NCBI GenBank assembly: GCA_037133255.1
Contig: JBAXON010000003.1
Location: 1 to 37,735 of the forward strand
Reading direction: 5' to 3'
Source of the DNA: Deltaproteobacteria bacterium
Lineage (GTDB): Bacteria; Desulfobacterota; Syntrophia; Syntrophales; Smithellaceae
DNA: 37,735 nucleotides
The position numbers were made by a program, and so were the translations under genes. Shown piece after piece: positions 1 through 37,735 of this stretch. Under the pieces are notes generated by a model, which saw nothing but the letters and a program-made list of their open reading frames with translations, ran no database searches and was not told where the DNA came from. Within the stretch, counting starts at the first letter, position 1; each line of letters opens with the position of its first letter.

Positions 1-88
1 TACTTTTTTTGTATCCGAGGCGGGAATAGATTTTCGCGTAAGGGGGATTAAGAAATATGTTTCCCAAAATAATTAGAGAATCGGGCAT
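1..88 (-). CDS. 5' part of a CDS running off the window (MPDSLIILGNIFLNPPYAKIYSRLGYKKS...), possibly a methionine synthase activation-domain-like protein
   Basis: Manually translated open frame from ATG at 88 to the window edge, directly downstream of the receiver gene. The IYxRLGY start resembles that family, which is a weak basis. Confidence 0.45.
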   Translation of the reverse strand, partial: MPDSLIILGNIFLNPPYAKIYSRLGYKKS

Positions 89-131
89 ATAAGGTTCAAC
101 TTTTCTTAATGGGTTTTGGAAGACTTCAACT

Positions 132-548
132 TCAAAACTTTATTTTGTCGGGGCGTTTTTTCCAGCGCTTCAGCCGGTCAAAAGCTTCCGCTACCAAGTT
201 CAGCAACATATCCATATCCAGTGGTTTTTCAAAGTAATCATCAAACCCGGCTTCGCGGCATTCTTCTATTTCAAAAAGGGGCGCCCATCCGGTCATGGCG
301 TAAATTATAGCAATCTGTTTTGTCTCGCGGATTTGACGACACAGTTCAATTCCGTTCATGCCGAAAAGTTTTAAATCCAGAAAAATAACATCAATATCGT
401 CGAGGTTTAAAATAACATCCTGCAGAATTTTCAGCGCGTCTTTTCCGCCTTCAGCGGTAATCACTTCATAGCCCGCCTCGATAAAAACAGAGCAAAATAA
501 TTCACGAACAGAAACATCATCATCAACTACCAGTATTTTCCCTTTCAA
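132..548 (-). CDS. Single-domain response regulator (CheY-like receiver)
   Basis: ILVVDDD acidic pocket, phospho-acceptor FLDLKL, MTG and EKP motifs; no output domain. Confidence 0.9.
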   Translation of the reverse strand: MKGKILVVDDDVSVRELFCSVFIEAGYEVITAEGGKDALKILQDVILNLDDIDVIFLDLKLFGMNGIELCRQIRETKQIAIIYAMTGWAPLFEIEECREAGFDDYFEKPLDMDMLLNLVAEAFDRLKRWKKRPDKIKF

Positions 549-570
549 GGTTCCATCCTTTCGGTTAATG

Positions 571-1665
571 TTAGTTTATTAATTGCTCCAGTTTTTTTAA
601 TGTCTTGCTGCCCATTTCGTCTGTGCCGACGAGCTTATTGCCTTCGGCATAAATATCCTGCGTCCGGAAACCATCTTTTAAAACTTCCGCCACGGCTTTT
701 TCCACTAAGTTTGCCTCATCGGGCATGGCCAGCGTATAGCGCAACATCAGTCCTACTGATAAAATTGTTGCCAGCGGATTGGCTATATTTTTCCCGGCTA
801 TGTCCGGCGCGGAGCCGTGTATCGGTTCAAAAAGCGCCTTATCTTTGCCCAGAGATGCCGATGGAAGCATGCCGATGGAGCCGGTCAGCATGGCCGCTTC
901 ATCGCTTAATATATCGCCGAATAAATTGGTTGTGACAATTACATCGAACTGCTTGGGATTTCGGATAAGCTGCATCGCGCAATTATCAACGTACATGTGC
1001 TTTAAAGTCACCTCCGGATAATTCCTGCCGACTTCCGTAACCACGGTGCGCCACAGTTCAGTTGATTCCAGAACATTGGCTTTGTCCACCGAAAGAAGAT
1101 TTTTCTTTCTGCCGCGGGCAATTTCAAAAGCGGAAGTAGCGATCCTGACGATTTCATCTTCGGTATAGACCATTGTGTTTATACCTTTGCGCTTGCCGTC
1201 CTTCTCTTTTGTTACCCCGCGTGGCACACCGAAATAAACATCGCCGGTCAGTTCGCGAACAATCATGATATCGATGCCCTGCACGACACTTTTTTTGAGT
1301 GGAGAGGCATCCAAAAGCTCGTCAAATACTGTGACGGGCCGCAAATTAGCATAAAGGCCTAATTTTTCCCGCAGGCCCAGAAGCGCCCTCTCTGGCCGCA
1401 AACTGTAATCCAGATCTTCCCATTTCGGGCCGCCCACAGCGCCCAAAAGAACAGCATCACTTTGAAGTGCCAGATCAAGACTTTGCTGCGGCAGCGGAAC
1501 ACCAAAACGATCGTAGGCGCTACCACCTACATATCCTTCCGATAAGGATATGTTAATTTTCCTTTTATCGGAAATCAATTTTAAAACCTTTAATGCCTCG
1601 TTCATGATTTCCGGGCCGACACCGTCACCGGCAAAAACGGCTATTTTAAAATTATCCTTTTTCAT
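571..1665 (-). CDS. leuB: 3-isopropylmalate dehydrogenase
   Basis: [27 protein letters not shown] and [12 protein letters not shown] motifs. Start moved to ATG 1665, which has a GGAG RBS; the longer ORF begins inside a repeat element. Confidence 0.97.
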
Positions 1666-1681
1666 TGTTGAAACTCCAATT

Positions 1682-1817
1682 TTAATGAGACCCAAGCTTC
1701 AGAAACAAAGTGCCCTGAAGCTTGTAGGTCGAATTATCCCGCGAAGCGGAGGGTATGATACCCAGTAGCTTGCTACAAAATATTTTTAAAACTTTATTTA
1801 GGGTTCATACCCGCGAT
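1682..1817 (+). repeat. Structured dispersed repeat, copy 1 (long form; tail overlaps the leuD 3' end)
   Basis: TTAATGA-GACC-[CAAGCTTCAG/CTGAAGCTTG]-TA-GGTC-GAATTATCC, then CGCGAAGCGGAGGGTATGA...ATACCCGCGAT, shared with 7843-7950. Confidence 0.85.
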
Positions 1818-2309
1818 GTTTACTCGTTTCCCGGCAAGATGCTTCATCAAACCTCCATCGGCAATTAATTGTTCCATAAATGGCGGAATGGGATTAATGC
1901 GAAATGTTTTATTCTTTGAGACCAGAGTTATAGTTCCCGCGACACTGTCCACAGTTATTTCTTCGCCTTCCTGTACTGCTTCATACAATTCTTGAGATTC
2001 AAAGATGGGCAGACCCATGTTAAAGGCGTTGCGATAAAAAATGCGGGCAAAGCTTTTGGCTATCACGCAGGAAATGCCCGCCGCCTTGATGGCAATGGGC
2101 GCGTGCTCGCGTGAAGACCCGCAGCCGAAGTTTTCTCCTCCCAAAATAATGTCACCTGCCTTAATCTTCGTGACAAATTGGGGATCAGCATCTTCCATAC
2201 AATGGGCGGCAAGTTCCTGCGGATCGGAGGTTGTTAAGTAGCGCGCCGGAATGATGGCATCGGTATCAATGTTATTTCCAAATTTCCAGACTTTTCCTTG
2301 AAATATCAT
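1794..2309 (-). CDS. leuD: 3-isopropylmalate dehydratase small subunit
   Basis: NIDTDAIIPARYL, NFGCGSSREHA and SFARIFYRNAFN motifs; located in the leu cluster. Confidence 0.96.
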   Translation of the reverse strand: MIFQGKVWKFGNNIDTDAIIPARYLTTSDPQELAAHCMEDADPQFVTKIKAGDIILGGENFGCGSSREHAPIAIKAAGISCVIAKSFARIFYRNAFNMGLPIFESQELYEAVQEGEEITVDSVAGTITLVSKNKTFRINPIPPFMEQLIADGGLMKHLAGKRVNIAGMNPK

Positions 2310-2320
2310 TTTTTAAATCC

Positions 2321-2400
2321 TTAATGAAACTCCAATCGCGAAAGCGAAGCGCATCGGGATTGGTTAGTTGAATTATCCAACGTGCGAAGCAACGTTGGGT
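2321..2400 (+). repeat. Structured dispersed repeat, copy 2
   Basis: TTAATGA-AACT-[CCAATCGCGA/TCGGGATTGG]-TT-AGTT-GAATTATCC, then hairpin CCAACGT-GCGAAGC-A-ACGTTGG. Confidence 0.85.
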
Positions 2401-2410
2401 TGGTACCTTA

Positions 2411-3670
2411 TTACAGTTCCTCAGGCGATGCAATCCTGCCCAACACAGCGGATGCTGCCGCGACCGCCGGGCTTGCCAGATAGACTTCGCTTTTGGGATG
2501 ACCCATGCGGCCGACAAAGTTGCGGTTTGTTGTGGCAATTGCTTTTTCACCTTCCGCCAGAATCCCCAAATGTCCGCCCAGACAGGCGCCGCATGATGGC
2601 GGGCTGATGACCGCGCCGGCATTAAGAAATATTTCGAGCAATCCTTCCTGCAGGGCTTGCTTGTAAATAAATGGCGTTGCCGGCACAACGATTAATCTTA
2701 CACCGGATGCGGCTTTATGCTTTTTAAAAATTTGCGCCGCGATTCTTAAATCTTCAATCCGACCGTTGGTGCACGAGCCGATAAGAGACTGATCAATTTT
2801 CACAATGCCTGCATGACTTATACCTTTGACATTGGATGGCAAATGAGGGAAGGCCACCTGCGGTTCAAGCTTGCTTGCGTCAATTTCAATAATACCCTCA
2901 TAGACAGCATTCGCATCGGATTCATAAAATTTATAAGGACGCTTTGCCCGGCCTTCGACGTAATCTTTAGTAATTGCGTCAGGTGCGAAAATGCCGTTTT
3001 TAGCCCCGGCTTCAATGGCCATATTCGCCATGGAAAGCCTGTCGGCCATAGGCAAGTTGCTGATAGTATCACCGGTAAATTCCATTGCTTTGTGTAGCGC
3101 ACCATCAACACCGATTCGCCCGATGATGTTTAAGATCAAATCTTTTCCCGAAACCCATTTGGGCATTTTACCGGTAATGATAAATTTCATCGACTGCGGC
3201 ACTTTGAACCAGAGCTCTCCTGTCAGCATAACCGCGGCAAGATCCGTGCTGCCAACGCCTGTAGCAAAAGCGCCTAAGGCGCCGTAAGTGCAGGTGTGGC
3301 TATCCGCACCGATTATCAGATCACCGGGAAGGACAATGCCGCGCTCCGGCAGCAGGGCGTGTTCAATCCCCACCTGCCCGCCCTCAAAAAAATGAGTTAT
3401 CTGCTGCTCAACGGCGAACTGCCGAATAAACTTGCATTGCTGGGCGGAGCTAATGTCTTTATTCGGCGTGAAATGATCGAGAACTAAAGCAACCTTGTCT
3501 TTATCAAAGACTTTCAGGCCTCCCGCTTTTCTAAATTCTTTGATTGCTATTGGCGATGTAATATCGTTACCTAAAGCTATATCCACTTTGGCGTTGATCA
3601 ACTGGCCAGGCGATATTTCTTTAAGGCCGGCATGAGCCATCAAAATCTTTTCGGTGATAGGATATCCCAC
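2411..3670 (-). CDS. leuC: 3-isopropylmalate dehydratase large subunit (LeuC type 2/HacA family)
   Basis: [29 protein letters not shown] (4Fe-4S Cys ligands) and [10 protein letters not shown] motifs. Confidence 0.96.
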
Positions 3671-3722
3671 TATTATACTCCTTGTTCCAAGGGTGAAATT
3701 GTTCTTATAATGTTTTTAATGT

Positions 3723-5267
3723 TTATTCAACCCTAACCTTTTTGGCGTTATCTTTCAAAAATTCCAGCCGGTTGAGGGCATTGATATAAGCTTTTGCTGA
3801 AGCAACAATAACATCGGGATGAGCGCCGCGCCCGGCAACGGGATGACCGTTATATTTAAGCTGGACTGTTACTTCGCCCTGTGCGTCAGAGCCGCCGGTG
3901 ATGGCGTTCACCGCGTATTTCAGTAGCGGATAATTGGTTTTGGTAATGCTGCGGATCGCCTCAAATGTCGCATCCACCGGGCCGTTGCCGAAACCGGCCG
4001 CGCGCACCAGATCTTTTCCCACCTGCATTTCCATTGTCGCCGTAGGAATGGCCACATTGCCGCTGACCACATTCAGATAAACCAGGTTATATTTATCCTC
4101 AACGCGGTACACTTCTTCATACAGAATGGCTTCCAGATCTTCATCATAAATGTCCTTCTTAATATCGGCAAGCGTTTTAACCCTGGCGGCAACCTTGCTT
4201 ACCTGCTCATCACTGAGGATGTAACCCATTTTTTTCAAGTGATGAGAAATGGCGTTGCGCCCGGAGTGCTTACCAAGAACGATATGCGTATCGCTGATGC
4301 CGACGGATTGTGGTGTCATAATCTCATAGGTACTTTTTTCCTTAATCATGCCGTCCTGGTGAATGCCTGATTCATGAGCAAAGGCGTTCGCGCCGACGAT
4401 TGCCTTGTTGGGCTGCACCTGTATGCCTGTAATCTGGCTCAACTGGCGCGATGTTTTATAAATCTGATCGGTCTTGATTTTTGTATAGAGGCCGTACATG
4501 TCTTTGCGCGTCTGCAAAGCCATGACAACCTCTTCCATCGCCGTGTTTCCGGCTCGTTCGCCGATGCCGTTGATGGTGCATTCCACCTGCCTTGCCCCGT
4601 TTCGAATCGCGGCCAGAGAATTGGCCACCGCCAGCCCCAGATCGTTATGACAATGGACGGAGATAATCGTGTCGCCCATGTTTTTGACATGGGTAAAAAG
4701 ATACGCAATCAGCCTGCCAAATTCTTCCGGGATGGTGTAGCCGACGGTATCGGGGATGTTGACGGTGCAAGCTCCCGCGTCGATTACTGCCGATACCATT
4801 TCCACCAGATAATCTTTATCTGAACGAGTGGCATCCATCGGCGAAAATTCTACATTTCCCGTATGAGAGCAGGCATACTTAACCGCGGCTACCGCTTCTT
4901 GAAGCACCTGCTCCCGACTTTTTTTGAGCTGATACTTCAAATGAATATCCGATGAGGAGATGAATGTGTGAATACGCGGATAGGCGGCATGTTTGATGGC
5001 CTGCCAGGCGCGGTCAATGTCTCCTTTATTGGCACGGGCAAGGCCTGCCACCTGCGATTTTTTAACCTCTCTGGCGATTTGCTTTACCGCGTCAAAATCT
5101 CCATCGGAAGCGATGGGAAATCCCGCCTCAATAATATCAACACCAAGTTTTTCGAGTTGCCTCGCGAGAATCAACTTTTCTTCCGTGTTCATGCTGGAAC
5201 CGGGCGATTGTTCGCCGTCTCTCAGCGTCGTATCGAAAATATATACCCGATTTTTTTCCTTCTTCAT
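3723..5267 (-). CDS. leuA: 2-isopropylmalate synthase
   Basis: [33 protein letters not shown] motifs and C-terminal regulatory domain (GNGPVDA). Confidence 0.97.
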
Positions 5268-5345
5268 ATAAACGCCTCATTTTTTAATTTTGCCAAATAA
5301 AAAGTGCCGTCTTGATTTTACTGCCGTCTTTGTAATGCAATGGTC

Positions 5346-6317
5346 TTACTTGAAAAGTAGGACAAATTTTTCAAAAATGTCTTTATTAAAGTGCTCCATC
5401 ATTTCTTCTTTCATTATCTTTAACGCCTCAAAAGGTTCAAGTTTTATTTTATACGGTCTTTTCGAAATTAAAGCATCAAAGACATCGGCAACCGAACAGA
5501 TGCGGCCGTAAATATGAATTTCCTCCCCCCGCATCTTTTGCGGATATCCCATGCCATTTGCCCGCTCGTGGTGCTGCAAAACAATCAACCGGCTCTCTTC
5601 ATTAATTTGATTCGTTTCATTAAGGAGCTTAAACCCCAAATCGGGATGTTTGCGCATCTCGTTCATCTCCTCATCGGTAAGTTTTCCCGGTTTGTTAATA
5701 ATTGCTTCGTCTATATAGACCTTGCCTAAATCGTGCAGGAAAAACCCAGCGCCCAGGGCATGCATGTCGTGATTACCTGATTTGGGAAAAAGTGTTTTAG
5801 CCAGAGAAACAGCCAGAACGCCGACATTTACAGAATGCACATAAGTATTATAGTCATGGGTTGTCAGGTTCATCAGATAGTGATTTGTGGCATTATCGTC
5901 AAGAATTAAATCAACAACGCCGACTATGCCTTCCTTAAATTGTCCGATACTTTTTTCATCAGGATTATCAAATAGTTTGCTCACCATATTTACCGAATGC
6001 CAATGTACCATCTTTGCTTTTGTCTTTGGCGACATTTTTTTGTCGGCAATGACTTCTCTAAAGTGTTCAGGAACAATACCTGCTTTCTCAGAAAAGTCCT
6101 TTTCCGGCTGAACTAATTCCCGAAGAATATCAGTTGCGGCAATACCTTTCTCCACGTCAATATTGACATCGGTAATTCCAAAGTTAATGATTTTTGAAAT
6201 CTGCTTGTTTGTTGTTATAGTAAAACTATTGCGCAAAAAGGGATGGGCGCGCCAGGCATGAGGCAGGCTTACATACATACCTACCTTGATTTCTTTAGCT
6301 TTAATGGCTTTTATCAT
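5346..6317 (-). CDS. HD-GYP domain protein (putative c-di-GMP phosphodiesterase) with DUF3391-like N-terminus
   Basis: HSVNV, HDLGK, HHERANGMGYP and ADVFDALISKRPYK motifs; N-terminal IKVGMYV...W..HPF. Confidence 0.9.
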   Translation of the reverse strand: MIKAIKAKEIKVGMYVSLPHAWRAHPFLRNSFTITTNKQISKIINFGITDVNIDVEKGIAATDILRELVQPEKDFSEKAGIVPEHFREVIADKKMSPKTKAKMVHWHSVNMVSKLFDNPDEKSIGQFKEGIVGVVDLILDDNATNHYLMNLTTHDYNTYVHSVNVGVLAVSLAKTLFPKSGNHDMHALGAGFFLHDLGKVYIDEAIINKPGKLTDEEMNEMRKHPDLGFKLLNETNQINEESRLIVLQHHERANGMGYPQKMRGEEIHIYGRICSVADVFDALISKRPYKIKLEPFEALKIMKEEMMEHFNKDIFEKFVLLFK

Positions 6318-6455
6318 TATAGTTTTTCCATACTGAAAATTACTTAAAAACTAGCACAATAGATGCGCTTCCGCAAAGAATAAATCAAAAGAACAAGTCA
6401 AAGCTATTTTTCTGAAAATCATGGAATGTTTACAAATATTTATATGGAAACATCC

Positions 6456-6484
6456 TTGCCAGAGTTATAAAGTTTTGTTATGCT
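6456..6484 (+). promoter_or_regulatory. Sigma70-type promoter for paaK
   Basis: TTGCCA (6456-6461), 17-bp spacer, TATGCT (6479-6484), with extended -10 TG. Confidence 0.55.
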
Positions 6485-6543
6485 CACTCATAATCAATAA
6501 CAAATAGTTGCTGGCATCAGTAAAAAGCAAGGGAGGCGCTGCC

Positions 6544-7842
6544 ATGATTTATAATGAAGAATATGAGACATTGCCCCGCGAAGCCCTAAGGGCGCTGCAA
6601 GTCAAAAGACTACAACAGGTTTTGGAGCGCGTGTACCATTCGGTAGGATTTTATAAGAAATCGCTTGATGCCGCTAAAATCAAACCCCACGAGATAAAAG
6701 CAATTGCCGATATGGGTAAACTTCCTTTTATTACCAGGCAGAATTTGCGAGATAATTATCCCTTCGGCTTATTTGCTGTACCGATGAGCAACATTGTCCG
6801 GCTGCATGCTTCTTCCGGCACCAGTGGAAGATCCACAGTGTTTGGTTATACCAGGCGTGACATTGAAACGTGGTCAGAACTTATGGCTCGCAGTCTTGCT
6901 GCTGCAGGGATAACAAAAAATGACATTATTCATAATGCTTTTGAATACGGGTTGTTCACCGGTGGATTGGGGCTGCATTACGGCGCGGAAAAAATAGGGG
7001 CAAGCGTCATCCCCATGTCTGGCGGCAATTCCAAAAGGCAAATTATGATCCTGCAGGATTTCGGGCCGACGGCTATTTGCTGCACACCATCTTACGCTTT
7101 GCACCTGGCTGAAGAAGGCAAGGCTATGGGTGTTGATATGAAATCGCTGAAGCTGCGCGTGGGTATTTTTGGAGCCGAACCATGGAACAAAGCGATGAGC
7201 GACCAAATTGAAAATGCTTTCGGGATAACCGCGCTTAATCTTTTCGGCCTTTCGGAAGTTATCGGGCCGGGCATGGCGATGGAATGCCTGGAAGGGCGCA
7301 ACGGCATGCACATTTTTGAAGATCATTTCATTGTGGAAACAATTAATCCGCAAACAGGTGAAGCACTAAAGGAAGGTGAAGAGGGCGAGCTGGTTTTTAC
7401 CTCACTGACTAAAGAAGCCTTCCCGCTGATTCGCTACCGTTCCGGCGATGTATCGCGGCTTATTACAGAGCCCTGCCGCTGCGGCCGCACCCATATCAAG
7501 ATGGAAAGAGTCCTGAAAAGAAGTGACGATATGCTGATTATCCGTGGTGTGAATATCTTCCCTTCACAAATCGAGGCAATACTGGTTGAAATCGAAGGCC
7601 TTGAACCTCAGTATCAGTTAATTGTTGATAAAGCCGGAGCTCTGGACACACTGGAGCTGCATGTGGAAGTCAGCGACAAGATATTTAGTGATTCCGGCGG
7701 TGTTAAAGAATTACAAAAAATCGAAAAGAGAATCCTCAAGGACATGAAAGATTATCTGGGCATCGCACCCAATGTAAAGCTTGTTGAACCCAGCACATTG
7801 AAAAAAACCGATGCCAGAATTATTGATAAACGAATTATTTAA
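6544..7842 (+). CDS. paaK: Phenylacetate-CoA ligase family protein
   Basis: HASSGTSG P-loop, [24 protein letters not shown] and [17 protein letters not shown] motifs; ATG 6544 follows GGGAGG. Confidence 0.92.
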
Positions 7843-7950
7843 TTAGTGAAATTCCAATTCCGCTTTGCTAGCGGAATTGGCCAATTGAACAATCCCGCGT
7901 AGCGGAGGGTATGAGATTTAGCAGCTTATTTTGGATTTTATACCCGCGAT
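7843..7950 (+). repeat. Structured dispersed repeat, copy 3 (long form)
   Basis: TTAGTGA-AATT-[CCAATTCCGC/GCGGAATTGG]-CC-AATT-GAACAATCC, then CGCGTAGCGGAGGGTATGA...ATACCCGCGAT. Confidence 0.85.
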
Positions 7951-7974
7951 TATTTATAAAGGAGGAGTTACCCG

Positions 7975-8406
7975 ATGAAGGTTGAACAAATATCCGTATT
8001 TTTAGAAAACAAACCCGGCTCTTTGGAGCACGCGACACGCGTCCTGCGCGATTCCAGCATTAACATTCGAACTCTGTCACTTGCGGAAACAGTCGATTTC
8101 GGCATTTTGCGCCTGATTGTCAACGATGTGGAAAAGGCCAACAAGGTGCTCAAAGACGCAGGCTTCCGCGTCAGCAAAACAATTGTCGTCGCGGTGGAAG
8201 TCCCCGACAAACCGGGCGGATTGCACAGCATTATGGAAGTTCTATCCAAAGAGGCCATCAACGTGGAATATCTTTATGCCTTTGTAGAAAAAAGCGGCCA
8301 AAACGCGGTAATCATCTTCCGCTTTGATGCTCCGGAAAAAGCCATAGAAGTGTTACTCGCGCATAAGTTCACGGTAGTGCCGGGGGCACAGTTGTATGAA
8401 TTTTAG
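7975..8406 (+). CDS. Tandem ACT-domain protein (commonly adjacent to paaK in anaerobes)
   Basis: [11 protein letters not shown] and [13 protein letters not shown] repeats; AGGAGG RBS. Confidence 0.9.
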
Positions 8407-8640
8407 TGAGACTCGAACTTCAAAAGCATAGCGAATTGAAGTTCGTTAGTCGAACTATCCCCGTAGCGCAGCGAAGAGGGATGTGAGAACCATTTTCAGA
8501 AGCGTAACGCACTGAAACCTGCTGGTGGAACTATCCCCGAAGCGAAGTACCCTGAAGGGCATCTGCGACAAATTGAAGTTCGTTAGTCGAATTATCCAGC
8601 ATTAAGAGGCGTATACTACCAAGCAGCTTGTCGTGGAATA
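8403..8640 (+). repeat. Cluster of structured repeats: copy 4 (8403-8482), degenerate copy 5 (~8483-8563), partial copy 6 (8571-8597) and tail
   Basis: TTAGTGA-GACT-[CGAACTTCAA/TTGAAGTTCG]-TT-AGTC-GAACTATCC; 8571-8597 matches 8434-8460 at 26 of 27 nt. Confidence 0.8.
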
Positions 8641-8928
8641 TGTTTCCAAAACTTGCTTTGAAGTCTGTACATTTTATTTTCGCAACTTGTAAAACTATAA
8701 TTCTTAACTATTGTTCAACTGGGTGTTAATACAATAGTCCTCAATACTCACAATAATATTTTCATTGGAAATTCAGTAAAGATTGTGGTTTATATATCAA
8801 AGTGTAGAAGTTTTCGGAAGGATGATTTGCTTAACTGGATGTTTCAAAGGCATAAAAGAGCAAATGCTTGAGGCAAAAATGATTGTTGGCGAAAAGACCG
8901 TGAGGCTTATCTTTTAAGGAGGAGGGGA

Positions 8929-10215
8929 ATGAATTACGACGTTTTTGTAAGTTATTGTTCAGAAGATAGAAAAATTGCCGATGCACTTGTTCATCATTTG
9001 GAGGGAAAAGAAATCAGATGCTGGATAGATCATAGAGATTTATTGCCGGGATTTAACTGGAGAGATGGCATAATAGAAGCACTTGAGGGCAATCCCGGAA
9101 TCGCTATGGTATTGCTCTTCTCTTCGGCATCAAACAAATCCAGACAGGTTATAAAAGAAATTTCCATGGCCGATGAGGAGAATATTTTAGTGATCCCTGT
9201 CCGAATTGAAAATATACTGCCGGAGGGCGCAATCAAGCTTGAACTTCAAGGAAGACACTGGCTGGATGCTTTTGAGGGAAAAGAAGACCGCATAGAAAAA
9301 GCTGCTGAACGTATAAATCAAACACTAACACGTTATAGCGAGAAAATATCTCTAAAACAGGATTCAGTTCCTAAATCAAAAGCTTCACGGCCTGCGGAAA
9401 AAGAATTAGCACCAGCGACACATGATGCAGTGGCACCAGTGAATACAGTCTCCGCCAGCAATGCGCCTGAAAATGTTCCTAAAATAAAGCCCATCAAACC
9501 GTCTGTAGATTCATCTCCTTCAGCATTTAGCCAGCTTCATGAAAAAATAGGCAGGAAATGGCAAAATGCCAATAAGAAGGCCATATTCATTGTCGCTTCG
9601 GTGATTTTTGTCATAATTGTAGTTGCCGATGTATTTATTTTTATTCCTGCGGCAAAAGACCAGTTATTACTGCTGAAAGGTAAGTTGCCGTTTTTAAGAG
9701 AGTCAACCGAAGCCATAAGCGAGAATACGGAAGCTGTAAGCGAGAATACAGAGGCCGAACAAGCGGCGGAGCAAAAAGCCGAGATCAAACCCAATGTTGC
9801 GTCTCTCAGGGCCAGTGAAGTTGATTTTATATTTGTCGGCATACGAATAGAGGGAAGCGACGTCACCTTGACAATCAGGATACGCAATAATTCTAAGAAG
9901 GAGAAGAGTGTTGCCCTGTATGATATTACCAAGAAATCATGGGTGAGATCCAAATTGATCGACAAGATGGGGAAGGGCTACGAAGTTGGTGGCGTGAATT
10001 TTTCCAAAGGCGGGAAGAAGATTACAAGTAAAGATGCCGGAACCAAGGGAGTTGTCATAAAACCGCATGAGGCTGTCAGCGCTTCTCTCCATTTCAAGAA
10101 AGTCGGTAATGACGTTACTTTGATCAACCTTCATCCGTTTATATACACGAGTGGTTTGATTGGGAGTAATTATACTGAGCATGACCTGCCATTGATTTTT
10201 GGTGTTACTCAATGA
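8929..10215 (+). CDS. TIR-domain protein with one transmembrane helix and a C-terminal extracytoplasmic beta-rich domain
   Basis: YDVFVSY box 1, CWID..D...G, SxxS..VIKEI (Glu at the catalytic position), VIPVRIE; hydrophobic segment AIFIVASVIFVIIVVADVFIFIPAA; strong AGGAGG RBS. Confidence 0.88.
   Translation: MNYDVFVSYCSEDRKIADALVHHLEGKEIRCWIDHRDLLPGFNWRDGIIEALEGNPGIAMVLLFSSASNKSRQVIKEISMADEENILVIPVRIENILPEGAIKLELQGRHWLDAFEGKEDRIEKAAERINQTLTRYSEKISLKQDSVPKSKASRPAEKELAPATHDAVAPVNTVSASNAPENVPKIKPIKPSVDSSPSAFSQLHEKIGRKWQNANKKAIFIVASVIFVIIVVADVFIFIPAAKDQLLLLKGKLPFLRESTEAISENTEAVSENTEAEQAAEQKAEIKPNVASLRASEVDFIFVGIRIEGSDVTLTIRIRNNSKKEKSVALYDITKKSWVRSKLIDKMGKGYEVGGVNFSKGGKKITSKDAGTKGVVIKPHEAVSASLHFKKVGNDVTLINLHPFIYTSGLIGSNYTEHDLPLIFGVTQ
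9709..9750 (+). repeat. 21-bp tandem duplication encoding EAISENT-EAVSENT
   Basis: GAAGCCATAAGCGAGAATACG / GAAGCTGTAAGCGAGAATACA. Confidence 0.8.
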
Positions 10216-10240
10216 TCACGGGAAAGCCCAAAACAAAAAC

Positions 10241-12280
10241 ATGGTAAAGCACACTATTTCCAAATTCACACTTTTTAGCCGCTGGATTCAAAAGTATTCC
10301 TGGCGGCTGATTATATCTATGCTTATCGCTGCGGCAATATTAGCGATTGCCAGTTTGTTTTTAATACTTCTTGGCAAGCCCTCTGAGCAAGATACTCTCT
10401 TTAATATTGCTCAATTTTTAGCAGCATGCGCTACCATCTTAGCAACCATACAAGGGTTTTGGAAACAAATTCGGGGAAAATACGATTTGATTCGTATGCA
10501 ACAGACCTCCGGCCATATCGTTATTTGTGGCCTTGGTGATAAAGGCATGCGTCTTATGAACATATTTACAGAAAAAGGATTCAGGGTAGTTATTATAGAA
10601 GCACAAAAGAATCATCCTGATATTGCAGGTTGCAGGGAACGGAATGTCGTGGTGATGATTGGCGATGCAGCAGATGGTGTTGTGCTGGACGAAGCAAATA
10701 CTGCCGAGGCTAAGTATTTATTCGCTGTTTCCGGAGATGATAACACGAATATTAATATAGCTCACCAGGCGAAAAATCTGGCAGAGGCCGGACACAAAGT
10801 GGATGAAAAGATTTTTCTGCGCTGTTATGTGCATATTGCCAGATCAAGCCTGCGGAACATTTTTGCCTGCCATGAACTATTTGCAAAAACTTATGACTAT
10901 TTTAATGCCGGTATATTCAATGTCTATGAAACTTCTGCCAGAGTGATGTTTGAAAAATATCCTCCTGATTTTTATGCAGGCCGGCAAAATATCTCAAACG
11001 ATACCATCCCCATTGTGGTTATAGGCTTTGGCATAATGGGCGAAAATATAGTTAAGCAGGCTGCACGCATAGGTCATTATGCCCAGTGGACAAAGCTTGG
11101 AATTTCCATAGTTGACCATAATATAAAGGAACGTTTTGAAAAATTTATTGCTTTATATGGTGATGCTAAAACTCCACCTTCTTTCGCTGTACCGGACGTC
11201 AGCTTAAATTTTGTTGACCGTGACCCGGAATGCCTGTTGTCATCAGCCAATATCATAGGCACAGATGGCCTTCAACCGGTTGCCATATATATTGCTGTGG
11301 ATGACGATTCAATTGGTATTTCTCTTGCTCTCCGGGTGCGCAGAGTGCTTGGTTCAGATGCCACGCCGGTAATAGTCTGCATGCGTTCTTCTCTATCAGA
11401 ACTTATAAAAGGAAAAGAAGCTCAATTTATAGTAGATCAAAATATTCATGGTTTCAATATACATGACGCTGCCTGTGGCTATCAGGTATTGATAGAAGAG
11501 ATTACGGACGAGCTTGCGCAAGCCATTCATTCGGCATACGTCAATGCTCAGATTCTATTCACGAAAGATGATTTTACCAAAAGCACGCCACTTAGCTTGT
11601 TGCAATCTGTAGTTCAGGATGTTCCAATCATGCAGGATATTGATGAACAAAACCCTATAGATTCTCTTAATCAAATTATGAAGAAGCCTGATCTTTACGA
11701 TCGTCTTTGTGAGAAGCACAGAGATGTTTTAACGCCAAAGATAAAAAGACAAGTTGCCAAAACTAAACATTTACGAAACAAAACGTTTGATAGGCTTTCA
11801 GTGACGGGACAAGCGCAGATATTGATTCTTAATGCATACATGCTTGACGATACCTACCCCCAATTCTATCCCGCCAAAAAAAGAGAAAATACTGCCCTCG
11901 CGGCGTGGGAAGATTTGAACGAAATTATGAAGGATGCAAACCGCTGGTCTGCTGACCATCTATCGGTTAAGCTTCGCTCCATTGGGTTTGATGGTCGGGA
12001 CTTATCAATCTTTGATAAAGTTGCAAACGATCCCGAATTTTTTGAAAAATTATCCGAGATGGAACATCGCCGATGGATGGCTGAAAGACTTATGGACGGA
12101 TGGAGCTATGGACCAAAAAGAGACAGTAGGAAAAAGATTCATGATCTTCTAATCCCCTATGGACAGCTTGCAGTTGAGGAAAAAAACAAGGATAAAGATA
12201 TGATTCGAAATATCAAAAGCATGGTGACAGGCACGGGATGGAAGGAACATCTCAATTTTTTCAAGAATAGCTTAGCCTGA
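10241..12280 (+). CDS. Membrane protein with two TrkA-N-like NAD-binding domains and C-terminal RyR repeats
   Basis: Two N-terminal hydrophobic helices; HIVICGLGDKG and IVVIGFGIMG GxGxxG motifs; RyR signatures LAQAIH, WEDL....KDANR..ADH and EHRRWMAERLMDGWSYG..RD..KKIH..LIPY..L...EK.KD. Alternative TTG start at 10199. Confidence 0.85.
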   Translation: MVKHTISKFTLFSRWIQKYSWRLIISMLIAAAILAIASLFLILLGKPSEQDTLFNIAQFLAACATILATIQGFWKQIRGKYDLIRMQQTSGHIVICGLGDKGMRLMNIFTEKGFRVVIIEAQKNHPDIAGCRERNVVVMIGDAADGVVLDEANTAEAKYLFAVSGDDNTNINIAHQAKNLAEAGHKVDEKIFLRCYVHIARSSLRNIFACHELFAKTYDYFNAGIFNVYETSARVMFEKYPPDFYAGRQNISNDTIPIVVIGFGIMGENIVKQAARIGHYAQWTKLGISIVDHNIKERFEKFIALYGDAKTPPSFAVPDVSLNFVDRDPECLLSSANIIGTDGLQPVAIYIAVDDDSIGISLALRVRRVLGSDATPVIVCMRSSLSELIKGKEAQFIVDQNIHGFNIHDAACGYQVLIEEITDELAQAIHSAYVNAQILFTKDDFTKSTPLSLLQSVVQDVPIMQDIDEQNPIDSLNQIMKKPDLYDRLCEKHRDVLTPKIKRQVAKTKHLRNKTFDRLSVTGQAQILILNAYMLDDTYPQFYPAKKRENTALAAWEDLNEIMKDANRWSADHLSVKLRSIGFDGRDLSIFDKVANDPEFFEKLSEMEHRRWMAERLMDGWSYGPKRDSRKKIHDLLIPYGQLAVEEKNKDKDMIRNIKSMVTGTGWKEHLNFFKNSLA

Positions 12281-12339
12281 CCTTTGGGAAAAGCAAAGTT
12301 TGTACATTAATTGTTAGATCTTCATTTCTGTATCCGTCT

Positions 12340-12675
12340 TTAAGAAATAGCGTCAGCGTCCCCTAAAGGTTTCCCACATTCCCGACACTTTCCATTGGAA
12401 CCAATCGTGCCAATGCAGGATTCATCGCTACACAAAACCCTCTTTTCCCATTCCTCATCGCAGGCGGGATCGTCGGCATTCTTTTTGAAATCATCTGCTG
12501 GTTTGGCCTGCGCCTCATTTTTATCGAGAGCGGCGGCGGGATTCAGGGAACCGTCAAAAGGCTTCCCACATTCGCGGCAGCGGCCATCAGGGCCAATTGT
12601 TCCTACGCAACTCTCATCGATACAGAGAGTTCTTTTATCCCAGTCTTCATTTTTATCAAAGATTAGTTCTGTCAT
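12340..12675 (-). CDS. Small protein with two Cys-rich repeats (putative metal-binding ribbons)
   Basis: Two copies of W.KR.LC.DESC.GTIG..G.CRECGKP; start could be 12675 (ATG) or 12690. Confidence 0.75.
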   Translation of the reverse strand: MTELIFDKNEDWDKRTLCIDESCVGTIGPDGRCRECGKPFDGSLNPAAALDKNEAQAKPADDFKKNADDPACDEEWEKRVLCSDESCIGTIGSNGKCRECGKPLGDADAIS

Positions 12676-12766
12676 TTTTTTCTCCGGCAATTAATTGGGA
12701 ATTTCCATATAACAACCGCGCATATTTTTCCAGCGCCAAAATGAAATTTGAAGCGTATAAATATTA

Positions 12767-13444
12767 TCAGCGGCTGAGGACGACACCCACCCGATCACAA
12801 TATTTAAATACCTTGCATTGAGAACAAAGTGGAGAGACCGGTTTGCAGGTCTTTCTGCCGAAGGCGACCATAATGGTATTGTAAATTATCCAATGCTGAT
12901 GAGGCAGCTTGGCGCGCAGGGCAAATTCCGTTTCATCCGGCATTTTTGTTCTCACATATCCTAAACGGTTGGAAATTCGATGAACGTGAGTGTCCACGCA
13001 AATGCCTTCTTTGCCGTACGCAAGAGACACTACCAGATTGGCAGTTTTTCGGCCAACTCCCTTGATGCTCAATAATTCATCGAGATCATCAGGCACTTGG
13101 GAATGGAAGCGCTTAATCAAGTCTTTGCAGACCGAGTGAATCGTGCGGGCTTTGACATTGTAGAATCCCACAGGAAAGATCGCTCGGGCGATTTTTGCCT
13201 GAGGGACTTTCAGCATTTCTTCAGGAGTTCCTGCCAGCGCAAAGAGTCTATCTGTTGCCACGGCCGTAACTTCGTCTTTGGTGCGCAGGCTAAGGAGTGT
13301 GGAAATCAGGATCATAAAAGGATCGTGCTGATCTTCCGCCAGATGAGAAACAACAGGCATGATGCCCACAGCCAGCTCTTTTTTCAGAATTTTGATAACA
13401 TTATTGATTTTTATATTATCCATAACAATCCATAAACATATCAT
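12767..13444 (-). CDS. nth: Endonuclease III
   Basis: HhH motif IKGVGRKTANLV, VDTHVHRISNRLG and C-x6-C-x2-C-x5-C Fe-S loop; the true start may be a few codons downstream. Confidence 0.93.
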   Translation of the reverse strand: MICLWIVMDNIKINNVIKILKKELAVGIMPVVSHLAEDQHDPFMILISTLLSLRTKDEVTAVATDRLFALAGTPEEMLKVPQAKIARAIFPVGFYNVKARTIHSVCKDLIKRFHSQVPDDLDELLSIKGVGRKTANLVVSLAYGKEGICVDTHVHRISNRLGYVRTKMPDETEFALRAKLPHQHWIIYNTIMVAFGRKTCKPVSPLCSQCKVFKYCDRVGVVLSR

Positions 13445-13561
13445 ATCAGAATCAAGGCCAAAGGCCAGTAATTATTCGCCTTCATTTTCCCTTGACATAG
13501 ACTCTTTATTCTTATAATTCCAACTTTCATCCTTTGCAGGCATTTGATGGAGTGAGTTATA

Positions 13562-13846
13562 ATGCAAAAAAAGAAACAATATAGTGTTAATCAATCAGCC
13601 GACGCTGATAAACGAAGAGGCCGGCAAGGCCATGTCATCGTGATTGAAGACCGTTGCAAGGGATGCGGCTTTTGCATTGCCAATTGTCCACGGCAGGTTT
13701 TAAGTTTTTCATCTGTTTTCAACACAAAAGGTTATCACCTGCCCGAGGTGGTTGATGCCTCTAAATGCGTTAACTGCCATTTCTGTGAAATTCTCTGTCC
13801 CGATTTTGCCATTTACAGCGTGGCATTAAGTGACATAAACGATTGA
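13562..13846 (+). CDS. korD: 2x[4Fe-4S] ferredoxin, delta subunit of 2-oxoacid:ferredoxin oxidoreductase
   Basis: CKGCGFCIANCP and CVNCHFCEILCP motifs; first gene of the OFOR operon. Confidence 0.85.
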   Translation: MQKKKQYSVNQSADADKRRGRQGHVIVIEDRCKGCGFCIANCPRQVLSFSSVFNTKGYHLPEVVDASKCVNCHFCEILCPDFAIYSVALSDIND

Positions 13847-13865
13847 TGCATAAAGGAGACTTGTT

Positions 13866-15026
13866 TTGTTTGCAAAAGCGGTATTAACAGGAACTCATTT
13901 TATCAATGGCGATCAAGCCTGCTGCGAGGGAGCGCTTGCTGCCGGCTGCCGTTTTTTTGCCGGCTATCCCATAACACCGGCAACAGAGGTTGCCGAATCC
14001 ATATCCCGACGACTGCCGGAATTAGGCGGCATCTATATTCAGATGGAAGATGAAATAGCGTCTATGGCGGCAATTCTTGGCGCAAGCTGGGGAGGAGTTA
14101 AGTCCATGACCAGCACATCCGGCCCGGGATTTTCTTTGATGATGGAAAACATCGGCCTGGGTATTTGCACGGAAACGCCCTGCGTGATTTGTAACGTCCA
14201 GCGTGCCGGCCCCAGTACGGGCTTGCCGACTCTTGTGGCTCAGGGCGATATGATGCAGGCGCGCTGGGGCTCGCACGGCCATTATGAAATAATTGCTCTG
14301 TCACCGGCAAGCCCTCAGGAAATGTTTGATTTTACGATACGCGCTTTCAATCTCAGTGAACAGTTTAGAATTCCTGTGATCATTCTGGCTGATGAAGTGG
14401 TAGGTCACATGAATGAAAGGGTGATTATACCGAGCGAGGAAGAAATTGAAATTATCGACAGACGCAAGCCCACGGTTTCCCGCGAAGAGTATCTCCCGTA
14501 TAAGGCGGATGCCGATGGCATCGCTCCTATGGCCAACTGCGGTGACGGCTATCGTATTCATATAACTGGACTTACCCACGATGAACGCGGCTATCCATCT
14601 ATGGATGCCAAAGGACAGGAAAATATGGTCAAACGCCTGGTGGGGAAAATCCGCAATAACCGCGAAAAAATCATCAGCACGAAAAACCTCTTTTTAGATG
14701 ACGCGGAAGTGATCGTTGTGGCCTACGGCATCAGCGCCAGGTCCGCCATGCAAGCAGTGCGCGATGCCAGAAAAAAGGGGGTTAAGGCAGGATTAATCAA
14801 GCTCGAAACTATCTGGCCGTTTCCGGAAGAATTAATTCGTTCCATTGCGCCTCAAGCGCGGGCATTGATTATGCCGGAGATCAACGGCGGTCAAATGGTT
14901 CTGGAAGTGGAGCGTGCCGCCCGAGGCGCCTGTCCGGTTTCGCTTGTATCTAATTATGGCGGCGCGATTATTCATCCTGATTTGATTTTCGCCGCAATTG
15001 ATAAGGCCGCAAAGGGGAAAGCATGA
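13866..15026 (+). CDS. korA: 2-oxoacid:ferredoxin oxidoreductase alpha subunit
   Basis: AGYPITPATE, QMEDEIAS, TSGPGFSLMME and QRAGPSTGLPT motifs. Confidence 0.92.
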   Translation: MFAKAVLTGTHFINGDQACCEGALAAGCRFFAGYPITPATEVAESISRRLPELGGIYIQMEDEIASMAAILGASWGGVKSMTSTSGPGFSLMMENIGLGICTETPCVICNVQRAGPSTGLPTLVAQGDMMQARWGSHGHYEIIALSPASPQEMFDFTIRAFNLSEQFRIPVIILADEVVGHMNERVIIPSEEEIEIIDRRKPTVSREEYLPYKADADGIAPMANCGDGYRIHITGLTHDERGYPSMDAKGQENMVKRLVGKIRNNREKIISTKNLFLDDAEVIVVAYGISARSAMQAVRDARKKGVKAGLIKLETIWPFPEELIRSIAPQARALIMPEINGGQMVLEVERAARGACPVSLVSNYGGAIIHPDLIFAAIDKAAKGKA

Positions 15027-15895
15027 CAACGCAAAAGAATATTCCGCCGCATCCAATGGATTCGCTCTTGCGAACCGAAAGAATTCCGCACATCTGGTGT
15101 CCCGGTTGTGGTATCGGCACCGTTTTCGGCGCAGTTCTTGCCGCCATTAAAAATACCGGCTGGGATCCTAATCAGATAGCCATGGTTTCTGGAATCGGTT
15201 GCACAGGGCGTATGGCCGGTTATATCAAGCTTGATTCTTTTCACACAACCCATGGCCGGGCCATTCCTTTTGCCACCGGCCTGAAATTGGCCAGACCGGA
15301 TACTAAAGTTATCGTCGTATCCGGCGATGGCGATCTTTTTGCCATTGGCGGCAATCATTTCATTCATGCCGCCCGCCGGAATGTGGATATTACCGTGATC
15401 TGTGTCAACAATCTAAATTATGGCATGACCGGAGGCCAGCAGGCGCCAAGCACGCCGCTGGGCGCTAAAACCACAACAACGGTTAATGGTTCGCCGGAAG
15501 AGCCTTTCAATTTTTGCTATCTTGCTTCCGCCTGCGGCGCGACTTATGTAGCCCGATGGACGGCTATGCAGGTTCGGTCGCTGCGCAGTTCAATTACGGA
15601 GGCCATGCAAAAACGGGGCTTTACTTTTGTCGAAGTTATTACACCCTGTCCTTCGTCATTCGGTCGCCGCAACAGAATGGGCAGCGCGCTCGAGATGCTG
15701 AAATTTTATCACGGCCGATCGGTTATTCGCGGTGATATTGATCCGAAGGATGCCTCCATGGATATTGATAAAGAAATAGTCGTAGGCAAGTTTGTTGATA
15801 TTGAAAGGCCGACATTCATGGATCATTATGAGAATGCCAATCGACACCAGATGCCGAATTGGCGCATGCATCCCGATAACCAGAAAGAACGGTGA
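15023..15895 (+). CDS. korB: 2-oxoacid:ferredoxin oxidoreductase beta subunit (TPP-binding)
   Basis: WCPGCG, SGIGC, HGRA and GDGD...NN.NYGMTGGQ motifs; ATGA overlap with the alpha gene. Confidence 0.92.
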   Translation: MTTQKNIPPHPMDSLLRTERIPHIWCPGCGIGTVFGAVLAAIKNTGWDPNQIAMVSGIGCTGRMAGYIKLDSFHTTHGRAIPFATGLKLARPDTKVIVVSGDGDLFAIGGNHFIHAARRNVDITVICVNNLNYGMTGGQQAPSTPLGAKTTTTVNGSPEEPFNFCYLASACGATYVARWTAMQVRSLRSSITEAMQKRGFTFVEVITPCPSSFGRRNRMGSALEMLKFYHGRSVIRGDIDPKDASMDIDKEIVVGKFVDIERPTFMDHYENANRHQMPNWRMHPDNQKER

Positions 15896-16452
15896 GCCAG
15901 ATGAAAACTCAAAAAGAAAGGCATATTTTAATAACCGGTTTCGGCGGTCAGGGGATTGTTATGGCCGGTGATATTTTGGGAAAAGCCGCGGCTATCTTCG
16001 ATCACAAACATGCCACCATGACTCAGAACTACGGCCCGGAAGCGCGAGGAGGTGCATGCACAAGTCAGGTAATTATCGGTCCGGAGGAGATTCTTTTCCC
16101 CTGTATTGAACAGCCGGAAATTCTTGTCTGCATGAGTCAGGAAGCCTATACGAAAAACATCAAATCATTGCGCCCGGATGGCACGCTCATTTGGGACACA
16201 GACCTTGTCCATACCAAAAAAGGCGAGAACAATTTCAAGCTGTATAATATTCCCGCGACGCGCTTTGCCGAACAACTGGGGACCAAAATGATGGCTAATA
16301 TAGTTATGCTGGGATTCCTTTGCGCGGTAGAAAATCTGGTTCATGCCGACGCGCTGCGAAAGTCTATCTTAGATTCAGTACCCGCGCCAACCAAAGACAA
16401 AAATATCGATGCCTTCAATATGGGCAGAGAATACGGCAACTCAAATATTTGA
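15892..16452 (+). CDS. korC: 2-oxoacid:ferredoxin oxidoreductase gamma subunit
   Basis: GFGGQGI, YGPEARGG and NIVMLG motifs. Confidence 0.9.
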   Translation: MSQMKTQKERHILITGFGGQGIVMAGDILGKAAAIFDHKHATMTQNYGPEARGGACTSQVIIGPEEILFPCIEQPEILVCMSQEAYTKNIKSLRPDGTLIWDTDLVHTKKGENNFKLYNIPATRFAEQLGTKMMANIVMLGFLCAVENLVHADALRKSILDSVPAPTKDKNIDAFNMGREYGNSNI

Positions 16453-16574
16453 AACCATTTCGATTTCAAAGGATAACGAGGCGGCAAGAAGGAGGAGACG
16501 AGACGTATTATACATACGTTGAGGAAACCGACGACGCAGCCAACAAAGTTAGCCAAAGAAAGCGAAATGGTTTC
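16451..16574. mobile_element. MITE-like 124-bp element with terminal inverted repeats
   Basis: GAAACCATTTCG (16451-16462) / CGAAATGGTTTC (16563-16574), extending imperfectly to ~27 bp; central hairpin ACGTAT-N5-ATACGT; fills the gap between convergent genes. Confidence 0.65.
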
Positions 16575-17434
16575 TAGTTGTAGCCTTCATCATAGGCTAT
16601 CATATCCAAATGCAAGGTGGCAATATCCTCGACATCAAGGTCAACTTCTTCAGTGGTATCAGGTAAATCAACCATTTTTATATAACGCCGGCATTTATTG
16701 CACACATCCACCCGATAGCGCTCTTCACCCTCTACCGCGAAATATGCCAGCGAATGCTGTTCTTCGTTGCCGCAGAAAGGGCATTTAATCCTCCGGAAAT
16801 ACCATTTAAATCCGCATTGATGACAAAAGAGATACCGTTCTCCTTCATCTCCGTTTCGAATTTCTCCGATCTTTGGTTCTTTGCCGCAAATAGGACAGTA
16901 TCCTTCCGTCCAGTGCGATTTATCTACAACCTGCCCGTATTTCTCGGCAACGCATTCCAATTCCGGCCTTAGGCTTTCTTCAAGAAACAGATCAATTAAA
17001 TCCAGCTGATCTTCAGACTCAGAGCCTGGTTTCAGGCTTTCTACTATCGGCTCTTCTTGCGTGTGGTCAAATGAAGCACGGACCATTTTCTCCCAGTCGA
17101 ATTGCTTATCGTTAATAATTTTGATAATATTTTTTGATTCTTCAGGCATTCTTTTTTCGGCAATGGAAATTAAAGAATAAAAGTATTCCTTTGGTCGGAC
17201 TAAATCATATTTGTTGCCTGTAAAGTCGATCAGAGGCAGCCCTCCCTCCATTTTTTGGCTGATCACATTTTCATTTACCGTGAAAATCGAGCTTTGCATG
17301 TTGTGACGGTATTGTTCCCGCAGAATTAAAATTTCTCCCAATATTTCCAAAAGATCTGTGTAATGAGGATTTGTAGATTTGTAATCCTCTATTGTTTTTA
17401 AAGACTTACGCAGTGTTGCAGCCATTACTTTCAA
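16574..17434 (-). CDS. fdhE: Formate dehydrogenase accessory protein FdhE
   Basis: CPICG, RYLFCHQCG..W...RIKCPFCG and VDVCNKCRRYIK motifs, plus the LHLD..A tail. Confidence 0.88.
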   Translation of the reverse strand: MKVMAATLRKSLKTIEDYKSTNPHYTDLLEILGEILILREQYRHNMQSSIFTVNENVISQKMEGGLPLIDFTGNKYDLVRPKEYFYSLISIAEKRMPEESKNIIKIINDKQFDWEKMVRASFDHTQEEPIVESLKPGSESEDQLDLIDLFLEESLRPELECVAEKYGQVVDKSHWTEGYCPICGKEPKIGEIRNGDEGERYLFCHQCGFKWYFRRIKCPFCGNEEQHSLAYFAVEGEERYRVDVCNKCRRYIKMVDLPDTTEEVDLDVEDIATLHLDMIAYDEGYN

Positions 17435-17568
17435 CTCCTTAAAGCTTTTTTAATTTTCGATAATCAGGCTATATCCGCTTTCGACATCATGTTCAAGGGA
17501 TATTTCCTGAGAGCAAAATACTCTAACTTTGCGGGGAAATGAAGTTTGAGTACTAATTGATAGACCGG

Positions 17569-17709
17569 ATGCCGCAAAATGCTACATGGGATGATTTGCT
17601 GCGCGCGATGTACGTCCGCGAAGTGATTGAGCAAGGACTGGCCGATAGCAATGAAGGCCGGACAAAGGATATAAAAGAGACACTAGCAAAGTACGGATTA
17701 TTAATTTAA
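17569..17709 (+). pseudogene. Orphan, N-terminally eroded antitoxin-like ORF (46 aa)
   Basis: Manual translation MPQNATWDDLLRAMYVREVIEQGLADSNEGRTKDIKETLAKYGLLI resembles small antitoxins found upstream of RelE/ParE toxins; an upstream LIDR lies in another frame; no toxin gene follows. Confidence 0.5.
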
Positions 17710-17718
17710 GCTATTTAT

Positions 17719-18060
17719 TTATCGTATCGGATAAATAATGCGAAGTAGCATCAAAACATTTTGTAATTTTTCAACCGACAACGTTTTAATAATTTTCGCA
17801 ATGCGGCTTTCCAATTCTTTTTGATCTGATATTTCTCGCTCGAAGCGCAGAATTTCCGGAAGTTCAACATCTAAAGTTGTCGCAATCTTAACCAGCACCT
17901 TAAATGATGGATTCATATTGCCGCGTTCAATTTCGCCAATGAATTTATAATCCACATCTGCTCGGTGCCCCAGTTCCTGTTGAGTCAATCCTTTGGCTGT
18001 TCGCAGTGTCCGGATACGCCTGCCTAGAAGAATGCTATGTTGGTCTTTAATCTTTTTCAT
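17719..18060 (-). CDS. XRE-family helix-turn-helix regulator
   Basis: LGRRIRTLRTAKGLTQQELG...IGEIERG..NPS motif. Confidence 0.92.
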   Translation of the reverse strand: MKKIKDQHSILLGRRIRTLRTAKGLTQQELGHRADVDYKFIGEIERGNMNPSFKVLVKIATTLDVELPEILRFEREISDQKELESRIAKIIKTLSVEKLQNVLMLLRIIYPIR

Positions 18061-18071
18061 AATGACGTATT

Positions 18072-18103
18072 TATACGGATTAATGTTATTATTAAACCGT
18101 ATA
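18072..18103. promoter_or_regulatory. Inverted repeat, candidate XRE operator in the divergent promoter region
   Basis: TATACGGATTAAT-N6-ATTAAACCGTATA (12 of 13 pairs match), ~12 bp upstream of the XRE start. Confidence 0.55.
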
Positions 18104-18309
18104 TAATCGTTATTATTGCTTGACTTACTTAAAATATCTGGTATTTAACCTACAGCTACCGTTAATGTAAGGTCACCAATTATGATTGACCACGATTTTA
18201 ATCTTGCTTTGAATGAATCGGCAATAATGAACCGATAAGATTTTCATGTTGATCTTGTAACTGATTAGTAAGTTAATAGCAGTAAAAAATTCTAACTATC
18301 GGAGGCTTT

Positions 18310-18975
18310 ATGAAAAAGATTGTTTTGTTTGTAGCGGCTGCGTTGCTAGTGTTGTTTTCGCAGGCAGCTTTTGCTGCTGAGAACACAGGTATCTATGTGG
18401 GCATCTCCGGCGGTTATGTTATACCCGCGAAGCTGAACTTATCTAACCCGAATGATGGTAGCTGGAACAACTATGATACAACATTAAATAATGGCTACCT
18501 TGGCGGCGTCAAGGTAGGCTGGAACACCCCTTTTACCAACAGAATCCTGGCTGTGGAATTGGAGTATAACTATATTTATCATACTTTTGATAAAGATAAA
18601 GCAGTTGCAAGTCCTTCGGGGGCCACAACATTCGATGGCACTGTTAACATACATGCCGGTTTTGTAAATTTAAAGGCGCGTTATCCGGAAGGCAGATTCC
18701 ATCCTTATTTCGGGGGCGGCCTGGGTTATAGTTATGTCAAGATAGGAGATATAACAACTGGTCAGAATAATGTAATAAAAGGTGGATCAGGGGGTGCATT
18801 CGCTTACCAGTTTCTGGCCGGTTTGGATTTTGACATAACCCCGAACTTTGGCGTGGGTATCGGCTACAAATACTTGGCTAGTAAACCGACTATTGGCAGC
18901 GCAGGCGACGCTATTTATTCCGTTGCTGACTACAGGGCAAGTATTGTCACTTTAGGTTTGACTTATACATTTTAA
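18310..18975 (+). CDS. Outer-membrane 8-stranded beta-barrel (OmpA/opacity-like)
   Basis: Signal peptide AFA-A, YVGISGGY, PYFGGGLGY, FAYQFLAG, GYKY and terminal YTF. Confidence 0.88.
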   Translation: MKKIVLFVAAALLVLFSQAAFAAENTGIYVGISGGYVIPAKLNLSNPNDGSWNNYDTTLNNGYLGGVKVGWNTPFTNRILAVELEYNYIYHTFDKDKAVASPSGATTFDGTVNIHAGFVNLKARYPEGRFHPYFGGGLGYSYVKIGDITTGQNNVIKGGSGGAFAYQFLAGLDFDITPNFGVGIGYKYLASKPTIGSAGDAIYSVADYRASIVTLGLTYTF

Positions 18976-19053
18976 AGATTGATTAAATCGGACGAGTTTG
19001 ATGCCTACTACGGAGATGATGGTTTTTGTTCACCAGAAAGTATTAACTTTGAG

Positions 19054-19087
19054 GTGACTAGGCATAGGTTCTATTATGCCTAGTCAC
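19054..19087. terminator. 13-bp perfect hairpin after the OMP gene (terminator or stabiliser-like)
   Basis: GTGACTAGGCATA-N8-TATGCCTAGTCAC; only a weak U tract follows. Confidence 0.5.
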
Positions 19088-19117
19088 TCTGTTTATTGAA
19101 TAAGACGGTTCTGTTAT

Positions 19118-19147
19118 CAGGTGAAGCGTAGGCACACGCTTCACCTG
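19118..19147. other. 12-bp perfect hairpin upstream of the Slam gene
   Basis: CAGGTGAAGCGT-N6-ACGCTTCACCTG. Confidence 0.55.
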
Positions 19148-19182
19148 CGAGAGATGTGTATAATATTAATGGAGGGTGTTTT

Positions 19183-20628
19183 ATGCATTTACGAATTGCA
19201 TCACACGTTTGGGTACTTCCCCTTTTTCTCATCACGTTCTTCTTTCCCATCAACATTTTAGCTCAGCCAATAGACCGACCGCCTTCAGTGTCGACTCCGT
19301 TGGAAACCCAGACGGGCACAATCAATAACCAGCAGCTTGACAAGGAGAATGTTGAGAAGTTCCAAAAAATGAGTCCGGAAAAAGTCAGTGAGCTCAATAA
19401 GAAACTTGAAGAGGCTGTAAAGTTATACGACCAGAGAAAGTTTGGCCAAGCCCTGCCTATCTTCAAAGAAATAGCCGACCAAGTTGAAACCAGTAGCGTT
19501 CTTTGGTGGCTTGGAACAAGCGCCATGAACGTGGGGGAACACAATCTTGCCGTAGAAAAATTCAAAAAGATGTTGGTCGTTGATCCGAATTTACACCGGG
19601 TAAGGTTGGAACTTGCTGTCGCCTATTTCGAGCTTGCTCGTTACGAGGAAGCAAAAAAAGAACTGGAAATAGTTAAAGCTTCCACCCCGCCGGAGCCGGT
19701 TCAGAAAAACATTGATCAGTTACTGGCAGCCATTGAAGAGAAAACGAAAAGGGTTTCCTGGAATGTCAGATTTTCCCAGGGAATGATGTGGGATGACAAC
19801 ATCAACGGAGGCCCCAGTAACAGAGACCTGGCCGTGATCGGCGGCACCCTCACCCTGAATAATGAATCAACCAAAACGAATGATTGGGCTTCGGTCACCA
19901 GCATTTCTGGAAATGTACTTTATGATATAAAAAATTACGGCCTCATGTGGAACAGCACCGCCGACCTTTACTACAAAAACTATCTCAGCCATTCCCAGTT
20001 CAGCTACGGCGCACTGGATGTAACAACCGGTCCCTGGTGGACAAGCCGTCAGGATATTGTAAAGGTGCCTATTGGATATACGGAAAAGAATTACGGACAC
20101 GAACGTCTTTCCTATGTCTACCACGTTGATCCTAACTACGAACATTTTTTCGGCCAGTATTTCAGCCTGAAGGGCCAGTTTTCCTATGCTAAAGAAAATT
20201 ATTATTCCGAAAACAACTCAGATTTGAACAATATAAGCAAATCATATGAGATTGCGCCATCGTTTTACTTCTTCGACCGGCAGCACATCATTTCCCTCCT
20301 GGCGGGCTACACATTTTCTGACGCAGAGACCAAAAGATTCACCTATACGGCACCCTATTACGGAGTATCATATTTTACAAGATTTCCGACTAAAACAGAA
20401 TTCTTTGCCAGGTATCAGCGAACAGAAAAAAGCTATAAAGACGCACCGCTTCTTTACAGCGATGACCGTATAGATAGACAAGACAGCTTCACTGCCGTGT
20501 TGAGTCAGGAGTTCTTCAAATATTTTTTCGCATCTTTTGCATTCACCTATGTGAAGAATCAATCAAACGCAGACCTTTATACCTATGATCAGACGACTTA
20601 TATGCTCAACATTGGATTAAAATTTTAA
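19183..20628 (+). CDS. Slam/DUF560-type outer-membrane translocon (type 11 secretion system): TPR region plus beta-barrel
   Basis: Signal peptide, TPR ending RVRLELA..YF...YEEAK.E.......PP..V..NI..LL, DDNINGGP barrel start, Tyr-rich amphipathic strands, SNADLYTYD and terminal Phe; ATG 19183 follows GGAGG. Confidence 0.8.
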   Translation: MHLRIASHVWVLPLFLITFFFPINILAQPIDRPPSVSTPLETQTGTINNQQLDKENVEKFQKMSPEKVSELNKKLEEAVKLYDQRKFGQALPIFKEIADQVETSSVLWWLGTSAMNVGEHNLAVEKFKKMLVVDPNLHRVRLELAVAYFELARYEEAKKELEIVKASTPPEPVQKNIDQLLAAIEEKTKRVSWNVRFSQGMMWDDNINGGPSNRDLAVIGGTLTLNNESTKTNDWASVTSISGNVLYDIKNYGLMWNSTADLYYKNYLSHSQFSYGALDVTTGPWWTSRQDIVKVPIGYTEKNYGHERLSYVYHVDPNYEHFFGQYFSLKGQFSYAKENYYSENNSDLNNISKSYEIAPSFYFFDRQHIISLLAGYTFSDAETKRFTYTAPYYGVSYFTRFPTKTEFFARYQRTEKSYKDAPLLYSDDRIDRQDSFTAVLSQEFFKYFFASFAFTYVKNQSNADLYTYDQTTYMLNIGLKF

Positions 20629-20701
20629 GAATGTTGCATTCCACAAATGCAGCCAAACAGGTCATTACAGAAAATTTTAAGATAGTATGGAGGAAAAGAT
20701 T

Positions 20702-22456
20702 ATGAATAAAGATCGATCGATCACCTGCACGACTTTTACTGTTATCCTTATGATCATTATTTTATATACCGGAAGTGGATTGGCTCTGGCTCAGACCTCA
20801 CCTCCACTTAATACCAATGTGAATTTTACCATCTCTTATAGCATACCTGTAGAAGTTGGCAAAGAGAATAAGATCGGAGTGGGACAATGTGTAGACTTTG
20901 TAAAGGCAAGCCGTGAAGACTTAAAGCAATTAGGCGAATCAGTCGCATTTAAAAACCCGAAAAACATGATAGATCTCTTGAAAAATAATGGTTTTGCGGT
21001 TGACGCTATTCCCAGAGTAGGTGCTGCTCTGATAATGCCAAATAGTGCCAACGGAGTCGGTCACGTAGCACTTGTCACTGGGGTAGAACGCAAAGAGACT
21101 GGTGAATATGTCCTAACAATTGTTGATTCAAACGCTCGCGGAGAGGCTGTTTATAATGATGAAACAAAAGAAATTGTGAAAGGTGGTACTATTAGAGAGC
21201 GCCAGATAACTTACAATAATGGGACAACCCAAGAACAAGAAGGTAAATTTACAGGAACGCAGACTGGGGTACAGTTTGTTCAAGAAAAGGTAACGGTATT
21301 TGAGGATAAGAAAAATCAAGCAGCCAAGTATGTAATTAATGTTTTTAAAGAAAAAGTTGGAAGAACTCCAAGCGATAATGAACTAAATACTTATGCAGCA
21401 TTTATGCTTTCTGGCGACAAACAATCGGAGGCAAAACTTCAAAATAATATACAATCGGCTATGAAAACTAATACTGCAACATCGCCGCCACAGGCAAATT
21501 TGAACTCTCAAGGATTACTGGCAAAACTTAAGGACATGACATCTGATGTGTGGAATATGACTTTTGGCATTCCAATAGCCCAAGCCCCGACAATATCTCT
21601 CGGAATAAAAGAATCTTCGGAAAACGCTTGCGTGGCCCCAACCCAGACAACAAAAGCCGTTGATGAAAACCCTCCGTTTACCTCACAGGGGAATTACTGG
21701 GGGCATATGTCATGCATGTTGACAAAAAGTGGAACTTTAGAAGATGTTTACAGCACTCTTGGGCCTACGTATTTTGCCGCATCCGGCACTAGAGTGCCTA
21801 GTTACAATAGCAGTAGAGTCATGACCGTAAATGGCATCTCGAGTCCCCCACAAATCACCGCTTTAGAAACTTCTACAGGAGCCGTCACGGTTGGAATACC
21901 TGTGTCCATCGACATGCATGAATTAGGTAATAATTCTTACATGAGCTGGGGGTATTGGTTGCAAAACAGTGCCATGCAAGCGGGTGGAACTAACTATTAT
22001 GTCAATAACAGAGGCTTCTATTTAAGAGGGGATCCCACAACAAATGCACAGATGAATGATCTTATAGCTCATAATGTTTCAGGAACATATAGTGGTACTG
22101 CGAATGGAACATATTGGACAAATACAGGTGGTGCAAATATGGCAGGATCATTTAGCGCAAACGTTAATTTTGCTTCAAGATCTCTAAATAACATAAATAT
22201 GTCCATTTCTGGCGGTGGACATAGCGCATCAATCAGTGGTGCTACGGCAACGGCTTCCGGATCATCCAGTACCTTTATTGGCAATGCGAATGGACAATGG
22301 AAAATTGACGGAGCAACACTTGGATCATCTTCAACGAAAGACTTGAGAGGGGTAGTATTAGGACCAACCGGCAAAGCAGTTGGGGGCGGATTTGGCATGG
22401 GTCAGAGCCCAGCGACAACAGGGCTAGTGATAGGAATATTTCAAGGCACCAGGTAG
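20702..22456 (+). CDS. Secreted protein: CHAP-like peptidase domain, helical linker and TbpB-like C-terminal barrel (probable T11SS cargo)
   Basis: Signal peptide ALA-Q; GQCVDFVK...GHVALV...IVDSN; C-terminal SWGYW, TYSGTANG, ANVNFAS, G...GP.G..VGGGF and GIFQG motifs; ATG 20702 follows GGAGG. Confidence 0.75.
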   Translation: MNKDRSITCTTFTVILMIIILYTGSGLALAQTSPPLNTNVNFTISYSIPVEVGKENKIGVGQCVDFVKASREDLKQLGESVAFKNPKNMIDLLKNNGFAVDAIPRVGAALIMPNSANGVGHVALVTGVERKETGEYVLTIVDSNARGEAVYNDETKEIVKGGTIRERQITYNNGTTQEQEGKFTGTQTGVQFVQEKVTVFEDKKNQAAKYVINVFKEKVGRTPSDNELNTYAAFMLSGDKQSEAKLQNNIQSAMKTNTATSPPQANLNSQGLLAKLKDMTSDVWNMTFGIPIAQAPTISLGIKESSENACVAPTQTTKAVDENPPFTSQGNYWGHMSCMLTKSGTLEDVYSTLGPTYFAASGTRVPSYNSSRVMTVNGISSPPQITALETSTGAVTVGIPVSIDMHELGNNSYMSWGYWLQNSAMQAGGTNYYVNNRGFYLRGDPTTNAQMNDLIAHNVSGTYSGTANGTYWTNTGGANMAGSFSANVNFASRSLNNINMSISGGGHSASISGATATASGSSSTFIGNANGQWKIDGATLGSSSTKDLRGVVLGPTGKAVGGGFGMGQSPATTGLVIGIFQGTR

Positions 22457-22755
22457 CCGGGGCAAGGTGCTACCAATTAAAGATCAGTGTCAAGAGAGAA
22501 AAATATCCCCCGCGTAGAAATAATTTTGGGAGTTTTTGAGGATATCCAGATGTCTGTGTAACTTCCTATGCTACACAAAACGCGAGCCTTGCGATCGGCT
22601 GGAGGTTTGGCAATAATTAAATCGAATCGTCACTATTTATTTAATTTAGCAAAAGCGGATGTGTGCACCTCTCGCGGGATATCACATCGCATTCCCATTG
22701 AGTAAATTGAAATGAGGAACTCAACACTTTCCACTTGAGAGCTATAAAGATGCCC

Positions 22756-23493
22756 TTACTTTTCGACCCGTTTCATCATAGTGTCAATAACAGCGTTCGA
22801 GATCTTAGCTGCCTTTAGGGCTACGAGACCTGTGGTGGAAATGTCGAAATCGACTGACTTGGCTGTCTTGATCTTGGTGATGATCAAGTTGTCATCCAGT
22901 CCGACCTTTGCGAGGGAGATGATATCTTCGTTACGAAGAGCCTTCTCGTCGTTCTTTGTGTTTACACTACTTTCGGCGACTGGAGCAACGACCGATGCCG
23001 CCACGCCCTGCTTGAGGATCTCGGCCCTTTTCTTGTCTCTTGCTTCCTTGTAGCAGGTGTTATAGACAAAGCTAAAAATTCCGGAAAATGGCGTACAATT
23101 CTCACGAGACTCCTTACTGCTCCCACATCCGCATTCGTATGTGAACCTTGCGATATCAGCGGAATTGACCCAGGCCGTTATATACATGCCGCTCTCCTCC
23201 TTATTTGTAAAACCGGCGATATGAACTCGGCCATTCTCTTCTTCGAATATGAACTCAGGCTTAAAGATGCCCCTCGTAGTAATCCCGACAAAGCATTCGC
23301 CGATTTCTTCGAAATGGCCGTAAGCCTTGTCACTTGTCGAAGCTGCATAAGCCGGTACCTTGGGTGCGATGGTGCATCCACCGTCGCCTTTTCCTCCGGC
23401 GATTGCGGTAGCGGCGGAACAAAGAATGATGATCAGTGATAGGATGTAGGCTGTTGCCTGACGCATGATTTTTGATAAGGTATTGTTTTTCAT
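22756..23493 (-). CDS. Exported hypothetical protein, Cys-rich, with a small helical C-terminal domain
   Basis: Signal peptide AIA-G; C-terminal L.NEDII.L.K.GL....II.KI......FD.S..GL..LK.A.IS.AVI..M pattern; GGAGG RBS. Confidence 0.7.
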   Translation of the reverse strand: MKNNTLSKIMRQATAYILSLIIILCSAATAIAGGKGDGGCTIAPKVPAYAASTSDKAYGHFEEIGECFVGITTRGIFKPEFIFEEENGRVHIAGFTNKEESGMYITAWVNSADIARFTYECGCGSSKESRENCTPFSGIFSFVYNTCYKEARDKKRAEILKQGVAASVVAPVAESSVNTKNDEKALRNEDIISLAKVGLDDNLIITKIKTAKSVDFDISTTGLVALKAAKISNAVIDTMMKRVEK

Positions 23494-24232
23494 GGTACCC
23501 TCCTTTTGATAGTATTAATGCTTATTTTTATTTTGGTACTTTTTTGATAAATCCATTTCCATAGAATGATCCTACCCAACAATTAATATACCAAGTTGGT
23601 ATTTCCCGATATTTCGTGTAATCCTATATTAATTCAAAAAAAATGAAAAGAAATAAATGTGTTATAAAATCAAATATTATTGAACGCTTGCCAGTGGGTA
23701 TTTTGTGGTAATTAAGCCCAAAAGCCTAGTTGGGTAAAATATGGAAAAGTTGTCCAGCTACAACCAAATGCTTCGCAATACTAATTTATCATGGTCAATG
23801 ATTATTAGTTCTAATCATGTACTCATCGTCATAATTAAATTTTGACGACAACAGTCAACAAGGATTACCGTTTAAAATGATGTATTATCGCAAAAATCGC
23901 AGGATGCTTTATTTCAGCTATGTTTGTCTCCACACTTTCATTTACGCCTATAAAGCCTCATCCCATGTTTAAGTGTCATGAACATTCTATGCTCAGAAAA
24001 TATTGTCGGTTGCCCATGATAGCCCGGCTGCTAAGGATGATAGCAGCACATTCTTAAAATTTGTATCAGTCCTTAAAAATTGTGCCAGTTGAAGCGGACG
24101 TCAGCACCCCATATTTTACCATCCATAATTGCGGCAATTACGTCATCTTAACAATCAAACATGTGGGCTTTGCCTTCGCTTACCTACCTAACGTGCATTT
24201 AAATAACCCAAATATTAACAAAGCGTTAATGA

Positions 24233-24583
24233 TTAGTTGTCATGTATTATGAGTAGCTTTTCCAACAATGGTTTAAGTTCCGGCAACCGTTCCTGCGTAA
24301 CTTTCCATACAGTTTTCAAATCAACGCCCATATAATCATGAATGAGAACATCTCGCATACCGGCCATTTTATTCCATGGAATATCCTGATACTTTTGACG
24401 AACGGAATTTGGTATTCGTTTAGTGGCTTCTCCGAGGATTTCCAGGCTTCGAATAACCGCATTGATGGTTTTTTTGTCCTGCGCAAATGTGTCAAAAGAC
24501 ATGTCTTTGGTGAACGTTTCAATATCTGATATTGCAATCAATATATCGTGGATATAATCATACACTTCTCTCTTTTTATACAT
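24233..24583 (-). CDS. HepT-like (DUF86, HEPN) ribonuclease toxin
   Basis: AVIRSLEILGEA, IPW.KMAGMRDVLIHDY (R-x4-H-x-Y); ATG 24583 overlaps the MNT stop. Confidence 0.92.
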   Translation of the reverse strand: MYKKREVYDYIHDILIAISDIETFTKDMSFDTFAQDKKTINAVIRSLEILGEATKRIPNSVRQKYQDIPWNKMAGMRDVLIHDYMGVDLKTVWKVTQERLPELKPLLEKLLIIHDN

Positions 24584-24872
24584 ATTCGACCTCGGCGAGT
24601 ATGCGCTTTCCAAGATTAGGCTTAAGAGCTGATTCCATAACCAGATCAACTTTGGAGTTTAGTTGATTTTCCAGATATTCACGAAGATCAACAAATTCGA
24701 AAAGATCAATGTCGCGGTTGAATTTGACGAGAATGTCTATATCACTTCTCTTGCGTTGCTTCTCCCTGACGTAAGACCCAAATAGTCCAAGCCGCTGTAC
24801 TCCATAATGTAATTCCAACACCGGCTTACTGCTGCGAATAATTTCAATGATTTCCTTTTTTCCCATAAGCAC
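24576..24872 (-). CDS. MNT minimal nucleotidyltransferase antitoxin
   Basis: LFGSYVR......SDIDILV and KVDLV motifs; directly upstream of HepT. Confidence 0.92.
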   Translation of the reverse strand: MLMGKKEIIEIIRSSKPVLELHYGVQRLGLFGSYVREKQRKRSDIDILVKFNRDIDLFEFVDLREYLENQLNSKVDLVMESALKPNLGKRILAEVEYV

Positions 24873-24890
24873 ACCCCTATATTAATTGAC

Positions 24891-24919
24891 AATATAAGAA
24901 AAATAGATTGGTAAGTCAA
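24891..24919 (-). promoter_or_regulatory. Sigma70 promoter of the MNT-HepT pair
   Basis: Minus strand TTGACT, 17-bp spacer, TATATT; framed by the ATTGAC/GTCAAT inverted repeat at 24885-24920. Confidence 0.6.
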
Positions 24920-24935
24920 TGAAATTAATATCTCA

Positions 24936-26393
24936 TTAGTAGAAGATAAGAGTCATGACAATGAATAAGACCACAAGGATGGGTATGGAATATTTAAACA
25001 TATAGCCAAAGAAGCTGGGCATCTTCACACCTGCTTCCTCGGCAATGGATTTGACCATAAAATTGGGGGCATTACCGATGTAGGTATTTGCCCCCATAAA
25101 GACAGCGCCTGCTGATATGGCCATGAGGTAAGGAATTTTGTCCACAATCAGGCTGGCAACAGCTTGAGCTTCGGGCATACCGGGATAAAACTTGCCCAGT
25201 GCGCTATTAAAGAAGGTCAGGTAAGTTGGGGCGTTATCCAGAAAGCTGGAAAGAATTCCTGCCGCCCAGAAATAATGGGCAGGCGCACTGACTGATTTTA
25301 TCAGCCATGCAAGGGCTCCATTTTCGCCCGCTTTCAAAATAGCCAGCGCGGGAATAATTGTCATGAAGATGCCCGCAAACAAATAGGCCACCTCCGCAAT
25401 GGGAGCCCATGAAAAATCGTTCCCTTTTCTTGTTTCCGGTCTCGTAAATATAAGTGACAAAAATCCCATGGCGACCAAGATCGCATCTCGAATCAAGTTT
25501 TCTATAGTTTGAGAAATGCCGAAAATATTAACCTCACCCATACTGACCATTCCACTAAATAAAACTCCGCCGATTATTCCGGCAAGAAAGATAAAGTTTC
25601 GCGCCCCTTCAATTCTTAATGGCTCAACTTCAGATTGCTGTAGCGTTGATTTGTTTTCTTTTTTATACCAGTAGAAATCCATGATCAAATAAAACAAAAG
25701 AAGGAACGCGCTGGCAAAAGCCATCTGGGGAAATAAATTTAGCGTCCAGAAAAAGGGAACTCCATGCAAAAAACCCAGGAATAATGGCGGATCACCAAGC
25801 GGTGTAAGCGCACCGCCGATGTTGCTGACAAGAAAAATAAAAAATACTATTGTATGAACTCTATATCTTCTCCAGGAATTTGATCGCAATATCGGTCGGA
25901 TCAAAAGCATGGAAGCCCCGGTAGTCCCGATAACGGAGGCAAGAAGCGTTCCGATAAGAAGCAGCACGAAGTTAACCGCCGGGGTGCCTTTCAATGAGCC
26001 CTTTATATAAATGCCTCCAGAAACAGTAAATAGCGCCCACAAGAGAATAATAAAAGGTATGTAGTCAGCAAGAAAAATATGAGCTATCGAGTAAACGGCA
26101 GTGCCTTGAAAAAAATATAAAAATGGAATGGCCAGAGCCAGTGACCAGAATGCGGCCACTTTGGGGAAATGATGATGCCAGAAATGCGGAGTAAGCAGAG
26201 GCATTAAAGCAATGGAGAGTAAAATTCCAACAAAGGGAATTATTGACCACAGTGGCAAGATAGAACCAATATTGTTATGGTCTACAATTGTTGCTTCCGT
26301 GCCGGCAATGGCAATCGACGGGAGAATAGACAATAAAACAATTACCGGCAAAATATTACCAAGCCATCTCCATTTTCTCTTCAAAAGTCTCAA
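24936..26393 (-). CDS. Putative Na+/H+ antiporter or ion-transporter (IT) superfamily membrane protein
   Basis: Polytopic hydrophobic protein with IGTTGASMLL, SNIGGALTPLGDPPL, SFLDNAPTY and TYIGNAPNF motifs. Confidence 0.85.
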   Translation of the reverse strand: MRLLKRKWRWLGNILPVIVLLSILPSIAIAGTEATIVDHNNIGSILPLWSIIPFVGILLSIALMPLLTPHFWHHHFPKVAAFWSLALAIPFLYFFQGTAVYSIAHIFLADYIPFIILLWALFTVSGGIYIKGSLKGTPAVNFVLLLIGTLLASVIGTTGASMLLIRPILRSNSWRRYRVHTIVFFIFLVSNIGGALTPLGDPPLFLGFLHGVPFFWTLNLFPQMAFASAFLLLFYLIMDFYWYKKENKSTLQQSEVEPLRIEGARNFIFLAGIIGGVLFSGMVSMGEVNIFGISQTIENLIRDAILVAMGFLSLIFTRPETRKGNDFSWAPIAEVAYLFAGIFMTIIPALAILKAGENGALAWLIKSVSAPAHYFWAAGILSSFLDNAPTYLTFFNSALGKFYPGMPEAQAVASLIVDKIPYLMAISAGAVFMGANTYIGNAPNFMVKSIAEEAGVKMPSFFGYMFKYSIPILVVLFIVMTLIFY

Positions 26394-26413
26394 ACTAGAA
26401 GTCCTTTTCGCAA

Positions 26414-26827
26414 TTACTCATTTTCGGGAAATACCAGCACTGGCAAATTGATAGTCTCAATAATATCCTCGTCAGGGCTATCAAACAAAGCGTAATACAA
26501 TTTATTTCTGCGTTTATGTCCGGTTATTATTAAATCAATATTATTCTCTTCAGAATATTTTACGATTTCGGAATCGAGATCACCCTTGGAAACTGCATAT
26601 ATAATCTTTCCCTGTTCCAATAATTCGGCAGGGGCAATTTCTCTAACCTTCAGGGCTACAGCGTCTTCATGGTCCGTCGGATGACGATAACCGGCCTGGC
26701 TGTCATTAATATACAGTATATGAATTTGGGAGTTGAATATTTGTCCAAACTCTAAAGCCTTTATTAAAGATGAAAAATTATCCGAGTCCAGATCAATGGG
26801 ATATAAAATATTTTTAAAATTAATCAT
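26414..26827 (-). CDS. Universal stress protein (UspA family)
   Basis: FKNILYPID, IDLIITG and PVLV motifs. Confidence 0.85.
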   Translation of the reverse strand: MINFKNILYPIDLDSDNFSSLIKALEFGQIFNSQIHILYINDSQAGYRHPTDHEDAVALKVREIAPAELLEQGKIIYAVSKGDLDSEIVKYSEENNIDLIITGHKRRNKLYYALFDSPDEDIIETINLPVLVFPENE

Positions 26828-26869
26828 GGCTGTCTCCCTTTTTAACCCAACATGTGCGGGCTATACTTT

Positions 26870-27871
26870 TCAGTCTCTTATTCTCTTTTTCAACTCTTTG
26901 ATCAGCGAGCCTAGCAAGTCACTGGCGTCGGCCACAATGGCCACATCGGCCATTTTCATCATGGTTGCCTGTGGGTTTTTATTGACGGCGATAATGAAAT
27001 CGGCTTCTCCTAACCCGGCTGTGTGTTGAATCGCGCCGCTGATACCGAATGAAAAAAGTATTTTCGGTTTGATGTGTTTGCCTGCCTGTCCAACCAGAGC
27101 CTTATGATCTGCCCAGTTCGCATAGACAACCGGTCTTGTAGCACCGACATCGCCCCCCAGAAGTTTGGCCAATTCGTCGAGCTTTTTAAAATTCTTCTTA
27201 TTGCTCAATCCCCGGCCTCCGCAAACAATTACTGTTGCATTTTCTATCGTATGTTCCCTGACGACAGCCCTTTCATATTCAATAAGCCGTATGCGGGATT
27301 TAGACAGCTTCTCCATAAGCGGCAGACGCTCAACGATTGCTTTTCTTTCATAATTGTGGGGTATTTCCTTAAAAGTTCCGGGGCGCACTGTGGCCATCTG
27401 TGGGCGATAAATCTCTGTCACAATTTCTGCCAGCATATTTCCGCCAAAAGAGGGCGCGATTTGCAGCAGTAAGCCGTCATCTGTAATGTCCAGCCCCACA
27501 CAATCAGCAGACAATCCAGTGTTGAGTCTTTTGGCTAGCCTCGGCGCAAATTCCCGGCCAAAATCAGTTGCGCCAATCAGGATGATCTCCGGATCTCTTT
27601 CCCGCGCCAGTTTTTCAATTAGCGCCAGATAGTTTTCTGTGCTGTAGCTTTTGAGTGAGAGATGGTCAATTACCAGAATCCTGTCCGCACCGTGCGCTGT
27701 GTATTCCATAATCCATTCATCAACTTCATGCCCGAAAACAACAGCGCATACTTCCGCCGAAATTATGCGAGCCAGGTCAACTGCTTTGGAAAGCAGTTGC
27801 AGCGTCACGCGATTTTGAAAGTAATTGCGGTAATCGCCGAACACCCAGATGCTTTTTTGTTTTTTAGTCAT
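26870..27871 (-). CDS. etfA: Electron transfer flavoprotein alpha subunit
   Basis: TGLSADC, RPQMATVRPG, GGRG, GATRPVV and GISGAIQH motifs. Confidence 0.94.
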   Translation of the reverse strand: MTKKQKSIWVFGDYRNYFQNRVTLQLLSKAVDLARIISAEVCAVVFGHEVDEWIMEYTAHGADRILVIDHLSLKSYSTENYLALIEKLARERDPEIILIGATDFGREFAPRLAKRLNTGLSADCVGLDITDDGLLLQIAPSFGGNMLAEIVTEIYRPQMATVRPGTFKEIPHNYERKAIVERLPLMEKLSKSRIRLIEYERAVVREHTIENATVIVCGGRGLSNKKNFKKLDELAKLLGGDVGATRPVVYANWADHKALVGQAGKHIKPKILFSFGISGAIQHTAGLGEADFIIAVNKNPQATMMKMADVAIVADASDLLGSLIKELKKRIRD

Positions 27872-28697
27872 TGCCCGGCTCTTTTTCCTCTATTGTTTTG
27901 CCGATGGCGGCGCTGATTTTGTTTTCATATTTATTAAGAAAATCGCCAACCACAGCTGCCGCTGTTCCCGTCAAAATGACATTTTCCTTCTGGGCTTTGC
28001 GCAAATATACCTTGCGTACTCGTGTGCGGGAACATTGCCGCCCGATTGCAGGATCGCTTATCCCCAGAGCATCGGCATCATAGGTGTAGATATTGCCCTC
28101 GACAAAAGCGTTTTCCAATCCGGCAAGTGTTGTGTAGCGCGGCAGGTATTTTTCCATGGAAACAGTGACCAGCGCCGGAAATTCCATTTCCAGTGTTTCG
28201 CGGAAATTATCGACAATCCTGCGTACACGCAGTATGCTGCCTTTAATATCCATGTTTTCCGCGTAAGCCGCGGCAGGTATTTGAAGTTCTTCCGCCAGTT
28301 GGGGACCTACCTGTGCTGTTTCGCTGTCTGAGGTATAAGCACCGCAAAGAATAAGGTCATAGTGCGGACTCTCCTTTTTAATGGCAGTAGCCAGAAAGAA
28401 GGAAGTGGCGTAAGTATCGGAACCGGCAAAACGTTTATCAGAAATCAGAATCCCCCGATTGGCCCCCATGGCCAGAGCTTCGCGTAAGACTTCTTCGGCG
28501 GCAGGCGGTCCCATTGTCAGCACTGTGACCATCGCGCCGATTTTCTCTTGAATTTGCAGCGCCGCTTCCAGGGCATGCTTGCAGGCCGGATTAATCATAC
28601 CTGCGGCAAGATCTCGCCTGAGAGTGCCACTTTTTTCATCCCAGGGCAACTCGGTTACTCTAGGCACCTGTTTTATACACACAATAACATTCAACAT
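27864..28697 (-). CDS. etfB: Electron transfer flavoprotein beta subunit
   Basis: VCIKQVP, MGPP.A, FAGSDT.AT and DSETAQVGP motifs. Confidence 0.94.
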   Translation of the reverse strand: MLNVIVCIKQVPRVTELPWDEKSGTLRRDLAAGMINPACKHALEAALQIQEKIGAMVTVLTMGPPAAEEVLREALAMGANRGILISDKRFAGSDTYATSFFLATAIKKESPHYDLILCGAYTSDSETAQVGPQLAEELQIPAAAYAENMDIKGSILRVRRIVDNFRETLEMEFPALVTVSMEKYLPRYTTLAGLENAFVEGNIYTYDADALGISDPAIGRQCSRTRVRKVYLRKAQKENVILTGTAAAVVGDFLNKYENKISAAIGKTIEEKEPGND

Positions 28698-28702
28698 AAT
28701 TT

Positions 28703-29854
28703 TTACAATATTAGTCGCGAAAGTACCGAGCGCGCTATGACCATGCGCTGGATTTCGCTGGTTCCTTCATAAATTTCAGTCACTTTTGCATCGCGGAAAT
28801 ACCGCTCTACATTGTACTCCTTGCTGTAACCATAACCACCGTGAATCTGCACGGCAAGAGATGTTGTTTTGGCGGCAACTGAGCTGCAATAAAGTTTGGC
28901 CATTGATGCCTCACATCCAAAAGGCGCTCCCTGATCTTTAAGCGAGCAGGCATGGTAAAGCAGGAGTCTCGCGGCTGTTTGTTCGGTGGCCATATCCGCG
29001 ATGTAATTCTGGATAGTCTGCAGAGAGGCGATGGGCTTTTTAAATTGCTGTCTTTCTTTGGCATATTTGACGGCCGCCTCCAGGGCACCCTGAGCAATGC
29101 CAAGTGCCTGCGCCGCGATACCTATTCTGCCATTATCCAGAGTAGCGAGGCCTATTTTCATGCCTTCGCCTGATTTTCCCAACAAGTTACCTTCGGGTAC
29201 AGGGCAATCTTCAAAAAAAAGTGAGGAAACCGGGTTGGCGCGCATGCCGCAAAGGTCTTCCAATTCACCACGCAAAAAACCAGGGTAATTGCTCTCTACA
29301 ATAAAAACGCTGCTTAGCGGATGTTTTTGACCGGAACCGGTAAGGGCGAAAATCAAGGCCAGATCGCAAACTCCACCGTTGGTAACAAAAATTTTTGTGC
29401 CGTTTAAGATATATTTATTGCCGCTCTTTACAGCGGTTGTTTCCACGCTACCGGAATCGGAGCCGGCATTGGCCTCCGTCAGGCTAAAAGCGCCAAGAAG
29501 TTCACCACTGGCAAGCTTTGGCAGATAGGTTTCTTTCTGCTCTTGTGTCGCATATTTAAGTAAAGGATAGACGGCCACGCCATTATGCACGGTTACGCAA
29601 AGGCCGACAGCGGCACAAACGCGGGAAATTTCCTCCACAACAATAGCCGCGCTGATTGAATCCAGATCTGCACCACCGTATTTTTTGGGTACCTGCAGGC
29701 CGAAATAATTGAGCGGCCTCATATTTTCGATAATGTTCCGGGGAAAGGTAGCGTTGCGGTCGATTTCTGCGGCAACCGGTTCAAGTTCAGTTTCCGCGAA
29801 ATGCCGCACGGAGTTACGAATAAGTTTATGTTTCATGCAAGGATTGTATTGCAT
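28703..29854 (-). CDS. Acyl-CoA dehydrogenase (butyryl-CoA dehydrogenase-like)
   Basis: FSLTEANAGSD, NGTKIFVTNG, GRIGIAAQALG, QIHGGYGY and IYEGTSEIQR motifs; ATG 29854 follows GGGAG. Confidence 0.93.
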   Translation of the reverse strand: MQYNPCMKHKLIRNSVRHFAETELEPVAAEIDRNATFPRNIIENMRPLNYFGLQVPKKYGGADLDSISAAIVVEEISRVCAAVGLCVTVHNGVAVYPLLKYATQEQKETYLPKLASGELLGAFSLTEANAGSDSGSVETTAVKSGNKYILNGTKIFVTNGGVCDLALIFALTGSGQKHPLSSVFIVESNYPGFLRGELEDLCGMRANPVSSLFFEDCPVPEGNLLGKSGEGMKIGLATLDNGRIGIAAQALGIAQGALEAAVKYAKERQQFKKPIASLQTIQNYIADMATEQTAARLLLYHACSLKDQGAPFGCEASMAKLYCSSVAAKTTSLAVQIHGGYGYSKEYNVERYFRDAKVTEIYEGTSEIQRMVIARSVLSRLIL

Positions 29855-29870
29855 CTTGCTTCTCCCGGAA

Positions 29871-30197
29871 TCATTTTTTGCCAATCGTGCTCTTGGCCTG
29901 TGCCAGTTTATCTTTGTCCAGATAATATTTGCCGCTGCCGGTTTTTATAACTATTTTGTCGGTAAGAAGGATGTGCAGCGCTTTGGGGCGAATATTACCC
30001 GCACCCACGCGAAAAATATTTTTCCGTTCTTCCTGAAGCTTGATCGCCTGGGCGGCGCTGAAGGCTCTAGCCTCTTCCATTTCGGCGATAATCTTAAAGC
30101 ACATCCGCCGTACGCCCAAGCCTCCGACATACATGGCTAAAACGACAAAGACAATAAAAGCGATAAACAGCAGAAATATTTGTAAATAGACCGGCAT
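29871..30197 (-). CDS. Hypothetical membrane-anchored protein
   Basis: N-terminal TM helix and basic C-terminus; co-oriented with the acyl-CoA dehydrogenase operon. Confidence 0.7.
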   Translation of the reverse strand: MPVYLQIFLLFIAFIVFVVLAMYVGGLGVRRMCFKIIAEMEEARAFSAAQAIKLQEERKNIFRVGAGNIRPKALHILLTDKIVIKTGSGKYYLDKDKLAQAKSTIGKK

Positions 30198-30251
30198 AAT
30201 ATTTAACTTCCCTTATTCATTTCTCCATTGATAGAGGCAACAGACCATCTG

Positions 30252-30292
30252 AGAACAAGGGGTTGCAACCCCTTGTTCTACCCCTTGTTCTA
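30252..30292. repeat. REP-like perfect 28-bp palindrome plus 12-bp tandem duplication of its right arm
   Basis: AGAACAAGGGGTTGCAACCCCTTGTTCT at 30252-30279; CCCCTTGTTCTA at 30269-30280 and 30281-30292. Confidence 0.9.
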
Positions 30293-30295
30293 TTT

Positions 30296-33151
30296 TCATT
30301 GCCCCTCCACAATGGCGATTTCTTCTTCGGTCAGGCTATACAACTCATAAACCAGTTTGTCAATTTGCCGATCGGTCGCGTCAATCTGGCGCTGGATCAA
30401 GGTTTGTTCGTGGCTGGTTTTGGCTTCCGGCAGTTGTTTGTGCAAGGCAAGCATCTGATCGACTAGTTGAACCATGTTTTCATGAATTTTCTTTTCAGCA
30501 GGTTTGTTGAAGTCGATAGTGCGGATGGGCAGACGTTCCACGTAAATTACTTTGACCTCCGCAAAAACTTTCCCGACCATTTGCGGATTATGTATTTCAA
30601 ATATTTTCTGCAATAAACGTGAGTTCAGTAGACCAAGGATGTACTGATATGATAACTTGTTTTGTTCACTTCTGAATTTGATTACATGACATGAATTTAC
30701 ACAAACTGATGAATTCAAATCTATGCAGGAAAAAAGTTTATCACTCGTTCTGCGCATTAATATCTTTGGACTTGTAAACAAATCCTCAGACCTCGGCGCA
30801 GCTAACCAAGGTCCATAATTTACAGCTTCCCTTGATTTTTTAAAATGGTAGCGCTTTACGTTCTCACCTCGATATAATAGTTTCCACCCATCTACAGCTT
30901 CATCTACCTTTGTATAAGGACGCTCTATCAAAGTGTTTTCTGTCTGCGGCGGGTTTCCTTTACCTTTTTCATAAAGCTTGACACCCGCTTTTACAATCGC
31001 CAATGATCCAAGATTCGGTTGCAGAATTGTTTTCAATAAGATATTTTTGTCTTCGATACTGTTTCTATAATCAATCTTAAAAAGACTATCTTCCAAGAAC
31101 TCAGAATTTTTTCTAGAATACTCTTTGCCTTCAACGCGCATTTTTAAATTGGCATGTAAACTAGGTTTTGAGTTTCGTAAAATAAAGACCACTGTATCAA
31201 CAATGGCGGCTTTAAATGCCCATCCAGTCTGCCAAATCGATTCAATAGATTTAGAAGTAAGTAACCATTTTCTAAAGTCGTTACAACTTTCAATATCGCA
31301 AAATGTATTAGGTACAATCAACGACATAAACCCTTCATGCCTTAATAATTGTGAGCCTTTTACAATAAAGTAACAATAGCTATCAGGAAACTTTTGAGCT
31401 TGTTGATAATGAATTTGAAGATAATCTTGATCAGTACGTGAAAAAGTTGCACCATAAGGTGGATTCCCAATCACTGCATCAAAACCGCCCGCTTTGAATA
31501 TTTCCGGAAACTCGGCCTGCCAGTCAAAGACGTTGACACGCTGCGCTTCTTCCGTGTCCAGCAGATTCATTTGTTTGCCGTTGTAGAAATCCGAGCCGAT
31601 GAGCGAATTGCCGCACTTGATGTTGCCGCCCAGATTCGGCAACGCCCGTTCGGAAAAGAGTTTGCGCTGCTGATTTAAACTTTCTCCTGTTTCGCCTTCC
31701 AGCACTTTGAGCAAAAGCGAGAGTTTGGTGACTTCCACGGCCTGACTGTCGATATCTACGCCGTAAATGTTGTTGAGCAAAATCCGTTTGCGTTCGGCGG
31801 TGGTTAGATGCCACGCGCCGCCTTGTCCAGAGAAAATGGCTGGCCTCTTCTCCCGTGCGTGTTTTTCCGGGTTATTTTCCGTGTAATAATTCAAATGCCA
31901 GTCGAGCAAATACTGATAAGCTCCCAGTAAAAAAGAACCCGACCCGCAGGCCGGATCGAGAATCCGCAGGTTCTCCGCCTTCTTCGGGGTTTTGCCATCG
32001 AGGAGCTTGCCCACGGTGTTTTTAACGATATACTCCACGATATAAGTGGGTGTGTAAAAGACGCCGCCAGCCTTTTTGACTTCGGGCTTGTCCTCCACAA
32101 CGGCGCGGTGATCGCTACTCAGGCGGATGACCTTACCCAGGAATTGCTCATAGACCTGCCCCAGAATATCTGCGGGCAGAACCGCAAACTCGTAGGGCGA
32201 ATCAGGATAGTAAAGCGTTTTCAGAATATCCTTGAGCGGCTTGTCGTCTATAACCAGCGTAGTGGTCAGAATATCTGGCGGTTCCGTTTCGTCTTTTTCC
32301 GTGCGGAAGTGGAACAGGCCGGAGTTATAGCGGTCATCAGCCTTGTAAAAGAGTTCTTGCAGACGGCCATACGAATTGTTGCCGTTGCAGATGCCGCGCA
32401 GGCTGCCGTAGTCTTCAATGCCCCGGTCTTCGGCGATGCGCAAAAAGATAACCCGGTCGATGATGCGCTGGACGGAATCGTTGAGTTCACGCACGCTCAG
32501 GCTGTTACGCAGGGCGATATTTCTGGCAAGTATGTCACGCCAGCTTTCAATTTCCGCCAGAAAGGCGCTGTCCACTTCAGCAGTGCCTCGTTTGCCCTTG
32601 TTGGATTCGGCATATTTGTCAAACGAACCTTTAAGGATGGCTTCTTTGGAAAAGATAGCGGCAATTTCATCCCATTTTTCGGCATACTGCCTGAAGGTAT
32701 AGTATTTGATGCGGGCATTGTCGGCCTTGTCGTTTTGATCAGGCTTAAAGCGGCAATCATAAACAGCCAGCTCCTCAAAATCAGTGACGATGGAAAGTGG
32801 CAATTTGGCCGACCAAGCGTAACGGCGCACCTGAAAGGCGGCGGCCGGGGCATCTTTGATATAGACGGATGGCTTTTTGGCTTCAACAAAAAACTTGCGC
32901 GCACCTCCGATGCGGAAGGAATAGTCCGGCGCTTTGGTGATACCGCTGACTTTTACCGCGTCTTCATGGATGACGTCTTTATAGGCTTCGGCATTGCCCG
33001 CAGTATTGTTGACGTCCCAGCCCAACGCCTCAAAGAAGGGATCGATAAACTCGTGGCGCGTCTGGGTTTCATTGTATGCACCGGATTTATAAGCGTCAAG
33101 GTTGCGGCCGAATCGTTCAATCAGCTCAAGAATAATTTGCGGTGCAGGCAT
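30296..33151 (-). CDS. Type IIG (Eco57I/TaqI-like) fused restriction endonuclease-N6-adenine methyltransferase
   Basis: PDY...VEAKK nuclease motif, GVFYTP, ILDPACGSGSFL (motif I), IGNPPY (motif IV), TaqI-C-like TRD and helical tail IDKLVYELY.L. Confidence 0.9.
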   Translation of the reverse strand: MPAPQIILELIERFGRNLDAYKSGAYNETQTRHEFIDPFFEALGWDVNNTAGNAEAYKDVIHEDAVKVSGITKAPDYSFRIGGARKFFVEAKKPSVYIKDAPAAAFQVRRYAWSAKLPLSIVTDFEELAVYDCRFKPDQNDKADNARIKYYTFRQYAEKWDEIAAIFSKEAILKGSFDKYAESNKGKRGTAEVDSAFLAEIESWRDILARNIALRNSLSVRELNDSVQRIIDRVIFLRIAEDRGIEDYGSLRGICNGNNSYGRLQELFYKADDRYNSGLFHFRTEKDETEPPDILTTTLVIDDKPLKDILKTLYYPDSPYEFAVLPADILGQVYEQFLGKVIRLSSDHRAVVEDKPEVKKAGGVFYTPTYIVEYIVKNTVGKLLDGKTPKKAENLRILDPACGSGSFLLGAYQYLLDWHLNYYTENNPEKHAREKRPAIFSGQGGAWHLTTAERKRILLNNIYGVDIDSQAVEVTKLSLLLKVLEGETGESLNQQRKLFSERALPNLGGNIKCGNSLIGSDFYNGKQMNLLDTEEAQRVNVFDWQAEFPEIFKAGGFDAVIGNPPYGATFSRTDQDYLQIHYQQAQKFPDSYCYFIVKGSQLLRHEGFMSLIVPNTFCDIESCNDFRKWLLTSKSIESIWQTGWAFKAAIVDTVVFILRNSKPSLHANLKMRVEGKEYSRKNSEFLEDSLFKIDYRNSIEDKNILLKTILQPNLGSLAIVKAGVKLYEKGKGNPPQTENTLIERPYTKVDEAVDGWKLLYRGENVKRYHFKKSREAVNYGPWLAAPRSEDLFTSPKILMRRTSDKLFSCIDLNSSVCVNSCHVIKFRSEQNKLSYQYILGLLNSRLLQKIFEIHNPQMVGKVFAEVKVIYVERLPIRTIDFNKPAEKKIHENMVQLVDQMLALHKQLPEAKTSHEQTLIQRQIDATDRQIDKLVYELYSLTEEEIAIVEGQ

Positions 33152-33156
33152 ATTGA

Positions 33157-33690
33157 TTAATTCTCCTTATTCATTTCTTCGTAGATAGAGTCGATAGATT
33201 TTCTCAGAACAAGGTGTTGTGCTAGAATAAGGGGTTGCAACCCCTTGTTCTCTGGTAGGCCGTGCTTTTCCCTATTGTTCATAATATATTCTATGGTATT
33301 TCGCAATTGTTCATCTGACTGCACCACCCATTTGTTAAACTTTTGTGCCCAAAGGTGAAATGGATTGTGCGAGACCTTGCCCAAATATTCTTTATAGAGT
33401 TGCGAAGATTTCCCCTTAATCTGCCTCACCATATCACTGACTTTGTTCTCTTCACATTCAATCACCATGTGGACATGATCCCGACAAATATTATAGGCAT
33501 AGACCGTGTATTTTTTATCAAGAACGATTCCGGCGATTATTTCTGTAACTTTCCGTTCAGCCTTTTCATCCAGTCGGATTCCCGCCTCTTTTTTAATATG
33601 ATAATCAATCATCCGTTGCGAGACTCTTGAATTGTGGGTAACCCATGTTACATGATAGATGCCAGCCGGGGAATATGCCTGTTTATCCAT
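33157..33690 (-). CDS. Y1/HUH transposase (IS200/RAYT-like)
   Basis: YHVTW, DHVHMVI (HUH), LWAQKF and EYIMNN (catalytic Tyr) motifs; flanked by palindromic repeats. Confidence 0.88.
   Translation of the reverse strand: MDKQAYSPAGIYHVTWVTHNSRVSQRMIDYHIKKEAGIRLDEKAERKVTEIIAGIVLDKKYTVYAYNICRDHVHMVIECEENKVSDMVRQIKGKSSQLYKEYLGKVSHNPFHLWAQKFNKWVVQSDEQLRNTIEYIMNNREKHGLPENKGLQPLILAQHLVLRKSIDSIYEEMNKEN
33206..33251. repeat. REP-like palindrome and half-site inside the transposase 3' end
   Basis: AGAATAAGGGGTTGCAACCCCTTGTTCT at 33224-33251 (one mismatch); half-site AGAACAAGGTGTTG at 33206-33219. Confidence 0.88.
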
Positions 33691-33706
33691 TTTTATTGCA
33701 TCCTAT

Positions 33707-33758
33707 TCGATTCATAGGAGAACAAGGGGTTGCAACCCCTTGTTCTCCTATGAATCGA
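33707..33758. repeat. 52-bp perfect palindrome containing the REP-like core
   Basis: TCGATTCATAGGAGAACAAGGGGTTG|CAACCCCTTGTTCTCCTATGAATCGA. Confidence 0.92.
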
Positions 33759-35205
33759 TCCCCGCAATCTTTTTTGCCATCTTCTTTTTTTGCTCGACAT
33801 TGCCCTGACGGCCTATCATTATTCGCTGCGCTTGTGGCGAACCGGCACCGTGCATGGATTCTGTCCTGTAGCCAACGGCAGCGGTACCGAGGGTAATATT
33901 TTCCACCAACCGCATGATCCGGCAGCGATCTTCGCATGCAACACTGGCCGATCCTTTTAAATACTTTTCGAGAACCTTGCCAATCTCCGGATGCTGCAGA
34001 TCCTTCTCCGATGCCATAGTCACCATTAGGCCACCGGCAATATCCTCAGCCAAACGGGCAATTTCGTAGGGGAAGCGGGTCACGTTTTGCTTGCAGACAT
34101 TGGCCAGCAAAAGATCAATCAGATAGGTTCCCGAAGCGGTTTTATGCCCCTGTGAAGAACAAGCAATACCGCATGAATAAAGGGTTTCATTAAGATGGGT
34201 CATTTCAACTAATTTATCTTTGACATGAGATGCCCTGGCAGTGCCATTGTAGTCGGCCGCAAGTGCCGCAGCCCCGATCAGAACATCACCAACACCGACT
34301 TTACAGCCTCCGTAACTCTGACGGTGATACCCGGCAAATCGCTCCACAAGCATCCCGCTGAATTCATATTCGCCGCACATGAGCACATTTTCCCAGGGAA
34401 TAAAGAGATTATCAAAGACCATCAGCGCTTCATGGCCTCCGAACTCGGCATTGCCCACATCAATTGTGCCACCTTCCAATTTCCTCGTATCGCAAGACTG
34501 ACGTCCGTAGATGTAATAAACTCCTTCGGCATCTGCCGGGCAGACAAAGGATACGGCATAGTCGGCATCTTCTTTGCTCATGGCGATTGTCGGCATGACG
34601 AGAATAAAGTGGGAATTAACCGCGCCGGTTTGATGCGCTTTCGCGCCGCGGACAACGATGCCCTTGTCATTTTTTTCTACCACATGAACAAATAAATCCG
34701 GATCGGCCTGCTCGTGAGGCGCAAGGCTGCGGTCGCCTTTTGTATCGGTCATTGCGCCATCCACAGTCATGTCCTCATCCTGAACCATCTTCAGAAATTT
34801 AGTAAATCGTTCATGGTACCTGGTGCCCAGTTTTCTGTCCATTTCAAAGGTTGTGCTATCCACGGCATTTATTGCGTCCATGCCCACACAGCGCTGAAAG
34901 CAGGACGCAGTCTGCTGGCCTATAAGACGTTGCATTTTAACTTTTTTGACCAGATCTTCCGTGCTCTGATGAAGGGTGGTAAAACGGTTGATCTTTTTAC
35001 CGGTGAGGTGTGATTTGGTCGTCATCAGATCTTCATGCTGCGGATCCTGGGCCAGAGCGTAGGTCATCTTTACAGAATTCATCGAAGGTCGAATAATGGG
35101 ATTATCCACATGATTTTGAATAAGCTCTCCCATCAGGTAAATTTTGAAATTCATCTTACGCAAACTATCTTCATACTGCTGCGGCGTTTTCAGTGCCATC
35201 TTCAT
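33748..35205 (-). CDS. abfD: 4-hydroxybutyryl-CoA dehydratase/vinylacetyl-CoA isomerase (HpaB fold)
   Basis: CFQRC and HRQSYGGC supply the 3 Cys + His 4Fe-4S ligand set; AMTD.KGDRS, GAKAHQTG and ESMHGAGSPQAQR motifs. Confidence 0.88.
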   Translation of the reverse strand: MKMALKTPQQYEDSLRKMNFKIYLMGELIQNHVDNPIIRPSMNSVKMTYALAQDPQHEDLMTTKSHLTGKKINRFTTLHQSTEDLVKKVKMQRLIGQQTASCFQRCVGMDAINAVDSTTFEMDRKLGTRYHERFTKFLKMVQDEDMTVDGAMTDTKGDRSLAPHEQADPDLFVHVVEKNDKGIVVRGAKAHQTGAVNSHFILVMPTIAMSKEDADYAVSFVCPADAEGVYYIYGRQSCDTRKLEGGTIDVGNAEFGGHEALMVFDNLFIPWENVLMCGEYEFSGMLVERFAGYHRQSYGGCKVGVGDVLIGAAALAADYNGTARASHVKDKLVEMTHLNETLYSCGIACSSQGHKTASGTYLIDLLLANVCKQNVTRFPYEIARLAEDIAGGLMVTMASEKDLQHPEIGKVLEKYLKGSASVACEDRCRIMRLVENITLGTAAVGYRTESMHGAGSPQAQRIMIGRQGNVEQKKKMAKKIAGIDS

Positions 35206-35229
35206 GCCTCCCGGGCTTTGCCATGTTGA

Positions 35230-35688
35230 CTACCCGGATTGCTTGCCGGATATTGTGTCAATTTTTACATCTATAATAAGAATTTTGTCAAGTTCAGCAT
35301 TAGCATAAAGATAACTCCTTCTTCCGGCGTATTTTTCCATGAGCATATCCAGCACTTTTTCCTTCCCGGCATTATCTTCAATAATAGAAGCCTGACCAAA
35401 TCCGATAATGCTCACATATCTCATACCCCAGAAACACGCCTGTTGCCCCTTAACTATTTCACCCTCGATATCCATTTCAAAACAGACTGAATTATTTTTT
35501 CTAAGAATATCGATTTTCCTGCCTTCTTTTGCCGAGTGAAAATAGAGATGATTATTGTTCACGACAAAATTGACCGGGACGATATATGGATTACTGCCGT
35601 CCACTAACCCGATTCGGCAGCAGGTTGTTTTTTCTATGATTGCGTCAATTTTCTTGCGATCTTTTATCTCTTTTTCGGTCCTTCGCAT
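35230..35688 (-). CDS. Pyridoxamine 5'-phosphate oxidase-like flavin-binding protein (NimA-like)
   Basis: MRR.EKEI, PYIVPVNF, LYFHSAKEGRK..IL..N..VCFE and SIIGFG motifs. Confidence 0.88.
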   Translation of the reverse strand: MRRTEKEIKDRKKIDAIIEKTTCCRIGLVDGSNPYIVPVNFVVNNNHLYFHSAKEGRKIDILRKNNSVCFEMDIEGEIVKGQQACFWGMRYVSIIGFGQASIIEDNAGKEKVLDMLMEKYAGRRSYLYANAELDKILIIDVKIDTISGKQSG

Positions 35689-35796
35689 TCTATAACCCCA
35701 TTCAAATTATTTACAAGAAATCTTGCTTTATTCTTATTTGTTATGATAAAAAACTAAGCAACAGCATTATAAACTATTCCCAATAAAGGAATTTAT

Positions 35797-37735
35797 ATGA
35801 AAAACCTCAAAAAGTCGACAATTTCTGATTTGACTCTTGGAATTTCACTTACATTGATCACACTATTTTTCTTTTTGCTTGTGTGGGGCCCATTGGAATC
35901 ACTTGAGCAAAGTTTTTATGACTTGCGTGTCAGTATGAGCGTAAAACCGGCTACTGCCCCCATAGCCGTTGTAGTCATTGATGACGCAAGCATAACCAAA
36001 CTAGGGCGCTGGCCATGGCCGCGCGCTTATATCGGGAACATGGTCAATCTGCTCAACGCTTCCGGCGCTAAAGTAATCGGTCTGGATATCATTTACTCTG
36101 AAAAAGATTTAAGTCAGGGCCTGGAGGAAATACGTAATGTAATCCACTCCATTGAGTCCTCTTACCAGTTTGCCTCCGGTGGTCTTATAAAAGAGATCAA
36201 AGAAGCGGAAAAGAGACTCGATAATGACAGCATGCTGGCAAACTCCATTGTGACTAGTAAAAAAGTTGTCTTGCCTCTTTATTTTGTTTTAGGTAAATCT
36301 ACCGGTCGTGTAGCTTTGGGCTTACCGGATTATATCCAAAATAGTTCGCTAGGATCGCCAATGCTTGAAGAAAGTCTGACCGCGCGCGAGATGGTGCCGC
36401 CGATTGCCGAATTTGCCACCGGTTCTCTGGCTCTCGGACATATCAATATCCTTGCCGATACCGATGGCACGGTGCGCAGTGAGCCGTTGTTTATTAATTA
36501 TGAAGAAAGGGCATTTCCTTCCTTTTCCTTACAACTTGCCTTAAAATATATGAATTTGGACTTGAAAGATATACAGGTTGGCAACCCATTAAAATTTGGC
36601 TCCAAATCCATTCCTCTTTATGAAAACAACAGAATGCTCATCAGTTATGTCAGCGATATTTCTTATTATTCGTTTTTTGATGTTTATTATAAAAAAATCC
36701 CACCCGCTGCTTTTAATGATAAGATTGTCATTATTGCCCAAAGCGCCTCTGGTTTGGGGACAATGCAAGTAACGTCTGTTTCATCAGGCGCCGGCGTTGG
36801 GCCGGGAACGATCATTGCAAACGCGGTTGGTAACATCATTACCGGTGATCATATTGTCCGTCCGTACTGGGCGTCAATTCTGGAAGTAATTATTATTATT
36901 CTCTTTGGTCTTTACGTAGCGCTCGTCATTCCCAACATTAAAGCCGGACGCAGCGCGATTGTTTCACTTGCACTTTTGCTGGTCTGGTTGATAACTTCAA
37001 TTTTCCTTTTTGCCGCTTTCGGTTGGTGGATTAAAGCCATGTATGCCGCCGTTCTGTTGATTGTGGGTTACATACTTGTCGTCTCCAAGAGATATTTGTT
37101 TGTAGAAAGAACTAAAGACCGCATCGAGGCGGACAGTATCGAGACTAACAAAATGCTGGGTTTATCTTTTCAAGGGCAGGGCCTGCTGGATATGGCTTTT
37201 GAAAAATTTCGCAAATGCCCGGTGGAAGACGAAGCCATCAAAGAATTACTCTACAATCTGGCTTTGGATTTTGAAAGAAAGCGCATGTTCAACAAGGCTG
37301 TCGCCGTTTATCAACATATTGCCACTGTCGGCAGCTTTAAAGATATTGTAGAGCGCAGCAAGAAGCTTACGGCTGCCGGAGATACGATAATTTTCGGTCC
37401 TTCCGGCTCCAAAAAGGACGTAACTGTTATTATGGATAACGCCGCAGTGAAACCTACTCTCGGGCGCTATGAAATCATAAAAGAATTAGGCAGCGGTGCC
37501 ATGGGTAAAGTTTATCTGGGTAAAGACCCGCGCATTAACCGGGAAGTGGCCATTAAGACTATCCGTTATGAAGAAATAGATGCCGAACTGCTAGGCGAAG
37601 TAAAAAACAGATTTTTTCGTGAAGCGGAAGCCGCCGGCAAACTATCACATCCCAACATAGTAACAATTTATGATGTAGGCGAGGATTATGAAATTGCCTA
37701 TATGGCGATGGAGTTATTAGATGGCCATGACTTAA
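35797..37735 (+). CDS. CHASE2 sensor, TM helices and Hanks-type Ser/Thr protein kinase (truncated by the window end)
   Basis: Absent from the ORF track because it has no stop in the window. Manual translation gives IDDASI..LGRWPWPR and D.DGTVRS (CHASE2), then LGRYEIIKELGSGAMGKVY, VAIK and REAEAAGKLSHPNIVTIYD. Confidence 0.92.
   Translation, partial: MKNLKKSTISDLTLGISLTLITLFFFLLVWGPLESLEQSFYDLRVSMSVKPATAPIAVVVIDDASITKLGRWPWPRAYIGNMVNLLNASGAKVIGLDIIYSEKDLSQGLEEIRNVIHSIESSYQFASGGLIKEIKEAEKRLDNDSMLANSIVTSKKVVLPLYFVLGKSTGRVALGLPDYIQNSSLGSPMLEESLTAREMVPPIAEFATGSLALGHINILADTDGTVRSEPLFINYEERAFPSFSLQLALKYMNLDLKDIQVGNPLKFGSKSIPLYENNRMLISYVSDISYYSFFDVYYKKIPPAAFNDKIVIIAQSASGLGTMQVTSVSSGAGVGPGTIIANAVGNIITGDHIVRPYWASILEVIIIILFGLYVALVIPNIKAGRSAIVSLALLLVWLITSIFLFAAFGWWIKAMYAAVLLIVGYILVVSKRYLFVERTKDRIEADSIETNKMLGLSFQGQGLLDMAFEKFRKCPVEDEAIKELLYNLALDFERKRMFNKAVAVYQHIATVGSFKDIVERSKKLTAAGDTIIFGPSGSKKDVTVIMDNAAVKPTLGRYEIIKELGSGAMGKVYLGKDPRINREVAIKTIRYEEIDAELLGEVKNRFFREAEAAGKLSHPNIVTIYDVGEDYEIAYMAMELLDGHDL

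Follow-up and report, generated by a model that had tools for sequence, protein, structure and literature searches.

A hairpin-forming repeat recurs in a 37,735-nt window (the whole stretch of DNA analyzed here) from a Smithellaceae bacterium, lying among leu genes and again beside a PaaK-like gene, and raises the question of what it is and whether it acts as DNA or as RNA. A first-pass annotation had described four copies plus degenerate ones, and had read them as a structure acting at the DNA level, such as a non-autonomous element mobilized by an HUH transposase. The four copies were found where they had been placed, at 1682, 2321, 7843, and 8403 on the + strand, with the stems that had been listed and the one mismatch noted for copy 2. 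Taken together, covariation, empty matching sites, indifference to transcription, the lack of an Rfam match, and a patchy spread lead us to read the repeat, with a probability of roughly 0.6, as a mobile DNA element that is non-autonomous and works through a hairpin under selection.

A covariance model search with filters off returned five units in the window, all on the + strand, starting at 8404, 1683, 2322, 7844, and 8481; the last is degenerate. The gene context had also been described correctly. By Pfam, the minus strand carries leuB (571-1665), leuD (1794-2309), and leuC (2411-3670), and the plus strand carries the PaaK-like gene (6508-7842) and an ACT-pair gene (7975-8406). Copy 1 is a composite (1668-1818, 76.6 bits) between leuB and leuD and antisense to both; its full unit (1682-1739) is preceded by a truncated one (1668-1681) and followed by a second hairpin (1736-1753) and by a tail that closes with a conserved ATACCCGYGAT-type end. 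This copy lengthens the leuD reading frame and provides a GGAG ahead of leuB. Copy 2 (2321-2407, 76.6 bits), between leuD and leuC and also antisense, comprises a unit (2321-2378) and a second hairpin (2375-2399). The composite copy 3 (7843-7950, 45.2 bits) is in the sense orientation between the PaaK-like and ACT-pair genes, with a 7-nt loop in its unit (7843-7895), a second hairpin, and a tail extending to ~7950. Copy 4 is a head-to-tail array (8403-8672) downstream of the ACT-pair gene, in which a unit (8404-8460) and its second hairpin are followed by the degenerate unit (8481-8536), a hairpin with a 21-nt loop insert (~8548-8569), a 3′ half-unit (8570-8597), and a degenerate tail. The stop codon of the ACT-pair gene, TAG, is the first triplet of the unit at 8404-8460.

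The basic unit is ~57 nt long and is followed by a second hairpin. Its parts are a basal helix that pairs T-W-R with Y-W-A, a T-A pair, tandem G.A/A.G, a 4-bp stem, a 2-nt bulge, and a 10-bp stem, with a C(R-N-A)G mini-hairpin within the loop. Units were collected from the source genome with a pattern blind to structure (a 5′ and a 3′ motif separated by 42 nt; no pairing criterion), which gave 80 matches, 79 of them distinct. The covariation set consisted of 62 distinct units at loci taken from these matches and was picked by flanking motifs and spacing only. In this set, 92.8% of the 992 stem cells were paired, compared with 69.5% in shuffles (0 of 500 shuffles as high), and pairing fell to 22-38% when partner columns were slid out of register. 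Both-sided changes were present in 15 of the 16 stem pairs; with the basal helix added, pairing was 94.0% and both-sided changes were seen in 17 of 20 pairs. Across 80 loci from many genomes, in an alignment fitted to the model, 92.5% of cells were paired and 16/16 pairs were altered on both sides. The earlier observation that stem sequences differ while pairing is kept, made on four copies, was thereby confirmed in both larger sets, and selection on the hairpin structure is supported.

The flanking frame had been described as fixed. It is present, but its two sides are base-paired with each other, columns 1-4 with columns 51-54, around the invariant tandem G.A/A.G. T-W-R stands opposite Y-W-A, and this basal helix covaries as well (A-T 45/T-A 14 and A-T 31/G-C 30). 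A folding program predicted for ssDNA the same structure as that derived from covariation, and it predicted an irregular long hairpin from either strand of the unit. The GNA-type loops noted earlier belong to a class of R-N-A triloops, which are stable in DNA and were present in 75 of 79 units (GAA 30, GTA 14, AAA 12, GCA 12, ATA 4, ACA 3). In 75 of 78 units, the TCC of the 3′ motif begins a second hairpin with 3 bp or more. Unit stems contained 23 G.T and 21 A.C pairs, indicating that an RNA-type wobble excess is absent. Mismatches were purine-purine in 75 cases versus pyrimidine-pyrimidine in 12, and this imbalance together with the triloops indicates that one strand is marked. Unit loops also carried a 21-nt micro-hairpin insert at several positions and in both orientations.

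The 3.2-Mb source genome contains at least 147 units, far more than the four from which the repeat was recognized, and 152 and 116 units were counted in genomes G017 and G018, respectively. Some units are single, others are arrayed head-to-tail, and others form the left portion of a 170-200-nt composite, whose right end is conserved and not inverted relative to the left. Stem variants of the source genome are found again in another genus, where 19 G017 units were 82-100% identical to source-genome units; this recurrence could reflect sequence-specific function or selection instead of free drift. The 47 copies read in a Chitinophagaceae genome (G061) hardly differ from one another, a sign of a recent burst, and their left and right ends are not inverted repeats. 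In these copies and in the source-genome composites the ends are unlike, with the long hairpin unit at the start and another conserved end, bearing a small hairpin, at the close. The search for a gene that might mobilize the element gave none, and no ORF was found between the two ends in any copy examined. A separate classical MITE with inverted ends occurs in the source genome.

Empty sites in relatives, which the first-pass annotation had proposed as a check, were found for copies 1 and 3 in both same-genus genomes (G001 and G002) and for copies 2 and 4 in one of them (G002). The copy 1 site was also empty in 5 of 5 Smithella loci, and the copy 2 site was empty in L001 and L002. In G001, the copy 4 site is filled, and the copy 2 site holds a different unit with the 21-nt loop insert; related units occupy this site in L003, L004, and L005. 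At copy 3, metagenome contigs of low depth weakly suggest a junction of 7844/7850 to 7958, and at copy 4 a related strain in run X6 diverges from the window at 8402. A further composite is absent from both same-genus genomes. Nested insertions were also observed: the unit was inserted at two places in an unrelated ~115-nt repeat, and at one of these ~10 filled and ~45 empty sites were seen. These results support the conclusion that the repeat is mobile.

With regard to the insertion borders, a possible 8-nt direct repeat surrounds copy 3 and is present as a single copy at the G002 empty site, and one of the nested sites is compatible with a duplicated TAA, the other not. For copies 1 and 3, the empty site already contains the 5′ triplet; one nested site lacks it. 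In G061, copies have a short conserved 5′ flank that is not duplicated in their 3′ flanks, and the flanks of the 47 copies contained no repeated sequence of fixed length. In L318, 4 of 4 units started on the stop codon of the upstream gene. In the source genome, 8 of 119 units started on a stop codon and 18 lay no more than 40 nt from an antisense start codon. ORF calls were crude. A benefit to the host, instead of targeting, could account for the match between the first triplet and stop codons.

Relative to flanking genes, 22 units were sense and 24 antisense in the source genome, and the corresponding numbers in G061 were 11 and 14. There was no strict sense orientation genome-wide and no preference with respect to transcription, in agreement with the DNA-level action proposed earlier. 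Orientation relative to the replichore, also suggested as a check, gave a divided answer, with a strand bias in G061 and none in G017 or G018. In G061, 43 of 54 units were on the majority strand within contigs (p = 0.0006). Raw GC skew matched orientation at 21 of 37 loci, and when coding-strand skew was balanced, a measure chosen after the raw one failed, the top strand was on the G-rich strand at 25 of 36 loci. No replichore pattern was found in G017 (42+/54-, p = 0.94), and no orientation pattern was found in G018 (9/11, 18/18, 7/10, and 18/21 per contig, counted by eye). The source genome gave 36/41 in the orientation count, which is confounded by gene strand.

A hairpin in such positions might be kept for an RNA role, as an intercistronic element for mRNA stability, RNase III-like processing, or translation that is copied passively. 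Units do lie in short spacers of operons and phage gene modules, their 5′ end adjoins stop codons or ribosome-binding sites, the GGAG ahead of leuB comes from copy 1, either strand folds into an irregular long hairpin, and tandem G.A pairs are a common motif of RNA. We consider this explanation very unlikely nonetheless, as sense and antisense numbers are equal, so that half of the copies would yield a complementary RNA without the conserved motifs, and G.U-type pairs are not in excess over A.C (23 vs 21). Presence and absence at orthologous sites in essential operons likewise indicate that the genes function without the element. Rfam searches returned nothing in the window at the gathering score, nothing overlapping a copy in the region 1600-8800 at E up to 10, and nothing but a tRNA in L364, L336, and L318 at E up to 1; ARAGORN found no tRNA-like gene in 1-10000. 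No Rfam family, hammerhead and other small ribozymes, HEARO, and known repeat RNAs included, matches the repeat, and the data support an element that acts as DNA and not as sense RNA.

Two of the remaining alternatives concern double-strand transposition and site-specific recombination. Bacterial MITEs of DDE transposons include Correia, ERIC, and Nezha-type elements, and the repeat resembles such MITEs in being non-autonomous, 100-200 nt long, intergenic, foldable, patchy in relatives, and able to provide stop codons or ribosome-binding sites. It differs from them in having no terminal inverted repeats, no consistent target duplication, and arms that covary rather than being conserved (bacterial MITEs are reviewed in PMC10969869). 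A cut-and-paste MITE of a DDE transposase, with covariation produced by the history of subfamilies or by palindrome repair through intrastrand template switching, could draw on the possible 8-nt direct repeat around copy 3 with its single copy in G002, on a nested site readable as a 3-5-nt duplication, on a weak inverted copy of the 5′ motif seen by eye in the right tail, and on the classical MITE of the source genome. We regard it as highly improbable: inverted repeats are absent from the ends of the 47 G061 copies, whose conserved 5′ flank is not repeated 3′, the sequence of the hairpin arms is free to vary, contrary to the conservation expected of an inverted repeat bound by a transposase, and no multi-copy transposase was found near units in 0.8 Mb of G061. 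Template switching, moreover, would not retain the invariant G.A, the one-sided 2-nt bulge, or the one-strand R-N-A loops. Integron attC sites are recombination sites that depend on how a single strand folds, its ends being paired, some bases bulged, and its top variable; structure, not sequence, is conserved. The unit has a similar architecture, including an unpaired center and extrahelical bases. The 3′ motif GTTGAAY also fits GTTRRRY in the A-U outer-stem class (25 of 62 units). The idea of attC-like sites moved by a tyrosine recombinase is close to refuted, however: most units have GTC instead of GTT, the 5′ side mismatches RYYYAAC, units are scattered through housekeeping operons in either orientation with no co-oriented cassette arrays, and the best integron integrase match scored 84 bits against an NCBIfam cut-off of 265.

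The HUH-mobilized reading of the first-pass annotation survived in part; the repeat is mobile and has asymmetric hairpin ends, but a link to a Y1/HUH gene was not found. The only HUH gene in the window is a Y1 (IS200-like) transposase gene at 33157-33690 on the minus strand (PF01797, E 3.3e-14). What flanks it is a 28-nt palindrome of its own (33224-33251 and 33719-33746; also at 30252-30279), which has only 5 copies in the source genome. Both Y1 genes of the source genome are flanked by repeats other than the unit, and TnpB was not found in that genome. A PF01797 gene was present in 19 of 26 element-bearing genomes of the family versus 7 of 10 without the element. The 7 carriers without a match include 6-contig and 10-contig assemblies with 92 and 89 matches, and three Y1-free carriers had 89-92 scored matches and a completeness of 95-98%. 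The Omnitrophota carrier gave no Y1 match, and 0 of 11 Y1 loci in the Bacteroidota carriers G061, G062, and G065 were bracketed by the element's ends.

These counts bear on a miniature IS200/IS605-type element (PATE) or a REP-like element, for which a Y1 HUH transposase or RAYT would cut and join ssDNA on the lagging-strand template. We consider this unlikely, although it would suit the asymmetric ends, which have subterminal hairpins but lack inverted terminal repeats, the head-to-tail arrays, the DNA-stable R-N-A triloops, the presence of Y1 genes in the source genome, and the G061 bias (43/54 within contigs, p 0.0006; 25/36 with the post hoc skew measure). Against it, in addition to the Y1 results, raw skew agreed at only 21/37 loci, and G017 and G018 were patternless. 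Like PATEs, the element is small and non-coding and has unlike hairpin ends and a conserved left-junction sequence. The short conserved sequence just 5′ and the pairing of the 5′ triplet with an internal triplet recall the guide-to-cleavage-site pairing of IS608 (PMC3201880, PMC6006769). Unlike PATEs, it has no Y1 that shares its ends or co-occurs and no TnpB, its orientation is biased in 1 of 3 genomes, and its left hairpin is much longer and carries invariant tandem G.A. With REP/BIME sequences it shares more than 100 extragenic palindromic copies per genome, in mosaic clusters, inside operons, and on either strand (PMC2817692). Its clusters are head-to-tail, however, whereas those of REPs alternate in orientation; it measures 57 nt plus a second hairpin compared with a 20-40-nt palindrome; the RAYT-like gene of the window is flanked by its own 5-copy palindrome and not by the 147-copy unit; and the element crosses phyla and occurs in phage-like contigs. 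Asymmetric hairpin ends fit a single-strand (HUH-like) mechanism, and an HUH enzyme may serve as the leading analogy for the mobilizer, although a doubtful one.

The element was detected in 26 of 36 genomes of the source genome's family and in 1 of 24 from the other families of the order. Outside the order, one genome each of Chitinophagaceae, Rikenellaceae, Salinivirgaceae, and Omnitrophota gave 59, 20, 15, and 6 matches; most genomes are metagenome bins, and a single match such as that in G064 may be contamination. Of 120 genomes drawn at random from the phylum of the Chitinophagaceae genome, none had a match. Viral loci contained 21 matches in 8 of 29, located between head and structural genes. 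The element is thus sporadic in Bacteroidota, Omnitrophota, and phage-like contigs, and its spread across phyla is patchy.

For a non-autonomous mobile DNA element, the reading that we prefer, a trans-acting enzyme would recognize the folded strand and a few invariant bases, which would leave the stems free to change while paired. The enzyme would insert the element into short AT-rich spacers without inverted-repeat ends, often just behind a TAA/TAG stop codon or ahead of an opposite-strand ribosome-binding site, and horizontal spread would follow, with phages as probable carriers. We infer the nature of the enzyme, ssDNA as its likely substrate, and a 5′ triplet that would be target-derived and read by pairing. 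A bolder version, which we think unlikely, is a hairpin transposon of a new kind that needs no recognizable transposase of its own, Y1 or other; its candidate enzyme would read the folded strand with tandem G.A and R-N-A loops and pick the target by Y-W-A/T-W-R pairing, and phages would carry it between phyla. If this were true, subfamilies would home to TAA/TAG stop codons and settle harmlessly behind genes, and the 21-nt micro-hairpin would ride on this machinery as its smallest passenger. In another kingdom, with another sequence and no relationship implied, the mobile GC clusters of yeast mitochondria are short hairpin modules that insert into AT-rich spacers and into each other, and may be compared with the 21-nt insert in the loops of the unit.

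The first-pass annotation had placed four copies of a covarying hairpin repeat of about 57 nt (the unit) at 1682, 2321, 7843 and 8403 on the plus strand, and both their positions and their strand held; a covariance model run over the window with its filters off added a degenerate fifth unit at 8481. The Smithellaceae bin that contains the window comprises 3.21 Mb in 402 contigs with 44.7% G+C, and its LeuC is 82 to 84% identical to those of Smithella genomes. The 3′ motif GAAYWATCC occurred 339 times in this genome, counting both strands. Upstream of 134 of these sites, the sequence formed 12 or more of the annotated frame's 14 stem pairs; the bulge measured 2 nt at 122 of the 134, and loop lengths included 12 nt (81 sites), 33 nt (18), 3 nt (11) and 7 nt (7).

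Because circularity was to be avoided, units were chosen blind to structure, by the two flanking motifs and their 42-nt spacing only (80 hits, 79 distinct), and covariation was assessed in an alignment of 62 distinct units from fetched contig loci. The results showed that 92.8% of the 992 stem cells were paired, compared with 69.5% after shuffling, a value that 0 of 500 shuffles reached; slid partners, used as a control, were paired in 22 to 38%. Changes on both sides were found in 15 of the 16 stem pairs, with 253 double-change cells observed against 72.5 expected. The pairing and the two-sided changes bear out the stem covariation that had been claimed from the four copies. The model built from this alignment recovered at least 147 units in this genome, with 150 of 1355 candidates scored. 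Stem variants of this genome were found again in another genus at 82 to 100% identity, and the covariation therefore lies partly between old subfamilies; stepwise compensatory series were visible within subfamilies too. The repeat family is confirmed and is larger than first reported.

The bases that had been described as a fixed frame lie in a helix, in which columns 1 to 4 (T, W, R, T) are paired with columns 51 to 54. Two basal pairs covary (A-T 45 times and T-A 14 times in one; A-T 31 times and G-C 30 times in the other) and enclose an invariant G-A opposite G-A. A DNA folding program predicted the same structure, with z-scores of −3.4 to −5.9, and in its energy model the opposite strand folds equally well. 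Three features nevertheless mark one strand: the triloop of the mini-hairpin was R-N-A in 75 of 79 units, the 2-nt bulge was always on the 3′ side, and stem mismatches were purine-purine in 75 cases compared with pyrimidine-pyrimidine in 12, most of them from two subfamilies. G.T and A.C pairs were equally frequent in the stems (23 and 21), an outcome not expected from selection on RNA. In 75 of 78 units, the TCC of the 3′ motif opens a second hairpin.

The unit occurs in three forms, namely singly, in head-to-tail arrays, and as the left part of a composite of 170 to 200 nt with a conserved, non-inverted right end. A micro-hairpin of 21 nt occurred 42 times in this genome (in the window, for example, at 8548-8569), at several positions and in both orientations; it lies in unit loops, the second hairpin and another repeat. 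It was found only within the loops of other hairpins, once nested in a copy of itself, and looks too small to hold two transposon ends. Some copies in a Chitinophagaceae carrier (loci L328, L329, L353, L365 and L367) have a G+C-rich palindromic insert of about 20 to 25 nt in the third hairpin, which is a second kind of nested mini-insert.

Gain or loss of the repeat was seen in comparisons with two same-genus genomes whose flanking genes are 84 to 88% identical. The leuB/leuD site was empty in both, as well as in 5 of 5 more distant Smithella loci. The PaaK/ACT site was also empty in both, and a composite on another contig (C8) was missing from both; the leuD/leuC site was empty in one and held a different unit in the other, and the site after the ACT gene was empty in one. 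Nested insertion was seen within this genome: a repeat about 115 nt long, unrelated to the unit and with inverted ends, carries it at two places, one of which is filled in about 10 copies and empty in about 45. The host repeat has a long internal hairpin and by appearance is a classical MITE; it lies at 1540-1690 of locus L091 (contig C9) and at about 55 other places, none of them in the window. In lake and freshwater metagenome contigs, depth peaks and contig ends fell at the repeats, which break metagenome assemblies, and there were weak signs of empty alleles in relatives; uncovered stretches carry no meaning in this comparison. Joints from 7844/7850 to 7958 in one metagenome run had a depth of 3 to 4, with 30-nt sides at 92% likeness, and may derive from relatives.

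The repeats change gene ends and ribosome-binding sites, for example those of leuD and leuB. In comparison with relatives, the insertion of the copy at 1682 has replaced the end of leuD (1794-1830), and the leuD frame now enters the right end of the element for about 11 codons before its stop. In a phage-like locus whose neighbouring genes encode, among others, a major head protein and further virion proteins, the stop codon of the gene upstream is the exact starting point of 4 of 4 units; in other viral loci, 13 to 25 nt separate the 5′ end of the unit from an opposite-strand gene start. In this genome, the first triplet of the unit, T-W-R, was the stop codon of a long frame in 8 of 119 units, as at 8404; another 9 had a stop no more than 30 nt away, 18 had an antisense start no more than 40 nt away, and 84 had neither. 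At the empty sites of the copies at 1682 and 7843 the triplet was already present at the junction, which suggests that T-W-R is a target sequence read by pairing with the internal Y-W-A triplet of the element; one nested site in the 115-nt repeat, however, speaks against this.

Pfam placed leuB, leuD, leuC and leuA on the minus strand and the PaaK-like and ACT-pair genes on the plus strand, in agreement with the earlier description of two copies as antisense and two as sense to their operons. Against crudely called reading frames, 104 units of this genome were sense to both flanking frames in 22 cases, antisense to both in 24, mixed in 21, one-sided in 21 and inside called frames in 16; the 47 units counted in the Chitinophagaceae carrier gave 11, 14 and 18 for the first three classes. 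Since sense and antisense counts were nearly equal in both genomes, a function that depends on one strand being transcribed is unlikely, and action at the DNA level rather than as a sense RNA, as the first-pass annotation proposed, agrees with the lack of a strict sense orientation. With regard to replication, the element gave strand counts of 36/41 in this genome, but contig skew follows gene strand (r 0.78), and GC skew was dropped as a proxy here because of this confounding. A 2.09-Mb contig of a carrier from another genus showed no orientation switch (42 plus and 54 minus, p 0.94), and a further carrier, counted by eye, was without contig bias. Of 54 units in the Chitinophagaceae genome, 43 shared the majority strand of their contig (p 0.0006); the raw 20-kb skew and the strand of the unit were in agreement at only 21 of 37 loci, and a coding-strand-balanced skew, a measure chosen afterwards, agreed at 25 of 36.

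With the model, the family was found in 26 of 36 genomes of Smithellaceae, many with at least 92 matches; of 24 genomes in the order's other families, only one had a match, and that a weak one. A wider search, in which one genome per species was scanned with the motif and then with the model, gave matches of 50 to 76 bits in Bacteroidota bins (Chitinophagaceae, Rikenellaceae, Salinivirgaceae, Lentimicrobiaceae and other Bacteroidales), in Omnitrophota and in one Phascolarctobacterium bin. Whole-genome counts in five sporadic carriers were 59 (Chitinophagaceae), 20 (Rikenellaceae), 15 (Salinivirgaceae), 6 (Omnitrophota) and 1, the last of which may be contamination. The Chitinophagaceae genome, with megabase contigs, holds 47 nearly identical copies of an element of about 170 nt, whose start and end motif match those of the composites in this genome. 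Because 120 randomly drawn genomes of the same phylum gave no match at E 1e-6, the family is sporadic outside Smithellaceae, which points to horizontal arrival followed by local bursts. Among 29 viral loci from the motif scan, 8 held 21 model matches; two composites searched with blastn against plasmid and phage record collections gave no match.

The repeat is best read as a non-autonomous mobile element of DNA whose basis is a selected hairpin and which phages have probably spread across phyla. The first-pass annotation could not assign it to a named family, and no Rfam family matched it. A reading of the UGA...GAA frame as a hammerhead or kink-turn was rejected: the bases that would make up the second kink-turn helix pair elsewhere, Rfam finds nothing, and the 5′ bases are unlike those of the ribozyme core. 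ARAGORN found nothing for a tRNA-like origin of the GTCGAA...ATCC part, and an integron attC reading failed since attC cores and an integron integrase were both absent. One site with a possible 8-nt direct repeat would fit a MITE of the DDE type, but the ends do not form inverted repeats and regular duplication was not seen, which makes such an origin unlikely. The closest systems are REP/BIME sequences and miniature IS200/IS605 elements, and in each case the repeat fails a defining test. A word-based search found no published description of such repeats in Smithella, with ISfinder-type repeat libraries lying outside its scope.

The first-pass annotation had given mobilisation by an HUH enzyme as an example and proposed a search for a linked Y1/HUH gene. 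The architecture fits a single-strand element, but Y1 (the IS200-like transposase, PF01797) fails the co-occurrence test. Among the 36 Smithellaceae genomes, Y1 was present in 19 of 26 carriers and 7 of 10 non-carriers, and the 7 carriers without it include assemblies of 6 and 10 contigs with at least 92 and at least 89 element matches. No Y1 gene was found in the Omnitrophota carrier; three Bacteroidota carriers have Y1 genes, and element ends bracketed the gene at 0 of 11 loci examined. Two Y1 genes were found in the genome of the window, and TnpB was not; the Y1 gene at 33157-33690 is flanked by its own 28-nt palindrome, present in five copies in the genome, and the second by different inverted repeats. 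A link to a Y1/HUH gene was not supported. Y2 (IS91-type) transposase gave no match in five Y1-free carriers, with control genomes equally silent. Left and right end pairs 0.45 to 3.5 kb apart, as expected of an autonomous copy, gave 4 candidates, which is chance level for the short right-end pattern. Clustered units in the carrier from another genus surround ordinary genes, and the only multi-copy reading frames near the Chitinophagaceae units were histidine kinases. That genome also has 12 copies of a frame of about 180 to 230 aa (contigs C2, C3, C7 and C8; for example at L373, L375, L377 and L379) whose match to Y1_Tnp is weak and partial (E 1e-8 to 3e-4), 11 of them on the minus strand of their contigs and all without the hairpin unit in their flanks.

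Small structured repeats are common, and the moving enzyme is known for only a few. This family is an unusually clean test case: its structural signature is strict, with covarying stems and a few bases that never change; near-identical copies have recently multiplied in one genome; and it occurs in phage-like contigs and at least three phyla without a co-occurring Y1 transposase. Finding the mobiliser would show either that HUH enzymes act more widely or that single-strand or structure-guided insertion has a further route. The repeats could also mark horizontal exchange among Smithellaceae, Bacteroidota and their phages.

Two possible defence genes were observed in the window. One, at 8929-10215 directly downstream of the repeat array, encodes 428 aa and has a TIR domain (PF13676) at its N terminus. 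The other, on the minus strand at 30296-33151, is an Eco57I-like restriction-modification gene with copies of the 28-nt palindrome on either side; in the window these occupy 30252-30279, 33224-33251 and 33719-33746. The Y1 element may have moved or captured this gene, which has the Y1 gene on one side and, on the other, a 73-nt remnant (30193-30265) that is 77% identical to the 3′ end of the Y1 gene.

Follow-up and report, generated by a model that had tools for sequence, protein, structure and literature searches.

The window (the whole 37,735-nucleotide stretch of DNA analysed, from a Deltaproteobacteria bacterium, GCA_037133255.1 JBAXON010000003.1:1-37735, with positions counted from its first letter) contains two adjoining genes that encode a membrane-anchored TIR protein (gene 1) and a membrane protein with tandem RCK and RyR domains (gene 2). 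Both open reading frames lie at the positions given for them in the initial annotation, on the + strand, and the anatomy it described is confirmed: in gene 1 a TIR domain with Glu77 in a VIKEI motif, one transmembrane (TM) helix and an ectodomain that is beta-rich in the AF2 model; in gene 2, after a gap of 25 nt, two TM helices, two GxGxxG Rossmann domains and two RyR half-repeats. The features are as follows.

8707..8928, + strand: conserved upstream region, candidate promoter and 5' leader (nucleotide identity to orthologous loci)
8929..10215, + strand: gene 1, single-pass membrane TIR protein, 428 aa (ORF, orthologues, AF2 model)
8941..9297, + strand: cytoplasmic TIR domain of gene 1, residues 5-123 (Pfam TIR_2, E = 3e-22)
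9565..9672, + strand: predicted transmembrane helix of gene 1, approximately residues 213-248 (Kyte-Doolittle scan)
9796..10212, + strand: C-terminal beta-rich domain of gene 1, predicted to be extracytoplasmic, residues 290-428 (AF2 strands, pLDDT ~85-90)
10241..12280, + strand: gene 2, membrane protein with two TM helices, tandem RCK and RyR, 679 aa (ORF, AF2 model)
10295..10450, + strand: two-helix membrane hairpin of gene 2, residues 19-70 (hydrophobic helices 19-48 and 52-70)
10517..10789, + strand: RCK1, a TrkA_N Rossmann domain with GLGDKG and acidic Glu120 (Pfam TrkA_N, E = 6.5e-17)
11003..11470, + strand: RCK2, second Rossmann-like domain with GFGIMG (weak Pfam NAD-binding matches; model residues 255-411)
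11501..11983, + strand: first, divergent RyR half-repeat with His430, Tyr433 ... Trp556, Lys564, Asp565 (family alignments)
12035..12244, + strand: second RyR half-repeat with His609, Trp612, Arg627, His634, Lys650, Asp651 (Pfam RyR)

The upstream region is 78-80% identical, across ~214-220 nt, to the sequence 5' of the gene 1 orthologues in three related loci (L001, L002 and L006). The flanking genes differ among these loci and the window; what they have in common is the cassette together with its 220-nt leader. A consensus scan for a promoter within 8707..8928 scored no better than chance. A strong Shine-Dalgarno sequence (AAGGAGGAGGGG, ~8916-8927) stands directly before the ATG of gene 1. 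Gene 2 follows on the same strand, 25 nt separating the gene 1 stop from the ATG at 10241, which by sequence comparison is probably the start codon, an overlapping TTG at 10199 being the alternative; the ATG form is covered over 100% of its length by homologues of 677-679 aa. Protein identity for the gene pair is 68-88% across several Smithellaceae/Syntrophales assemblies, and gene 1 orthologues are 68-81% identical.

Against solved TIR domains the AF2 model of gene 1 aligns well (VIA-align, Z = 15.9, r.m.s.d. = 2.6, 125 aligned), with Z-scores of 14.7 for the SARM1 TIR and 12.2 for ThsB. In the alignment with the TIR-STING chain 6wt6, Glu77 falls on the Glu of that chain and occupies what we take to be the catalytic position of TIR NADases; the Glu is kept in the partner TIRs of all eight TIR-bearing genome loci described below. 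The match of gene 1 to Pfam ThsB_TIR (13.5 bits) is below the cut-off of 21.2, and PADLOC gives generic TIR matches only, with ThsB at E = 0.024. A single hydrophobic helix is found in gene 1 by Kyte-Doolittle scan, preceded by the basic stretch KIGRKWQNANKK; the AF2 model has a helix at 198-237, of low confidence. The ectodomain is rare (33 representative clusters only, among 1.84 billion proteins) and is common to gene 1 and class III cyclases, 39 of 80 homologues carrying PF00211 instead of TIR. Periplasmic CsgG, FlgO or TolB_N domains are present in some of the 33 clusters. The receptor-like topology ascribed to gene 1 by the initial annotation (TIR, TM helix, ectodomain) recurs in 12 of the 26 TIR partners of the wider RCK-RyR family, where Peripla_BP_6/ANF_receptor (Peripla_BP_6 on one partner) and TPR sensor domains also occur.

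The AF2 model of gene 2 (pLDDT 87.1, pTM 0.83) has as its best Foldseek matches GsuK (E = 1.2e-8), the TrkA ring (E = 3.8e-8), CASTOR and the BK gating rings; sequence identity with GsuK is just 11-14% over 443-538 columns. The titles of the GsuK entries 4gx2 and 4gx1 record crystals with NAD and ADP. Gene 2 shares with GsuK/MthK/TrkA-type proteins the layout of TM1 and TM2 followed by tandem RCK (TrkA_N-type Rossmann) domains, to which it adds the C-terminal RyR module. In RCK1, G97 and G99 are present in 51/51 sequences of the family alignment and E120 in 46/51; RCK2 is weak in Pfam and clear in the AF2 model. The connector between TM1 and TM2 is 17 residues long (15 in one protein) in the clade of the window's gene 2, vs. 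31-45 (mostly 41-45) elsewhere in the family, and the segment forming the pore helix and selectivity filter of related channels, present in the GsuK/MthK type, is missing from this clade in the 51-sequence alignment. No T-x-G-Y-G selectivity filter is found in the gene 2 protein in that alignment, and TIGYGD/TVGYGD occurs in only 2/51 aligned homologues, which are distant family members; a true K+ filter is kept in 4/80 metagenome relatives. Judged from these alignments, the pore loop is lost in the clade of gene 2. The two-TM region scores only E = 0.07 with NCBIfam SLATT_4, and PADLOC has no match to gene 2. In the source annotations, homologues of gene 2 are called 'voltage-gated potassium channel Kch' or 'NAD-binding protein'.

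The second RyR half-repeat is the one recognized by Pfam (PF02026, E = 6.6e-15, 55.6 bits vs. a cut-off of 27.4). The first (LAQAIHSAY ... WEDLNEIMKDANRW) lies 5' of the Pfam match, is kept in the family (H430 in 50/51 sequences, Y433 in 47/51 and W556 in 49/51) and is split by a clade-specific helical insert of ~110 residues. Gene 2 aligns with R12 repeats in the PDB (RyR1 chimera, E = 2.4e-24; RyR2, E = 6.5e-22) and with the phage RyR Tad protein gp68 (E = 2e-14), which binds 3'cADPR at 43 nM through H129/W132, K147/H154 and K170/D171 (10.64898/2026.06.04.730250). These six residues are aligned with H609/W612/R627/H634/K650/D651 of gene 2, five being identical and one a Lys replaced by Arg, and they are kept in the 51-sequence family in 42 (H609), 46 (W612), 40 (R627, as R or K), 35 (H634), 32 (K650) and 40 (D651) members. 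The spacing H, +3 W, +25 H, +42 D is the same in gene 2 as in RyDEP, whose catalytic His/Asp pair gene 2 retains. RyR domains bind or cleave TIR products experimentally (PMC13232231; 10.64898/2026.06.04.730250), and since identical residues are described in cleaving and in merely binding phage RyR proteins (PMC13232231), a sensor and a hydrolase are indistinguishable by sequence. ATP/ADP and dantrolene are ligands of animal R12 domains (cited in PMC13232231 and 10.64898/2026.06.04.730250), so the ligand of gene 2 could be an ordinary adenine nucleotide.

RyDEP and RyR Tad, the anti-Thoeris proteins of PF02026, belong to the same domain family as gene 2 and share all the ligand-contact residues with it. 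As described, they pair two units in a homodimer, whereas gene 2 has two half-repeats per chain. They are phage proteins, small and soluble, which degrade or sequester host signals, whereas gene 2 encodes a membrane protein of the cell itself, 679 aa in length; lying next to a TIR gene, it would be a natural receiver, or regulator, of such signals. The available text of PMC13232231 and 10.64898/2026.06.04.730250 holds no description that we found of cellular RyR-domain effectors. Animal ryanodine receptors resemble gene 2 in bearing the R12 domain on the cytoplasmic edge of a membrane protein of cation-channel type; unlike gene 2, they are 5000-aa Ca2+ release channels.

The initial annotation proposed that failure of the two genes to co-occur elsewhere would count against a joint system, and they do co-occur. 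Ten genome loci hold a gene 2 homologue (L001-L010), and in eight of these a TIR gene adjoins it, on either side and with differing TIR proteins. A gene 1 orthologue lies 25-28 nt 5' of the gene 2 homologue in L001, L002, L006 and L003 (truncated in the last by the end of the contig); L004, L009 and L010 encode a soluble TIR protein, ~980 aa long, directly 3', and L010 has a further 382-aa TIR upstream; and L005 has a 100-aa TIR_2 ORF downstream. Among 401 genomes of a phylum sample, PF02026 (RyR) occurs in 20 and PF13676 (TIR_2) in 116, and at least nine of the 20 RyR genomes have TIR_2 within 5 kb of RyR on the same contig, direct adjacency having been rechecked in six of them. The chance expectation is ~0.2 (58 TIR matches listed, ~84 Mb, ~27 RyR loci), a figure that treats related genomes as independent, which they are not. 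The remaining 11/20 RyR genomes have no TIR_2 within 5 kb among the matches listed, several contigs being short, and this counts against the association. So do the metagenome loci of the wider RCK-RyR family, of which 18/80 have a TIR ORF within 3 kb (9/36 where at least 1.5 kb is available on both sides); the TIR link is far from universal in that family. A fusion of TIR and RyR occurs in one metagenomic protein, P0126, which combines a multi-TM region with a TIR domain and two RyR half-repeats.

The defence-island context that the initial annotation proposed as a check is absent in the window and mixed in the loci of relatives. The window cassette sits amid housekeeping genes (LeuA, HD-GYP-like, phenylacetate-CoA ligase, ACT, endonuclease III, 2-oxoacid:ferredoxin oxidoreductase), and no known defence genes are found in the window flanks. 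Conflict-system-type neighbours occur in 5/10 related loci: GmrSD in L004 and L010, SLOG(YAcAr)/SLATT membrane proteins in L004, L008, L009 and L010, and a CARF-type Cas_NE0113 with an AAA-PD-(D/E)XK protein in L007. The cassette behaves as an accessory element, sporadic within its family; in the family sample RyR is found in the window's genome and in one of seven other genomes, that one of the same genus.

Together the two genes probably make up a Thoeris-like system, for signalling or defence, that is new. We give somewhat better than even chances to a reading in which RyR senses an ADPR-derived signal produced by the TIR, likely for abortive-infection-type phage defence. Gene 1 would be a type II single-pass membrane TIR protein whose periplasmic beta domain receives a cue; its cytoplasmic TIR domains would then cluster and cleave or cyclise NAD+ via Glu77 to yield a signal derived from ADP-ribose, most probably one of the cyclic ADPR isomers. 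As the receiver, gene 2 would bind this signal with its C-terminal RyR module, which is of the R12 type and carries both half-repeats in a single chain, and would pass the change through the GsuK/TrkA-like tandem-RCK ring to the membrane hairpin of two helices; NAD+/ADP may additionally be read at the Rossmann sites of this ring. An oligomer would permeabilise or depolarise the membrane, as other two-TM Thoeris and CBASS effectors do, and abortive-infection-type phage defence would be the most likely role. The proposal of the initial annotation that the TIR product is read by the membrane effector is supported. The likely reader is the RyR domain, which that annotation noted only for its origin in a channel family, the TrkA-N domains being a second, less specific candidate. 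As to its proposal of ion flux, flux through a K+-type pore is doubtful since the clade has lost the pore-loop segment, and permeabilisation or depolarisation is more likely than selective K+ conduction. The same absence counts against the model, in which the mechanism of the effector output is a putative one.

The strongest alternative, which we regard as unlikely but to be taken seriously, is signal transduction outside immunity: a periplasmic ligand or envelope state would act through the TIR and a cADPR-like messenger on the RCK-RyR protein, which would carry ions or, like TrkA/KtrA, regulate a separate transporter, for reversible tuning of ions or membrane potential. Class III adenylate cyclases, the other bearers of the gene 1 ectodomain, are classical second-messenger enzymes, and this shared ectodomain together with the Peripla_BP_6 partner TIR has the look of small-molecule rather than phage sensing. 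The receptor-like topology that is frequent among partner TIRs, with its sensor domains, the true K+ filters of some relatives, the housekeeping surroundings of the window cassette and the keeping of the pair in several Smithellaceae/Syntrophales assemblies point the same way. Against it stand the sporadic occurrence even inside the family, the varying genomic context and the conflict-system neighbours (GmrSD, SLOG/SLATT, CARF) of relatives, as well as the RyR sponges and hydrolases that phages are described as carrying against TIR signals, which demonstrate that immunity makes use of this ligand class.

It is improbable, to a clearly greater degree, that the TIR is an NAD+-depleting effector turned on via its ectodomain and that gene 2, receiving no activating signal, either reads the fall in NAD+ or the rise in ADPR/ADP at its Rossmann/RCK sites or, through RyR, sequesters or hydrolyses cyclic ADPR by-products as a buffer, in the manner of RyDEP in phages. 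TIR is an NADase effector in CBASS, Pycsar and pAgo systems (10.64898/2025.12.03.692087), GsuK as best structural match was crystallized with NAD and ADP, RCK1 keeps GxGxxG and the acidic Glu120, and the His/Asp pair catalytic in RyDEP is present. However, a buffer or hydrolase has no need of two TM helices and a tandem RCK ring, and the TIR proteins found beside members of the gene 2 family differ widely. RyR is, moreover, also joined to AAA ATPases, to TPR-S with class III cyclase and to RelA_SpoT, several of these proteins adjoining TIR genes; these varied fusions are the pattern of a sensor rather than of an enzyme, and from them RyR is predicted to behave as a portable sensor module. That the genes are mere neighbours, gene 2 an ordinary K+ regulator or channel (as its homologues are annotated) and gene 1 a stand-alone TIR, agrees with the presence of TIR near only about a quarter of the wider-family loci and is nevertheless very improbable, given the short same-strand gap kept in four genomes, the adjacency of non-orthologous TIRs in 8/10 loci, the excess over chance in the phylum sample, the TIR-RyR fusion and the absent K+ filter.

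The preferred reading, a Thoeris-like pair, has parallels in named systems. As Thoeris requires, the TIR of gene 1 has Glu at the catalytic position, and an adjoining, co-varying partner with a putative ADPR-signal-binding domain is present in the RyR of gene 2. The PADLOC results (ThsB only at E = 0.024, gene 2 unmatched) indicate that it is not a Thoeris type modelled in PADLOC 2.0; PADLOC names no system here, in agreement with the initial annotation, which did not recognize the pairing as a named system. Compared by main-text description, the closest named system would be type X Thoeris, a TIR with the 'ion channel' effector ThsK from Bacillus sp. BH32 that protects against phage and whose TIR made none of the known signal molecules (10.64898/2025.12.03.692087). 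It is likewise described as two genes, a TIR and a membrane ion-channel-type effector. The main text of that paper gives no domain content for ThsK, with RyR, TrkA, Ion_trans and NAD-binding absent from it; the word 'ryanodine' occurs there once, on animal cADPR signalling. The type X TIR cluster is related to type II ThsB and that text mentions no membrane-anchored TIR, whereas gene 1 is membrane-anchored; gene 2, in contrast to the 'ion channel' effector, has no channel pore loop. Types II (TIR and 2TM-Macro) and VII (TIR and SLATT) (10.64898/2025.12.03.692087) are described with the same logic, in which a TIR-made ADPR derivative acts on a cytoplasmic sensor fused to TM helices and the membrane is breached. 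In gene 2 the place of the Macro or SLATT pocket would be taken by an R12-type RyR sensor, separated from the TM helices by a tandem RCK ring, and the TIR of gene 1 is membrane-bound with an ectodomain, unlike those of types II and VII as described.

A bolder proposal, possible rather than probable, is that in cells the native receptor of cyclic ADPR signals from TIRs is R12-type RyR and that the cassette is a bacterial Toll-like arrangement. If this is true, an ectodomain, one membrane pass and a TIR would signal via a cADPR-type messenger to an R12 protein derived from a tetrameric channel. The cassette would then be a prokaryotic counterpart, possibly the evolutionary source, of the disputed animal cADPR-ryanodine-receptor axis, cADPR binding by animal R12 being a disputed question (PMC13232231). 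Phages would have captured this host sensor as RyDEP and the RyR Tad sponges, and AAA ATPases, class III cyclases and RelA/SpoT-type enzymes would be coupled to TIR signals through the same sensor. On plasmids, a tblastn search returned just two RyR-domain proteins, from Arcobacter and Methylobacterium.

The first gene of the cassette is a membrane TIR protein:

8929-10215, + strand: gene 1, ORF of 428 aa, with a strong Shine-Dalgarno sequence upstream

Pfam assigns TIR_2 (PF13676) to residues 5-123 of the product (E 3e-22). The AF2 model superimposes on solved TIR structures, with VIA-align matches confined to the TIR part (model residues 1-144), including Hydra TRR-2 (Z 15.9), SARM1 (14.7), ThsB (12.2) and AbTir (11.1). 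The conserved glutamate of a solved TIR aligns with Glu77 (VIKEI), a position which we take to be that of the catalytic glutamate of TIR NADases. A disordered linker and a basic stretch precede a single hydrophobic helix (~213-248), which is followed by a low-complexity spacer rich in Ser, Thr, Glu and Ala and by a confidently modelled (AF2) all-beta domain (290-428) to which a Pfam scan assigned no family. This ectodomain is rare, being carried, always C-terminally, by just 33 representative clusters out of 1.84 billion proteins; in 39 of 80 word-indexed homologues the unit of transmembrane helix plus ectodomain follows a class III cyclase domain and not a TIR. A few representatives also carry CsgG, FlgO or TolB_N, periplasmic domains that fit an extracytoplasmic site for the gene 1 ectodomain. 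The arrangement of N-terminal TIR, predicted transmembrane helix and variable C-terminal part recurs in 12 of 26 TIR ORFs adjoining distant RCK-RyR genes [scanned examples have TPR repeats or a Peripla_BP_6/ANF_receptor domain (Pfam)] and likewise in the TIR partners of RyR-cyclase proteins in two genomes of the phylum sample (G281, G325). The topology is not peculiar to the window clade, and such proteins are in effect inverted Toll-like receptors. One metagenome TIR protein (L081:2457-4898), encoded 661 nt upstream of an RCK-RyR gene, resembles a receptor TIR that binds a ligand: after its one predicted transmembrane helix come Peripla_BP_6/ANF_receptor and 3-keto-disaccharide-hydrolase-like domains.

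Gene 2 (10241-12280, + strand, head to tail with gene 1) most likely starts at ATG 10241, 25 nt past the gene 1 stop, because homologues of 677-679 aa cover this form completely. A basic N-terminus leads into hydrophobic helices 19-48 and 52-70, joined by a short loop, and these are followed by TrkA_N (E 6.5e-17, GLGDKG), a second Rossmann-like domain (GFGIMG) and, at the C-terminal end, two RyR half-repeats, of which the second scores 55.6 bits against a Pfam cut-off of 27.4. The R12 repeats of RyR1 and RyR2 (PDB) match this second half-repeat at E 1e-22 to 1e-24. ORFs, Pfam and AF2 models thus bear out every element listed in the initial annotation (TIR, transmembrane helix and ectodomain; two transmembrane helices, two Rossmann domains and RyR). 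In Foldseek the AF2 model of gene 2 (pLDDT 87.1, pTM 0.83) is closest to GsuK (E 1.2e-8 over 443-538 aligned columns), a multi-ligand K+ channel with crystal structures in the presence of NAD and ADP (PDB), followed by the gating ring of TrkA, by CASTOR/DMI1 and by BK gating rings. Between the helices, TIGYGD or TVGYGD is present in 2 of 51 family members and such a motif in 4 of 80 metagenome relatives, most RCK-RyR family members have a degenerate LQLFxLESG segment in the place of the filter (alignment), and in the window clade (29 homologues and the window protein) ~24 residues are gone, so that only a bare membrane hairpin remains. The remnant filter motifs and the loss of the pore segment argue for a protein descended from an RCK-gated channel that, on its predicted layout, cannot form a canonical K+ pore. 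A complex prediction with four copies of residues 1-235 (score 0.00, mark 0.42) is uninformative on oligomerisation. Assignment of the two-helix region to SLATT_4 (NCBIfam, E 0.07) was rejected as below any threshold.

The reading of the RyR domain is altered by two mid-2026 preprints, cited here from the available parts of their texts (PMC13232231; 10.64898/2026.06.04.730250). Six of eight tested phage RyR homologues are described as binding cyclic ADPR signals, some with nanomolar affinity and without cleavage, and the hydrolase RyDEP, a phage anti-Thoeris protein, has the fold of the RyR R12 domain with a site formed by H75, W78, H100 and D117 (PMC13232231). Independently of that work, the sponge gp68 ('RyR Tad') of Pectobacterium phage CB1 is reported to bind 3'cADPR at 43 nM, and also 2'cADPR and cADPR, through contacts from H129/W132, K147/H154 and K170/D171 (10.64898/2026.06.04.730250). 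Gene 2 aligns with gp68 at E 2e-14 and 40% identity. The contact positions correspond to H609, W612, R627, H634, K650 and D651, five being identical and one a Lys to Arg replacement; the RyDEP residues were mapped onto gene 2 via the identical spacing in gp68, and gene 2 has the RyDEP spacing of H, +3, +25 and +42. Among 51 family members conservation is 42 for H609, 46 for W612, 40 for R627 (R or K), 35 for H634, 32 for K650 and 40 for D651, and the first and second His are invariant in seven RyR domains from four architectures. The parts available of the two preprints mention neither cellular RyR-domain effectors nor TrkA nor transmembrane forms (PMC13232231; 10.64898/2026.06.04.730250). The PDB also contains a chain of 139 aa, 35tm_A, entitled 'Ryanodine receptor Ryr domain-containing protein' and possibly of phage origin.

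The pairing with TIR genes recurs, as a check of neighbourhood conservation proposed in the initial annotation established. A pattern scan with one genome per species gave 10 loci with a gene 2 homologue (42-85% identity), and a TIR gene adjoins the homologue in eight of them. A gene 1 orthologue lies 25-28 nt upstream in four (L001, L002, L006 and L003, the last cut by the contig end). Three loci without such an orthologue (L004, L009, L010) have a ~980-aa soluble TIR protein directly downstream and a ~600-aa SLOG(YAcAr)-type membrane protein upstream, with a GmrSD-type nuclease beyond in L004 and L010 and an additional TIR protein of 382 aa in L010; L005 has a TIR_2 ORF of 100 aa downstream. 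The two loci lacking a TIR have other conflict-type neighbours: Cas_NE0113 and an AAA-PD-(D/E)XK protein in L007, and in L008 a SLATT_1 membrane protein (a homologue of those of ~600 aa), a ClpB-like AAA_2 ATPase, and radical-SAM and Zn-ribbon/SH3 proteins. The homologous membrane proteins (~560-615 aa; upstream in L004, L009 and L010, downstream in L008) have an N-terminal SLOG-like YAcAr match, and that of L008 additionally a C-terminal SLATT_1 match; SLOG/SLATT-type membrane proteins are a third component of the TIR/RCK-RyR loci in 4 of the 10 genomes.

RyR (PF02026) occurs in 20 and TIR_2 in 116 genomes of the 401-genome phylum sample. At least 9 of the 20 RyR genomes (G000, G181, G199, G239, G244, G272, G281, G321, G325) have TIR_2 on the RyR contig at a distance of no more than 5 kb, and six of the nine were confirmed by phmmer on fetched stretches; among the other 11 are highly fragmented assemblies, and 58 weak TIR hits were not part of the comparison. 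Chance would give ~0.2 loci (58 TIR matches, ~84 Mb, ~27 RyR loci) by hand arithmetic, the related genomes not being independent of one another. A further genome of the same genus (G268) was rejected as a case of gene 2 without TIR, its contig ending inside gene 1 as in L003, an assembly artefact. One homologue (P0126) is a single-chain fusion in which a multi-TM region is joined to TIR and to two RyR half-repeats. In the distant RCK-RyR family the association is looser: of the 80 metagenome loci retained from 301 relatives, 18 have a TIR ORF no more than 3 kb away, as do 9 of the 36 that have at least 1.5 kb on both sides.

Beyond tandem RCK, RyR is joined in the phylum sample and profile search to AAA ATPases and to TPR-S with class III cyclase, and also to RelA_SpoT and to a cNMP-binding domain; small stand-alone ORFs occur as well. 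AAA-RyR (about 875 aa) is the commonest bacterial form in the profile search and adjoins TIR genes in G199, G244 and G272, as RyR-TPR-S-cyclase does in G281 and G325. SLOG, SAVED, CARF and Macro sensors are ligand-binding folds shuffled among outputs and found beside signal-making enzymes, and the modularity of RyR and its place beside TIR would, by analogy, resemble their behaviour. The operons in G199, G244 and G272 (L043, L046, L047) combine an AAA-ATPase of 870-1040 aa bearing terminal RyR repeats with an RyR-only ORF (112-168 aa) and a TIR protein. Proteins of ~760 aa in G281, G325 and G397 (L044, L049, L051) have N-terminal RyR, TPR-S and class III cyclase, and a TIR-TM protein directly adjoins the gene in G281 and G325; a TIR signal may be relayed into a cyclic-nucleotide signal in such loci. 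By clustering, 24 of the 80 metagenome RCK-RyR loci share a neighbour of ~1000 aa, RelA_SpoT-RyR by its scanned example, so RyR domains pair with a second kind of nucleotide-signal enzyme. The labels of this cluster and of the TIR/DUF4062 cluster (21 loci) derive from one Pfam-scanned example each, supplemented by a purpose-built TIR HMM for 17 of 26 ORFs. The scanned RelA_SpoT example (L114:1176-4403) has an N-terminal nucleotidyltransferase domain and C-terminal RyR, and a relative (P0261) adds PF18171. A eukaryotic protein of 1341 aa (P0249) combines polycystin/Ion_trans channel domains with an RyR domain and is another instance of a cation channel that bears an R12-type module without belonging to the RyR family itself. 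An ESM Atlas Bacillota cluster with RyR in 13% of members is a lead only. A tblastn search of gene 2 against plasmids returned only two RyR-domain proteins.

We judge it somewhat probable that the cassette is a Thoeris-like defence system. A periplasmic cue would draw the gene 1 ectodomains together, the TIR domains would assemble and turn NAD+ into an ADPR-derived messenger, and the R12-type module of gene 2 would bind it; the RCK ring would pass the change to the membrane hairpins, whose opening or reorganisation would collapse the membrane potential. The same chemistry could serve reversible physiological signalling, which the ectodomains shared with cyclases and those of PBP type favour, and which we nonetheless regard as rather unlikely. 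Distinctly less probable is a TIR that acts as an NAD+-depleting effector, with gene 2 reading NAD(H)/ADP or buffering cyclic ADPR. RCK1 of the gene 2 family has GxGxxG in 51/51 members and an acidic residue, E120, in 46/51, at a position that normally binds adenosine ribose; their retention makes a second nucleotide site, for NAD+, NADH or ADP, plausible. That the two genes have no functional link is very improbable, non-orthologous TIRs on either side of the same effector being what is expected of linked genes.

What sets one Thoeris type apart from another is its effector, together with the domain that senses the TIR signal (SLOG, Macro, caspase-like, DUF2270, DUF6650, SLATT and others). 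The view in the initial annotation that the pairing is not a recognised named system holds in PADLOC and NCBIfam, which returned no named system. The closest is type X Thoeris of Bacillus sp. BH32, a TIR with an 'ion channel' effector (ThsK) validated against phages and with an unknown signal, as compared by main-text description only; that text names no domain of the effector, and neither RyR nor TrkA occurs in it as a word (10.64898/2025.12.03.692087). The study, which lists 29 putative Thoeris types, dropped operons containing PF00211 (class III cyclase), which would have removed the RyR-cyclase/TIR loci seen here (10.64898/2025.12.03.692087). A full-text literature search found no paper uniting RyR, TrkA and TIR domains in bacteria, and one for the RyR domain with effector, phage and NAD gave the RyDEP preprint and one unrelated paper. 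None of the texts searched describes a cellular effector that reads a TIR signal via an R12-type domain of the ryanodine-receptor kind; in them the RyR domain is known only from phage counter-defence proteins. On this comparison and these literature negatives, the cassette would follow Thoeris-type logic, but with a sensor domain that has yet to be described from hosts, an effector derived from a degenerate RCK channel and a TIR that resembles a receptor.

If the pair works as proposed, the cassette supplies the missing host side of the RyDEP/RyR Tad story, shows bacterial membrane-anchored TIR receptors with swappable ectodomains and points to candidate signals for channel-type Thoeris systems, whose signals are unknown. 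It would also allow R12 gating of a membrane protein by cyclic ADPR to be tested in a bacterial protein that is small and tractable; whether R12 gates upon cyclic ADPR binding is a question that animal RyRs have posed for decades.

The window is contig C3 of a 3.2-Mb assembly of 402 contigs, and relatives are labelled Smithellaceae/Syntrophales. The cassette is flanked by an ACT-domain gene on one side and by a small Zn-ribbon ORF and endonuclease III on the other, among leucine biosynthesis, phenylacetate-CoA ligase and 2-oxoacid:ferredoxin oxidoreductase genes; these surroundings are no defence island. RyR and TIR_2 each have a single match in the genome, and RyR is sporadic (1 of 7 other sampled genomes of the family, 20 of 401 in the phylum). 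The 220 nt upstream of gene 1 are 78-80% identical in L001, L002 and L006, which have no common flanking genes. Just upstream of this conserved leader lie copies of a 76-nt direct repeat (8410-8610). The stretch has 40 matches in the genome, spread over more than 30 contigs and 70-92% identical, and looks like a dispersed REP/MITE-like intergenic repeat. An Rfam scan of the whole window, the repeat included, gave no family, and in 8350-12800 matches to promoter and terminator consensus sequences (12 and 4) were about as many as in shuffled sequence (10.8 and 4.0), which left no usable site. The cassette stretch is present in lake and freshwater metagenomes from several studies. Three 151-nt contigs from one metatranscriptomic run (X20), in gene 1 (9499-9783) and gene 2 (10396-10546) and none bridging both, are a weak hint of expression of both genes, DNA carry-over being possible. 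Two neighbouring genes are:

5346-6317, - strand: protein with HD_5/HD and DUF3391 domains and an HD-GYP-like motif (HHE...GYP), encoded 2.6 kb upstream of the cassette
12340-12690, - strand: ORF of 116 aa directly downstream of gene 2, with two near-identical Cys-rich units, DESC[VI]GTIG..G.CRECGKP

The former product is a possible cyclic-di-GMP phosphodiesterase, and no link between its gene and the cassette was seen. The 116-aa ORF matched no family in a Pfam scan, and its repeated units look like a duplicated zinc ribbon.
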